From positions 2,604,001 through 2,668,000 of the forward strand of contig OX638155.1 of NCBI GenBank assembly GCA_951804945.1: a stretch of DNA of 64,000 nucleotides. The letters are read 5' to 3'. The notes beneath the pieces were generated by a model. The model was given only the letters and a program-made list of their open reading frames with translations. It was not told the origin of the DNA and searched no databases. This DNA is from Podarcis cretensis (taxonomy: Eukaryota). This document shows, in pieces, positions 1-64,000 of this stretch (its first letter is position 1; each line of letters starts with the position of its first letter). The position numbers and the translations under genes are program-made.

Positions 1-115
1 AAGAAATATAAATGCAATTTTTTTCTCTAGCAGAAGTTTTGAACTTCATAAGCAAATAAGCATAAACCAACAGTATAATCCACTGCAATATCCAAACTAT
101 TTTTTATTTACAATT

Positions 116-148
<33 letters not shown>
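116..148. repeat. (GTT)n microsatellite
   Basis: Seen directly. Confidence 0.95.
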
Positions 149-3069
149 ATTTATAATAATAAACAAAAATGAATAAAACAGGTTCTACCCACTTATAAAT
201 TAACTCAACACATTAACAGCAGAGTTGACAGTCCCTTACTATCTGGCATTCTTCATCCTCCTTAATTATTTCAAATTATACTGGCAGTCAATCATATGAG
301 ATCCAGCTCACTTCTTTTAAAAAGGCAAAGCCACAGCTAGAAAAGTAGCTAGAGCTGCTTGGTCTGGGTCTGCAAGAGAGCTCCCTGCTCCCAAACCCCA
401 CAGCATCCGCTGCTGTGAAGGGAGGGAGAACCTGCCTGGTCCAGGTGTGTGAGTGGAACATAACTGGAAAGAGGAAACTATTCGGTCTTGCTCAGGTGAT
501 TACTTTTTGTTTTGCATTGTGTGGCAGAAGTGTGTGCCTGACATCCAGTCTTGGGTAGGGGGCAGGTAGGTGTTCTTTGGGGACCAAGTAACAAATATTA
601 ATGGCAGGCTGTGTATTGAATGATGCTTAATTTTAACAAGGCCTTTTGGTCAAGGAAGTCCACACAATATGTTTCCTAGAAAATGATACTTATGCAAGGG
701 CACTTCTCTTGCATCTGAACAAAAACAGAATTCTTTGTTAGTGAAAGACATGATTTTAATAAAAGAGGATACACAAGAAGAAAATAGATATGCTTGATTT
801 TAGACACTGCAACTAGTTCAAAGTGACAAAGCTGGCTGGTCTTGACATTATGATTTATACCTTATAAAGCATTTTCTAATTCTCACAAGATGATAAAACA
901 TGGCTGTACAAAATTATCACATATAAATAAGAGTGCATGCCTATTAGTTGCTCTATTTATCACCTGGTCCGCGGGCTGTAGAGTTGTTTAGCCATTTTGT
1001 AAAATAAATTTATTTGTAGAAATGAAGACTAACTGACAGCCCAAGACTCTCAGCTGGTGTAGAATGACATCACATTGCTGAGCCTGATAAAGCAAAAGCT
1101 GAGAAGCTTCTGAGGTACTTCAGGGACCGAAACTGAGAATACGGCTTAGTTCTTATGAACAACACAAATTCAATGGAAGCTGTGAGAGAAGGAGCAGCTG
1201 CTCTTGACACTTCCTTGAAAGTATATTTTATTTTCCCTCATCTGATCGGCAGCCCCTCACCCACCCAACCCACACACACAACACGCACCAGAAAACTCAA
1301 CTTTGCCACTGAGCAAAGTTCCTTTTGAAAAAGGAAGCATGGCCAATCCCAGCTCCCTGGCGAAGTTGATGCATCTCTGCCACAAACACTGCTTGGGCAT
1401 CATGTCTGACCTATGTCAACACACATGGAGCACTTGTAACACTCTAAGCATGAAACAGTAACAACAGCAATAACAAATAGCAACAATATTGAATATTTGG
1501 CTGAATTTGACCTTTTATATATATCATTATTTAATGTCACTATATTTGATAGCTGGAAGTCAATATTATTTAAGATGTACCAATGAGTCTAAAGTTCTTA
1601 GTTGTTGTTTTTAATGAGATTAAAAGTTGAAAATAAAACGCATTTTCGATTAAGAAATTGTAAATTCTATTGAATTTGAAGTATTTATGAACATCTGTTT
1701 GAACTTTGAAACTAATGATAGTGAAATAACGATTACAGGACATTGTTGATTCCAGCAACATTCATTCTTTAAATTAGCCTACTCCAAACTTCTGCCTTCT
1801 GATGCTTTAATCCACAGTTCTCTTGAGGCCTCACTTATGGGACCATACATTATTTCCTGAGACACATAGGAAGTCACATTTTCTCACATTTGTTACTCAG
1901 GGTGCTAACGTTCAAGTGCCTAATATATGGGAAAATTAACATTTTAAATGCATACATTTGTGGGAAAGATATTTAAGGCTGAAAGAAGTACCAACGATTT
2001 CAGTATGCTGGTTTGTGGCCAGTTTTAAATCATATATGAACCACATTCCACTTGGCAGTGTCCAAAAGAAACTTTGCCCATGCCAAAATGTTCCAAAGGG
2101 TTGGCCCTGAAAAAGTAAAATTTTAGAAAAAGTTGGCATGTGAAAAGTCATCCCACCACTGCTTGTCCTGGTGCTTCTGTTGTGAGGAAACAGGGACCAG
2201 AGCAGCTCCCAGCTAGTGGATAAAGAGACAAGCTAGGGCGTACCTGCCAAAACCATATGCCTGTTATCACACCTGCACCCTCACTCAATTCCAAGGTGGC
2301 TTATGGGGCTGAAGGGAATTGCTGAAGTCTTTTCCCCACACAGCCTGACATTCCCTGAAAGGATGCACACAAACCTTGTATGGATATCTGTCAAAGAAAA
2401 AATCCTCACTAAATAAAGCTGTCAGTCATTCTTGTTGGACAAAACATAGGACATGAAGGATTACATCAGTAAAACTCTAATAAATGACTAGGATAATACA
2501 ACTGGCACTCTCGCCATCAGTAAATGCCATAGGCTATGTGCTAGTCTCACTCCCACTCATTTTTCCACTTGTTGTCGGTCTTTTTATGGAAAGCTTTGCT
2601 CCCCTTCTTGGTCAAAGAGTCAGGATTCTGGAGCAGAAGAACAGGGTAGTGAGGTTGCTTTTACTCATGTTGAAAAGAACATGACAGACTTCTTGACCTC
2701 ACTGCTAAGGACCATCGGCTGTACTGAGGACTGCAGGGCCTGCTTCCTTACAAGGCCAGCTAGAAAGAGACTCCTGTGGCAATGAGGATGGCAGGGCTTA
2801 GCGGGTGGGGCTGGACTCACTGGAACAAACCCTTGGGGAAGTGCGGGGAGTGGGGGTGGGGTTGTTCTGATATTGTTTCCCTGCTCCAAGTGTCAAATGT
2901 GTTTTAAAATGTTCTTAAGCAATCAGTTGCATTTTAAGTTTTGGTTTTGGTTTGGTTTGTTTTTGCTCTGTTGAGGATGGGATAAACATTTAGTTGGGGC
3001 TGGGGATTAGTTTAATTTTAGTATAATTGTAAATTTTGTTAGTTAGTTAGTTAGTTAGTTAGTTAACTA

Positions 3070-5697
3070 ACCATGTCATTACCAAGGAGGCAGGTTTAGT
3101 CATTGTTTGAAGACTATCCCTGCCTCCAGGTCTGGTCCTGACCGGACGGATACTAGAATCAGCAAGGGATACCCACATGACCTGAAGGTGCTGCCGTGCA
3201 ATGCCAGGTCAATGATTCATAAGACTGCTGTCAACCACAACTTGATCTGGCATGTGTAACAGAGACTTGGTTGGATGAAGCAGATGGGCCTGTTCTTGCC
3301 GCTGCTTGTCCACCAGGTTTCTCTTATGCACAGCAACCCAGGTCATGTGGGCAGGAGGGGGGATTGCAGTGATTTTTAGGAAGTCACTAGTTTGCACCAG
3401 GCGTCCTATTGGGAAGACCCAGTTTTCTGAGTGTTCTGGAAGTTGGGCAATAGGGGCAGTACAGGATTCCTTTTGGTGTACCGACCTCCCTGCTGCACCA
3501 AGAATTCCCTGCCCGAGCTGCTTCAGGTCGTGGTGGATGTTTTCCTGGAGACACCCAGTTTGGTTGTCCTAGGGGATTTTAACATCCATGCCGACACAAC
3601 AAGGGGCCGCTCGGAACTTCATGGAAAGCTGTCCCTGAATAAGTTTGGCCAACTCACAGTTGTGGACATGTGTGACCTGGTGTTCACATTTATGGATGTG
3701 GGTGATCTGACACTAAGTAAAAGCGAAACAAAAGAAGGGCCATGGTCAGATCACTTCCTGGTGCAACTGGACCTCTCCGCAGCCCTTCCCCTCTGCAGGG
3801 AGGTGGGACCGATTCGGATAGTCCACCTCCGCCACTTAACGGATCCAAATGTTTTCCAGAGAGTGGTAGGGGATGTTTTATCCCCTGTTGATGGCCTTTC
3901 AGCTGATTCCCTGGTGGCCCGCTGGAATGCGGAGTTAACCAGGGCTATCGACTGTCTGGCTCCAAAGCGTCCTCTCCGATTGCATGGAGCCCGGACAGCC
4001 CCGTGGTTTTCCCCAGAGCTGAGGGTGATGAAACAATTGCTGAGACGGGTAGAGTGCTGGTGGTGAAAAGCTCATTCTGAATCGGACCAGACACTGGTTA
4101 GAGCTCAGCGTTGAGCCTACTAAGTGGCGATAGCGACAGCGAAGAGGACCATCTTCACTGCCTCTATTGCATCTGCAGAAAACAGCAGCAGGAAACTCTT
4201 TCAGATGGTTTGCAATTTAATGGAACCACCTTTGCCATCGGGGCCTGGTAAAGACCCCAAGATCTCCTGCAATGATTTTGCGAAGTTTTTTTTTTTTTTT
4301 CCAGATAAAGTCGCTCAGATTTGGAAAGAGGTGGACTCTACCATGGGAACAGGGCCAGGGCGGGAGAGTGCTAGAGTCCTGTCTAGTCAAGTTGCATGTG
4401 ATCAATTCCAAACTGTTGCCTCCAAGGATGTGGACAAACTGCTTGGATGAGTGAAACCAACCACCTGTCTCCTTGATCCTTGCCCATCCTGGCTCATAAA
4501 AGCGAGCTGGGAAAGGCTGAGTGATGGGCTCTGCGGGGTGATGAATGCTTCTCTCTGTGAGGGAGCCTTCCCAGACCCACTGAAAGAGGTGGTCATGAAA
4601 CTGCTACAGTTCATCAGTATGTGGATGATATCCAGCTCTATCTCTCTTTTAAATCAGAACCAGTGAATGAGGTAAAGGTCCTGTGTGAGTGTCTGGAAGC
4701 GGTTGGAGGTTGGATGGAGGCTAACAGATTGAGGTTGAATCCTGACAAGACAGAAGTACTGTTTTGGGCAGACAGAGGACAGACAGGTGTGGCGTTCTGA
4801 ATGAGGTAACTATGCCCCTGAAGGACCAGATGCACAGCCTGGGAGTCATTCTGGACTCACAGCTGTCCATAGAGGCGCAAGTGAATTCTGCGTCCAGGGC
4901 AGCTGTCTACCAGCTCCACCTGGTATGCAGGCTGAGACCCTACCTGCCTGCAGATTGTCTCGCCAGAGTGGTGCATGCTCTAGTTATCTCCCACTTGGAC
5001 TACTGCAATGTGCTCTACGTGGGGCTACCTTTGAAGGTGACCCAGAATCTACAAATAATCCAGAATGTGGCAGCTAGACTGGTGACTGGGAGTGGCTGTC
5101 AAGACCATATAACACTGGTCCTGAAAGACCTTCATTGGCTCCCAGTACTTTTCCGAGCACAATTCTAATAATAATAATAATATTATTAATAATAATAATA
5201 ATAATAATAATACCTTTATTGTTATTGTAGAACCTGTGTAAAATGAAATTAAATGAGCCTCCCCCCCACAAACACACAATCTCTTATCAAACAACACAAT
5301 TCAAAAAGTTGGTGCTGACCTTTAAAGCCCTAAATGGCCTCGGCCCAGTATACCTGAAGGAGCGTCTCCCTTCACATCATTCAGCTCAGACACTGAGGTC
5401 CAGTGCCGATGGCCTTCTGGCAGTTCCCTCACTGCAAGAAGTGAGGTTACAGGGAACCAGGCACAGGGCCTGCTTGGTAGTGGTTCCCGCCCTGTGAAAG
5501 GCCCTCCCATCAGTTGTCAAGGAAATAAACAACTATCCAACTTTTAGAAGACATTTGAAGGCAGCCCTGTTTAGGGAAGTTTTTAATGTTTGATGTTTTT
5601 ATCGTGTTTTTAATATTCTGTTGTGAACTGCCCAGAGTGGCTGGAGAGGCCTGGCCAGATGGGCAGGATATAAATAATATTATAATATTATTATTAC
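3070..5697 (+). mobile_element. Degraded L2-clade LINE (APE endonuclease, partial RT, 3' tail), internally deleted; 5' boundary approximate
   Basis: Endonuclease motifs LLVYRPP and VVLGDFNIH; LDPCPSWL; HQYVDDIQLY...LNPDKTEVL; RLRPYL...HLDYCNVLYVGLPLK...QNVAARL; LHWLP; FKALNGLGP. Many stops and frameshifts. Ends in an L2-type tail with a TAA-rich repeat. Confidence 0.92.
5166..5294 (-). mobile_element. Short 5'-truncated non-LTR insertion (3' end resembles Rex1/Babar) inside the L2
   Basis: Interrupts the L2 reading frame. Flanked by the 8-bp duplication CACAATTC (5158-5165, 5295-5302). The minus strand ends ...ACAATAACAATAAAGG(TAT)n. Confidence 0.7.
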
Positions 5698-7087
5698 TCC
5701 CTGAAATATTTAGGAGTGTCATTTGGGAAACTCAATGGCAGCAGTGCACCTGACCATGTTTCAGACCACATGTGATCACTTCCCAGGAGGACTTATAGTT
5801 CTCACTAGCTTATGGGTTCTACACATTGATTGATCATTCTTAGAAAGGGACTTGCACCAGAGAGACATACCAAAGTCAAAGGAGCCCTTTCCCCTGGCAG
5901 ATCTGCACAGCTTTGCCACTGCTTGCATGTGACACGAGAGAGTGGTTAAAGCTTTTCTTTTAAATGCGGCTTTTAAGCCTTCTAAGGTATTTTGGCTGCT
6001 GTGAATTTTGTTGCTTACTATTGCATACAGGAAGAGTGAGCTATACATGATTTGAAATAATAACATTAAATTCTAACAACAAATGGGAAGAAAGCTTTGT
6101 ATAGATTTCTATAGATGGATTTGTATAGATAGCATCAACTACAACATATGCTTCTTCTTTTTTTACAATTTATGTCATAAATATTTAAGTGTGTCTTTGC
6201 CTTGCTGTGAATTCTTATCAGCATTCAAAATTTCTCCTCACTCCCATGCCACCAAATTGTGAAAAACTGGAAAAATATTTAGTTTTTCGTGTACTTCATT
6301 TGGCATTTTCCACATGGAAGGAAAATGACACAAAGCCAGAAGAAGCTCACTGGCTATTTTTTGCTGGCTATTTTTTGAGGAACAATGTTTTAATGACCCT
6401 AATGAAATATTTTGTTGCTTTTTGGCTTTACATAACAATATCAAGACCCACATGTACATCAGTTTTAAAGAAAAAGGGGAAAAATGTATTTTATGATGTT
6501 TCCATACAAGAAAAGCATACTTGTTACATCATGCTCTAATACTATTGCGTTTGGTTCAGAAACTTTACCTTGTTGAGGGAGCAAAAAGATTTGTGCTTGT
6601 TCATCATATTTTCATTTTAAGTCATTATTATGCTTCTTTCTGTGACATATAATGCCAAAGTCCATTCATTCAGGATGCAGTTCTGCACAAATCACACATA
6701 CTTTGTACCGTTCATTTCAGAGAGGGTTAAAAAGTATTTATGTGGTTCATTTATATATTGTTCTTAATTTAGAAAACTCCAGAGTGGTTCACAAATTAAA
6801 CTATCAAAATAGGTAACAAAACAAAACCATATTCAGCCTTAAAACAGCAATAAGTTTTAAAAAATCCCATACACTTTTACAGACACACACACACAAGCTA
6901 ATATTACACACATTCAGACAGTTAAAATAACAAGTTAAACATATGCATAATTGGGTTTAGGTCTGCCATGTTATGTATGTATTATCTGAGAGGACACAAC
7001 CCCCCAGGAAGTTCTCCTGGGCAAACCCAAGTCAAATGAAGGACAGCTGTGGGACAGTGTTCATTGACAGCTTCCATTCATTTACAG

Positions 7088-7215
7088 GAGGAGTGGGGAA
7101 CTCTCTTGATGGCTGGACTATAACTCTCATAATCACTGACCACCTGGACATGCTGGCTGCAGCTGATGGGAGTTAGAGTGCAAACACATCTGGGGGGCAC
7201 AGGTCGCCACCCCTG
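7088..7215. mobile_element. Older palindromic hAT (Charlie-like) MITE
   Basis: Diverged relative of 39600-39734 and 51124-51259. TSD ATTTACAG/ATTTATAG. Confidence 0.7.
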
Positions 7216-9737
7216 ATTTATAGGGTAGGGCTCCTGTGCAGCTACCATTCAAACTGATAGAATGTGCCAGAGATTGAGCCAATTGTCCTTTTTATTTTCA
7301 TTCTTTATCTTCCAGAGGGGCAATGTGAATGTGTTTAAGATTTGATTCTGGATGAAATACCAGTGAATATTGAGTGAACATATTTCATCAACTATATTTC
7401 TCCTAAGCACATTTGTTCTAGAAATATATTACAATATCAGATCTGCATTATTTAATCAGCAATGGTATGCATATATCAGAACAATACAGGACACCCATGG
7501 CAGTGTAATTCAGCGGAAATCAGCACAGATCCCTTTAAAAATGATCATTCCCTATATTTTAATCTTATTTGCCACCGAACTCGTATTGTCTCCCTTAAAT
7601 TATCTTTGAAGTGCCACTTCTACAAGGTCACTAGTAATGAACTACGAGGCTCCCATTTTGCATAGTAGACCAAAAGATATGAACACATGAAGTAACTTCA
7701 AGTTTTACCCCTGAGCTGAAAGTTAATCTAAATTCAAGAACAAAAGTATTCATATTTGTCCTTGTATGTCAAGGATTACTACTATTGAAAGTGGTTTCCA
7801 TTATCTGCTTGTCACTTTCTGAGCTTCTTAATCTCTTTCTTTCTCTTATTCAATGGTTGCCTCTTGCTTGCTTTCCCACTGCAGAAGTAAGTCCTCCCCC
7901 CCCGTGTGTGTGTGTGTGTGTGTGTGTGTGTCTCCCTCCCTCCCCTCCCCTCTCTTTTTATGCGTCCAAAGTTAAAAGGACTAGACTCAGTCTGACCACC
8001 TGGGCATAGCAATGGAGCTTACACTCAGGTCTGGCTCCCAGCCAGTTGCCAGCTGTGACATTGTATGCAAGCATCTTATTTAATTCCATACACTTGGATT
8101 GCACTGGTTCTGTTTACAACAACCTCTTGTCCCTGCTGTGTCCAATCGCAATTGTCCCCAACGTTCCTTGTTTAATACTGTTTTGCAAATTATTAAGCAC
8201 TGGAAGTCTATTAATCACAGTTCATGCCCTGTGCAAGCCCACACAACGAAGGGAGAGGACGGTGAAGCCAGGATATGCTCAGATCCCTGAAAGAGCTTGG
8301 ATGGTGGTCCATTCAGATCCTTAACGAGATCATTAATGCTAACTAAATACAAACCTGACCCCATGACCCCCTGGGAAATTATGTGGGCCAGTGCAAGACA
8401 TTAATATGTATCCCAGCCCCTTACCCCCCGAATCCCTTGATAGGCTGAAAGCTAAACCTGTGATCAAAAGAGGCCTAATCACTGCTCTGATTGTAGTAAA
8501 CCAAGCCGGACACAGAGTTGTCTGAATTCTCAATAGCTATTGCAGTGCCACCCCCACAGCCTTGCCCCCTCTTCCAAAGGAGCCCCGGCTTTTCAGTTTA
8601 CTTGACACACTGTGTCTACTTTCTGGGACCACCTGGTAGGCTAATTTTAACATGACACCAGTTCAGCACCCCCACTTAGTGCTCTGCTCTCCCACACAGC
8701 CGAAAGGCAGGGGAATTCCTCAATTCACTAGCCCACTGGAAGAGTTCAAATTAAACAAAAAGTAACATAACACAGACTATGCAGTAATAGATTACATGAA
8801 TTTAGCTCCCCCCCCCTTTTGTGGCGACACCTGGAGAGAAAAAAGTGGTGTGGGGATTTGCAAAATAGGCCATGCAATAATTAGGCCACACAAAATGTAC
8901 ACCTTTTCATGTTTGCTTGTTCAATCACAGCAGTCTGCTAACCCATCCATAAAGACTAAGTATCACAAATTTACTTGAAGCAGCATGACATATCGGACTC
9001 TTCTTGCTCACTTAAACAACCCCAGGAATATGAATGGGCTTTGCTACTTTTCACTATCTGTCTCCAAGAAGACGCTGTCATTGCAGAAGACAAGTAAAAT
9101 TTTGCAGCGCTGCCATTAGTGCTTTTCAAACTGCTTCAACAACATGGTAAACTGTGGGTTGGGGAAATGAAATGCAAATTTAAAAAGGCTTTAAAACATG
9201 CTTTTCTGTTTCTGGCATTGCTAAGGCTTCCATAGAAACAAGGTAGCATCCTTTACACCACCGCCATCATTTTCACTCTTTGTGCAAATGGACCTCTGCA
9301 TACAGGGCTGGAGCTGTGCACACAGGAGCTCTTGCTGGATTGGGGTTATGCACATGTTGCTAGGGACAAAGGATCAACTCTGATCACTATCATCATCCTC
9401 ATCATCAAGGATTTATTGATCACCTTCTAAACAACTAACTCAATGCAATTTACACTAAAGATAATTAAAACTTGTTAAAAACACAAAAGCATCAAACACA
9501 TTTAAAACAAGAGTAAAACCATGCAAAGTAGACACACATCTGGGACAGCCAGTTGGGACAAAATTTTCTTCCATTTCCCCCCAGAAAGTACAACTAGCGG
9601 GACCTGTCATATCTTGACAGGTATGCTATTCCACAGAGCAGACCATGAAAGCCCTGCAGACTGGGTTTCTGAGGTTTTTGGAGCTTGCAGGAGAAACTGC
9701 ACTGCAGACCACAGTGAGCTACTGGGTATACATAAGC

Positions 9738-9971
9738 CAATCAGAAAGTCGGTGGTTCAAATCCACATGACGGGGTGAGCTCCCGTTGCCCTGTCCCAGC
9801 TTCTCACGGTGTTCCACAGCTCCAGAAGCGGTATAGTCCTGCTGGCCACATGACCCACAAAGCTGTCTGTGGACAAACACCTGCTCCCTTGGCCTGAAGC
9901 GAGATGAGCGCCACACCCCATAGTCACCATTTGACTGGACTTAACCATCCAGGGGTCCTTTACCTTACCTT
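9738..9971 (+). mobile_element. Sauria SINE, 5'-truncated and internally deleted
   Basis: B-box-like GGTTCAAATCC, GGGGTGAGCTCCCGTTG, CTGGCCACATGACCC and an (ACCTTT)-type tail. TSD TACATAAGC (9729-9737, 9972-9980). Confidence 0.88.
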
Positions 9972-9986
9972 TACATAAGCTATACA

Positions 9987-10159
9987 CAGTGCTTTTTTCT
10001 GGGGGTACACAGGGGTACACATACCCCTAAACATTGTGTGAATCTTTGTACTTTTCTCCATATACTGTATTTATTTCCCCCGATCTGCACTATAAAATGG
10101 TGATTTCCTTAAGTCAAAATGAGAGTACCCCTAAACATTTTTTTAGAAAAAAAACACTG
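9987..10159. mobile_element. hAT-type MITE
   Basis: TIRs CAGTGCTTTTTTCT / AGAAAAAAAACACTG. 8-bp TSD GCTATACA/GGTATACA. Confidence 0.82.
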
Positions 10160-10421
10160 GGTATACATATATAAGGGATAAGGCCATCTCTCAAGTAAAC
10201 TGGTCCTGAGCTGTATAGAGATCTATATGTCAACACCCTGAACTTGGCCTAGTAGCAAATGGGCAGTCAGTGAAAATCCTGCAAGCAAGTTTTTATATGC
10301 TGGAGGTAATCCGTCCCCCAAAGCCTAGCTGCCATGCTCTGCACCATCTGTGGAAATCTAACCAAGAGGTTACCAATGCACAGTCAACTGGTCAGGCTAT
10401 CCCAATCCAGGAACAGCTATA

Positions 10422-10675
10422 CAGTGGTACCTCAGGATGCGAACAGGATCCGTTCCAGAGCCCCATTTGCATCCTGAATGGAACATAAGACTTTACGGTG
10501 CATCTGCACGTGCCACATTTTGCCGCTTCTGCGCATGTGTGTGACATCATTTTGAGCGTTTGCGCATGCGCGAGCAGCGAAACCCGGAAGTAACACGCTC
10601 CGTTCCTTCCGGGTTGCCGCAGAGCACAGCCCGAAAGTGCTCAACCTGAAGCACATTCAACTCAAGGTATGACTG
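10422..10675. mobile_element. Tc1/mariner (Tigger-like) MITE
   Basis: TA|CAGTGGTACCTC ... AGGTATGACTG|TA, i.e. a TA target duplication, with internal palindromes and many CpGs. Confidence 0.85.
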
Positions 10676-10760
10676 TAACTGTCTTGCCAGCCAAAGTTGG
10701 TAGGAGGACACCTGTGTCTCCAGTGGCCGAGTTGGATCCAGGAGCATCCCCAAACTATAC

Positions 10761-10890
10761 ACTATGTTTAGGAAAGTTTTTAATGTCTGATGTTTTATTG
10801 TATTTTTAATATTTTGTTGGAAGCCACCCAGAGTGGCAGGGGAAACCCAGCCAGATGGGCGGAGTATAAATAATTGATGATGATGATGCA
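10761..10890 (+). mobile_element. Short L2 3'-end insertion
   Basis: Closely matches 5568-5680 (TGTTTAGG...CCAGAGTGG...CCAGATGGGC...ATAAATAA), with a (GAT)n tail. Confidence 0.8.
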
Positions 10891-11668
10891 CCTGCTTCTT
10901 CAGGGACAGCACAACCCCAGCCAAGACAGGCAATTTACCAACTTCTAGAACCAGGAATTATTCACCAAGAGAGCTTCCAGTTTCCCAGCATTCAGACTCA
11001 GTTAATAAGCCCTCTTCCAGCCCACCGCTACATCATCCAGGGCCTTCTTAGCCATTCCTTATGCAGATGTTACAGAGAGAAGGAGCAGAGTATCCTGCAG
11101 AACAGTGCCTCTAATGCCCCTCTCTAGTAGACAGTCTTGGAGGGCACCATGGTTGGTGGTATCAAAAGCTGATGAGAGATCTAGTAAGTGCAAGAGAGTT
11201 GCACTCCCCTGTCCCTCTCCTGATAGAAGTCATATTGGGTGATCAATTGGGCATGTTCAATCAGCCTATATTTCAGATTTCATCACATATACAATCTTTG
11301 GATAAAAATACATTTTCACCCAGATCCGCCAATTGCTTCTGGATAAAGGAACTTCAATGTGTCCAGGGGGATCCTCACCTGTTCCCTCATTCACTTCAAG
11401 ACAGAAGACACACCTGCTCATTCATATGTTGCCTGTAGAGACCTGTCCCCTGGCTAAAATGAACAAGGAAGTCTCCCTGAATATGAGCTTCTTGACTGTT
11501 TCTGAACTCTGGATGAGTTTTTCCTCTCCAGCTCTGTTCTAGTGCTCAAGCACAGTCAATGTGTAGAGGGGAACCATTATTCCCCCAACATCCATGTCTT
11601 TGTCAACTCTTGTAGATGCATACAAATAGTACACATTTAGTATCCTTGTTTGGTCATGTGAATGGGGC

Positions 11669-11672
<4 letters not shown>

Positions 11673-11708
<36 letters not shown>
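11673..11708. repeat. (AT)n microsatellite
   Basis: Seen directly. Confidence 0.95.
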
Positions 11709-11710
<2 letters not shown>

Positions 11711-14700
11711 AGAGGAACTTCTTTAAAAAGGTGCAACTCACCAAATACATTGAAAATCATTGATCACTTAAAAGCACATGCTACATTGAAAAGCAAGCTT
11801 TCACATATCTCCATCTCATTCTAAAGAGTCTATGATCTGTAGCTGCCATTTATTTTAGGCAGAAGAGCAGAGGAGAGATCAATAAACAAACATCAGTTTA
11901 TTTATTAGAAAGTGTACATTGCATTTAAGAGTTTTGTGGTGGGTATTGAGAATTATTATCAGTGCCCATATAGAAAACATGATAAAACTTTACAGACATT
12001 AGTAAGCAAATGGTATTTAACCTGCTCACTTTTTAAACAACTGAATACAACCTTTCTATGGTTTCCAAGTTACTGTCTGCAACTAGGTTTCTTGCATGCA
12101 TTTCAACTAGTACGTAGTTTTCTCTGTCTTGTGTTCACCTCTCTCTCACCTATACTTTAAGCATAGAGTGTAACACAATCCACTACAACTAAAGACTCAG
12201 CTAAGAGTCAGATTAAAATTATCCCTGTCTGCCCTGACCTCTTTTCTCTGCAGGTGAGAGTGTCCCCCTTCACAAGCTAAATGAAGCAGAAATGATGAAG
12301 TGTTTGTTTTCCCTGACTTTTCCTCAGCCTGTCAGTAAATTTACAGGCACGAATATGGAGTGTTAATTTAATGTTCCCACTGAGCATCTCATTGTCAACA
12401 AAGGCTTCAAACCATAGCAGAGGAAAAGGTTAGCTCATGCAGAAAATGACCCTTATGGCTTGATTGCCTCGTGGTCCAGACTAACAGCGAGCAAAAAAAC
12501 CAGAGAGCTTTGACTTCCAGCGTCACACATTTGATGCTAGTAATAAATGAACACTCTCCACCTTAGCTCAAATAAAGAGGCACCTGTAATGCTCACTAAT
12601 TTATTATCTTTGCAGGTAATCTACACAAGCTGAAAGGGGAAACGGGACTGTCTTTGCACAATAATTGCTAATTTAATTTAACCAAAAACTTAAACCCTTC
12701 ATTATCCACACTTTAAACAAAATCATTTTGGTCTCAAAACATTTGTCTAAACACACACACACACACATGATGGTATGGCCCAGGAAATTGCTTTCTTCAC
12801 CAGACAGTTTGAGTCTTTCAGGACTCTGGTGACATGTCACACAGAAAGTCCTACAAGAAAGAGTTAAAATGTTTTTAAAGGTTAAATATCTATACACATA
12901 TATTTATTTGCTCTTGTTTGGAAGAAAGAAAAACAAAACGTACTTAAATAAAATATTTTACACCAGGCTAGTGTTCACAATCTAGGAAAGCAATTCGGAA
13001 ACCTACACAAACACCATGGTGAAAACCATCTTGATTATAAATGAGGGAAGGAATATACTTTCCTCCAGTATATAACACCCCTCCAAGGCAACATGCTTTC
13101 TGGTATTTGAACCAACACTCCAGTTCTTTCTCACAGTTGAGTCCCTAATGGTGCCAAGGTGTTGTCCAAATGTTTCTGTCCTCCTGCACCTTACATTTGT
13201 TCGTGTCAGCTGTCCCTTTCCACCACCGCCAGACCCAGAACCTGATCACAGGTTCTCCCCTCAGCAGATGCCCTTCACAAACTCACAGCAGCATGTTCCT
13301 CTTCCTTGCTAGCCACCCCTGCCTTCCTCTTTCCTCCCTCTCTTCCACTACCCCAACTTCACCTGTCACACTAGCAACTGGAATAATCCTTAAACCTGTG
13401 AACGTGCAAACTCATTCCATGCAGGAAGTAAGGTTTATCTAGAAGAGTTGTAGGTTTAAAAAATACCTTAAGACCAGGCAGTAGCATACAGCAGGGCAGC
13501 ACTCACTTGCTGCTTACTGGAAGGTAAAGGGGCAGGGAGAAAACCGTTTAGTGCTACATTAATGAAGAATGGGAGGAATTTTGCCCTTCACCTCAAGTAA
13601 CAAACTGCCCAGGGCCAGCCCCATGATTCGTCTCAAGGCAGCCTGATCTTATACCCACCTACACATCCTTCAAAAATAAATGCAGATTGTATAATATCGA
13701 TGGCTGAAGGCTGAAATATGTATACCACTTGGAGGATTTTTTTAACAACTATCCTTTGTCAAAAGAACTCAAAAATATTTTGAAGGAAATTATTTTGTCA
13801 TGGCTACTGTGGGCTCAGATGTGTTCTTTTATGCACAGACTCATGACAACACCACAAGGCAACTGGTACAGCCGATAGTGAGAAAATTGTGACTTGGGAA
13901 ACGGACAAGTATAAGCAATATAAAAACTGGACTTCAGGCAGTGTTCTGACCTAAAAGGGATGTGAGAGAATAAATTGATGAAGAAGACTGGAACCAAATA
14001 CAACCCAAAGCTCCCTTTAAATCAGTATCAGCCCAGGCCAGAAAACTGGGTCTTAAAACTCTTCACAAGTGGTACCTAAAACCACAGAGACTTTCTTTTA
14101 ATACAGAGTCCTCTCACTTTTGTTGGAGAGGTTGTTGTGTAACAGGCACAAAACAAACAAATGAAAACAAACCTTGCATAACCTGTTTAAACAGGGGGCA
14201 TAGTGAAATGGGTGTACCACACCATTCTATCATTTTAGTTTCAATAAAATGCTTGGCCTCCACTAATGTTTAGTTTCTGTGGCAAAAGAAGTGTCCAAAG
14301 TTTACAAATGGGAAATTTACTACCTCACCTGCAATTTCCATTTTTCTTCCCACTTTAATATGCAATTTTGGGTCACAATGGAGATCCAGGTATAGATCAC
14401 GAAACTAAATGGCAGTGTTGTCATGGCGGGTGAGAGGAAGAGTGTGGACGTGTCTGGTGTCTCAAGGTGGAGCCCAATGGACATGGAAAGGGAGGTAAGA
14501 AGTTCTCAGGCCAAGCATAATAAAATAATATGCCACATTAATTCTGGCCTTTTTTTTTGTATTTCTTCCCTTAAAGACCTTGAAAAGAAGGCTAAAACCT
14601 TGAAATGGGCAGCCAAACCTGCCATCTATCAACTCTAGGCCACAGTCTATGACAGAGTTAGGCCTCAGTTCATTGAAATAAATAGGCTGAAGGAGACCTA

Positions 14701-15293
14701 ACTCTCAGCTTCATCGTGATATTAATCTTGTTCCCTGCAGAACAAATTAGATCCTGTACTTCACTGCCACTGTACCATGATTTCCTTTTATTGATGGACT
14801 GTCGTCATTTGCACTTCAGAATTATCATGGACATACTATAAACTGAATTGCATTTAGAAATCCAGTCTGCAACTGACGAAACATTATAAACAAAAAACAC
14901 CCTGTTTTTGGCAATCATTTGCCAGTTACATTGTCAGTGAACAGGACTCATTCTGAAAGCAGTGATTCATTCTCGACAATCCTTTCTTAAAACAATTTTC
15001 AGCCTGCAATTTAGATGATAGGAAAATTACAACCTTTGTGAGCTATATCTTGCAGTATAAATGTTATTGCAAGCCAATGAGATAGTCCCCACAAAGCACA
15101 ACACTACCTTCTCCTCCTATTAGTCTCCTAAGTTTTATTGGGACATAATGTGGAGGACAAGGGGCAAATTAATTGACATTTGTAGAGTACGCTTGTAAAT
15201 AAAAAGTAATTAAAAAATAAGAAATATAGTTGTTTGGCCAGTGTTTGGGAATTTTAGATCAAAGCAAACAAGCTATTTTCTTGGGAGATGCAT

Positions 15294-15441
15294 ATAATAA
15301 TATAATAATAATTTGTTTTTTGTACCCTGCCCCTCTGACTGGGTTGACCCAGCCACTCTGGGTGGCTTCCAACAGAATATATAAAAATACAACAGAACAT
15401 CACACATCAAAAGCTTCCCGATACATGATTGCCTTCAGATG
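15294..15441 (-). mobile_element. L2 3'-end fragment
   Basis: Reverse-complement relative of the same L2 tail (CCCAGCCACTCTGGGTGGCTTCCAACAGAATAT). Confidence 0.75.
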
Positions 15442-15760
15442 CATGTATGAGGACACAAACATTATCTGAATTTTGAAAATATTACTTAAAAGGTTGCAGA
15501 TAGTAAAGAATCCTAGCAGTTAAATAGAGGAAAACTGCCTTTGATACTATTCTCTGTATCCTCACTTCAGATTTAGTTTGACTCAGAGTTAGTTTACTCC
15601 TTTTGCTTTATCATGTTTTCTCATGTTTTAGGTCTCTAGCCTTCTTCCATCTATGCTTCTTTAAATCCTCAGCCATCTTCGCATCTCTCCTCTTAACCCA
15701 CCCAACTTAGTAGTGTGTCCGTGTGTCTATGCCCTGTATTTCAGGGGAGCACATACTGTA

Positions 15761-16092
15761 AAAGGTAAAGGTACCCCTGACCATTAAGTCCAGTCGTGGC
15801 TGACTCTGGGGTTGCAGCGCTCATCTCGCTCTATAGGCTGAGGGAGCCGGCTTACAGCTTCTGGGTCATGTGGCCAGCAAAGCAGAGCAGCGCACGGAAA
15901 CGCCGTTTACCTTCTCGCCAGAGCAGTACCTATTTATCTACTTGCACTTTGACATGCTTTCGAACTACTAGGTTGGCAGGAGCAGGGACCGAGCAACGGC
16001 CGTTCACCCCGTCGTGGGGATTTGAACTGCCGACCTTCTGATCAGGAAGCCCTAGGCTCTGTTGGTTTAGACCACAGCACCACCCGCATCCC
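15761..16092 (-). mobile_element. Sauria SINE, near full length
   Basis: Reverse complement of the 23062 and 29774 copies. TSD ACATACTGTA (15751-15760, 16100-16109). Confidence 0.93.
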
Positions 16093-16796
16093 TGTCAGGA
16101 CATACTGTAGACTTGTATAAATGCACTATGATTGTTTTCATACTATTTTCTACTGCATTCTGCACACACCACAACATTGTCAGATAGAAGTTCCCACAAT
16201 AGCGCTTAGTTAAGGGGCAGAAGTACTCCTTTCAAGTACGAAGAATGGTCTGAAGATATGTAACACTCTAGAGGAAACAAGTGCAGCATCATTCTGAGGT
16301 ATGGAGGTGGGGGAATCATCACCTGGCATTCTTGAAAAAGAAAATATATGTGTCCTGTTGCCCTATAGCTCTTAGCAAAAACAACAAAAAGGTGGAAGAT
16401 GTCCTTTCATGATGCTTTTTGAGCTTATATCAAGGACGATCATACAAATCCTTGCATGTTTACTATAACAATGTTTTGCTTAGATAAATGTCCACAGCAA
16501 ATTTGATGGATTCCCATAGGAACCTAATGGCCGCTTGGAGCACACTTTCTAGCTTGCACACAGAAAGATCCAGACCTGCACATCAATCAAGTAGGTGAAC
16601 CTCAAGGGTTCTGAAGCTTATTCTGTGCTGGCAACATTTATGGAACCAAATGATGAGTGAGAATGTTTAGCAAAAACAAAAAGCAATGTTACTCTACCAT
16701 ATTTTTGAGATGGAGAAAATATGCTGAAAAAATTAACCATAGAGATTGATTACACAGATTGGATCTTTAATTTCTGTGCTATCAGTCTATGTCCTC

Positions 16797-17265
16797 CAGC
16801 GGCGTAGCGTGGGTTGTCAGCACCCTGGGCAAGGCAAGTAATTTGCGCCCCCTAACCCGGGGCAAGGCAAGTAATTTGCGCCGCCTAACCTGGGGCAAGG
16901 CAAGTAATTTGCGCCCCTAACCCCTAACCTGCCGCCGCTGCCAGCTTCTTCTTGCTGCTGCCTGGGCTGGTCGGGTGTGGTTCTCTCCCGCGCTCAGTGC
17001 TGCGCTGGGCGGCCGCTGCACTGTCCCTCCCCCAGATAGTCCCTCCCTCGCTCTCTCTCCGCTCCGCACCGCAACGCACACCTGGCACCCTCCCCCTCCA
17101 CAGTGGGCGGCGACCCAGCAGCTCGGATCGGATTCGCACAGCCAGCACTGCAGTGAGAGAGCGTGAGTGAGCCAGGTAGGGGCAGAGAGCTGCGAGTGCG
17201 AGCCCCCCCCCAAATGTTGCACCCAGTGCGGCTGGCCCCCCTGCACCCCCCACGCTACGCCACTG
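16797..17265. mobile_element. Young non-autonomous hAT element with an internal 33-bp x3 tandem repeat
   Basis: TIRs CAGCGGCGTAGCGTGGG / CCCACGCTACGCCACTG. Perfect 8-bp TSD ATGTCCTC (16789-16796, 17266-17273). CpG-rich. Confidence 0.92.
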
Positions 17266-20200
17266 ATGTCCTCCAAAGAATACTTATTATAATTTGATAA
17301 ATCTTTATCTTCTCTTAAAGGGGGGGGGCTAGGAGTTGATTCTTAGATTACAAAATAGGTACGGTTAATCATTTTTAGTTTACATATGAAATAATTTATT
17401 ATGCTTTTTAATTTAAATCACATATATATGTGAAAAACTGTTATAAGCTGTATGTTTATAAAAATAACAATACATCCGTTTCTTCACAACATATAATTTA
17501 TCCAACTTAATGTAATTCTTGTTATGATTAACTTCAAGAAGAGATAGCTTCTTGTAATGTTGGATCGTGCGAGAGAGAGAGAGAGAGAGAGAGAGCGCTA
17601 AAATCTCTACTGTTGATATATCAGAAAGGGCATTGTCAATCCATCCCTTCATAAAAAGCAAATACTTCTGAAGCAATTACATAACCTGCTCTGCCCTCTT
17701 GCCAACTAAGATGGCACCATGAGGAAAACAAATAAAAACAGTCCTGACAAGGAATCTTGAAAAATAAGAGACAGCAGCTGACATAACTCTTAGTCCTTTG
17801 CATGCAATGTAGATAATCACAAAATTGCTCTTGTGCACAAATTAATTCCTGAGGGCAAAACATCTGGTGATTTGATAGAGAGCATCTGTAGTTAGGCCTT
17901 GAAGACCAGCACATAACACTGAAAGAATTTATATTATCCTTGAAGTGCACAATGATACTGCTATTAAGAGGGGGAAAAACTCAGCAAAGGGAAACAAAGG
18001 GACATTCTCTTTATTTCTAGAAAAAATATCTATTTAGGCATAAAGTCCAAAAAATTGTTTCTTGGATGTTCTGTTAGCAATACTGCTTTCCTATGCAGAT
18101 GGGAAACTCACAAATTATCAGGAAAAATTAGGATAAGAAAAACCCACGTATGCCTCATGTTGGAAATATAATTAAGATTTTAGCATGCACTTTCTGCACA
18201 ATTTCTCTTCTCAAGAAGCAACAAACATTTGCAGAATGTTACAATCAACGCACCTTTATTAAAAAGTCCCTTGAAGAGCTTGTCATTTTCTGAATTGCCA
18301 CAACTCCACTGCAGACATTTGATGACTGGTGCCCACAACACCTTATCAGAATTCCACAGGTGCTTCCAAGCCCCAAAAGAGAACTATAAAGTGGGGCACA
18401 TGACCCATACTTCTGCCTTCAACATGAAGTTGCTGACTATTACATGTGGAGACACAGATACTGACATTTTTTCATTATATCTACTTCAGAGTTACATTGT
18501 TTAGACAAATTCATTTTTTTATTTTTTCGAAGTCACTTGAAAAAGGAAGTCAACAGCATTTCTAACTCACAAATGTGAGATGGGTTTTCTTTTGAAGTAG
18601 GTTTGTTTACTATAATCCTTGTGTATTATTTGTTCACACTGTTTGGATTCTACACAATGCAGCTTATTTGCAAATGTTTCAACTAAGCAAACACTAAATT
18701 TAGCTGCAGTTCTGCTTGACATTCCTTCTGAGATGATTACTTGATTTCAAAAACGTATTTTTATATTGCATGCATACCTGTTCCACAGCAGGGAATAATC
18801 ACATGTTTCCAGAATCAGCAAAGACTCAAAGATGTAGAAAAATTAACGAGGGTAAGAGCAATTTTTTAAAAAACAACAACTGTTAATGATCAAAAAGCAA
18901 CCACCGCAGGTTCAACAACAAAGTCTGAAGAAAATAAGCCTACAGGTATGCCACTATACAAAAAGTGATTATTCAGCTATTGATTCAAATAAACTTGAAT
19001 GTTTTCCAGACTGGGAAAATTGATTTTCTAATAATTTCTCTTGAGAGTTGGAAGAATTTAATGCAACTTTAAAAAATCTTTCATAATCCGAAAATAACTA
19101 ATAATCTGTTGCCTTCAAATTTTAAAGTAAAACAGTAGAATTTAGAAAAAAGATGAGACAGCAACAAAAAAACCTGTTCTAATATATATATTATTTATTG
19201 AGTGTGTGTGGAGAGAGAGAGAGAGTTTTGAAAAGAACTGTGTGAAATCCAATTGTGGGAACCCACTAGCAGAATAGCCATTCCACCAATGGGAGCCCCA
19301 GATTTAACATGGTAAAGCTGAATCCAATGTGTGGCTTGGGCCAGCAGCAATGTGTAACTGCTGCTGGAACCTCTACATACCCGCCAAGTGTCTGAATTTA
19401 ACCGGGACATCCTGGATCGACAAAAGCCACCTCTGCTTCTGATTCCAATCCTAGATGTTCTGCTTTAGCCTCTGTGCTCTGGCTGGACTTTTTGGTTCTG
19501 CGCTGCAGCGTGGGTCAGCTGGCTCATACCAGAGCGTGGGATCAAAAAACGGAAGGAAAACTTACCTTGACATTGCATGTCACCCCTCCTCTTGCTCCTT
19601 CAGCTGTGGCACCAGAGGAGGAGGTGGAGGGTGGTCTGGTTCCCCCAGCATCTCCCAAGGCTGTGCAGGCCAGGGCAACCTTCCAGCAGGCCTCTTTGGG
19701 CCGGTTGCCATCTCCTGAGGCTGTGGAGCAGGAGACAGAAAACAGCAGGCGAAGGAGAGGGGAGCGTGAGGGGGGGTGAGCAAGTGAGCGGGATGCTGTG
19801 GCGAGTGGGTAGGCAAGGAAGGGGTCGGCAGGAGGGGGTGAGTGACGGGGTTGGTGGGGTGGTAGGGGGATGCCCCAAATTTTCCTCCCAAAATGTTGGG
19901 GCAACGGTGGGGAGATAGAATGCACTCCTCCAATTCTCCCTTTGCAACTGCAGTCACAGCTTCAACTCAAGCCATGGTTGCAAAGAAGAAACATTTCTTT
20001 GCAGGTGCAGCTTGAAGAAGCCACGCCTACAAAGGAAGAAAGGGAGAAACTGGAGTGTACTCTGAATTGCCTGACATCGTGTGATTGGCAGGTGGGTGCC
20101 CTCAGCTATGTGCCCAAAGTGTCCAAAGTGATTTCCATGGGCCTTACACTGGCAGAGTGATCACAAGTCCCTCCCCTCTGGGGAGCCACTGCCACATCCA

Positions 20201-20813
20201 CAGTCCAGACATTCACAACAGCGGAAGTGGGGGAAGGGGCAGACAGATTGGGCCCAGTCTCTCTCTGCACCAGCTCCAGGCAGACACAGTGATCAGCAGT
20301 ACTGGATCCTGGGCTGGATCAGCCGCACCCCATGCCCAGCACACATTGTTTCAGGATTCCCACTGGGCTCCACTGGCAGGGATACCTTCTGCCCACATGC
20401 CCTTTTGGTGGGTGGAAGGGGGTGGTCAGCAGGAGGTGGCTGTCTGAGCTGGCAGAAGCAGACAGAGGGATTACGCCACTCAATCCGCACACACACCACA
20501 GCTCAGCGTAAGGCACCACCCAGTGTATGTGAACCATTAAGAGCACACAACAACCACTATACTGTAAACACCAAGTACATTGTTGTTAATACACATTAAA
20601 TTACAACAACAGCAACAACAACCTTGTTATACACCTTAAGGGATTATAAGACCAACAAAAGTCAGGCACTTGAAAAATAGATTATCAACAGAGCTTTGAA
20701 CCTTTAAACATAAGTACACACTTAACATATTTATCTTTGGGTGCCTAATACCTGCCTTGAAATGTAGAAGACTTAGCTGGTCAACATGCATGATGCCTCC
20801 CCACAAGCCAGGG

Positions 20814-20815
<2 letters not shown>

Positions 20816-20866
<51 letters not shown>
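20816..20866. repeat. (CA)n microsatellite
   Basis: Seen directly; explains the CVCV/THTH ORFs here. Confidence 0.95.
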
Positions 20867-20867
<1 letters not shown>

Positions 20868-23061
20868 CTGCCTGTAAAAAGCATTCATGTACATTTAACA
20901 TTCTCAGACCATTTCCATCCAAACACATAAACAGCTTTAAATACATAGTTAACCCACTGATTTTTGTCCTCTTTCCTAACCCTACCTGAGTCATGACATC
21001 ACACCTATGTGCACTTAGCATCTTCTTATTTTGGAGCTGCTTAGTAAACAGACATTGCAACAAAAAATATCTTAAGTAAAACCAACATTTTCAAGGACAT
21101 TAGAAGTTACAACTTAGAATGTCAAAACAATATTAAAATCCCTATGAGCATGAGTGATTTGTAAAATTCTGTTCAAAGCACTAGAAATTGGGTTTTGGTC
21201 TGTTGCTGTACCTTACAAGAATGTTTCATCTGCTTCTCTTGTCCCTTTAGTGTTTGATAATGTTCCATTTAAAATCACAAGTCACTTTTCTTTCTGGCAT
21301 CATCCACATTGCATAATTCAAATCAGGCTTGTTTGCATCCACATTGCTTTTATCTTGGATTTTTTTATCTATATTATAGACAGGGTCACCACAATCATTT
21401 ACAAGTGACAGTTGCACAGAGCAGCTGCTACAGCTGTGTTTGCACACCTGCGCTCTCAGTGTCAGTGCATTGAAGAAAAGTCCTGGTTGCTACCCCATAA
21501 TGCCTCCACATGAGTTAGAATCTCATATCAAAATGCTCCTAAAGCAGCAGGGGCAGCTGATGAGGCAGTGTGGTTGGGGGTTTCCCACTGCTCAGAGCTA
21601 AAAAGAGGAAGGAGGATGGACAAATACACTCAAGGCCAATGTATGAAGATGTGCTAAGAAGTCTGTAATTCACATAATGATGTTCCTCAGGCTTGGGGGA
21701 AATGCTGTCACCCAACCATCACCACTATTTACTGTGCACTCTGCAGAGAAATCATGGCAAAGTATTGTGTGCTTAAACACAGAGCTGTATTCATAACCCA
21801 TAGAAAGACAGAGTGGGCATCTAGTGTACTGCAAAAGGGGGTATTGAGTGACAACTGCAGAATCCTTTTTTCTAGCAGCATTTGTCTCCAGCACCACCCG
21901 TTCTGATATAACTGGGTGAGAAGTGGTTGTGGAGAAGGAGGAGAGGGAGGCAGACATGCAGAAGATCCAGCCCTCCCTGCCTCTAGGCCCCTTGCGCTGT
22001 AAAAGCCTCACATGGAACTCCTGCTGCCACATCTACTTTGTCCCACTGGGCGCAGATTCCTAATCCTAAAAATAGTCCTATGCCAAAGGGCTAATTTTAC
22101 TTCAATAACATGCGTATTTTATAGACACAACAGAATCCATACAACAGAATTCATCCCAAGTTCTGATGCAGAGTTAATAAAAGTGAAGTTTTCAAATAAT
22201 GTGCAAGGAAATAATATATGAGTGAAGTATGCACTTTCACTACTAAGGAACATTAGGTTTTGTTTTCTGCTCCAGCACTCAGAATGAGCACCAGAGAGCA
22301 GAAAGAGCATCATCACCCAAAGAGACAAATCTATTGATCTATGCAATAAAAATGGATTTAGCCTGTGGTCAAATGTTTCGGGGGGGGGGGGGCTAGCAAG
22401 ATGTCACCATGGGTATAAATGAAGCACCACCACCAAGAATGCCCTTTCTCAGATCACCATTCCACTGACTCCTCCAGCAGGAAAGCCAGAGGTTCTCTTG
22501 CACCTTCCCTACTGCAATAAATTGGAGACATATAAGAACACAGTATTTTTTGCAATCAGCTTAGAAAGAAGAGGGCTAGTCTGCAGACTAGATCTAGCCG
22601 TTAAGCAACTCTAACATTCGGTAAGTTTGTGAGGGGGTTGCTAATCAGGGTGCTGACAATTTCATTCATCAGGAAAAGAAAGCTTTTTCCAGAGCTTGAG
22701 AGACACAGACATATTCCAGATTTCAATGCTATGGCTCACAGTTGTGGCACCTTTGATGGCCTTAATGCATTGCTGACCCCAGAAGTGCTGTCTGAGGAGT
22801 AGAGTAGCTCCCCAGACTACATGTGGTCATCCATGAGAGTGCACATTGTCTTAACTTTTCTTAAGCACAGAGCAGCCCAGTGGGCCTTTCGTTCCAAGAT
22901 CTTTTTTAAGCTCGTCAGTTCATGAATCAATACTCACATACTCCAAATTCTGTGTTCTGTGTTACGCAGGAGTTTTGGTGTTTTCATGATCCCAAAATCA
23001 CTGTACTCTTTTCAGCACCTGCTAAAAACATTCTTGTATAGACAAGCCTACCCAGATGTTT

Positions 23062-23411
23062 GGGATGCGGGTGGCGCTATGGGTTAAACCACAGAGCCTA
23101 GGGCATGCCGATCAGAAGGTCGGCGGTTCAAATCCCCACGACGGGGTGAGCTCCCGTTGCTCGGTCCCTGCTCCTGCCAACCTAGCAGTTCAAAAGCATG
23201 CAGTGCAAATAGATAAATAGGTACCACTCCAGCGGGAAGGTAAACGGTGTTTCCATGCACTGCTCTGGTTTGCCAGAAATGGCTTGGTCATGCTGGCCAC
23301 ATTACCCAGAAGCTGTACGCGGCTCCCTCGGCCAGTAAAGCGAGATGAGCGCCGCAACCCCAGAGTCGTTCGCGATGACCTAACGGTCAGGGGTCCTTTT
23401 ACCTTTACCTT
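23062..23411 (+). mobile_element. Sauria SINE, full length, inserted in an old L2 3' end
   Basis: tRNA-like head with A/B boxes and an (ACCTTT)n tail. 13-bp TSD TACCCAGATGTTT (23049-23061, 23412-23424). Confidence 0.95.
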
Positions 23412-26400
23412 TACCCAGATGTTTAGAAAGCAATTTTTGTATATGGTTGTGATTTTTTTCTTGATTCTTGTTTTATCTTTTTGTAAACCGCATTGAGGTT
23501 TTTAAAAAACAATAATAAGCAGTGTATAAATTTTATTAAATAAATGTAATAAATAAATAAAACATTTATCATCAACACTTTTCTTTTTAAAAGAACAGCA
23601 AAAGAATGTGAAGTGATACCTAGACTTGTACATTATGGAGAGATGAAAACCAACCCGTTGCAGTCCTGTGATCTGCCAGCTGACTTCACAACAGCAGATG
23701 TCATCTCCCTGTGGGAGCACTGTTGTCTTGTTATCAATGAGACAGATGCACAAATCAGGTAGGCTTATTAGCAACTCTGTAATATCTTAGAAGAAATTAA
23801 TCAATTAAATAAGAGCCCATATGTGTTGGGGGGAGCACTTCTGAGATATAAAAATTGTTTTATTCTGTCAAAGCACTAAGATATTGTTTAAAAAAAATTA
23901 CTTGCTTTGTGCTGTACGCAACAGTTGCCTTCTTTGCCTCCAAAATTAAGGAAAGGGAAAGTTGCTGTGTTTTTAGCAAGTAAACTACTGGTGGGGGTAG
24001 GAATTCCCAAGCTTTTGCATTACATAAACCTTTTCATCAGACAGAAATGATTCACATGTTTTTTTAAAAAAATCTGTACCTCCAAAAATCATTTCATTGG
24101 AACATATGCCAGCTCAACACTGAATAATGGTGTTCCAGATCTGGAGATAATATGTAATATTTTGAATGAGAAAAGCTGGATGGCTGCCAACTTGAAATTG
24201 TGCCAGACACCATCTCCAGCATTTTATCTGATAAATGATGTTGCAATCAGGAGAACAAGCACAGTGCACATAATCCACCAAGGTCTGCTTGAGGAGGGGG
24301 GGGGGGAGCAAGGAACTTGATGTGGCACCAGGGCTTCAAGACAGTATAACCCTTAAATCGGGTCTAGAAACAAATATGCCCATATTTTTTTCCTCTTTAT
24401 AATAATCCTGTTGAAATATTCACAAGATTTGTACATAGTTATGTACAGAATTTCAAATAAACTTTGCTGTACTGGAAAAAGGAAAATATAGTCCCTGCAG
24501 TTTACAACATATCTGCACTACTAATTTAAAGTGATTTTATAGTCATTGCTTCTTCCTAGGAAACTCATAATTCTGAAGAGTTTTCTAACAGAATTCTTAG
24601 CATCTCACCCAAATACACCTCCAAGAATTCTTTTGGGAAAGATGTGACTGTTGCTTTGAGATTCAAGACCGGAATTTCCAGAATTTCCATGATGTTCCTT
24701 TCCAGAAGGAGGCTGGAAAAGTTAGTCTGCACATTCACCACCATTACAGCTGCCCTAAGGTAGTGTTGCCAAATTGCCATTACTTTAAAGGTCCAGCAAT
24801 CTAGTTCCCTGTTCTTCAGCTGAAAAGCCTGTCTCTGCTCTCAGGTGTACAATTTAAAATACACAACACAAAATGAAAAGAAAATGAGGGAAAAGAAAAG
24901 CAGACATAGGCACAAGTTTTTAAAATTCTATTTTGTATATTGAAAAGTTGGAATGCACAAAAAGTTTGTGGAGCCAAATGGAGCTGTTCTCTCTTGTCAA
25001 GTCAATGCAGTGAGCCCTGCTTGCCATCTCTCCCTGCTAGAATACCTACTGCCACATGACAGCTGAAGGAGAGAGAAGCTGAATGGAGTTGGTCTTCCAG
25101 CAGAGCAGAAATAGTGGGTCCTGCTTCCACTTTCTCCCTCTGTTGCAGCCTGATAGCATGACTGCAGCTAGGTGACAAATGCGGAAGAGCCAAAAGCAAC
25201 TGGTTGCTCAGCAGAGCCAATACAGTGGTCCTCCCTCCCTCCACCCAAGTATGTCTATTTCCACCTACTGAACAGCCTCAGCGCTGGAGAAACAAAAGCA
25301 CCTCATCCAGGTCTTATACATTTTGGAAATGTGTTTCATAACATTAACTTCTCCTCTGCTGAGTCTCAAGCTAACATGCTGCAAAGATTTCAGTGGAACC
25401 ATCCTTGCCATCATCCCTGCCACTGTATCACCCTCAGATTCCCCCGTAAAACAGGGGTCTGTGTTGACTCTTATGAGTGACAGCAAATGAGTCTCGATAC
25501 ATTTTCTCATTCCAGGAGTCAGCCATGATCTCAGCAGAATTGTCAGTTATAGCCATCATGCCACCATTTTCTTTTTTAAAGAATATAATTAGAACATTGA
25601 CCAGTTTAGTACTGACTTTCTTATTAGCAAACTTGAACAGTAACAGTTAATGGATTGATACTGTTTTTCCAGTCATATTTTCTAATTAATTTTACTTTCT
25701 TTCTAATTAACTTTACTTAATTGCATGGGCTGTAGTCATCTGCCAAAGAACACACAATTGTTTATCATAGCAACAAAACATTGTAGCTTGAGTGTTGCAT
25801 TCCTACAACAAAAGCGCTACCTGGAGGACAGAGGTTTGGATCCTAGTCAACAAATGAGGAGCTAGTACTGTGCAACTTGTTGAATTAAAAATACAATTTT
25901 CTGGGAAGACCCAAATTCTAACAGTGCGGGAAATATAATTGCTGCTTGCAGAAATACTAGTTTTATTACAAAACTCCTATTTAAATTGGGGATTCAGTTT
26001 CTTCCTGTGCAGCATCTCAAGCAATAAAGCCTTTTTTTCTGTAGAACCTCCATCAACTTTCACATCCAAACCAAATACTCATTTTCAGCTCATGGCAGGT
26101 GTTCCCTAGCCCAAATAATAGACAGATTGAGATACATGAACAGAAATAGCTGTGTTCCCATCATCTTTGCTTGCAAGACTCAAGGTCAACAAAAATCTTT
26201 AATAAAAATGAAGAGCTTGGAGTTTGTCAAGCTGTGTCTTGGCATCCATTTTTAAAATATTCAGGCAGTAATTAGGAAATTACTTCAGCAAAGCTAATGC
26301 AGCAGGGCAGAGGTCATGAATATGCTTGGATCAACTTCACTCTTTCTCCAAAGGGACCTAGTCCATCTCTTTCACTTTTAATCTGAGGGTGAGAATAGCC

Positions 26401-27932
26401 TAGTTCCCTGTCCATAAACACATACAGACAGAAATACATATTGCAAGACAAACACAGAGTGGGCAAGGGAGCAATGCTGAATCCTACCCAGTTTTCCCAC
26501 TCAACTACCTCACATTTCTGCAAACATGGGTTTGGAAACACAAATTTGCTGGGGGAATGTTCATTTCTGCCCATACAACATAAAAAAAGTGATGTATGTT
26601 TGATACAGGGGTAAGTAAAGGAGAGGACAACACAAACGTACTTTAGTGATAGAAACCATTTTAGAATTGGCGCTTACTTTTTTCCTTAAGCAGCTACAGT
26701 ATATTGAATGTGAATGCTCTGTTTCTTTAGCACAGCACAGGATTCTGTAAGCAGCCATGTGCATTTCAGACCAGGCCTTGTTGGTTCACCATTTCCACTG
26801 ATGAAGGGTGCAGCTAGCAGGCAAACTATGGAAGCTTTGCAAATGCTGCATGGATGTCAGTGAACCTTTCACCCCTTTAATAAGACCTCACTCACAGAGT
26901 TCTTCTCAGTAGCCAGGCACAATCTCTGTACGTCCCTTTCTGTCAGCTCCCATTTTATAGTATTGGGTTGTGGTAAGTGGTTGGGATGGCCTTGTTCAAG
27001 CTTGCAGAGTGCTATGAATAAAACACCAGATTAACAAGTTTCACAAGTGTTGTGTATATATAAGCAGAATTAATTAGTGACTTGTCAATAACACAGAGAA
27101 GCCCATAGCTTACTCAATGACCATTTCCAGGGATTTGCGCCGTTCCTTAGGCTGAACACACACCACTAATAAACCATCTTATCAACTTAAGATGAAGCAC
27201 TGGAGTGGGGGGTGGGGTGGGGGGCTAACAAGGCAAAGTGCCAAAAAGCAATAAAAAAATGTCCTGCTTGAGCCTTGTGACTCACTCCCTCTGTGAGGTT
27301 AGTTGCAGTGGACAACAGCCAAAGAAGAAACCATCTCCGGGATTACTATGCATCAAATATCTTGAACCCAATGATGTAGCTCCTGCTCCCCCTGCTGGAT
27401 AAAATGCTGTTTATATTCTGCAGCATTCAAAAATGAAAACAGCATCACTTGTGTGTGTGCATATATCACTTCTGTTCCCCTGCACTGCCATGTCATGCAT
27501 TGGCTGAGGGCTGCTTGAATTATGCTGTGTTCTATCACCCTCTGCAATGGCTTAATCTGCACTGATTTAAAATCAATGAGAATTTTGTTCTTTATGATGA
27601 CAATATACTTTAAACGATTGTCCTGTCCTGTTTCTTCACAATAGGCCATGCAAACTGCAGCAAGTGCAATGGCAGGTTCACAGCATTTGTATGCATGTGC
27701 AATTGAGACAAGAATGGACCTAACCTCAGGTATTCTTACATGCACCAGAAAGGGCACAAGTGTTTTTGACTTGGCATTCATTCCCAGAGTAATTGACGTT
27801 TTCCTTCAAAAAAGAAACAAAAGCCAACGGAATGAGTTGATGCCTGCAACTCACACTAGGAAGCAGTTCCCCAAAACTCCAGCCACTCACCAGACTGGTC
27901 AGGTATCAGAAAATCAGGACTGAAAATAAATA

Positions 27933-28195
27933 CAGTCCTACCTCAGGTTATGAACGCTGCGGGTTGCGCGTTTTTGGTTTGCGGACTATGCCGAACCTGG
28001 AAGTACCGGAACAGGTTTCTTCTGGGTTTCGGCCCTCATGCGTGCACAGAAGCACATATAATGACATCACATGCATGTGCAGAAGCGCCAAATCACGTCA
28101 CACATGTGCGCAGACGTGGCGTTTCAGGCTGCGAACGCTGCGGGTTGCGAACGTGCCTCCCGCACAGATCACATTTGCAACCCGAGGTATGACTG
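27933..28195. mobile_element. Tc1/mariner (Tigger-like) MITE
   Basis: TA|CAGTCCTACCTCAGGTT ... AACCCGAGGTATGACTG|TA. Related to 10422-10675. Confidence 0.85.
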
Positions 28196-28299
28196 TATAT
28201 GAAATCAACAGCCAGGATGATGCAAAGTTCAAAATGGTATCTTACTGAGACATTGACACCCGGTGGTGAAATGGTAGACTGTTTTACTGAGTCAATATA

Positions 28300-29440
28300 G
28301 CTTATTGTTATTTAATCTTTTATTTTACAAAATTGTACCGAGCTTTCTTATAGGAACTCAAAGTGGCTAACAATAAAATATAAAATATACCGTAAATAGC
28401 AACAACATGATGCATTAAGTAAACTTGGCAAATGATTATTCATTTAAAAAATGGCAGGTACCAAAATAGTCAGCAAAATAAAAGGGCCATCTCCACTCAG
28501 AGCAGAAGGAAAAAAGGAGACAGGTCAGTCATTGGCCTCCCTAAAATGTCTTCCTAAAGAGGTAAAAGTAGAAGGTAAAGGACCCCTGGACAGTTAAGTC
28601 CAGTCCAAGGTGACTATGGGGTGTGGCACTCATCTTGCTTCAGGCCAAGGGAGCCGGCGTTTGTCCACAGACAGCTTTCCGGGTCATGTGGTCAGCAGGA
28701 CTAAACCGCTGAACCACCTTTTGGCAAGGTTACAAGGAAGAAAGGAAGACCAGGGAGACTTGTCTGGAGAGGGCATTCCACACTGTTGGCACCATAACAT
28801 GAAGGATCCACGACACCTTATCTTAAGAGTCAGTGGGTAAACTCAGTGCAAATCCACAGGTAATGAATGGAATTCACAAAACAGAATAGGCAGGAAAAGA
28901 TGGTCCTTAAGGTTTCCAGGTCAGGGTCACGTAGTGCTTTAAATATAGGAGCCAATGCCTTGAATTCAACCCATAATGAAGCAGGTGAAGTAATTATAAC
29001 CATCAGAAGTAATATGCTCCTCCAACCAGTCCCAGACAAAAGTCTGGCTGCGGCATTTTGGACCAGTTGAAATTTACAGACACCCCAAATATAGCTTCTA
29101 ACCATATTCGCATGAGGGGGGTTCGAAGGACCCATCAAACCTTGAACCTGTGTCTTGACCCCAGATGCAGGCTGCACATCTAACCCCAGACTCACCCACA
29201 CCCCAAACCAGCAGTCCTTAGGTCTTATCTGAATGAACTTTCATTGTTCTCCCTCATCCAATCCCTATCACCACCAGACATCATTCCAGGGTTTCCACTG
29301 CCTCTGATGCAAATTAGGTACTGCTGAGTAGCAGCATACTTGTCACGACACCTTGGTCCAGATCTCCAGTTGCCTTCACCCAGCTGCTTTGATGTACATG
29401 TTAAAAAGCGTGAAGGGAATGGAGCCCTGCGGCACCCCTA
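28300..29440 (-). mobile_element. Old L2 3' fragment (boundaries approximate)
   Basis: The minus strand reads KFQLVQNAAARLLSGTG...FKAL, with a GVPQG-type motif near 29425-29440 and an L2 tail near 28305. Confidence 0.75.
28560..28710 (-). mobile_element. Sauria SINE 3' half
   Basis: Reverse complement of the 3' half of the 9738 and 49677 copies, with tail. Confidence 0.85.
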
Positions 29441-29773
29441 GGCCAAGGATGACATCTGGTGGTTTAGTGGTTTAGTACACACCTGAATATATTTCAAGTG
29501 AATGTAACAAGACATATTACTGTGTGGAAAAGAAACATGACAAAGGAGTAAGTAGGACACACTGATTTTGGCAGTATGATAAAACATTATAGTATATCTA
29601 GTTTCAGAATAATATTTCAATGGTCATCCAGGAACTATTTCCTGTTCAGAAAGTATCTTACCACCATCACCACCTTTGTGTTCAAGTATCAACTGGGAGA
29701 ACTTAGCTGCTTCTGTAAATCTGTGCATAATTCTGGTCTTGAACTCTACAGCACATTTTTAGAGATGAGCTTA

Positions 29774-30136
29774 GGGACGTGGGTGGCGCTGTGGGTTAAA
29801 CCACAGAGCCTAGGACTTGCCGATTAGAAGGTTGGCGGTTCGAATCCCCACAACGGGGTGAACTCCCATTGCTTGGTCCCTGCTCCTGCCCACCTACCAG
29901 TTCGAAAGCACGTCAAAGTGCAAGTAGATAAATAGGTACCGCTCTGTCGGGAAGGTAAACGGTGTTTCTGTGTGCTGCTCTGGTTCGCCAGAAGCGGCTT
30001 AGTCCTGCTGGCCACATGACCCAGAAGCTGTATGCCAGCTCCCTCGGCCAGTAAAGCGAGATGAGCGCCGCAACCCCAGAGTCAGCCACGACTGGACCTA
30101 ATAGTCAGGGGTCCCTTTACCTTTACCTTTACCTTT
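29774..30136 (+). mobile_element. Sauria SINE, full length
   Basis: GGGACGTGGGTGGCGCTGTGGGTTAAACC head, GGTTCGAATCC B box, (ACCTTT)n tail. Confidence 0.95.
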
Positions 30137-30696
30137 AAGGTGCTCTTAAACTTGCCTAACAAAACATAATTTAGTGGCAAAGATGGATATTTTAATATCG
30201 CCAGGGGGTTGGCATTCATACTCCAAATAATTTCCCTCTTTTTTCATACTACAACAATATTGAACGTTTAAGATACCTATATTACTTTGCTTGCAACCCT
30301 AAGCACACTTATATGACAGGACACCTCTTTAATTGCATGTCTTTAATCTGTGTTTTTTATTCTTCCTTGAAAGCTCATGTTTTCAAGTGCTTCAGATTTT
30401 CAAAATGTCAGGTCCTAGGAAATGGGAAGGAAGAGGAAATGCTTGCTTTAGGGGGCTATGAAGGGTACAGAATTTCTAACCCTGCCCAGCCTCCGTGGCA
30501 GACACTAACTAAACCCTTGCAAGCAGTTTGTACAACTTTGTGGGTAGGAAGAAAGGAACAAATAAAAATTTGGAGGCCGGTTCTACAAGTTTCAGAGGTT
30601 TCAGTAAATCAAACATAATAGGCAGAGAGATGTAGCTTTAAATACAATACAGTGAGTAAGACACAGAATCCCGCATTGCTGTACTGTATAGTTAGT

Positions 30697-30841
30697 ATCG
30701 ATGGTTGGATAGTGTTCTCAAAGCTATCAGCATGAGTATGACCAAACTGCGGGAGGCAGTGGAAGACAGGAGTGCCTGGCGTGCTCTGGTCCAGGGGGTC
30801 ACGAAGAGTCGGACACGACTAAACGACTAAACAACAACAAC
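30697..30841 (+). mobile_element. RTE/BovB LINE 3' end
   Basis: GCCTGGCGTGCTCTGGTCCA.GGGGTCACGAAGAGTCGGACACGACT followed by a (CAA)n tail. Near-TSD ATAGTTAGT/ATACTTAGT. Confidence 0.9.
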
Positions 30842-30884
30842 ATACTTAGTTTCACCAACTCATTATTTTAAATGCATGGAGAAA

Positions 30885-31626
30885 TGTAAAGTATTGCACT
30901 TGGGCAAAAAAAATGAGAGGCACAAATACAAGATGGGTGACACCTGGCTTGGGAGCAGTACATGTGAAAGGGATCTAGGAGTCTTGGTTGACCACAAACT
31001 TGACATGAGCCAACAGTGTGACGCGGCAGCTAAAAAAGCCAATGCAATTCTGGGCTGCATCAATAGGAGTATAGCATCTAGATCAAGGGAAGTAATAGTG
31101 CCACGGTATTCTGCTCCGGTCAGACCTCACCTGGAGTACTGTGTCCCGTTCTGGGCACCACAGTTCAAGAAGGACACTGACAAACTGGAACGTGTCCAGA
31201 GGAGGGCAACCAAAATGGTCAAAGGCCTGGAAACGATGCCTTATGAGGAACGGCTAAGGGAGCTGGGCATGTTTAGCCTGGAGAAGAGGAGGTTAAGGGG
31301 TGATATGATAGCCATGTTCAAATATATAAAAGGAGGGAGAAAGGTTGTTTTCTGCTGCTCCAGAGAAGCGGACACGGAGCAATGGTTCCAAACTACAAGA
31401 AAGAAGATTCCACCTAAACATTAGGAAGAACTTCCTGACAGTAAGAGCTGTTTGACAGTGGAATTTGCTGCCAAGGAGTGTGGTGGAGTCTCCTTCTTTG
31501 GAAGTCTTTAAGCAGAGGCTTGACAACCATATGTCAGGAGTGCTCTGATGGTGTTTCCTGCTTGGCAGGGGGTTGGACTCGATGGCCCTTGGGGTCTCTT
31601 CCAACTCTATGATTCTATGCTTCTAT
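30885..31626 (+). mobile_element. Young 5'-truncated CR1 LINE (ORF2 C-terminus and 3' UTR)
   Basis: KCKVLHLG...[10 protein letters not shown]...[30 protein letters not shown]...[17 protein letters not shown], with an (ATTCTATG)-type tail. TSD GAGAAA (30879-30884, 31627-31632). Confidence 0.95.
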
Positions 31627-32345
31627 GAGAAAGTGACTAAAGAAAAGTTTTTCTCCCTCTCTCAAAACACTAGAAGAGCCAGTGTGGTGCAGTGGTTAAG
31701 AGCGGTAGTCTCGTAATCTGGGGAACCGGGTTCGCGTCTCCGCTCCTCCACCTGCAGCTGCTGGGTGACCTTGGGCTGTTCACACTTCTCTGAAGTCTCT
31801 CAGCCCCACTCACCTCACAGAGTGTTTGTTGTGGGGGAGGAAGGGAAAGGAGAATGTTAGCCGCTTTGAGACTCCTTAAAAGGAGTGAAAGGCGGGATAT
31901 CAAATGCAAACTACTCTTCTTCTTCTTCTTCTTCTTCTTCTTCTTCTTCTTCTTCTTCTTCTAGAACTCATGGACACCCAGTGAAGCTGAATGTGGGAAC
32001 ATTCAGGAGAGATAAAAGAAAGTTCTTCTTCACATAGTGCAGAGTTAAACTTTGAAACTCGCTTGCACATGAGGCAGTGATGGCCACCAACTTGGGTGGC
32101 TTTAAAAGAGGCTGAGACAAATTCACTGTGGATAAGGCTATCAGCCACTACTGGCCACTAGGGCTCCATTCTACCTCCACAGTCGGAGGCAGGGATGTCT
32201 CTGAGCACCAGCTGCCAGGATTGGTAAGGAGGCCGATGACTGAGGTGCTCAGGTCCCACAGGCATCTGGCTGGCCACGGGGAGAACAGGATTTGGGACTA
32301 GATGGGCCACTGGCCCAGTCCAGAATATAAGGTTCTTCTTATATG
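31627..32345 (+). mobile_element. Older CR1 3' fragment, host of the young CR1 and the Squam3-type SINE
   Basis: GAGAAAGTG...TTTTTCTCCCTCTCTC...CTAGAACTCATGGACACCC...TTCTTCACA...GGCCACCAACTTGG. Its 3' UTR resembles 35485-35595. Confidence 0.72.
31676..31960 (+). mobile_element. tRNA/CORE-type SINE with L2-like tail (Squam3-like) and (CTT)n end
   Basis: A box TGGTGCAGTGG, B box GGTTCGCGTCTCC, CORE-like GGGTGACCTTGGGC, long (CTT)n tail. TSD CTAGAA (31670-31675, 31961-31966). Confidence 0.88.
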
Positions 32346-33167
32346 CTCATACATATAATGGGAATCTGGCAGTCAGAGGCAGGGCTTGGCTGAAGAGGAG
32401 AATACTCTGCTTAGTTGGCTTTTATAACTGCTGTTTATTACTGCTGTTTCACCCAGTGCTTGTTGCTTGCCAACCCCCAGTCTGAAGGGCTGAAGCACTA
32501 GAAAACTGGATTATTGGCAATCCTATAACAATGAAATAGTGGCACCATCACTCACCATGATGTAGCCCTTTTTGCTGTTCTTTGGTTACTTGCGGTCCCC
32601 GGACCTCAAGCTCACAGACTGTGTAAGAACTGCACTTATTCATGGCCAGTAAACAACAAGCTGGACTTTACCCTGTTGAGTTAGAGGCTTAAGTAAGGGC
32701 AGCATAGCGGGACAGAAGTAAAGCACCAGCTGCCACAGGGTCGGAAAAACATCTCCAGGGGTTTCTATGAGGAAACCCCCCCCCCCATTTTAAGCATGTT
32801 ACATGGAAGCAGGTCCCATGGACATCAATGGAATTTATGTCTAACCATGGAAGAGCTGAATGTCTGTTTTTGTAGAACCATCTTTCTGCCCTTTCCTTTT
32901 CAAAGGATTGCCTTTCTGGTTCTGGTTGCAATTGTATGTTTTGCTGCTTGACATATTTAATACAAGGTGTGTGTGTGTGAGAGAGAGAGAGACACAGTAT
33001 GATATCTTCATTTGTTTGCTAATCCCAGTTTACTTCTGAACGGTCGGGTTGGCTCGAAACTGAGCTGCCTTGTATGTGTGTGTGTGTAACATTATCACCT
33101 GATATTTGGCTAAACAAAAGCATAAGATTGTGCAACCATATTTGCGTAAGGTTATAATGGGTATAAA

Positions 33168-33544
33168 GGGACGCAGGTGGCGCTGTGGGTAAAAGCCTCA
33201 GCGCCTAGGGCTTGCCGATCGAAAGGTCGGCGGTTCGAATCCCTGCGGCGGGGTGCGCTCCCGTCGTTCGGTCCCAGCGCCTGCCAACCTAGCAGTTCGA
33301 AAGCACCCCTGGGTGCAAGTAGATAAATAGGGACCGCTTACTAGCGGGAAGGTAAACGGCGTTTCCATGTGCGGCTCTGGCTCTGGCTCTGGCTCTGGCC
33401 AGAGCAGCGATGTCACGCTGGCCATGTGACCCGGAAGTGTCTCCGGACAGCGCTGGCCCCCGGCCTCTTGAGTGAGATGGGCGCACCAACCCCAAAGTCT
33501 GGCAAGACTGGCCCGTACGGGCAGGGGTACCTTTACCTTTACCT
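33168..33544 (+). mobile_element. Sauria SINE, young divergent subfamily
   Basis: CpGs largely intact, internal (GGCTCT)x4 and an (ACCTTT)n tail. 13-bp TSD TTATAATGGGTAT (33152-33164, 33545-33557). Confidence 0.95.
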
Positions 33545-34279
33545 TTATAATGGGTATGTGTCCATATATGATAAGATTGTTACTTAACATGCTCATGGTA
33601 AAAAACAACAACAAAAACAACGCTTGACTCAGGGAGAGAGGGAATGTGTGGCATTTGCCCTTAGATAATCAAGGGTAAAGGTTTTCATTGCGTCTCAAAA
33701 AAGTTTGGTTGATGTAATAAATAGGATAATGAAGATGCGACTACAGATACCACCTTTGTTAACATGCACCAGTGTAAAGAAACTGAGTTGCCCTGCTGCA
33801 TGCCCTGACTTAACAATTAAACCCAGCTGGATTTAATTTCCCACTACTTCAATCATGAATTGTGATTCTTCTGTGCACATACATCCCACACTTACAGACT
33901 ACCTTTCAAATAGCTGGAGCTCTTGAGTTGAAACACAGGTTAAGGCCAATGGGTACAAGCTTTTATATGTAAGTGTTCCAATTTCAAACCGTGATCCTCG
34001 TAATCCACTTATGAATGAAAGGTTGCAACAAGATTTCACGGTGTTGGCAAACTTCTCCATGGTCAAGGAGAATTTTGTACCTGAGTACTAGTTGTCATGG
34101 TCCAATCACTGTGCCTTGTGCCTCTCCTGTTAAGGGTGTTGTTGCTAATAGAAAGACATTTTTATTTGCTTCTGTTTACTGCCACCTTGTGGTTGTACAG
34201 TTGAATTCCAGAGCAGTGGCCTTAATATCTGCCTTCCCATGCAAGCTCCTGATTAGTTCAGCTTCTCTATTACAAAGGG

Positions 34280-34414
34280 CAGGGCTTTTTATCAGGAGGT
34301 ACTCGTGGGTACGCAGTACCGGCACCTCTTTTGGGGAGGTTAAAAAGTGTGATACTTGCTGTAACGACTTCATGGTGAGTACTGGCACATATTTTTTCTA
34401 GAAAAAAAGCACTG
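34280..34414. mobile_element. hAT-type MITE
   Basis: CAGGGCTTTTT ... AAAAAAAGCACTG ends, related to 9987-10159. Degenerate TSD ACAAAGGG/ATAAAGAG. Confidence 0.7.
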
Positions 34415-34964
34415 ATAAAGAGTTTCCATGGAAATATGCATATATAAACCTCCCTCACCCACCTCCAACACAATGTGAATGAGAGTGTTCCTCACATATG
34501 ACCAGCCATAATGGAAACACTGAAATGAATAAAAAAACGTGTTCCATCTCTTATTAAAATGTACCAGATATAACCAGAGGTTGTTTTATAAAGGGGTTTT
34601 TTTAATAAAGGGTCATGTTTTTCTGCACCTCACCCTCAGAAGCTGGAAACAGCTCAAAGAATTCAACCAATCTATATCAAGCTGGTTTTAGATTCCTAAC
34701 TTCCAGTAAAATAAAACCTGTAATCCACACTCCGTATACTTGGGATTCTGGGAATAAGTCCCACTGAATTCACTGTGACTTACCTCTGAGTTAGGATTGG
34801 TTAGGATTGCACTGTAAATTGCCTGAAAAATGGCATTTTAAAAATATGGTTTGGGGTGGTTGTGGTGAGAAGGATGAGGGAAGGTTTTGGAGTTATATTA
34901 CTGCAGTAATAGCTCTTCATGCCTAAATTGCACAACCAGAGCCTGCAGACAGGAAGAGGAAGAC

Positions 34965-35453
34965 CAGGGCAGCTCAAGGACTTTTGGCACCTGAGCTAAA
35001 CCATAAAATGGCACACCCCAGAAGCCAGAGAAGAAGGGGGAGTGAAGATCTACACCAGGAATGGGGGGGGGGTGTCAAATAAACCGTCCTCAGTGGCTGC
35101 AGTAGAAATCAAAGGCTGTTGCAGGAGGGGCCGCTCTAAATCACACCAGATGGATGCAGAGCCCAGGAGACCCCAAAGGGCAGCCCCCACCATTTCTTTC
35201 CTAGGGGTGGGAGGAGACCAGCAGTGCCTCCCTTTCCCCAAGGGGCCATTGTGGAGGAGGCATTGGCGGGGCCCGTCAAGGAGGACAAAGATCTGGCTTC
35301 CAAGAAGCCCAGCCCAGCTGTTGCTGCCACTGTGAAAGTGATGGTGGCCGCAGTAGCAGGGGATGCATTCCCTGTAGAGCAGATTTGCTGCCTCTGTGGA
35401 TGCTGCTGCTTGAGGTGGCTACCTCATCTTGCCTCATGGGTGGGCCAGCCCTG
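34965..35453. mobile_element. Probable older non-autonomous hAT element
   Basis: CAGGGCAGC ... GCCAGCCCTG termini around a GC-rich interior. No TSD is recognisable. Confidence 0.5.
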
Positions 35454-35484
35454 GGGACAGTTGCAGAATGGGAGAGCCCTCTTT

Positions 35485-35595
35485 TCTTGAATCCTGCTTG
35501 TGGGCTTCCCACAGGCATCTGGTTGGCCACTGTGAGAACAGGATGCTGTACCAGCTGGACCACTGGCCTGATCCAGGAGGCTCTTCTTATGTTCA
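35485..35595 (+). mobile_element. CR1-type 3' UTR fragment
   Basis: CCCACAGGCATCTGGTTGGCCACTGTGAGAACAGGAT...CTTCTTATGTTC, similar to 32255-32345. Confidence 0.65.
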
Positions 35596-35989
35596 CTTCC
35601 TCCTTTTCAAAAGGGAAAGGCAGAACACAGTGAGGGAAGCAACCACCCCATTGCCTCTATCTCCCACCTTCATCAGAAACCCCTTCTGGGCAAATCATCA
35701 GATCATGTCAAGGCAAAGAACCATCCCTTTAACCCTTTCTCTTTACCCACGTCTTCCAAAGGGCAAAGCAGCAGATCACAGTGAGATAAGGAGGGAAATC
35801 ACCTTTCTCTCCCCCCTCTCCTTCTTGGCAAAGCTCCCAGACACCATCACCACTTAGGTAGGCAAGAAAAAAGGACGCAAAGTGGGAAGGAACCCCCATG
35901 ACACTGTCTCTCTTTCCCTTCCTTCAAAGACCCTTCAAAAACTTTTCTGCCACCACTCCACCACCACCATTTGCCCCCAAAGACCCTCC

Positions 35990-36132
35990 ATAGAATAGAA
36001 TAGAATCATAGAATCATAGAGTTGGAAGAGACCACAAGGGCCATCGAGTCCAACCCCCTGCCAAGCAGGAAACACCATCAGAGCACTCCTGACATATGGT
36101 TGTCAAGCCTCTGCTTAAAGACCTCCAAAGAA
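35990..36132 (-). mobile_element. Young CR1 3' end
   Basis: Nearly identical reverse complement of about 31494-31620, with a (CATAGAAT) tail. Confidence 0.9.
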
Positions 36133-37660
36133 CCTGCAAGAGGCAGGCAGCCTACCTTCGGCTGCAACCACACAAACTCACAACAGCTCCTTCCAAAGAG
36201 AAAGGGAAGAGGAAAGGAAGGGGGCCCTTCTGGGACTGCTCTGCAGAGTGGTGTGAAACCCGTGAGCTTCAGGGCAACCTTTTGAGTCACAGTTTGCCTT
36301 CTGGAAAGAGTAGAGACTTACTTGGGGGAGAGAAGAAAGCAAGCTCAGGGCCTTGCTTCAGTTGCACCATGGATGCATCTGGCTTTGCTCCTTGCCAGAA
36401 ACAGCCATATCAGAGGCAAATGTCAGGGTGGTGCCAGGAATAGTACATACACTATACATTAGCTGGGTGACAGAAAAATCTTCATGGGGCATCCTTATTT
36501 TTTTAGAAACCAGCTAATCAAAACTATCTCTAAAGTGTAGATAAAACAGCCATGCCACAGGCTCAGTCATCTACCCCACTCTTGGGATGGTTGCATAGGA
36601 GTCCCACCTCTGTGGAAAAGCTCAGGGGTCACATGACGAGGCCCTCCTGCTGGCAGGAGCCTTCACACACACTTCTGTGGAGAAAATGGAAGGTAAAACT
36701 TGAGTGGAGCTACTAAAATTAAATATATGTCTCTTTCCAAGGAAAAGAGTTGTGCATGTATGTGTAATTGTATATGTGTGGTTCTGTATTAAGGGTGGGG
36801 GTGGGGGTGGTTATGGTCCCATTCACTAGTACTGAAATACAGCCCCAGCAGCTTTCAATAAGGGAATACGGTGCTCAGCCTGAAAAAGGTTCCCTCGCCC
36901 TGATATGCCACCATCTGCACTTAATTTTGATTCAAGACAATGCAAGTTAGATCTTGATATCATCTGTTCTGCTGCTACTGGTAGACACTGTGATATGCAA
37001 GTCTTCTCTTTAATTGGGAACTCTTTGATATAAAAGCAGCACGTGTTCTTTTTTGTTTTAAACTCAGAATGTTTTGATGTTAAACGAGATAAGACCTTAC
37101 ACATCAAAGCAAGCTTGGACTGTGTATCTTTGTGATATTGATTCCTTGTGGACACCTGCTGTGCTTCTGAACTTATACATCCTAATTCATGCCTCCAAGA
37201 AACCGATTACAGTTGCTTTAACTAGGAAAGTTTCAGGGCACTGCTGTGATTCATAGAAGCAGATGCTTTGAAGTGGGGAGGTTTCTTTATTGCACTGTAG
37301 GATATGCCAAAAAGTGGGTGTCCAAGTGACACGAACATATATTTTCTGCTCTTCCGGGTAAACAAGTGTTCAAATAACCTGTCTATCTTTCTTCCAACAA
37401 TTTATATAATAAAATTATTTATAATTTGTATATGTAAAGCTACCTAGTTATTGGATTTATTCCAGAAAAAATCAGACATGCTTATGTTCCATGGAAAGCA
37501 CATAATTTTCTCTGAATGCCAGTTGCTGGGAACTGCAGGTGCTGGAACATTTGCAAAGCTAAGCAGGGCCCAAGGTGGTTTCAAATAGGATTGGGGACCA
37601 CATGTTGAAATTCCTGCAGTGCAGAGGGCTGGACTAGATGGCCCTTGGGGTCCCTTCCAA

Positions 37661-37953
37661 GAGTGGTGGAGGAAGCCACTTGGGTGCCTGGGGCGGTGCC
37701 CAGGGGTGGGGAGAGCCACCCATGGGGGCGGGGTGCACCGTGGGGCCGCCGAAGTCTGCCTGCCTCCCCCCATACAGCCACCCTACAGCTGGGGGGGAGG
37801 CAGCGGGCGGACTGTTTGGGCAGCGTCTGGAGAGACGCGTGGCTCAGGCACACTGCAGACCCTGTGGTGAGTGCCGCCCGGCATTTTGTCACCCCCCTCA
37901 GTGGTGGCACCTGGGGCGGCCTGCACCCACCACACCCCCTTCCTCTGCTCCTG
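37661..37953. mobile_element. Non-autonomous hAT element inserted in a CR1-type tail
   Basis: Imperfect TIRs GAGTGGTGGAGGAAG / CTTCCTCTGCTCCTG. Perfect TSD CCTTCCAA (37653-37660, 37954-37961) splits GGGGTCCCTTCCAA|CTCTACAATTCT. Confidence 0.85.
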
Positions 37954-38068
37954 CCTTCCAACTCTACAATTCTGTTGCACTCAGGTCGTCCTGCGTACAA
38001 GCTTGCCATAGGCATCAAGCTGACTGCCCTAAGAGTGCTGGCCTGGCCTGGTCAGCAATCTTCTTACA

Positions 38069-38294
38069 CAGTGGTACCTCGGGCTAAGTACTTAATTCAT
38101 TCCGGAGGTCCATTCTTAACCTGAAACCGTTCTTAACCTGAGGTACCACTTTAGCTAATGGGACCTCCTGCTGCCGCCGCACCCCCACCGCACAATTTCT
38201 GTTCTCATCCTGAAGCAAAGTTCTTAACCCGAGGTAATATTTCTGGGTTAGCAGAGTCTGTAACCTGAAGCGTATGTAACCTGAGGTACCACTG
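38069..38294. mobile_element. Tc1/mariner (Tigger-like) MITE
   Basis: CAGTGGTACCTC ... GAGGTACCACTG|TA, with an internal repeat of the terminal motif near 38135-38150. Confidence 0.85.
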
Positions 38295-39599
38295 TATTCT
38301 TATTGCTTTCATTAGGAGTTCGAAAAGCTTGACTTTCTTTGCCCCATCAGAGCACTCACTCCAGTCACAGCCGGGTGATGCTGCTAAGGTTGAATTGGTA
38401 ACAAAAACAGGGCAGAATCTAGCACAATTCACTCATTGCTTCTCATGTGATTAACACGCATGTGAGCGCGTGAAATGGGACCATCCCTGCTTCTCCCCCC
38501 ATTGCTGCCCCTATCCCTGTTGTGGAGGGGAGTGACTCAAAATCAGTCCTGTCAGGGAAATGTCTCTTTACTCACCCAGTGCAATATATTCCACCTTCTC
38601 CTTCTTTAGCAGAGTGTCTTTTCATCCAGTGGAGTATACAGCTCATGTACATACATGAAACAAAGCTTTAATAGTAGAAAAATGCAACATAGTAACATAC
38701 TGATGGAGAGAAACGACACATCTGGAGACAAGGGACAGTTAGTCTGACGACCTGAAGGAAGGGGCCGATTCTAGAGTACAGCATAAAAGCCCTGCCAACG
38801 AGAGGCCAGGTATTCTATTAATCAAATTAGGCTTCAGTGCTTTTCCTGCACCCCCTGCTACCCCAGTCTCCTGCTGGGAGAATCTGGGAGACAAGGAGCT
38901 GATTTATAGGTGTGGACTCCCCATGCGATTTAGAAGCCCAGAACATGTAGATTCCCCTCTTCCAACTTCCTCCCCTGTGCATGGATAGTGAGGGCCCAGC
39001 AGTGTGGATTCATCCTACAACAATTGTACATTACGCAAAAGTAAGCATCACTGAATTCCACCGGGACTGCTCCCTGATATGTGCAGGATTGCAGTCTGAA
39101 TTAGTCTTAAAGCTGCAACACAGTACTGTTAACAAAGGAAGCCATACATTTCCAGACTGGTGAGAAAAGACTATCCCCCATACCCTCACATTATTCATCT
39201 CTACATCTCTCTCCCCCCCCCCCCCGAAAGTGGAATAAAGTGCAGGGATAAGTGGACCAGGACTTGGGAATTCAGGGTGAAGACCACTACTCAGCCATGA
39301 AACATCAAGGGGCTGATTAAACAGCTGCAGCATATTCTGGTAGGAGGCAGGACCTGCTTGGTGGGAATTGCCCCTTTCTCTGATACTATTAAAGTTACCT
39401 ATGCATTGTTTGAACTGGCATTTCAAAAACATGAATTAAATTTTTGCAGATAATCTAAACCATTGGAATGCCTTCCAGAGGCACTGAAAGGTGCTGCTGG
39501 ACTTTTTAGTTTCTCCAGGGTAGTCTAGGAAACACCTGGACTTGGTGCTCCGAACAAGAAATGTAGCTTCCAAGCTGCTTAGTACCCCAGAGTCTATAC

Positions 39600-39734
39600 A
39601 AGTGTCCCCAACCTTGGGCCGCCAGCTGTTTTTGGACTACAACTCCCATCATCCCTCGCTAGCAAGACCAGTGGTCAAGGATGATGGGAATTGTAGTCCA
39701 AAAACAGCTGGAGGCCCAAGGTTGTGGAACACTG
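39600..39734. mobile_element. Palindromic hAT (Charlie-like) MITE
   Basis: Folds back along almost its whole length. Perfect TSD GTCTATAC (39592-39599, 39735-39742). Confidence 0.9.
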
Positions 39735-40384
39735 GTCTATACTATGCTCAAGGTCTCAAACAATAGACAATGCTCTCTTTTCACTAAAACAAACTGTCGA
39801 GTTGACTTTATTGTCCAAATAAGAAACTGTACAGATCTGTGATCAGAACTGTCAATGTTTTGATTTTAACTTGAATATAGCTATGTTGAGGGCTTCTGAA
39901 TTTGATGGGAACAATGGTTCTGGGGAAGGAAGTATTGCTTAACCCGTCTCCCCTGTGATATAGCAATATTTCTTGAGGGGGTGGCACAAGGAGAAGAGGA
40001 CATACCCAAACTGGAAAACAGCAACAACCAACTCTCCTACCACCAGTACTCTGATCAAATTTGGTGTCCCCCATAACGGCTTTTGAATAAAAACACCTGA
40101 GATCTCATCAAGCCCCCCACTCCCATTTCATGTAGTTTGGTGCTTATGTGTGACTGCACACTGGAAAATGAAAACCAATAAATCATTTGCATGGTAGCAG
40201 TTCCCCCTTCAGGTAAAACTGTAGTATTTCTCACCTCTATCTAAATAGTCAATATATAAGTGAAATTATCCTTTATATTATTCATTCATTTATTCATTTA
40301 TTTTGATTACCAAAAGTTTACCAAAAGTTAAGGGACTCACAGGAAAGGACTTATACGGAGGTAAATAACATAAAACTCTTAAAC

Positions 40385-40620
40385 ATCTGGTGTTGCCACC
40401 CTCTAGACTTCTTGAGGAGCAGGCACATGAAGAAGGGCATCAGATGATGGTCTCAGGAACCAGGTTGGTTCATATAGGGAGAGGCAGTCCTTGAGGTATT
40501 GCAGTCCTGAGCCATTTGTCCCTGTGAGCAACCTGGCTGCCAAATTCTGTACCAGCTGAAGTTTCCAAACCATTTTCAGAGGCAATCCTACATATAAAGT
40601 ATTACAGTAACCTAGAGGGC
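40385..40620 (-). mobile_element. L2 ORF2 C-terminal fragment
   Basis: The minus strand reads LGYCNTLYVGLPLKMVWKLQLVQNLAARLLTG. A short + strand L2 tail follows at about 40661-40713. Confidence 0.8.
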
Positions 40621-43100
40621 TCAAATGGGCTGTGACACAGCAATTAACCTTACAGTCCTAGGGAAACCCAGCCAGATGGGTAGGGTATAAATAATAATAA
40701 TAATAATAATAATAGAAAAACTTCAATAAGCAAGTAAATCGTACTGCTGTGGAAATTCATAACTCATTTTAAAACTTTAGGGAAATCTTACTGCAGAAAG
40801 GAGACAACATGTATTGTCCAAACTGTTCTGAGGTAATAAGCTAGTTGCCCATAAAGGAGGCCACTCACTGCTTCAACTCTACCACCGAACAATATACAGT
40901 GGTGGGTTACATAAGAAGGTAACTATTAGACTTTTTTCATACATCCACATCACTAGCATTTGGGAAACACCACTGTCTTCCAAAAGGCTTTTGAAAATTT
41001 CATTCTCTTGGAACTGAAAACTAGTTTTGATTTTAGGTGGCATATAACATGATGCTGTTTTCTGCTTCACTGTTTTTGTTGGTTGGTTTGAATTACATTT
41101 TTATTTACAATGTAACAGTGTATTATCTTGCTGTATCTATATTTATTAGCTGTTTTGATGACCTTAATGACAGAAAAGGAAGATATTTCTAACAGAAGTT
41201 TGTATATACCTGTAATTCTGCCTTCACACAAATACAGACAATATGTGTCCCTAGCAGGTTTTCCATTTATTACAGACTATGCTTCTGAAATTATGAACAG
41301 GGGGCAAAGTGTATTTCATGATTCACTCAGAGGCACCTTTCCTTTCTTCTCTCAAACATATTCTCATGGGAAATTGCATGGACACAGATGAACACTTTTA
41401 AAGAGTGACTTAGACTGTGTACACATTACAGGCTGAAAATGCAACTAGGCCATTATTTTTCTCAATTCGGATTAAAGTTAGCAGGGGGTAGGATACATTA
41501 AAAAAGAGTATTTCCTAAGAAACAACAGGATGGATAAAAAGTTATGGATTGTGGCTAACACCATGTGTACACCACTTTCTAAAAAAGTGGTGGGAGCACA
41601 GGATACAGAGCAAATTGGAGGGTGTATGAATTCTTCCTTGGGTCATTTCTAGAGGAACAGCCTGTTAGTTCACTTTTCATGAGCATCTGTGCAAAGTGTC
41701 ATGTCACCTAGGGGTCTGAAGGTTTACCTTCCCTGAATTGGCCCTGTCAGACATCGCCACTGCCTTTGCAGCACGGTAAAAGCCAATGCAGCAAAAATAG
41801 CTTCCATTTTTTTGTTCTTTGAGGGCCTCTTACTTTACTTTCTCACAGCATTCAAGTGCATTGTGCTAGTAGGGTCAAATCAAGTAAACTTTGCCTATAA
41901 GTATAACTTTATACTCCTATTGGTGTGGTAGGGGGGACCCTCTTCTCTTTCTAGCAGTGCCCCTTCTGCTTTTGGTTCCTAAAATTTTGGAGTGGCTTGT
42001 GCTTGCACAAGGTTTACAATTTCTTTCCTCTGATTAATCTAGTTTTTATCCTGTTAATTCTACTGAAAACTTGTTTAACATATATTACTGACTTCTCCCC
42101 TATCTGAACAGTGTCACTCGTTTTCGTTTCTCTTGCTGCTGGATCTTTCTCCTGCTGTTAATCATGCTGTTCTTTTGTCATCATTTTGTAAACTTAGCTT
42201 TTAGGGTGCTGTTCTGCATGGTTATAATCTTACCACTCCAGCCATTCCCATCATGTTTCTATTGGGGAGCATTTCTTTGATTCATTTCCTCAATCTGTTG
42301 GCAAACTCCAGGGTTGTGTATTGTCATCTATTTTTCCCTGTTGTCACTTGCATGCTTCTGGTACTAGTTATAACTAGTGTAGAGGTAGGCTTTTGATATT
42401 TCTACTTTAGATGTGTCCAAGAAGTCCACCATCTTCTTTACCACAGGTAACTGCATGAGTAACTCCCCGAATAGTCTGTTTTGTGCCTTTCTTCCACCTC
42501 ATTGAGGATTTCATAGCTTTGTTTTGCTTTTTATGTTTGAATGAAGCAGCAGATATGACTTTACTGCTTTAAAGCTGCTCCATATTATAGTAAAATCCTC
42601 AGCTGAATCAAAGTTTTACAGCAAAATGTGATCAGTTTAGACACCAGATACTCATTATTTAAAGTTTTCATTCTGCAGCATGATCTAGTTCTAAGAGTTA
42701 GATTTTGTCTCAAAAAAAAAATTCTAGATCAAGATTACAGGAGCATGGTCCACAATTCCACAAAGTTCTGTCTTCATTAGGCTTATAACATTACTCTTAG
42801 ATAGAAAGGGTATTTGGCACAATTTTTTTCCAAGCCTGCCAAGACTGAAATGGATATCTAAGCTGTGTGCTTGTAAAGAAAAAATATTGTTATTTTCAGA
42901 TATCTGGGAATGTATATAGAGTAACATGGATAATAAATCATGGAAAACTAATAAAGCAGATTATTATTTGGTTTGGTTTGATAATGCTAACAACAATTTT
43001 ATGAATTTAATGAATGCAGCTTACCATAAAGTGTATAATCAATTCTACACTGACATAATTGACATTAGCAAAAACAGCAAAGACTATTTGTGGCACCTTA

Positions 43101-43446
43101 GAATCACAGAATCATAGAACCATAGAATTGTAGAGTTGGAAGGAACCCCCAGGGTCATCTAGCCCAACCCCCTGCAAGGCAGGAATCTCAACTAGTCCAT
43201 ACATAACAGATGGCCACCCAACCTCTGCTTAAAAACCTCCAAGGAAGGAGAGCCCACCACCTCCCAAGGGAGTCCATTCCACTGTTGAACAGCTCTTACT
43301 GCCAGAAAGTTCTTCTTGGTGTTTAGTCAGAATCTCCTTTCTTGTAACTTGGATTCATAAGTTCTGGTTCTAGCTTCTGGAACAGGAGAAAACAAGCTTG
43401 TTCCATCCTCCACGTGACAGCCTTTCAGATAATTGAAGATGGTGAT
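43101..43446 (-). mobile_element. CR1 3' fragment
   Basis: (AGAATCAT) tail and a reverse-strand match to the CR1 3' region at 31310-31620. Confidence 0.88.
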
Positions 43447-45428
43447 ACCTTAAAGAATGTTGTTTTTGCTGAAAGAGAGTAACATTGGAAAATGAAGACA
43501 TTAAGGAAACTCGTGCTGCCTCAGTATCAGTAGAATTGTACCAGTTTGAAGAAAGCATGTATCTCAGCGTGAGCTGACTGAACTACTTAAAGGAATGGAA
43601 ATCCCACAACATGGAATTTGTGCACATGGGCAGAGCCTTTGTTGTGACCTCTTTTCTCAGGGCCTAACGCAATGTTATGGGAAGCACTTGGCTGCACAGA
43701 TCCTTGGTAATAGCTGGTAAAAGAAACACACTGATTGCTATTTGCAAAGGGTGGGGAAAGCTTCCCCTTATGACATCACATAATTCTTTCACCAAACGTT
43801 TATGTGGAAGTGTGTGGGTAAGAGGTAAATGGGTTTGGCAGTAGTCTATATAACATGCCATTTACACTGAAAGCATGTGAACGGGGCCTGTTGCTTTTTC
43901 TTTTTTAAAAAGTACTATGCCTAGTGGTTTTAAGTGATTTATACATTGTAAGGGCAAAACATAGAACTAACAGTATTCCCAACAACCCCCCTCTTAAAGC
44001 TTTTGGCTCTTAGTCATATTTTTCAATTGTTAGTTTTATTTCATGTTTTTCAGCATCATATTACCTTCCAAGCAGTAAGCAACAGTAATCCCAAGTAGCA
44101 GTGGGACATTAATTAGTATATGAGGAAATGGCTCTTATTACTGCTCCTCTGCTGCAGCCTACGGAGGTGCTTTATAAAGCACACCACGTACAACTGAGGT
44201 ATCTCATTTATTCCTTTCATCACCCAAGAGTTTACCCTTCAAAGGATGCTAAATTGTCTTTCTGCAGTGGCAATACTTATTGGTATTAAAGTCCAAACTA
44301 TTGATGCTGCATTAATGCTGAGGTAAGACTCAGGGTTTAGGTAGTGCTAAAGTACATTTGCACTGAGCTTCACAAGAAATGGGACATGCATTTATTTGCC
44401 ATGTCAGCTCTCCAGTTCATTTTCAACAGTTCCAGGCAATACACTGTATCACTTGTTTAAATTACAACTTAAGTAACTTCAAACAAGAAGCTTCTGGCAT
44501 AATATACTCCTCTCATGTGACTGTGTCACCTCATAAATCACACGAGGGGGTTCCTGATTTAAAAGTGTCCCCTGTTTTGAACTGGGCAATGCCAAACAAA
44601 TAACAGAACCCCTTCCTACCCCTCGACGTGAAATCTGACATAAAAACAGCCATGTGTCATATCACGAACTACATACTTGAATTTACATGGACCATCATGA
44701 AACAAGTATTCAGATACCATTGAGCATCTATGATATGTTCCCAGGATCACTGTTAAGAGAAGAGTTCAGTGTCCTGACAGACCACTCACACTTTTTTCCT
44801 CAAGATTCCTGGGTTGTTACACCAAAAAAGGTTGTCAGTTCTGCCACAGCTATCTGCCTGCAAACCTTTGCAACTCAATGCTTTTCAGAAAAAACTACCA
44901 TCTTCCAGTATCTGTCAGAAAGTCATCTTTCTAGCATAGTCATTTTACTTACTGCTTCCACAGAAGATAATTGTAGTTACCCAAAGCTTGTATGTTGGTC
45001 ACAACTGGTAGAACCAGAGGTGGTGTTGTTGTTTTTATATTTTTATTTATACCCTTTTTCCCTAACAGGGACTCATATGCAAATATAATCATATATGCAG
45101 TAGATAGCAAATCAAAGTAAAATGTGTTCTTTTAATGTTTATCTCCATATGACCAATTCTGTTCACTCTTGCTGATTTTTAAGTTAATTTAAAGTAGAAA
45201 AATCCAAGTTGCATTTCCAAGTATTACGTGGCAGAATGTGGCTTATTAGCATAATTATTGAGGAAGAGCCCACAGGAATAGGGCTCACAAGAATGGGACA
45301 AAGCGTGTTCCACACTTCATGTAAAACATCAGTAGGAGATGGGAGAAACTGCTGGATAAGATACACTTGAAGAATACTCCCATCCTTTTGTTGTTTTGCC
45401 AAAACAGAAGGCCAAACAATACCTGATT

Positions 45429-45537
45429 TCAAAGGCAGCCAAATAAATGGATGATATCTTAACTGCAGCAAGGAGCTGGTTCCAGAGCTCACAGTAGCTG
45501 CCACCATCAGAAAAACCTGTTCAGTAGGGCCCACCTG
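45429..45537 (-). repeat. Source copy of a 109-bp inverted local duplication
   Basis: Reverse complement equals 48022-48130 apart from one substitution. Confidence 0.93.
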
Positions 45538-48021
45538 CTGACAGACAGTGGGACTGCCAAAACTATTTTCAGTGCCTGATTCTGTTCCTTAAACTTTGGC
45601 ACTGGGAATCTTTTGGTGGTCTCAGCAAATATGATGTGGGTAGCCACTGCTAAACAAGCTCTGGAGCCATCTCTCTGCCAGGTGTTGTTTAGTTTTCAGG
45701 CTAGTTTAGAAATAAAAAGGCAAGCATACTTGGATAATTTGATCAAATAACATGGTGGGATGGGGTGGGTTGGAGTAAAAGTGTAAAAGATAACATAAAA
45801 CAATTGAACAACAAAATAAAACAACAGGGCATTAACATTTAGAGCAAACAGTAAACGAGCACTAGACATAGTCAAACCCTAATATCAGCAGCCGATAAAA
45901 CAGCAACAAACTGATGTTTTGGTGAATAAAACCTCTTTTTCTTGTCAAAACTGCATTGTATTAATAAAACAACCATTGCTAAACAGGCCACTCTATTAAA
46001 TATACTATTAATAATAATCTGGTTTCCTTTTCATAGGCACCTAACCGTTTCTGGGCTCAGTTTAAATCCCCAAACACTCTGGCATTTGGTTATCTGAAAG
46101 AAAGTTCACACCCATATAAATGGCCTGCACAGGGTACAACTAGACAGTTAAGATTTTTTTTGTTTTGTTTTCAGCAGGCTTTTATTTTTAGTTGCTGCTC
46201 TGAATTCAGAACTCTTCCGTTTTAACTTTCCTCCCTGCAATAGTTGCTTTGGTTTTATGATTTTATGCTATATTTGGAAATATTTCTTTGCACACGTCTT
46301 TGAAAATCTCACCTGAAAAACTGGTTATAAACTGGTTAAAGTAAAATAAAAATGAATAAAAGTGGAGATGGTACACCAGGAACAACAGTGGCTCAGTCTC
46401 TTTTGTTCTGCTTGAATTTCCAGTTATACAAGAACAACAGGTGAATTTTGTTTTTGTTTTGTGAAAAGCTGTTTCCCCCTTTTGCTGGGCCTCGGACAGA
46501 CAGTGTGCACTTAGTCAGAAAATACAAATGTTAGTGGCTGTGACATTCAACAGGTGACCTTTTGTTGAACTGGGTGGATTCAGCTGAGGCTTCTAAACAA
46601 CTTTCCAAGATGGGATGTTTATGGACAGACACTGCAGTATGTGTATCATAAATGCAACTGTCATGAAAGGGAAAACATTATATTCAAGACTCTTTTCTAA
46701 ATCATTCTGATCCAAAAACATAGATATTAAAACAACGCATGCTATATGATCAGTACTAGGAGATTCATCACTAGATTTCTTCAGTTTCTTCCAGCACTAA
46801 AAGCAGCTTCAAAGGGGCCCCATATGGACTGGGACTGGGGGGTTTTAAGGGGGAGGGGTTAACCTGGCCCTCAACATGATTTCTACCACGAAAAGGACAA
46901 TGTAGTGCTGCAGCCAAGAAACAAATCAGCCCCCCTTTGACTTAAAAACATCAACAAAGAAGAACAAGCCACATATCTCCCCAAATCTTTTCTAGCTTGG
47001 TCTTTCAGTTCACAACTGAGGCCCTGCTTTGTGACCCAGTGACACCAGAAGTGTTGCAGGGGCCACAAGAGAGAGAACAGTTTCATCCATAGAGTGTGGA
47101 ATGGCTTCCTGCAGAAGGCCACCCAATTCCTTCACTGCTTGCTTGTTGGCAAACTGCAAACATGCATTTGTTCTGTATTTAGCTATATTCCCCTCTTTGG
47201 CAATAGGAAAACTCCAGCAGGCACAACCCCAGCCCTACAGCCAATGTCAGATGAACTTCAGCCCACTGTGGTGGTCTGGGGGAGGGGAGCACCCTCATCA
47301 CTCAATGGGCGTCCTGGTGTTTCAAAGCTCAAGTTTGCCTGTTGGTACAACCCACTTTCCTCCACCCCGAGGGCCTTTCTCTTATTCCTGTCCACTTCTT
47401 CTTAAGGTCCAGGCCTTTCCTCTCAGTCTCAGTCTCCATTGCCCCCACCCCACAGCACTAGGCCTATTTAAATAATTGTATTTCAAAAGCTATACACTGA
47501 AAACAAATTGTGGGCCTACACAATATCTGATAGAAGGCATGCACATCTCACAGTAAATAAATGATTTGGAATTGTCATCATACAGGGAGCCCCTTGCACA
47601 CAAATTCTACTCCCAGGGAAGCCTTGCACACCTGCCATGGAAGCCCAACACAGTGCAGCGGATTCTGGGAATGTTCAGCTCGCCTTGGACCCTGGTCTGT
47701 TCACATGGGCCTGCTACCCATTTTGAAGTGAGGAGACCTAGACTACAGCCAATACTCCCATGCAGCCCAGACTGCAAAGGAAGATCAGTAACACGATGTG
47801 TGAGAATTTGCCTTTCAGTCATTTTTCCATTATTTACCTCTTTGGCTTCTACGAAATCCCTGATACCATTTGAAAAACACAACATTCAAAGACCATTGAA
47901 TTCACGGTAGTCAGACGCCATCTCATAAGGTGTCTTATAAGGTGTCAGCATGATTTGCCAAAGAATATCTGAATGTATCTTTAGGTGCCAGGCAAAAACG
48001 TTTCTCTTCAACAAGGGTGTT

Positions 48022-48130
48022 CAGGTGGGCCCTACTGAACAGGTTTTTCTGATGGTGGCAGCTACTGTAAGCTCTGGAACCAGCTCCTTGCTGCAGTTAA
48101 GATATCATCCATTTATTTGGCTGCCTTTGA
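48022..48130 (+). repeat. Inserted copy of the 109-bp inverted duplication, inside an L2 3' end (about 47980-48298)
   Basis: 108/109 identity by eye to the reverse complement of 45429-45537. Interrupts ...TTCAACAAGG / CCTTTGATTTGC... of an L2 tail. Confidence 0.9.
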
Positions 48131-48629
48131 TTTGCTAATTAACACTCTATAGCTTTTTAAATGTTTGTGGGAAGGGGGTTATTGCTTTGTTTTTTGTTTT
48201 ATTATGTATTTGTATTCTCATTTTTTATTTTTCTGTTGTGAACTGCCCTGGGATCTTGGGATGTAGGGCAGTATACAAATATAATAAATGATAAATAAGA
48301 TGGTTCCTTGCTCAATTTAGCTGAAAGCACGGCTACTCGACAAGTCACAAATTTCAGTGGGGCTTCCCTTCTCAGAAGCACGTTCAGGACTTCGTAACAC
48401 TGTGCATTTTATTTCCACAGTACAGTTGCAAGACTCGTTCTCCAAGAAAATAAATATACTGTGTTACTCAAAAGTGCAGAGCCAGCAAACCGCAGTTTTA
48501 GGTCTACAGATTGAATAAACTAACAATAAATATAGGTAAAAACTTTTAAAGGTTAGTATTTAAAAAGCGCCTCAAGCTATTAACAGTACAATAATTAAGG
48601 AAGGCTGTTCCATATAATTTTTTATCAAA

Positions 48630-49310
48630 GATGTCGCCTGCAGGGTTGCAAGGACGGGAACTCCTTCCGCGCTGCGAGGAAGAGCCTCCTCGGCCAATAC
48701 TACGACTCCCAGCATGCCCCGCGCCAGCCAGGCTTCCAAAGATGGCCGCCCTTTGCGCCGCCGCTCCTGGGCTTGGCTGTTCCGAGGCGCGCTGCGCCGT
48801 CGGATGAAGAGAAAGCGAGGCAGGCATTGGTCCGCCCCCGCCCCCCCCCCACGCCCCGGAGAAGAGAAAACCAGGACACGCGCCCGCGAAAGAGAACAAC
48901 CGAAGGAGCTCCGAGCCTGGCAGCAGTCCTGGCCAGGCCCCGCCCCCTCCCCTCAGGAGCGCCCGGCCTCCCCTCCCCCCTCGCCCGCCCGCCCTTCGCT
49001 CCCTGGCTGTGGAGGCGGCGCGGCGCGGCGCCCGAGGGTCTCCCGGCTGACGGCGAGGGCGACGCCCCCCCCCAACTGCCCGGCGATGTTCTCTCGGAGG
49101 GGCCACGCCGATGTCAAGAAGTCCACCCAGAAAGCGCTGGACCCGCGGAAGGACGTCCTGACGCGCCTCAAGCACCTCAGGGCGCTGATGGGTGAGTGGG
49201 GCAGGCGGGGGGGGGGGGGTCGCCTCCGGAGAAGGGTCCCAGCGGCGCTGGAGGGGGCGAATCCGGGATGCCCCGGGGCCCCTCCCTGCCGTGTGAGGTC
49301 GTCGTTATCA
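48630..49310 (+). promoter_or_regulatory. CpG-island promoter and 5' UTR of RALGAPA2
   Basis: Abrupt GC/CpG-rich block. CCAAT at 48694-48698, ZNF143-type ACTACGACTCCCAGCATGC at 48699-48717, YY1-type AAGATGGCCG at 48739-48748, reverse CCAAT near 48826, several GC boxes, no obvious TATA box. Confidence 0.88.
49086..49191 (+). CDS. RALGAPA2: Ral GTPase-activating protein subunit alpha-2, coding exon 1 (106 nt)
   Basis: ATG at 49086 encodes [35 protein letters not shown], matching the RALGAPA2 N-terminus as I recall it ([35 protein letters not shown]) better than RALGAPA1 (MFSKKPHG...). Donor G|GTGAGT at 49192, phase 1, inside a CpG island. Confidence 0.95.
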
Positions 49311-49464
49311 CAGCCATCACGACTTAATGACATTGGCGAGTTGCTTTGCCCAGGGCAGCCCAAAGCGACTTACAATCGGACAGACAGGCAAAACCGAACC
49401 AAACCCAGAGATAGGTTATAACGTGGCTCTTTCCTGCCCCCCCCCCGCCAACCTCCAGAGGGGC

Positions 49465-49608
49465 AGTGGGTCAATGGATCTGGCTGTTAACCAAAAGGTT
49501 GGTGGTTAGAGCTCACCCAGGGATGGCTGTGGGTAGCGTTCCTGAATAGCAGGGGGTTGGACTAGATGACTGTCAGGATCCCTTCCAATTCCACAATTCT
49601 ATGATTCT
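49465..49608 (+). mobile_element. tRNA-Asn(GTT)-derived SINE with CR1 tail
   Basis: GGCTGTTAACCAAAAGGTTGGTGGTTAGAGCTCACCCAGGGA resembles the 3' half of tRNA-Asn. It is followed by GCAGGGGGTTGGACTAGATGAC...CCTTCCAA...ATTCTATGATTCT. Confidence 0.82.
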
Positions 49609-49676
49609 CACAGCCCCCATATATGCAGTGGGGTGGGAAAGAATTTACTCTTGTAAGGAAAGCAAGACTTCAAACA

Positions 49677-49983
49677 CAGTTCAAATCCACACAGCAGGGT
49701 GAGCTCCCGTTGCTCTGTCCCAGCTTCTGCCAACCTAGCAGTTCAAAAGTGCACCAGTGCAAGTAGATAAAGAGGTACTGCGGCAGCGGAAAGGTGAACG
49801 GCATTTCTGTGCACTCTAGCTTACATCACAGTGTCCCGTTGCACCAGAAGCGGTATAGTCCTGCTGGCCACATGACCCAGAAAGCTGTGGACAAACATCT
49901 GCTCCCTTAGCCTGAAGCAAGATGAACGCCACACCCCATAGTCGCCTTTGACTGGACTTAACAATCCAGGGGTCCTTTACCTA
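49677..49983 (+). mobile_element. Sauria SINE, 5'-truncated
   Basis: GGGTGAGCTCCCGTTGCT...GTGCAAGTAGATAAA...GGGGTCCTTTACC. Confidence 0.88.
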
Positions 49984-51123
49984 TTTTTTACTTTGTACTT
50001 TAAACACTCACTGCAGTTATGAATGCATGCTAAGTTGAACCAATCTCTGCAGCTAGTGCTTTTGTCTTGCCATGCTTCATGTGTGCACCTAAGGTCTTGC
50101 CTGTGACCTCTTCTAACTGTTGTTTACATTCTCTTCTCACAAAGAGCTCCCCCTTTGTGTGGAGTGTGTGTTGGATTACCCCTCATAACCTACCTTGTTG
50201 GAGTACATTGTTGTGATGGGATATGTGGATCAGCAGCTCTCCATGGAGATAAAAAAGATGGCAGGTGTATTGTAAGCAAGGGACAATGATAGGGTTAACA
50301 TCCTTGTGCCTCAAACTCACATGCACTAAAAAAATGTTGCTGGCTTGTTCTGCAGTTTTAAAAAGAAGTGTTTTTTAAATTTCAAAGTGAATCCTGATTC
50401 ATGGTATTGCATGTTGCCAGGAGGCAAAAGACAAATCTTGATGTAACTAGATCATGATAAGGAACTGGTTTCTCTGTTCAGTTGTTCCAGCTTTTGTTAG
50501 TTAAACTTGAGCCAAAAGCATATTGTAGAAATCTAAAACTAGGGTTATGCCCAGCATACCCACTTCCTGTGCTCTTAGCTAGACTGGAAGTATGAGCAGT
50601 GTCTTCTCCTTGGGGACAATAATATTCTTGCACTCACCCCATGTGCATTCACTGTGAATTTCACAGTTTGTTTTGATCTTGCAATGGTCCCTGTCAGTTG
50701 TGTGGATTGTCCATTGCCAGCATGGGCTGAACCATCTTGCAGAGTCTTGAAGCAGTTCCACAGGCTCTGAAATCTGAGCTGGCTGGATTATGTCAAGCAG
50801 TGGGGGAGGTGGGAGTTGTTGAGTAAAATAAACATCCATTCTACCTAACTTTATCACCCTCCTATGAGTAAACAGAGCACTGATCTTCCAGGAAGTTGCA
50901 TAAGATAATGGCCTAATTCACAGTGTATCCCTGCTGTGCTGCTTCACACTGCAGGTGGGACTCAGCTGTCTCAATGCTCCATTAGAAAAACACCTGCAAA
51001 TGGAAAACCAGGGGGAGACTAAGCTTGATCCCTTCTCCACGGAATCTAGCTTTATAGGTGGATAATTTTGTGTGTGTTGGGAGGTGTATCCAATTGAGTG
51101 AGCTGCAGTAGTTCTGCTTAAAC

Positions 51124-51259
51124 CAGGCTTCCTCAACCTTGGCCCTCCAGATGTTTTGAGACTACAATTCCCATCATCCCTGACCACTGGTCCTGCTAGC
51201 TAGGGATCATGGGAGTTGTAGGCCAAAAACATCTGGAGGGCCAAGGTTGAGGAAGCCTG
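51124..51259. mobile_element. Palindromic hAT (Charlie-like) MITE
   Basis: Arms CAGGCTTCCTCAACCTTGGCCCTCCAGATGTTTT / AAAACATCTGGAGGGCCAAGGTTGAGGAAGCCTG are perfect complements. TSD GCTTAAAC/GCTTAGAC. Confidence 0.93.
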
Positions 51260-52164
51260 GCTTAGACACATAGGTTTGTCGTGTTAATCAAAGCTAGACC
51301 AATATTGTGCTGGAATTACTGAGGCCTATTTAGATAGTGTTCTGAACCGTATCTTGTTGAGGATATTTTAAAGATTATACCAATTTACATGGGAGTAAGG
51401 CCTATTTAAATCAATGGAACTTGCTTCTGAGTTGTCACGTATAGGATTGTACTGTATGTTTCCCAACCCATTTTGTAGTCTACAACTGTTTTAAAGTTCC
51501 AGAAAGCCCTTGATAAAATGCATTACTAAAGAAGCAGCAATATATCTGCTGGCTCCAATTATCTGAACTGAACTGTCTTATTCAAATATACATTGGTTTA
51601 TTCTCCCAAGATTTTAGAACAAAATAAACCAAACTGTGAAGTCTTGATGTACGTAATTAACTTGTTTAATAGCATCGAGAGGAAAACCAGGAATTCACAG
51701 GAAAGTATATTGGGTTTGTAGGTAGGAGCACTGCAGAGAGTTTGGATGAATAAATAAATATTTTTATAATCTGTTTTGTGGCCAAGGTTAACTCCCATAG
51801 TGGTTTACGTTTACAATTCACAAAAGGTACAATGTATTAGGGATACTTAGAGGTGTTCATGGCAGTCTCTTCTGGAAGCTGATTACATTATCCAGATTCT
51901 AGGCTCTTCTATTCAGAGAGAGGGGGTGGAAGGAGCTGTAAATGGATGCAGAGGTTGATTTAGGGAAATATACCAGACCATAGGAGCGTCTCTCCATTGA
52001 TTTTACTCTATATATTCAGTGCAAGCCTTTGCAGATTGTGTTTGGTGAGACTTACTCTCTAGTAAGTGTGTTTAGGATTGCAGCCAAACCAAGCTTTTCT
52101 TAGCTACAGAATACGTAGTGGTACATAGCATTCTGTGAAAACCAGTGACCTACCTGTGTCATAT

Positions 52165-52790
52165 TCACTATCACAGAGAGCCAGCATGGGTTTCTTAAGT
52201 CAGCCATGCCAGAATAACCTTACCTCCTTTTTTGATAAGAGTTACTAGTCTTGTAGGCTATGGGAGTGCTGTAGACATTGTATAAAAGCTTTGACAAAGG
52301 CTCCTCAGTATCCTTGTTGGCAAGCTGGTAAAATAGGGCTAGATGATGGTACCATTAGGTGGATTTGTAGCTGATGAATAGACCATATCCAAATAGTGCA
52401 TTTCAGTAGTTCCTCGTCAACCTAGAAATAGGTGACAAGTGGGGTTCTGCAGGATGCTGTCCAGGGCCTAGTGTTGGTTAACATCTTTATAAATTACTTG
52501 GATGAAGTAGTAGAATGTATGCTCTTCAAGTATTCAGGGCAGCTAACAAATTATGTTGTGAACCACCCTTAGAACTGCAGAACACAAATTCAAAAAACAA
52601 ACAAACAAACATACTTAGAAGACAGAAATAGGATCCAAGATTATTTCCCCATGATGGAGAACTGGGACTAAACTAGCAAAATGAATTTCAACAGAGATAA
52701 ATATAAACTTTAGGTAGGGGAAGCCAGATGTACAAGTTGTGAGAAAGAACTGGGTGTTTTAGTAAAGCTCAGGCATTAAGACAGGTGCAT
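52165..52790 (+). mobile_element. Old CR1 RT fragment
   Basis: Degenerate nucleotide motifs for SQHGF, KAFDK, VTSGVLQ, NIFINYLD and MNFNRDK, in RT order. Confidence 0.75.
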
Positions 52791-55593
52791 TGAAACATCC
52801 AGATAAGTAGATCCACAGACTTCTGCATACATACCACTTGTTGGATAAGGAATTTTGGTCACAAATCTGGTCCAGATGTTGATGTTATTCATTTGCACTG
52901 TATTGCTTTCATGTGGATGTGCATCTCCCTCCTGGCACAACTCGTAACATGAAAGTACTTGCAACCGGAACTAAACCACAGTGTTTGTATTCTAATTTAT
53001 TGATACCCTTTTTTAAAAAAAATCCTGATTTTCAGAGACTTTCAGAGTGGTTAAAAAGATAAAAGCTTGAATAGCACAATTCATTATTTAAACGAAACAA
53101 GTAAAATTCCAGCATAAAAACTAATCTGAATGTTTCTGTTAAATAACTTGGGCAAATTAAAAGGTTGCCCAATAAATGTTGACCAAAGGGAATCCTGCCT
53201 GGGTAGAACCTTTCATAAATGGGATACTACATCAGCAGTTGGGTGAAGGTAAGTACCGGTAGTCTTTACTGTGCAGGAAAGCATTCAGAGTTCCAACTAT
53301 TAAAGCTAGGTAAGAGATGAAAATGAAGAGGATGAGCCAAAAGCTGTGTGCAAGAAATTGGGGTTTAAGGAGGGGTACATTTCTTGCCATATTCATTTGT
53401 AACCAATATTACAATTGGAGAATTGAAACCAGTTCATGGCCCCTGATCTCCATTGACTTAAAGCTGCTTTTGCTTTTACCTGCATTGTATGATGCACTGA
53501 TATATATCTCAGAAAAGTTTGAGAGTGTGTCTGAAGTCTATTTGAGATTTAATAGTATCTTCTTGATGGAGCTAAGTGCAAGTTAAAATGTGAGTGTTTG
53601 TTCCATTAACTCATCTTAGTCATGTGTTAACCCAGAAAAAGTGCTGTCTGTCTCCTTTTATATCGAGTCATGAATTATTCAGTCTGTTCTGTTGGTTCAT
53701 GTAAGAATGTTGAATCTATTAGCAGAGCTTCTAACTGTCAGGATGAACCCCAGTGTTTTGCACAAACTCTTCTTTTTTCCATTACTACTCCTGCCTTGAT
53801 ACTCTTGATGGCCCTCAAGGTCTCTACATTCTTTCTCCTTGTCCGGTACCACCCTAGTACATCCTGCAAAGGATGAATTGAAGCAGAATACAAAATAGAT
53901 AATAGATAAATAAAAGCATGCAATTTTCTGGCACAGAATACTTTTGATAAGAGTTCCCATAGTTTGGCAATGACTTCAGTTCACCTTGCTTGCTCTTCAA
54001 ATTATTTTATGTTAACAGTTAAAACAAGCACGTAATGTTATTCTCATATGACTGACTCCTGCCTGATACTTGACCTGGGCTTCCTGTAATTCTCTAACTC
54101 CTGGTGGCTCATCCAGAAGTGTGTGCAGCTCATCTGAGTTCATTTGAAACTGCAAGTCAGCAGCTGCCCCACTGAACTTCCCAGCTGCTTTATAAACTTC
54201 AAGTTATTGAAAAGGAAACAGCTCCTATTATATCTGCACTACTTTTTCAGTGAGCTTTTCCATCCACCAGACCCTCAAGCGGATTTTTGGATTCAAGTGA
54301 GTGGTGGAGATTATTTTTGTAAACCGCTTTGAGTTGGAGGTTTTTTGGGGGGTTTTTTTGACAATAAGGTGGTGTATAAAGTTTATGAAATAACTAAATA
54401 AATATGGAAACTTTAGCTATTTCCTTGGTGAGAATCCCCATTTCCAAGCTGCTATTTGCCCTGGGTCCCCAAAAGAAATGGTAGATCCTATTCCAAATCT
54501 CCATTGTTTTGTCTGATTGTTTTGCCCTATTAAATATCTTCTTGTTGTTTTAAGTCTGGGCTTGTATCCATTAAATAATCAATCAATCAGTGGGGTAACT
54601 TAATAGAATCAATCTGATTTACCCTCAGAAAATTATCTTTTTCGGCACAATTTTTATATTTGTTTATAAAGATGAGCATTTAGCTATGTATTCCGTTTGT
54701 TCCCAAACAGCCTTATCTAAAATTTCAGTGTCGTTTGGATTATTTTTTAGGAATATAAATCCCTCTGCTTTCTATTCAAAACATAAAACACTGCAAACTC
54801 GAGAGTGAGCACTGATAAAAACAATAGGAAATGTAGTTTAGATATGGTACAAATATGTGGCAATGGAGCATGTAAGATTTGACAGTTGGGCAGAGCCACC
54901 CGCCTGTCAGTGGCCGATGTAATGATGATACCAGATGATGGGGTTTGTAAAGAGCCCTGCATAGTGCTTTGAAGTGCCACCAATCAGCTGATCTTTTCTG
55001 CTTCAAAGCACTAAGTAGGGCTGTTTGCAAGCGGCTTGCAAAGGATCCTTGCTTGACTTAGTGACTTCAAGGATCAGTTTGCTATGGAGTTCCCTGCGGG
55101 GAACACAGTATTATTACAGCTGATCCCAGCTGTCTTGCTCAGTGGATTGGTGGTGACAACAAATCTCCCTTACCAATGCAAATTAGGAGTGCACTTGAAG
55201 GCTCCTGCTTGTGCATTGGCAGCTCATTCTCACTTGCTCCTCACCTGATGTCACATTAGGTTAGGCCTGGGTGATATATCAATATATTGCCCAGGACTGT
55301 TATGAGGAGCAGACCGCGATGTCGGCTTCACTCAACGGTATATTGCTGGTGAAACCACCACCACTCCTGAGTCTCCCTGCTAGCAGTGTCCACTGAAGGG
55401 GGGTTAAGAGTTCCTTCCTCCAGTGGGCACTGCTAGCAGAGGGACTCAGGAGCAGTGGCGGTTTCACCAGCAGTATAGTGCTGAGTGAAACCGCCATCCC
55501 ACTCTGCCCTCATACGACAGAGAGGGAGAAACAAGCTGTATCAATGAAGCGCCGACACAGATTGTTCCTCCCTCTGCATCTATAAACTGCTTA

Positions 55594-57386
55594 TTTATTA
55601 TTATTATTTTTTAATGATATTTATTGAAGTTTCAAATAATACAAAAAAGAAAAAAGAAAACAAAAAAAGAAAAACAGTCAACCTTAACAATCCTTTTTTT
55701 TCCAATAACTTCTTTTCTGCGACTTCCCCTCCCCTCCCCTCCTTGTATTCCTTATCCAGATATTTATTTAACAAGTTCTTATTCTTAAATTTTTAACCCT
55801 AATTTGTTATTATGTCTAATTCAACTTATATATCAAATTTTAACTTATATACATTAATCATTATGCTTAAAGCCTTTTTCTAAGGTCTACCCTGTTTCCC
55901 TTGCACGAATTCCCTGTTTTTACACTAATAGCAATACAAAAAAAAGAAACAATAGAAAAAATCAAAAACATACTTGTGCACCCTTCGGATTTCCAGATCC
56001 CACCCTCCCCTTCCCGGTTTCAATCCCCAAACCATTGTCCATTTGTCCTTATGCTATCAGCCTGGATTCCTCACATCAGAAGCCCTTAAATCTCTCTCAG
56101 TTCCTTTCTGCCGGTTTTTTTGAAAGTCCTCTGTAATAACCACCGAGTCTCGGAGGGGCTCTATCCCAAAAATGTCCATGTTCCATCCGGCTGGGCCTCC
56201 AGGTTTAAAGGTGGATTTCAAAACTTGTTTCTTAATCTTTATAGGTCCAAATGTCCCAAATTCTTCAGCTATCCACAAAGGGAGAACTTTCCATTCTTCC
56301 TTCTTCAGTTCAAACCAAATTTTCATCATCTAGTCCTCTTTTTCTTTTATATCCTTCTTGACAGGCCTCCGGTTCCCTTTTGCCTTCTGCAACATGTCAG
56401 CCCCTCCTTCCTGATGCTCCTGTTCAACAAACATCTCTTTCTGCACTTTTTCTTGTTCAGCTGCCTGGGCTGTAGACAAAACATGGCTCTGCTGTACCAA
56501 TTTTCTCACGAGAAAAGCAACCTCTTCCAGATCAGCTAGTATTTTTCGACCTATTTCCATTCTTGTAGTGTCCCTGAATCCCCTTTAGAGGGATTCTGGT
56601 TATTAAGTATTCCTTACACTTCCAGCCCAAAAGTCCAGTTAACTTGTTTCAATTCTTCTTTATTTTCAACAATTTCTCACTATATTGTAACAAATGTGGC
56701 CAGCAAAGGCATCAGAAAAAAAGTTCTCTACTTTTCCCCACTTTGACAGCTAATTTGACAGCTGTCAAAGTCTTCTATGTCTCCTCGGCAGGCTCCTCTC
56801 ACGGATCGCTCCCGGGTCTCGGGGGGGCACTTTAGCTCTCAAAGTTAGCTCTTATCCTCCAGCACAGTTACTTATACTGTCAATTCGTGCAATTAATAAT
56901 TTAGTCCAATTAAAAAGGAGATATTCTCTCGACCTTAAATATATAGTCCTTGCTTCAGATTGTTTACAAGACTGGGGAGACGGACTTCCTCTTTGGTCTT
57001 CCCCGGTCGTGCCAAATTCAAAATAAATTTCTTTTATAAGTCCAATTTCCCTATTACTCATGGGTTGTTGCTTTTAGTCCAAATGTTCGTAGGAAAAAGT
57101 CAGCGCTCTCGGTCGAACGGCATGCGGCTTCGCTCGTCAGGGGAAGCAGAAGACTCACAGCACCACGCCGCTCCCGTCCCCCGCTCCACAGCCTTTAAAA
57201 AGGCTCCGTCGCGGGTCGGGGGGGCGCAAAACGGTGCCCGCTGAGTCACCATGTCCACGGGCTTCCGCGCCCGTGGTTTTTGAGGGTCCCCGCGTCGCCG
57301 GCGCAGCAGGACCCGACCCCTGTTGAGCAGATTCCCTCCGGAGCTCGGAGGGAATCCGCCATTTGGCTGTGGCGCCAACCCGGAAG
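55594..57386 (-). mobile_element. Full-length non-autonomous retroposed element with L1-type ends (HAL1-like architecture), no RT or endonuclease
   Basis: 21-bp TSD TCTGCATCTATAAACTGCTTA (55573-55593, 57387-57407). The minus strand starts CTTCCGGGTTGGCGCC...AAATGGCGG in a CpG-rich 5' region. It ends with G-rich then T-rich tracts, AATAAA (55620-55625) and an A/(TAA)n tail. Confidence 0.85.
56057..56560 (-). pseudogene. Orphan ORF of about 167 codons in the retroelement, split by one in-frame TAG
   Basis: ORF-track entries 56330-56560 and 56057-56329 abut in the same frame (…KEKED*MMKIW…). The sequence is Glu/Lys-rich and contains no domain I recognise. Confidence 0.5.
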
Positions 57387-57965
57387 TCTGCATCTATAAA
57401 CTGCTTAACTGAGGCCTGTGCAGCTGCCCTTGCCTCAGTTGAGCATTTAAAGGAGTCTCCAGCCCAGTGCTGGTTCCCGCAAGCTACCAGCGCGGCGGGG
57501 ACTCTGTGAAACTGCTCTGCTGAGGGGAGCATGGTTGCCGCTCCCTGCAGTGAGCAGTTAAAGGAGCTCTGATGCTCTCATCGCTCATGCACGAGTGGTG
57601 AGAGCACTGGGCCTGTCTGAGCAGGAGGGGGGGGGAACCTTACCTCTTCTCAGCTGAGCAGGGCAAACTAGCTCCGTTGTCCCAGCCTGTGAGCAGCTCT
57701 TGAGGCAAGTGCGGGCAGAGGCAAGAGCACTTTTCCCCCCAACCATGATGTTTGGCTAGCGATACAGTGTGATGTTGAAAAGCTGATATCACCCAGCCCT
57801 AGGCCAGGTAGGTGTGGCCCCATGGTCTTAATTGGGACCTGTGACCAAAATATAGATGGGTTTTTATACTCATGCGGGGAAAGTTAATACAAGCACAGTG
57901 TTTACTTTGTATTTCATTATCTGCACTATATCCTGGGCTAGCATGTGAACTTGGAGCCAGTTATA

Positions 57966-57984
57966 GAATTTTTTTATTTAATTA

Positions 57985-58031
<47 letters not shown>

Positions 58032-58135
58032 ATTTATAATTTATTTAATTTATATATTTATTTAATTTATATAATTTATATATTTATATATCACCCTTCA
58101 TTTGTAGATCTCAGGGCAGTTCACAACATAAAAAT
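57966..58135 (-). repeat. Expanded AT-rich tail of an L2 3' end
   Basis: About 120 nt almost entirely A/T with (AT)n and ATTT units, adjoining TCACCCTTCA...CTCAGGGCAGTTCACAACATAAAA. Confidence 0.75.
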
Positions 58136-60525
58136 ATAGCATTGGTATGAGAATGTCTGGTGCTGATATAATTAATATAAGTTGGAATTGCAATTCTATA
58201 TGTAAAATGCTTCTCATTAATCCTATCAATTGAGAAGCACACTGTTCCAAGGGTGCATTGGCCACAGATGGAAGGGAAATGGCAGTAAATAAAAATATCA
58301 TTTATGTAATGTTTGAGGACTAAAAATTACAGCAAATACTGTTTGTATTGACTTGTATGATTTCTGTTCCTGACCTCAAATGAACATGTGAATTGCAGGA
58401 ATCCCTCCTCCCGTGTGTAGTGGAGCTTTTTGACATCTCTAGTCTTAACTGTGGTTCACTGAAATAAGCGAACCAGACATTTATGTTTAGTTAAATAAAC
58501 CATTGTTCAAATTAGTTCTGCTTCTGAGTAATAACTGTAGTTATTTTTTAAAAAATGTAAGTGAAAGCTTCCAACTTCCTCCTTGCAGTCACAGTGAGAA
58601 GGAGCAGGGGGAGCTTGTGAACCTGATGCTTTCCTAGGCTATTACAGTAATGCTGAATCATGCTTTACTATTATGTACATATGTAACTGCTGTGTGGTAG
58701 AATCTAATTTTATTTATTTGAACAGCAAGCCTTTGTTAAGTTTCCAGCAGTTTCAAGGATGGCCAAGGAAGATGAGCCTCTTTGGAGAGCATGTTTCATG
58801 GTTGTGCATCCGTAGTGGGCATTGCTCTTTGGGTTCACAGTTCCAGTCTACAAAACCATGCACAGGGTTTGTTAAAAGGCAGTAGCTGCAAATGGGGAGC
58901 TTGATATGAGAGACTATGACCTAAAATATGTTGAGTCCCTCCCCCTTATAGCTGTATAGGAAATAAGAAACAGTTCTTACAAGCCCAGAATCCATTGCAA
59001 AGTTGTACAGCTGTGTTATAAGTGAATAATTTTTAAAGGAAGCTCTACACAGAATGTATTTCAGTAGTTGGGCCATTGTTTTGTTGCAGTTTAGATCAAA
59101 GTGACAATGTCCCTGTGTTCCTGCCTTGGGCACAAAGCATTGTCTGATCTGACTGGAAGATTGTACACATGCCTGCCACTTTAATCTCCCAAAGCAGTAT
59201 CTTTTTCCAAATGCAGAGAAGGTGGCAGGACAATGCTCAGCGGGGTTATAATTTCCCTAAAACTGAACTGTATTTTTTTTCTTTCATTTTTATTTATTAA
59301 ATTTATATCCCACCCTTCCTCCTGCAGGAGGAACGATACGACAATATATATTTTATTATGTTAATGTCCTACCTTCCTTCCATGTTGCTTAAGTTGGTGT
59401 ACATGGTTCTTTTCTTCCCATTTACACCTTGGTCTTCAAGGCCCTACTACTCCAACACTCTAATGTCCTCCCCACCTTCTATAGATCACACAGATGTTGT
59501 GGTCATAGGGTTGGATTTGGTGAGGGGGTCATTAGGCCTAATCTCATCCTGCACATAATCTGTGCATAGATTAGCTTGGTCTAGTCCATGATGTACTGTG
59601 ATGGTGGAAAGGCACACTACAGTAAAGTGCATGAAGAGCAAGTGTCTTCAGAAGATGTAATTGATGGAGTAAATTATGGAGCCTTATGATAAAGTGAATG
59701 CATTGTGAGGAACCTCAATACAGCAGCCTAGTTTCTCCACAGGTCATAAGTACCAATAATTTCTGATCCAGTGCTAGGAAATGTGGGACTATTTCTTGAT
59801 GCCTGATGCAGTTGTCCAGCCTGGAAAACACTTGCACACGCCATTTTGTGTGAATGGTTCTTGATCTAATAGGGGAGATACACATGAAAATAAACTTATC
59901 GTGCACTCCAGTCTCACTGGAAGGGATGTAAGAGGATTTAATTTTTTTTCTATTTATCTAAACTTCTGATTATCTGAATGTTCACCTTAAGGTCAGGGTA
60001 AGACTGTCTGGCAAATAAGTCTACAAATGTGACTAGCTTACAAACTTATTTGTTTGCCTATCTGCATATATCTGTCAATATTTTGTGACATATTGGCAAT
60101 CTGAAGGAAAGAGTGGTCCTGTTCTTTTACAGTTTATAATAGCTTCTCTGCATGGTTGCTTAGGGGAGGCCTTTACCCATCTAAGGCAAGCAGACCAGTG
60201 GCTATAGTTTCAGTATAGTGATATGAGATGAAACTTTGATTATAGGATATAGAATAAGGGCTTAAAAAAGAGGTAACATTTATTTTATTCAGGAGGTTGC
60301 AAAGAGATTACCGGTATGTGACTTCAATAGCTGAAGTCTTGAATGTTAGGTGTGTTTAAGATCAAGCCATTTGAACACTGCCACCTTATACATTGTACCA
60401 TGTATTTCTATTAATACTTCTAGTGTTATTTTCCTGCTGCTTTATTTTTCTGTAGAGGTTTTAATTCTAAATTTCTATGCTGATGATCTCCTTTTTCACA
60501 CATGTTTTGTTTTTTACTTTTACAG

Positions 60526-60636
60526 ATGCTATAGAGGGAAGTGAACTTAAACAGTTTTTTGAAATTAACTATTCTCAGATTTATTTTATCTTCTATGAAA
60601 ATTTCATAACACTGGAAACTAGCTTGAAACAAAAAG
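60526..60636 (+). CDS. RALGAPA2: RALGAPA2 coding exon 2 (111 nt)
   Basis: Long pyrimidine tract and TACAG acceptor ending at 60525. Joins exon 1 in frame to give [37 protein letters not shown]. Donor G|GTAAG at 60637. Confidence 0.96.
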
Positions 60637-62459
60637 GTAAGAATTTTAAGTGGCTTTGTTTGTTAGTATATTCTTTTAAGTTGCTTAATACTGACCTATA
60701 CATACTAGACCCCAAAATCCACTCCTTGGCATATCTCTATATAATAAAAATGTAAGAATGTCACCACACAGCCCACATTGGAGGACATGTGCTGCCTCAT
60801 CACAATCCTGAATTTTCCTGAATCAGAGTTGGGTCGGGCGGGGCAAAGTGAAGGCAGGTTGCCAAACAGCAGTGGCCGTGGCACTGGAGCAATACAGGAA
60901 AAACGGGGGGAAGACTGGCAATTTTTAACAATGCAGAGGTTTGAGTAGAGCAAGTGGGCATGATACTGAGCAGAGAGAAGTGGCAGTTCAAAATAAGGTT
61001 TGAGTACAATGAGAACAGTTTGGAGAGGCTCTGTTGTGTTAGCTTTTTGGTGTCAGCCATCTCTATTTCTCCTTGTTAAAACTGGTTTGTTTCAAATTTT
61101 TAAAAAAGTGTCCTTCATCCCTGCTTTATTTAAACCTCTGTTGTTGTTTAAAACGGCCATTTCCCCCTTTCAGCATCCATCTGTGTAAGAGCTAAAGGAT
61201 GTAAAGCCCTCAAATGCTCCATAGTATCTTCACACACGTTAGGAAAGTTCAGCAAACCTAACAGCAAGTGCTAGCACCATCATCCTTTGGAAAACTTTGT
61301 TGCAGCTGTTCAAACGTTGTTGTCAGCTCATGAAAAAATTGGTTGTGAGGCTCCTGGCAAGTCATTTAAGCAACTCAATCTAGCTTGGGGCTAAAAAAAA
61401 GGGGGGGAAAGTATTTATTTATTTATTTATTTATTTATTTGTAGTATGTGACAGTTTATTAAGATGTAGCCCTGCTTAGCATGCACAAGAAGCACATCTT
61501 CCCCTCCCCAAACACATTTTTATGTGATTGCAAAAGGAGGCAGAACTTTTGCTATTAAAATATTATGTCCTTAGAAGTGTAAGATACTTTTATTTGCATT
61601 CCCTTTACACACTTGTGTGATTGTACTTAATACACACAGGTCCCACTATCCAAACACAATGTGTTCTCTGGAAATAGTTCGTTAGACAAGCATTTGCATA
61701 ACAAATCAATGATTTCCACTTATTCCTATGGGGACATTTCTAATGTGTTCATGACTGCAACATTTTGACTTCCAAAGCCCCCCTGCCCCCCCGGAAAACC
61801 CTCTGAAACTGTACTAAAGTACAGATCACTAGAGTTTAATATAGTACAGTAAATAATTAAAAGGCAAACAAGGAGGGTGGAAAAAATGCTCTCTGATTTG
61901 TCTGATTGCTCCCCCTCCGTCCCTCTCTCTCCATTCCTCAGCCAACCTGCAAAAGTGAAACAAGGAAGTAAAAAATGTTTTCTGTTCATATATCTGGTGT
62001 GCGTATAGTGAGTTTGGGGTACTAATTCTTCGCGTTTGGATAAGTGATTTTTTACATAGGTCACATTTCCGAAACGCTTCCTATGTGTATTCATTTTTAA
62101 GTGTTTATGTGTATTTCAGTAAAGCTTTTGTTAAATTATCTCAGTTATTTTGATTGCATCAATTGCTGCCCTGTGGCTGAACAAAGCCCCTGGGACCAGA
62201 CAGGTTAAATTGATAAGGAGGAGTGTAGGAGCCTCCAATTCCAAGTCCTGGCACCCCATTAAAAATTTCTGATAAAATCTAAATCCTATTCAGCTACAAA
62301 TAAGTCATTATTATATCTTTTTAAATTACTCATGAGGAAATGTATATATCTAAACTTATCAAACACAAATACTATATAGAGTGAGTTTTGCAAGAATGTA
62401 ATTTGCTGAGAAGAATCGTTAAGTGGTATATCTTTTTTCAAAACAACAAGATAACACGG

Positions 62460-62607
62460 GCCTAGGATAGCTCATTGGTAGAGCAGGAGACTCTTAAGCT
62501 CGTGGTTGTGGGTTCGAGCCCCTCATTGGGCAAAAAATTCCTGCATTATAAGGGATTGGACTAGATGACAGTGTGGTCTCTTCCAACTCTGCAATTCTAC
62601 GATTCTA
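62460..62607 (+). mobile_element. tRNA-Lys(CTT)-derived SINE with CR1 tail
   Basis: 62460-62531 resembles tRNA-Lys-CTT (TAGCTCA.TGGTAGAGCA.GAGACTCTTAA...GGGTTCGAGCCCC...TTGGGC), fused to TTGGACTAGATGAC...CTTCCAACTCT...ATTCTACGATTCTA. Confidence 0.87.
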
Positions 62608-63241
62608 CTTCAGTTTATTAAAAAGGAAAGTATGGCTGGTCTAGGGATAGACTGTATGCTGCTATAGGAAGTTTAATATATACCGTAGTTTGTTTTTGGC
62701 TACTGCTCTCATGGTTGCTGAGGAGAGAGCTTAACCACAAGACCCAGTTTGGAGAACATGCTAAGCTAAACCTTGCTCAGTGTTGGGTGGGAGCAAAAAG
62801 GACCAGGGAAGAGCAAAGCTTCCAGGGAGCCTGAACATTTTCACAGTCCTGGAAAACCATAGTTTGAGTTACCATGTCATGAAAACCAGGCCAGTATCCT
62901 TTTCTCCTGAATATTGGACCCCTCTTCATTTTGCTTCCCATTACATCCCAGTTTCTCTACTCACTAAATATTCCTTAAGACATAACGTGTGTGACAGAGA
63001 GCCTTTTTGTGGGCTGTCAGTTTGTGGGCAAAGGGTTGAAGGAAAGAAGCTTAGATTTATCTTTAACTTTTTTTTGACACTGTATTCTTGCAATACTGCT
63101 CCTTCGTACTGTTGCATACTTTTGTGTAGTAGATATGCGAGCAGAGCACTGAATTTGAAAGCTAGCAGTCTGATGGGATTTATTAACAGAGTAGTGTATT
63201 GTATTTATCCATACTGACTGGAAACATTCCTTTTCTCCCAG

Positions 63242-63291
63242 GGAATAAGTCACAAAGGGAGGAGCTGGACTCCATTCTCTTTCTTTTTGAA
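63242..63291 (+). CDS. RALGAPA2: RALGAPA2 coding exon 3 (50 nt; not in the ORF track)
   Basis: Acceptor TTTTCTCCCAG ending at 63241. Joins exon 2 in frame to give GNKSQREELDSILFLFE. Donor GTAAGT at 63292. Confidence 0.95.
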
Positions 63292-64000
63292 GTAAGTTAT
63301 CACATTTCAGTACTTACTCAACATTATGGTTCCTTCATGATTATAGTGAATAAGTTACATTTCTGACAAACATTTATTTCCTCACAAACTGTAAAGTGAG
63401 ATTTATGGCTATTTTCCTCTATTTTAAATTGTGGGCAGACCCTCTCTTTCTCACATTCAGTTTGTGAGTGATTTAAAGAAAAATAGCCTGACATCTAATC
63501 CCTATCACGCTTCCAGTGACTTAACTGGAAGTGTGAGGTGGGATTAGAAGACTCCCTGCATTTTATGTCTGTCCTGCAAGGGCATTGAGTTTCTAACTCT
63601 TGTAGAGCAAAAGCTATGAGGCAGAATCTGTAGGCACCATTCAAGGCTATTGCATTTTGAGAGATGAGCCACTTCCACTTCAGTGTTTTTAGTCAATGAT
63701 TGAAGTCGGAGCTGTGATTGATGATTGGCGTTTTTGCAAGGCACTTGGCCCTTCTCCATACTTGTTGTCTGAAAGACCAAAGAGCTGTTTGTAGCGAATG
63801 GATAAAGAACTCCTGGCCTGTGCTGAAACAGGGAGTCTACTTCTGGATTCAATGTGTCACTGTTACTTGGTCACTTCTGCTTCTTAAAAGCATAATTCAC
63901 CAGGGAGGACAACCGTCACAGGTTCACCTTGGCTGGAAACCAAGCCACCACCACCACCACACCTGGTTCATTTTGAAGGGATTTGCTTATTCTTTATAAG

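What the first reader, a model, noticed from the sequence alone, without database searches (positions are those of the whole stretch)
55573..57407. Complete 1.8-kb RT-less retroelement with L1-type ends and an orphan ORF, antisense in RALGAPA2 intron 1
Seen: a perfect 21-bp TSD; a TT|AAGC-type insertion site on the element strand; a CpG-rich 5' end starting with ETS-like CTTCCGG and YY1-like AAATGGCGG; a 69-aa upstream ORF (56852-57061); a charged ORF of about 167 codons with a single TAG; a G-rich then T-rich 3' region; AATAAA; and an A/(TAA)n tail. No endonuclease or RT motifs are present. Known: long TSDs, TT/AA sites and A tails are marks of L1-type target-primed reverse transcription, and HAL1 elements are ORF1-only L1 dependants. 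Inference: this is a young non-autonomous family with its own Pol II promoter. Its protein does not obviously show the L1 ORF1p RRM/CTD, so it may be a poorly described squamate family with a novel cargo protein. This is the best candidate for something undescribed in the window.
Basis: partly seen in the sequence, partly recalled or inferred. Interest (0 to 1): 0.72.

Follow-up and report, generated by a model that had tools for sequence, protein, structure and literature searches.

The report
Lizard half-L1 with stop-anchored peptide
This is a recent copy of a large family of stripped-down L1 jumping genes whose shortened L1-derived protein keeps a front helix and a strongly conserved 13-residue tail fixed against the stop codon, a tail that likely stalls the ribosome so that the element's RNA would stay hooked to copying machinery borrowed from full-length L1.

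Summary
The element is real: perfect 21-bp TSD, A tail, and an empty site in a related organism. It is one young copy of a many-lineage family (26 lineages sampled, lower bound) of 1.8-2.0 kb elements with shared ends and their own TSDs. It is not an orphan-cargo element. Its 5' UTR (65-71% identical) and 3' end (68-81%) come from an autonomous L1 of the same genome, and its ORF is a colinear, internally deleted L1 ORF1p, so it is HAL1-type. The in-frame TAG and the 69-aa uORF are private to this copy. What is unusual is the selection: all ORF indels keep frame (31 of 31), much of the coiled coil and RNA-binding part is deleted or drifts, and the strongest constraint (omega about 0.3) lies on the last 13-14 residues, ERDLRASDVRxPG, always next to the stop, whose codon varies. 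In the parent L1 the same motif is internal and shows no clear constraint. Best guess, untested: a termination-arrest peptide that tethers a nascent coiled-coil hook to its own mRNA to capture L1 proteins; rivals are a -PG C-degron or a free docking motif. New variant of a known kind.

The parts
57387..57407 (.). Target-site duplication, copy at the element's 5' side (its last GA doubles as the family start GACTTCCGG)
   Evidence: family starts
55573..55593 (.). Target-site duplication, copy at the 3' side
   Evidence: empty-site joint 55572 to 57387 in run X5
55594..57386 (-). Element body, 1793 bp, HAL1-type internally deleted L1 derivative
56947..57386 (-). L1-derived promoter part of the 5' UTR (first 440 nt, 66-68% identical to full-length L1 5' ends), CpG-rich; first 50 nt are the best-conserved part of the UTR
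57327..57359 (-). Near-perfect 14-bp hairpin at the 5' end, shared by the family lineages; role unknown
   Evidence: (I6)
56852..57061 (-). 69-aa uORF, private to this copy; its ATG is a G-to-A change in a conserved CGTGAGT (splice-donor-like) site
56057..56560 (-). Main ORF (167 codons plus TGA): degenerate L1 ORF1p, broken in this copy
56477..56560 (-). N-terminal about 28 residues, remnant of the ORF1p coiled-coil start, predicted helix, omega about 0.5, kept in all lineages aligned
56330..56332 (-). Premature TAG private to this copy (TGG in sister copies)
56060..56098 (-). C-terminal 13 residues ERDLRASDVRNPG, most constrained part, directly before the stop
55613..55870 (-). L1-derived 3' end: GGAATACAA/G-rich box (55733-55751), T-rich tract, AATAAA (55620-55625); the 5' border is approximate
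55594..55612 (-). A/(TAA)n tail
49086..49191 (+). Host gene exon 1 (RALGAPA2-like), context only
60526..60638 (+). Host gene exon 2 (RALGAPA2-like), context only

Best explanation
It is a young, broken copy of an old HAL1-type family, an L1 that lost ORF2 and kept L1's 5' and 3' ends and a cut-down ORF1 protein, and it is likely copied by borrowed L1 proteins that it would capture through a predicted tether: an N-terminal coiled-coil remnant held on its own mRNA by a C-terminal peptide that likely stalls the ribosome at the stop codon. Shown: L1 origin of both ends and of the ORF, no ORF2, TSDs and A tails, frame kept across lineages, amino-acid-level selection peaking on the last 13-14 residues with a fixed stop position (identity of the element: about 0.9). 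Inferred: Pol II transcription from the L1-type promoter, translation, mobilisation by L1 ORF2p with L1 ORF1p. Hypothesis (about 0.4): slow termination at ...PG-stop keeps the nascent chain on the element's mRNA while its first 28 or more residues, outside the exit tunnel, co-assemble with L1 ORF1p coiled coils, which gives a parasite without its own full RNA-binding domain a form of cis preference.
For: Ends: 5' 440 nt 64-72% identical to full-length L1s; 3' 200-300 nt 68-81% identical to L1 3' UTRs; the L1 carries an RT. ORF: family profile scores 16-18 bits on 4 of 5 L1 ORF1p (9 on the fifth) against a best of 9.9 in 1000 shuffles, in two colinear blocks; profile-profile E 1.5e-4; ungapped in-frame DNA match of 145 nt at 60%. 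Frame: 31 of 31 ORF gaps are multiples of 3, against 30 of 123 in the 5' UTR and 17 of 54 in the 3' UTR. Selection on 100 CDS without motif filter: omega 0.64 overall, 0.54 (residues 1-28), 0.97 (29-100), 0.61 (101-178), 0.77 (179-195), 0.32 (196-209; lnL gain 21.8 over omega 1 with kappa fixed); synonymous rate is highest in the last 14 codons, so the constraint is on the peptide, not the RNA. Stop codon is TGA, TAA or TAG in different lineages at the same place. Conserved positions run from -13 to -1 (E 96, L 95, R/K 99, A 97, V 93, P 96, G 95 of 100), a span more like an exit-tunnel signal than a 2-4 residue degron (inference). In L1 the motif is internal and shows omega about 1.1 and 0.6 on few changes while the preceding domain shows 0.2. 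Literature: an F2A peptide ending PG-stop stalls ribosomes in lysate and an (R/K)DLTxE upstream motif exists (PMC12846837, passages and section 10); distinct L1 coiled coils form heterotrimers when co-expressed (PMC10588031, abstract); Pol II transcripts need ORF1p as well as ORF2p (PMC2666806, abstract).
Against: No experiment or expression data. The peptide fails the StopGo core (no E, N not fixed, one residue short). Positions -12, -11, -7, -6, -4 and -3 vary between lineages, including RAFD in 5 close relatives of this copy. Six of 30 copies from the DNA search lose the tail through an A-run slip; mostly scattered on the tree, but two are sisters and a third is close, which may mean a tail-less template moved. 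This copy's lineage has deleted most of the coiled coil. The middle part 101-178 is also constrained (0.61) although whole blocks of it are deleted in some lineages, which the tether model does not explain. Copies for the selection tests were mostly found by protein search and chosen for open frames, which favours frame-keeping; the L1 control rests on 14 of 30 loci and few changes.
Confidence: 0.4

Rival explanations
1. The tail is a C-end degron (-PG, KLHDC10 type) that makes the truncated ORF1p short-lived, so that it acts only near its own mRNA and does not poison the L1 it depends on.
For: P at -2 and G at -1 in 96 and 95 of 100 CDS with a fixed stop. KLHDC10 recognises -WG/-PG/-AG ends (PMC12035522, passages); Gly is the rarest natural C-terminal residue (PMC9098119, passages); truncated human ORF1p with its coiled coil suppresses L1 in trans (PMC5605252, abstract and passages).
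Against: The RxxG form read by APPBP2 (PMC10614623, passages) is lost in a successful lineage: W at -4 in 22 of 100 CDS. Conservation of E-13, L-10, R/K-9 and A-8 is more than a -PG degron is known to need (inference).
Confidence: 0.2
2. The tail is a docking motif of the finished protein, inherited from the L1 ORF1p tail, that binds L1 ORF2p, L1 RNP or a host factor; the protein multimerises with L1 ORF1p in the ordinary HAL1/HeT-A way.
For: The motif descends from a tandem RASDRRSP-type repeat in the L1 ORF1p tail. PMC5786205 (passages) proposes that such ORF1-only proteins multimerise with those of the autonomous partner.
Against: The motif is not clearly constrained in L1 itself; a docking motif would not need a fixed distance to the stop (one of 100 CDS has a 5-residue extension).
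Confidence: 0.2
3. The protein is a competitor that poisons or diverts L1 RNPs in trans (dominant-negative ORF1p), freeing ORF2p for the element's RNA.
For: Architecture equals the suppressive human fragments (coiled coil without a full RNA-binding part; PMC5605252, abstract).
Against: A trans effect benefits broken copies equally, so it explains lineage-level purifying selection poorly, and does not explain the tail.
Confidence: 0.1
4. Only the act of translation or an RNA signal matters (ribosome loading, mRNA stability); the peptide is incidental.
For: Omega near 1 for residues 29-100 and free in-frame deletions.
Against: Omega 0.26-0.32 with the highest synonymous rate in the last 14 codons, and 0.45-0.54 at the N terminus.
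Confidence: 0.07
5. The ORF is an unrelated cargo gene captured between L1 ends.
For: No Pfam, Atlas, PDB or named homologue; profile-profile probability only 23-52%.
Against: Colinear protein and in-frame DNA similarity to the ORF1 of the L1 that also supplied both ends.
Confidence: 0.03

Closest known systems
HAL1 (half-L1) elements of mammals
   Same: Non-autonomous L1 derivative with L1 5' and 3' parts, one ORF of ORF1 origin, no ORF2, TSDs and A tail (definition from PMC5753468 and PMC5786205, passages).
   Different: Independent lizard origin; the protein is about half an ORF1p, lacking the N-terminal 55 residues, 75-95 residues of the RRM/CTD region and the last 50; selection has moved to a stop-adjacent tail. 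The HAL1 paper itself (Bao and Jurka 2010) was not held, so degeneration of this kind in known HAL1s could not be checked.
Autonomous L1 family of the same genome (L123, L130, L153)
   Same: 5' UTR, 3' UTR, start GACTTCCGG, ORF1 ancestry including the RASDxRSP motif.
   Different: Has ORF2 with RT; ORF1p complete; the motif is internal, duplicated and not clearly constrained. Which L1 lineage mobilises the element today was not determined.
HeT-A and Ag-Sponge (ORF1-only non-autonomous LINEs)
   Same: ORF1-only LINE derivatives thought to multimerise with partner proteins (PMC5786205, passages).
   Different: Jockey and CR1 clades; HeT-A is telomere-targeted; no shared sequence tested.
StopGo/2A peptides and PG-stop stalling constructs
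   Same: Conserved stretch of about 13-14 residues ending in PG; RDL...DV...PG resembles the (R/K)DLTxE class (PMC12846837).
   Different: One residue shorter, no ExN core, followed by a stop instead of Pro, and descended from L1 ORF1p rather than from a 2A.
XBP1u arrest peptide; Alu-SRP9/14 ribosome hijack (both recalled, no call)
   Same: Logic of tethering an RNA through a paused ribosome to a partner machinery.
   Different: No sequence relation; analogy only.

Membership tests
HAL1-type non-autonomous L1 | L1-derived 5' region | tested here: met
   first 440 nt 64-72% identical to full-length L1s for all 21 lineage representatives and this copy
HAL1-type non-autonomous L1 | L1-derived 3' end with A tail and variable TSD | tested here: met
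   (71 of 78 copies with TSD of 10 bp or more)
HAL1-type non-autonomous L1 | No ORF2 (no EN/RT) | tested here: met
   A tail and TSD follow 420-560 nt after the ORF in all lineages read
HAL1-type non-autonomous L1 | Single ORF homologous to L1 ORF1p | tested here: met
   (partial, colinear)
HAL1-type non-autonomous L1 | Complete ORF1p (coiled coil + RRM + CTD) | tested here: not met
   L1 residues about 215-290 and both ends have no counterpart; RRM/CTD labels for the lizard ORF1p rest on position and recalled motifs, since Pfam and fold searches did not confirm them
HAL1-type non-autonomous L1 | Multiplies as a family, not a one-off deletion | tested here: met
   (26 clusters at 95% among 91 CDS)
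HAL1-type non-autonomous L1 | Identity with a catalogued Repbase/Dfam family | not testable with these tools
   no repeat library on hand
HAL1-type non-autonomous L1 | Mobilisation by L1 ORF2p in trans | not testable with these tools
   inferred from ends and TSDs
StopGo/2A peptide | Core (D/G/C/N)(V/I)ExNPGP | tested here: not met
   tail is DVRxPG-stop; N at -3 in 32 of 100, no E at -5 in 98 of 100 (motif)
StopGo/2A peptide | Downstream Pro and continued ORF | tested here: not met
   stop codon follows G
StopGo/2A peptide | Upstream tunnel motif such as (R/K)DLTxE | tested here: inconclusive
   RDL present but one position nearer the end
Nascent-chain arrest peptide | Conserved C-terminal residues at fixed distance from the stall codon, synonymous sites free | tested here: met
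Nascent-chain arrest peptide | Measured ribosome stalling | not testable with these tools
   needs toeprinting or ribosome profiling
C-end degron, RxxG (APPBP2) | Arg four residues from the end, Gly last | tested here: not met
   R at -4 in 77 of 100; a whole lineage has W
C-end degron, -PG (KLHDC10) | Free C-terminal Pro-Gly | tested here: met
   P 96, G 95 of 100
C-end degron, -PG (KLHDC10) | CRL2-dependent turnover | not testable with these tools
   needs a reporter assay
SINE (small-RNA head) | tRNA/7SL/5S-derived head, no protein | tested here: not met
   head is L1 5' UTR; no Rfam match; ORF under selection
Processed pseudogene or one-off deleted L1 | Single copy or copies decaying neutrally from one source | tested here: not met

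The most novel reading that the evidence does not exclude
A third way to parasitise L1: a Pol II element that rebuilt L1 ORF1p into a ribosome-displayed adaptor, with a coiled-coil hook at the front, a disposable spacer and a newly evolved stop-codon arrest peptide made from a neutral stretch of the L1 tail, so that its mRNA captures L1 RNP components co-translationally; this would also be a new class of eukaryotic arrest peptide, convergent on 2A.
Probability: 0.3. Interest if true: 0.85.

Novelty: new variant of a known kind. Interest (0 to 1): 0.62.

Why it matters
How RNAs other than L1's own defeat L1 cis preference is a long-standing question, and what HAL1-type proteins do has been proposed but, in the passages read, not shown. 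Here dozens of co-existing lineages give a natural mutagenesis that points to two short elements (a front helix and a 13-residue stop-anchored tail), which makes the question testable with small constructs. Whether arrest peptide, degron or docking motif, it shows a neutral piece of L1 ORF1p acquiring a new function in a parasite. Practically, the family is an abundant, recently active, unannotated-looking repeat with its own CpG-rich promoter, useful as an insertion marker between closely related lizards.

Tried and rejected
Pfam on the element ORFs and alignment: nothing above cut-off. Atlas: no usable hit. PDB sequence and fold searches for the element protein: nothing significant, model pLDDT 49 with only the first 60 residues confident. 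Longer homologues: none at E 1 or below among 7990 candidates, weak evidence. Pfam L1 ORF1 families PF02994 and PF17490 found nothing in the genome and nothing in controls, so uninformative; L1 was found by walking from ORF2 fragments. Fold of the L1 ORF1p: low confidence, human ORF1p and L1TD1 appear only as non-significant rows. Complex prediction of the element's N terminus with two L1 ORF1p coiled coils: no verdict. Sequencing runs: no RNA holder listed. Rfam: none. uORF as a family feature: rejected. RxxG degron as the general function: rejected. My first selection analysis used a filter that required a tail-like pattern and so dropped 9 full-length variant copies; redone without it (tail omega 0.26 became 0.32; conclusion unchanged); frameshifted or prematurely stopped copies remain excluded (12 loci listed). 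Earlier findings by sequence and by words: none. The host group (lizard) comes from earlier notes and was not tested; taxon words in paper searches were guesses.
Full report
Observation. The minus-strand sequence shows the element as described. The 21-bp direct repeat at 55573-55593 and 57387-57407 is perfect. The 5' end is GC- and CpG-rich, the ORF runs 56560-56060 with TAG at 56330-56332, and AATAAA and an A/(TAA)n tail close it. Two + strand exons at 49086-49191 and about 60526-60638 match RalGAP alpha-2 in the PDB (alpha-1 not compared), so the element lies antisense in intron 1.

It is a family. A DNA search of the own genome scored 40 of 5035 candidates and gave 36 matches over most of the element at 82-100% identity. 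The 30 fetched copies start at (G)GACTTCCGG (one lacks its first 92 nt) and all but two 3'-short ones end in AATAAATATCATT-type signals plus an A tail. Protein searches with three different members gave 162, 127 and 188 matches from 150 scored candidates each, overlapping and lower bounds. Fetched members are 1.8-2.0 kb, with a 770-835 nt 5' UTR, one ORF of 167-222 aa and a 420-560 nt 3' UTR; none has an ORF2. Of 78 distinct copies with both ends, 71 have a TSD of 10-21 bp, often with a few extra, mostly G, bases at the 5' junction. 91 open CDS fall into 26 clusters at 95%. Ten unnamed Logan proteins are relatives, nine at 32-52% by local alignment; none carries a name (nine clusters looked up). 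Summed contig depth over the 5'-most bin is 3,600-5,100 times the unique flank in four DNA runs, a hint of thousands of 5' ends but not a copy number.

This copy is young and broken. Its nearest relative is 98% identical. A contig of run X5 (organism B) joins 55572 to 57387, the empty site, at flank-like depth, while contigs of X1-X3 (organism A, one study; X1 may be the window's own source) cross the filled 5' junction. The TAG is TGG in 28 of 30 copies. The uORF is open only here (1 of 30); its ATG is a change in a CGTGAGT site kept in 18 of 21 lineage representatives and in L1.

Origin from L1. Walking from ORF2 fragments gave a very abundant L1 with an RT. The last 200-300 nt of family members match its 3' UTR at 68-81% (top 40 rows shown, this copy's lineage not among them but sharing the GGAATACAA box and the end signal by eye), and the first 440 nt match its 5' UTR at 64-72% for every representative. 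The family protein profile hits L1 ORF1p in two colinear blocks, about residues 57-214 and 289/309-335, at 16-18 bits on 4 of 5 proteins against a best of 9.9 in 1000 shuffles; hhalign gives E 1.5e-4, probability 52%; an ungapped in-frame DNA match of 145 nt at 60% lies in the first block. The tail ERDLRASDVRxPG descends from a tandem RASDRRSP-type repeat in the L1 ORF1p tail. Pfam does not recognise this L1 ORF1p, which is why the element's protein looks orphan. The RRM/CTD labels for the lizard protein rest on position and recalled motifs; the fold tests were inconclusive.

Selection. All 31 distinct ORF gaps among 20 representatives are multiples of three, against 30 of 123 and 17 of 54 in the UTRs (representatives were chosen with open frames, but of the 30 copies picked by DNA alone 21 have the full frame: 17 counted by a strict pattern plus 4 RAFD variants). 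On 100 CDS without a motif filter the codon model gives omega 0.64 overall; 0.54 for residues 1-28, 0.97 for 29-100, 0.61 for 101-178, 0.77 for 179-195 and 0.32 for 196-209 (earlier filtered runs gave 0.25-0.26 for the tail). The synonymous rate is highest in the tail, so the peptide, not the RNA, is conserved. The stop is TGA, TAA or TAG by lineage, always after PG; one of 100 CDS has a 5-residue extension. In L1, on 14 of 30 loci and few changes, the domain before the tail has omega 0.2 and the two motif copies 1.1 and 0.6: the constraint has moved. Lineages delete most of the coiled coil (this one) or 30 or more residues of the RRM-derived block; what all keep is the first helix (predicted with pLDDT 71-88 for residues 1-60), a spacer and the tail. 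Against necessity of the tail: six of 30 copies lose it by an A-run slip, two of them sisters, and a lineage has KASE/GVWDPG.

Mechanism. Shown: L1 origin, loss of ORF2, TPRT-type marks, selection pattern. Inferred: Pol II transcription and use of L1 proteins in trans; Pol II transcripts need ORF1p as well as ORF2p (PMC2666806, abstract). I commit to a tether: the tail slows termination at PG-stop and the nascent N-terminal helix co-assembles with L1 ORF1p, tying L1 RNP parts to the element's own mRNA. Support is indirect: an F2A peptide with PG-stop stalls ribosomes, and an (R/K)DLTxE class exists (PMC12846837, passages and section 10), though our tail is one residue short and lacks the core; distinct L1 coiled coils form heterotrimers (PMC10588031, abstract). 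Rivals: a -PG C-degron (PMC12035522 and PMC9098119, passages; the RxxG type of PMC10614623, passages, fails in 23 of 100 CDS), a free docking motif (PMC5786205, passages), a dominant-negative ORF1p (PMC5605252, abstract and passages), or translation alone. XBP1u and Alu-SRP9/14 are recalled analogies.

Known versus new. It works like and is best filed with HAL1-type ORF1-only L1 derivatives (PMC5753468, PMC4859970, passages), with the reservation that its ORF1p is incomplete. It is not a 2A, a SINE or a pseudogene. In the held library no paper has HAL1, non-autonomous and squamate together, and the listings show no title on such a lizard family or on an arrest peptide in a HAL1; these are listings of an open-access library only. 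The original HAL1 paper was not held, and Repbase, Dfam and supplements were not seen, so the family may be catalogued under a generic L1 name.

Verdict. Observation confirmed; interpretation partly supported (family yes, orphan cargo no). New variant of a known kind; interest 0.62, carried by the stop-anchored peptide and its easy tests.

Noticed in passing
window 55309-55507: Long inverted repeat (91-nt arms, 82% complementary, 17-nt loop) 65 bp from the insertion, multi-copy by contig depth; looks like a MITE or palindromic repeat.
   Followed up: no
L123:2666-3834 and L130, L153 ORF1: This genome's L1 ORF1p is not recognised by Pfam L1 families and has a tandem RASDRRSP-type repeat and a Pro/Glu-rich end after its folded part.
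   Followed up: partly
window 57055-57062 (- strand) and about nt 325 of family and L1 5' UTRs: Conserved splice-donor-like CGTGAGT in 18 of 21 lineage representatives and in L1; splicing would remove upstream ATGs of the long 5' UTR; no acceptor or spliced copy was sought.
   Followed up: partly
window 56740-56771: Perfect 12-bp inverted repeat (ACTTTGACAGCT arms) in the non-L1-like half of the 5' UTR, in a locally well-conserved block with very high contig depth.
   Followed up: no
L098 (G000:C2, near 54.527 Mb): Family copy with both ends and a TSD but a 5' UTR of only 226 nt, joined at a short AGCT microhomology between the two hairpins, possibly an RT template jump.
   Followed up: no
L053 5' UTR: About 370 bp of L1 sequence inserted into a family copy that itself sits in an RTE-like element.
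   Followed up: no
L132, L133, L136, L139, L141: Family-like 5' UTR sequence in inverted orientation just upstream of L1 ORF1, several near contig ends; either antisense insertions or inverted 5' ends.
   Followed up: no
L055:3011-3289 (element strand): A second, 5'-truncated member of a further diverged lineage ending RASDIRSPG directly downstream of a full-length copy.
   Followed up: no
window 3431-5165 and 30831-31421: RT/EN-like fragments of other LINEs (L2/CR1-like by recalled motifs) elsewhere in the window.
   Followed up: no
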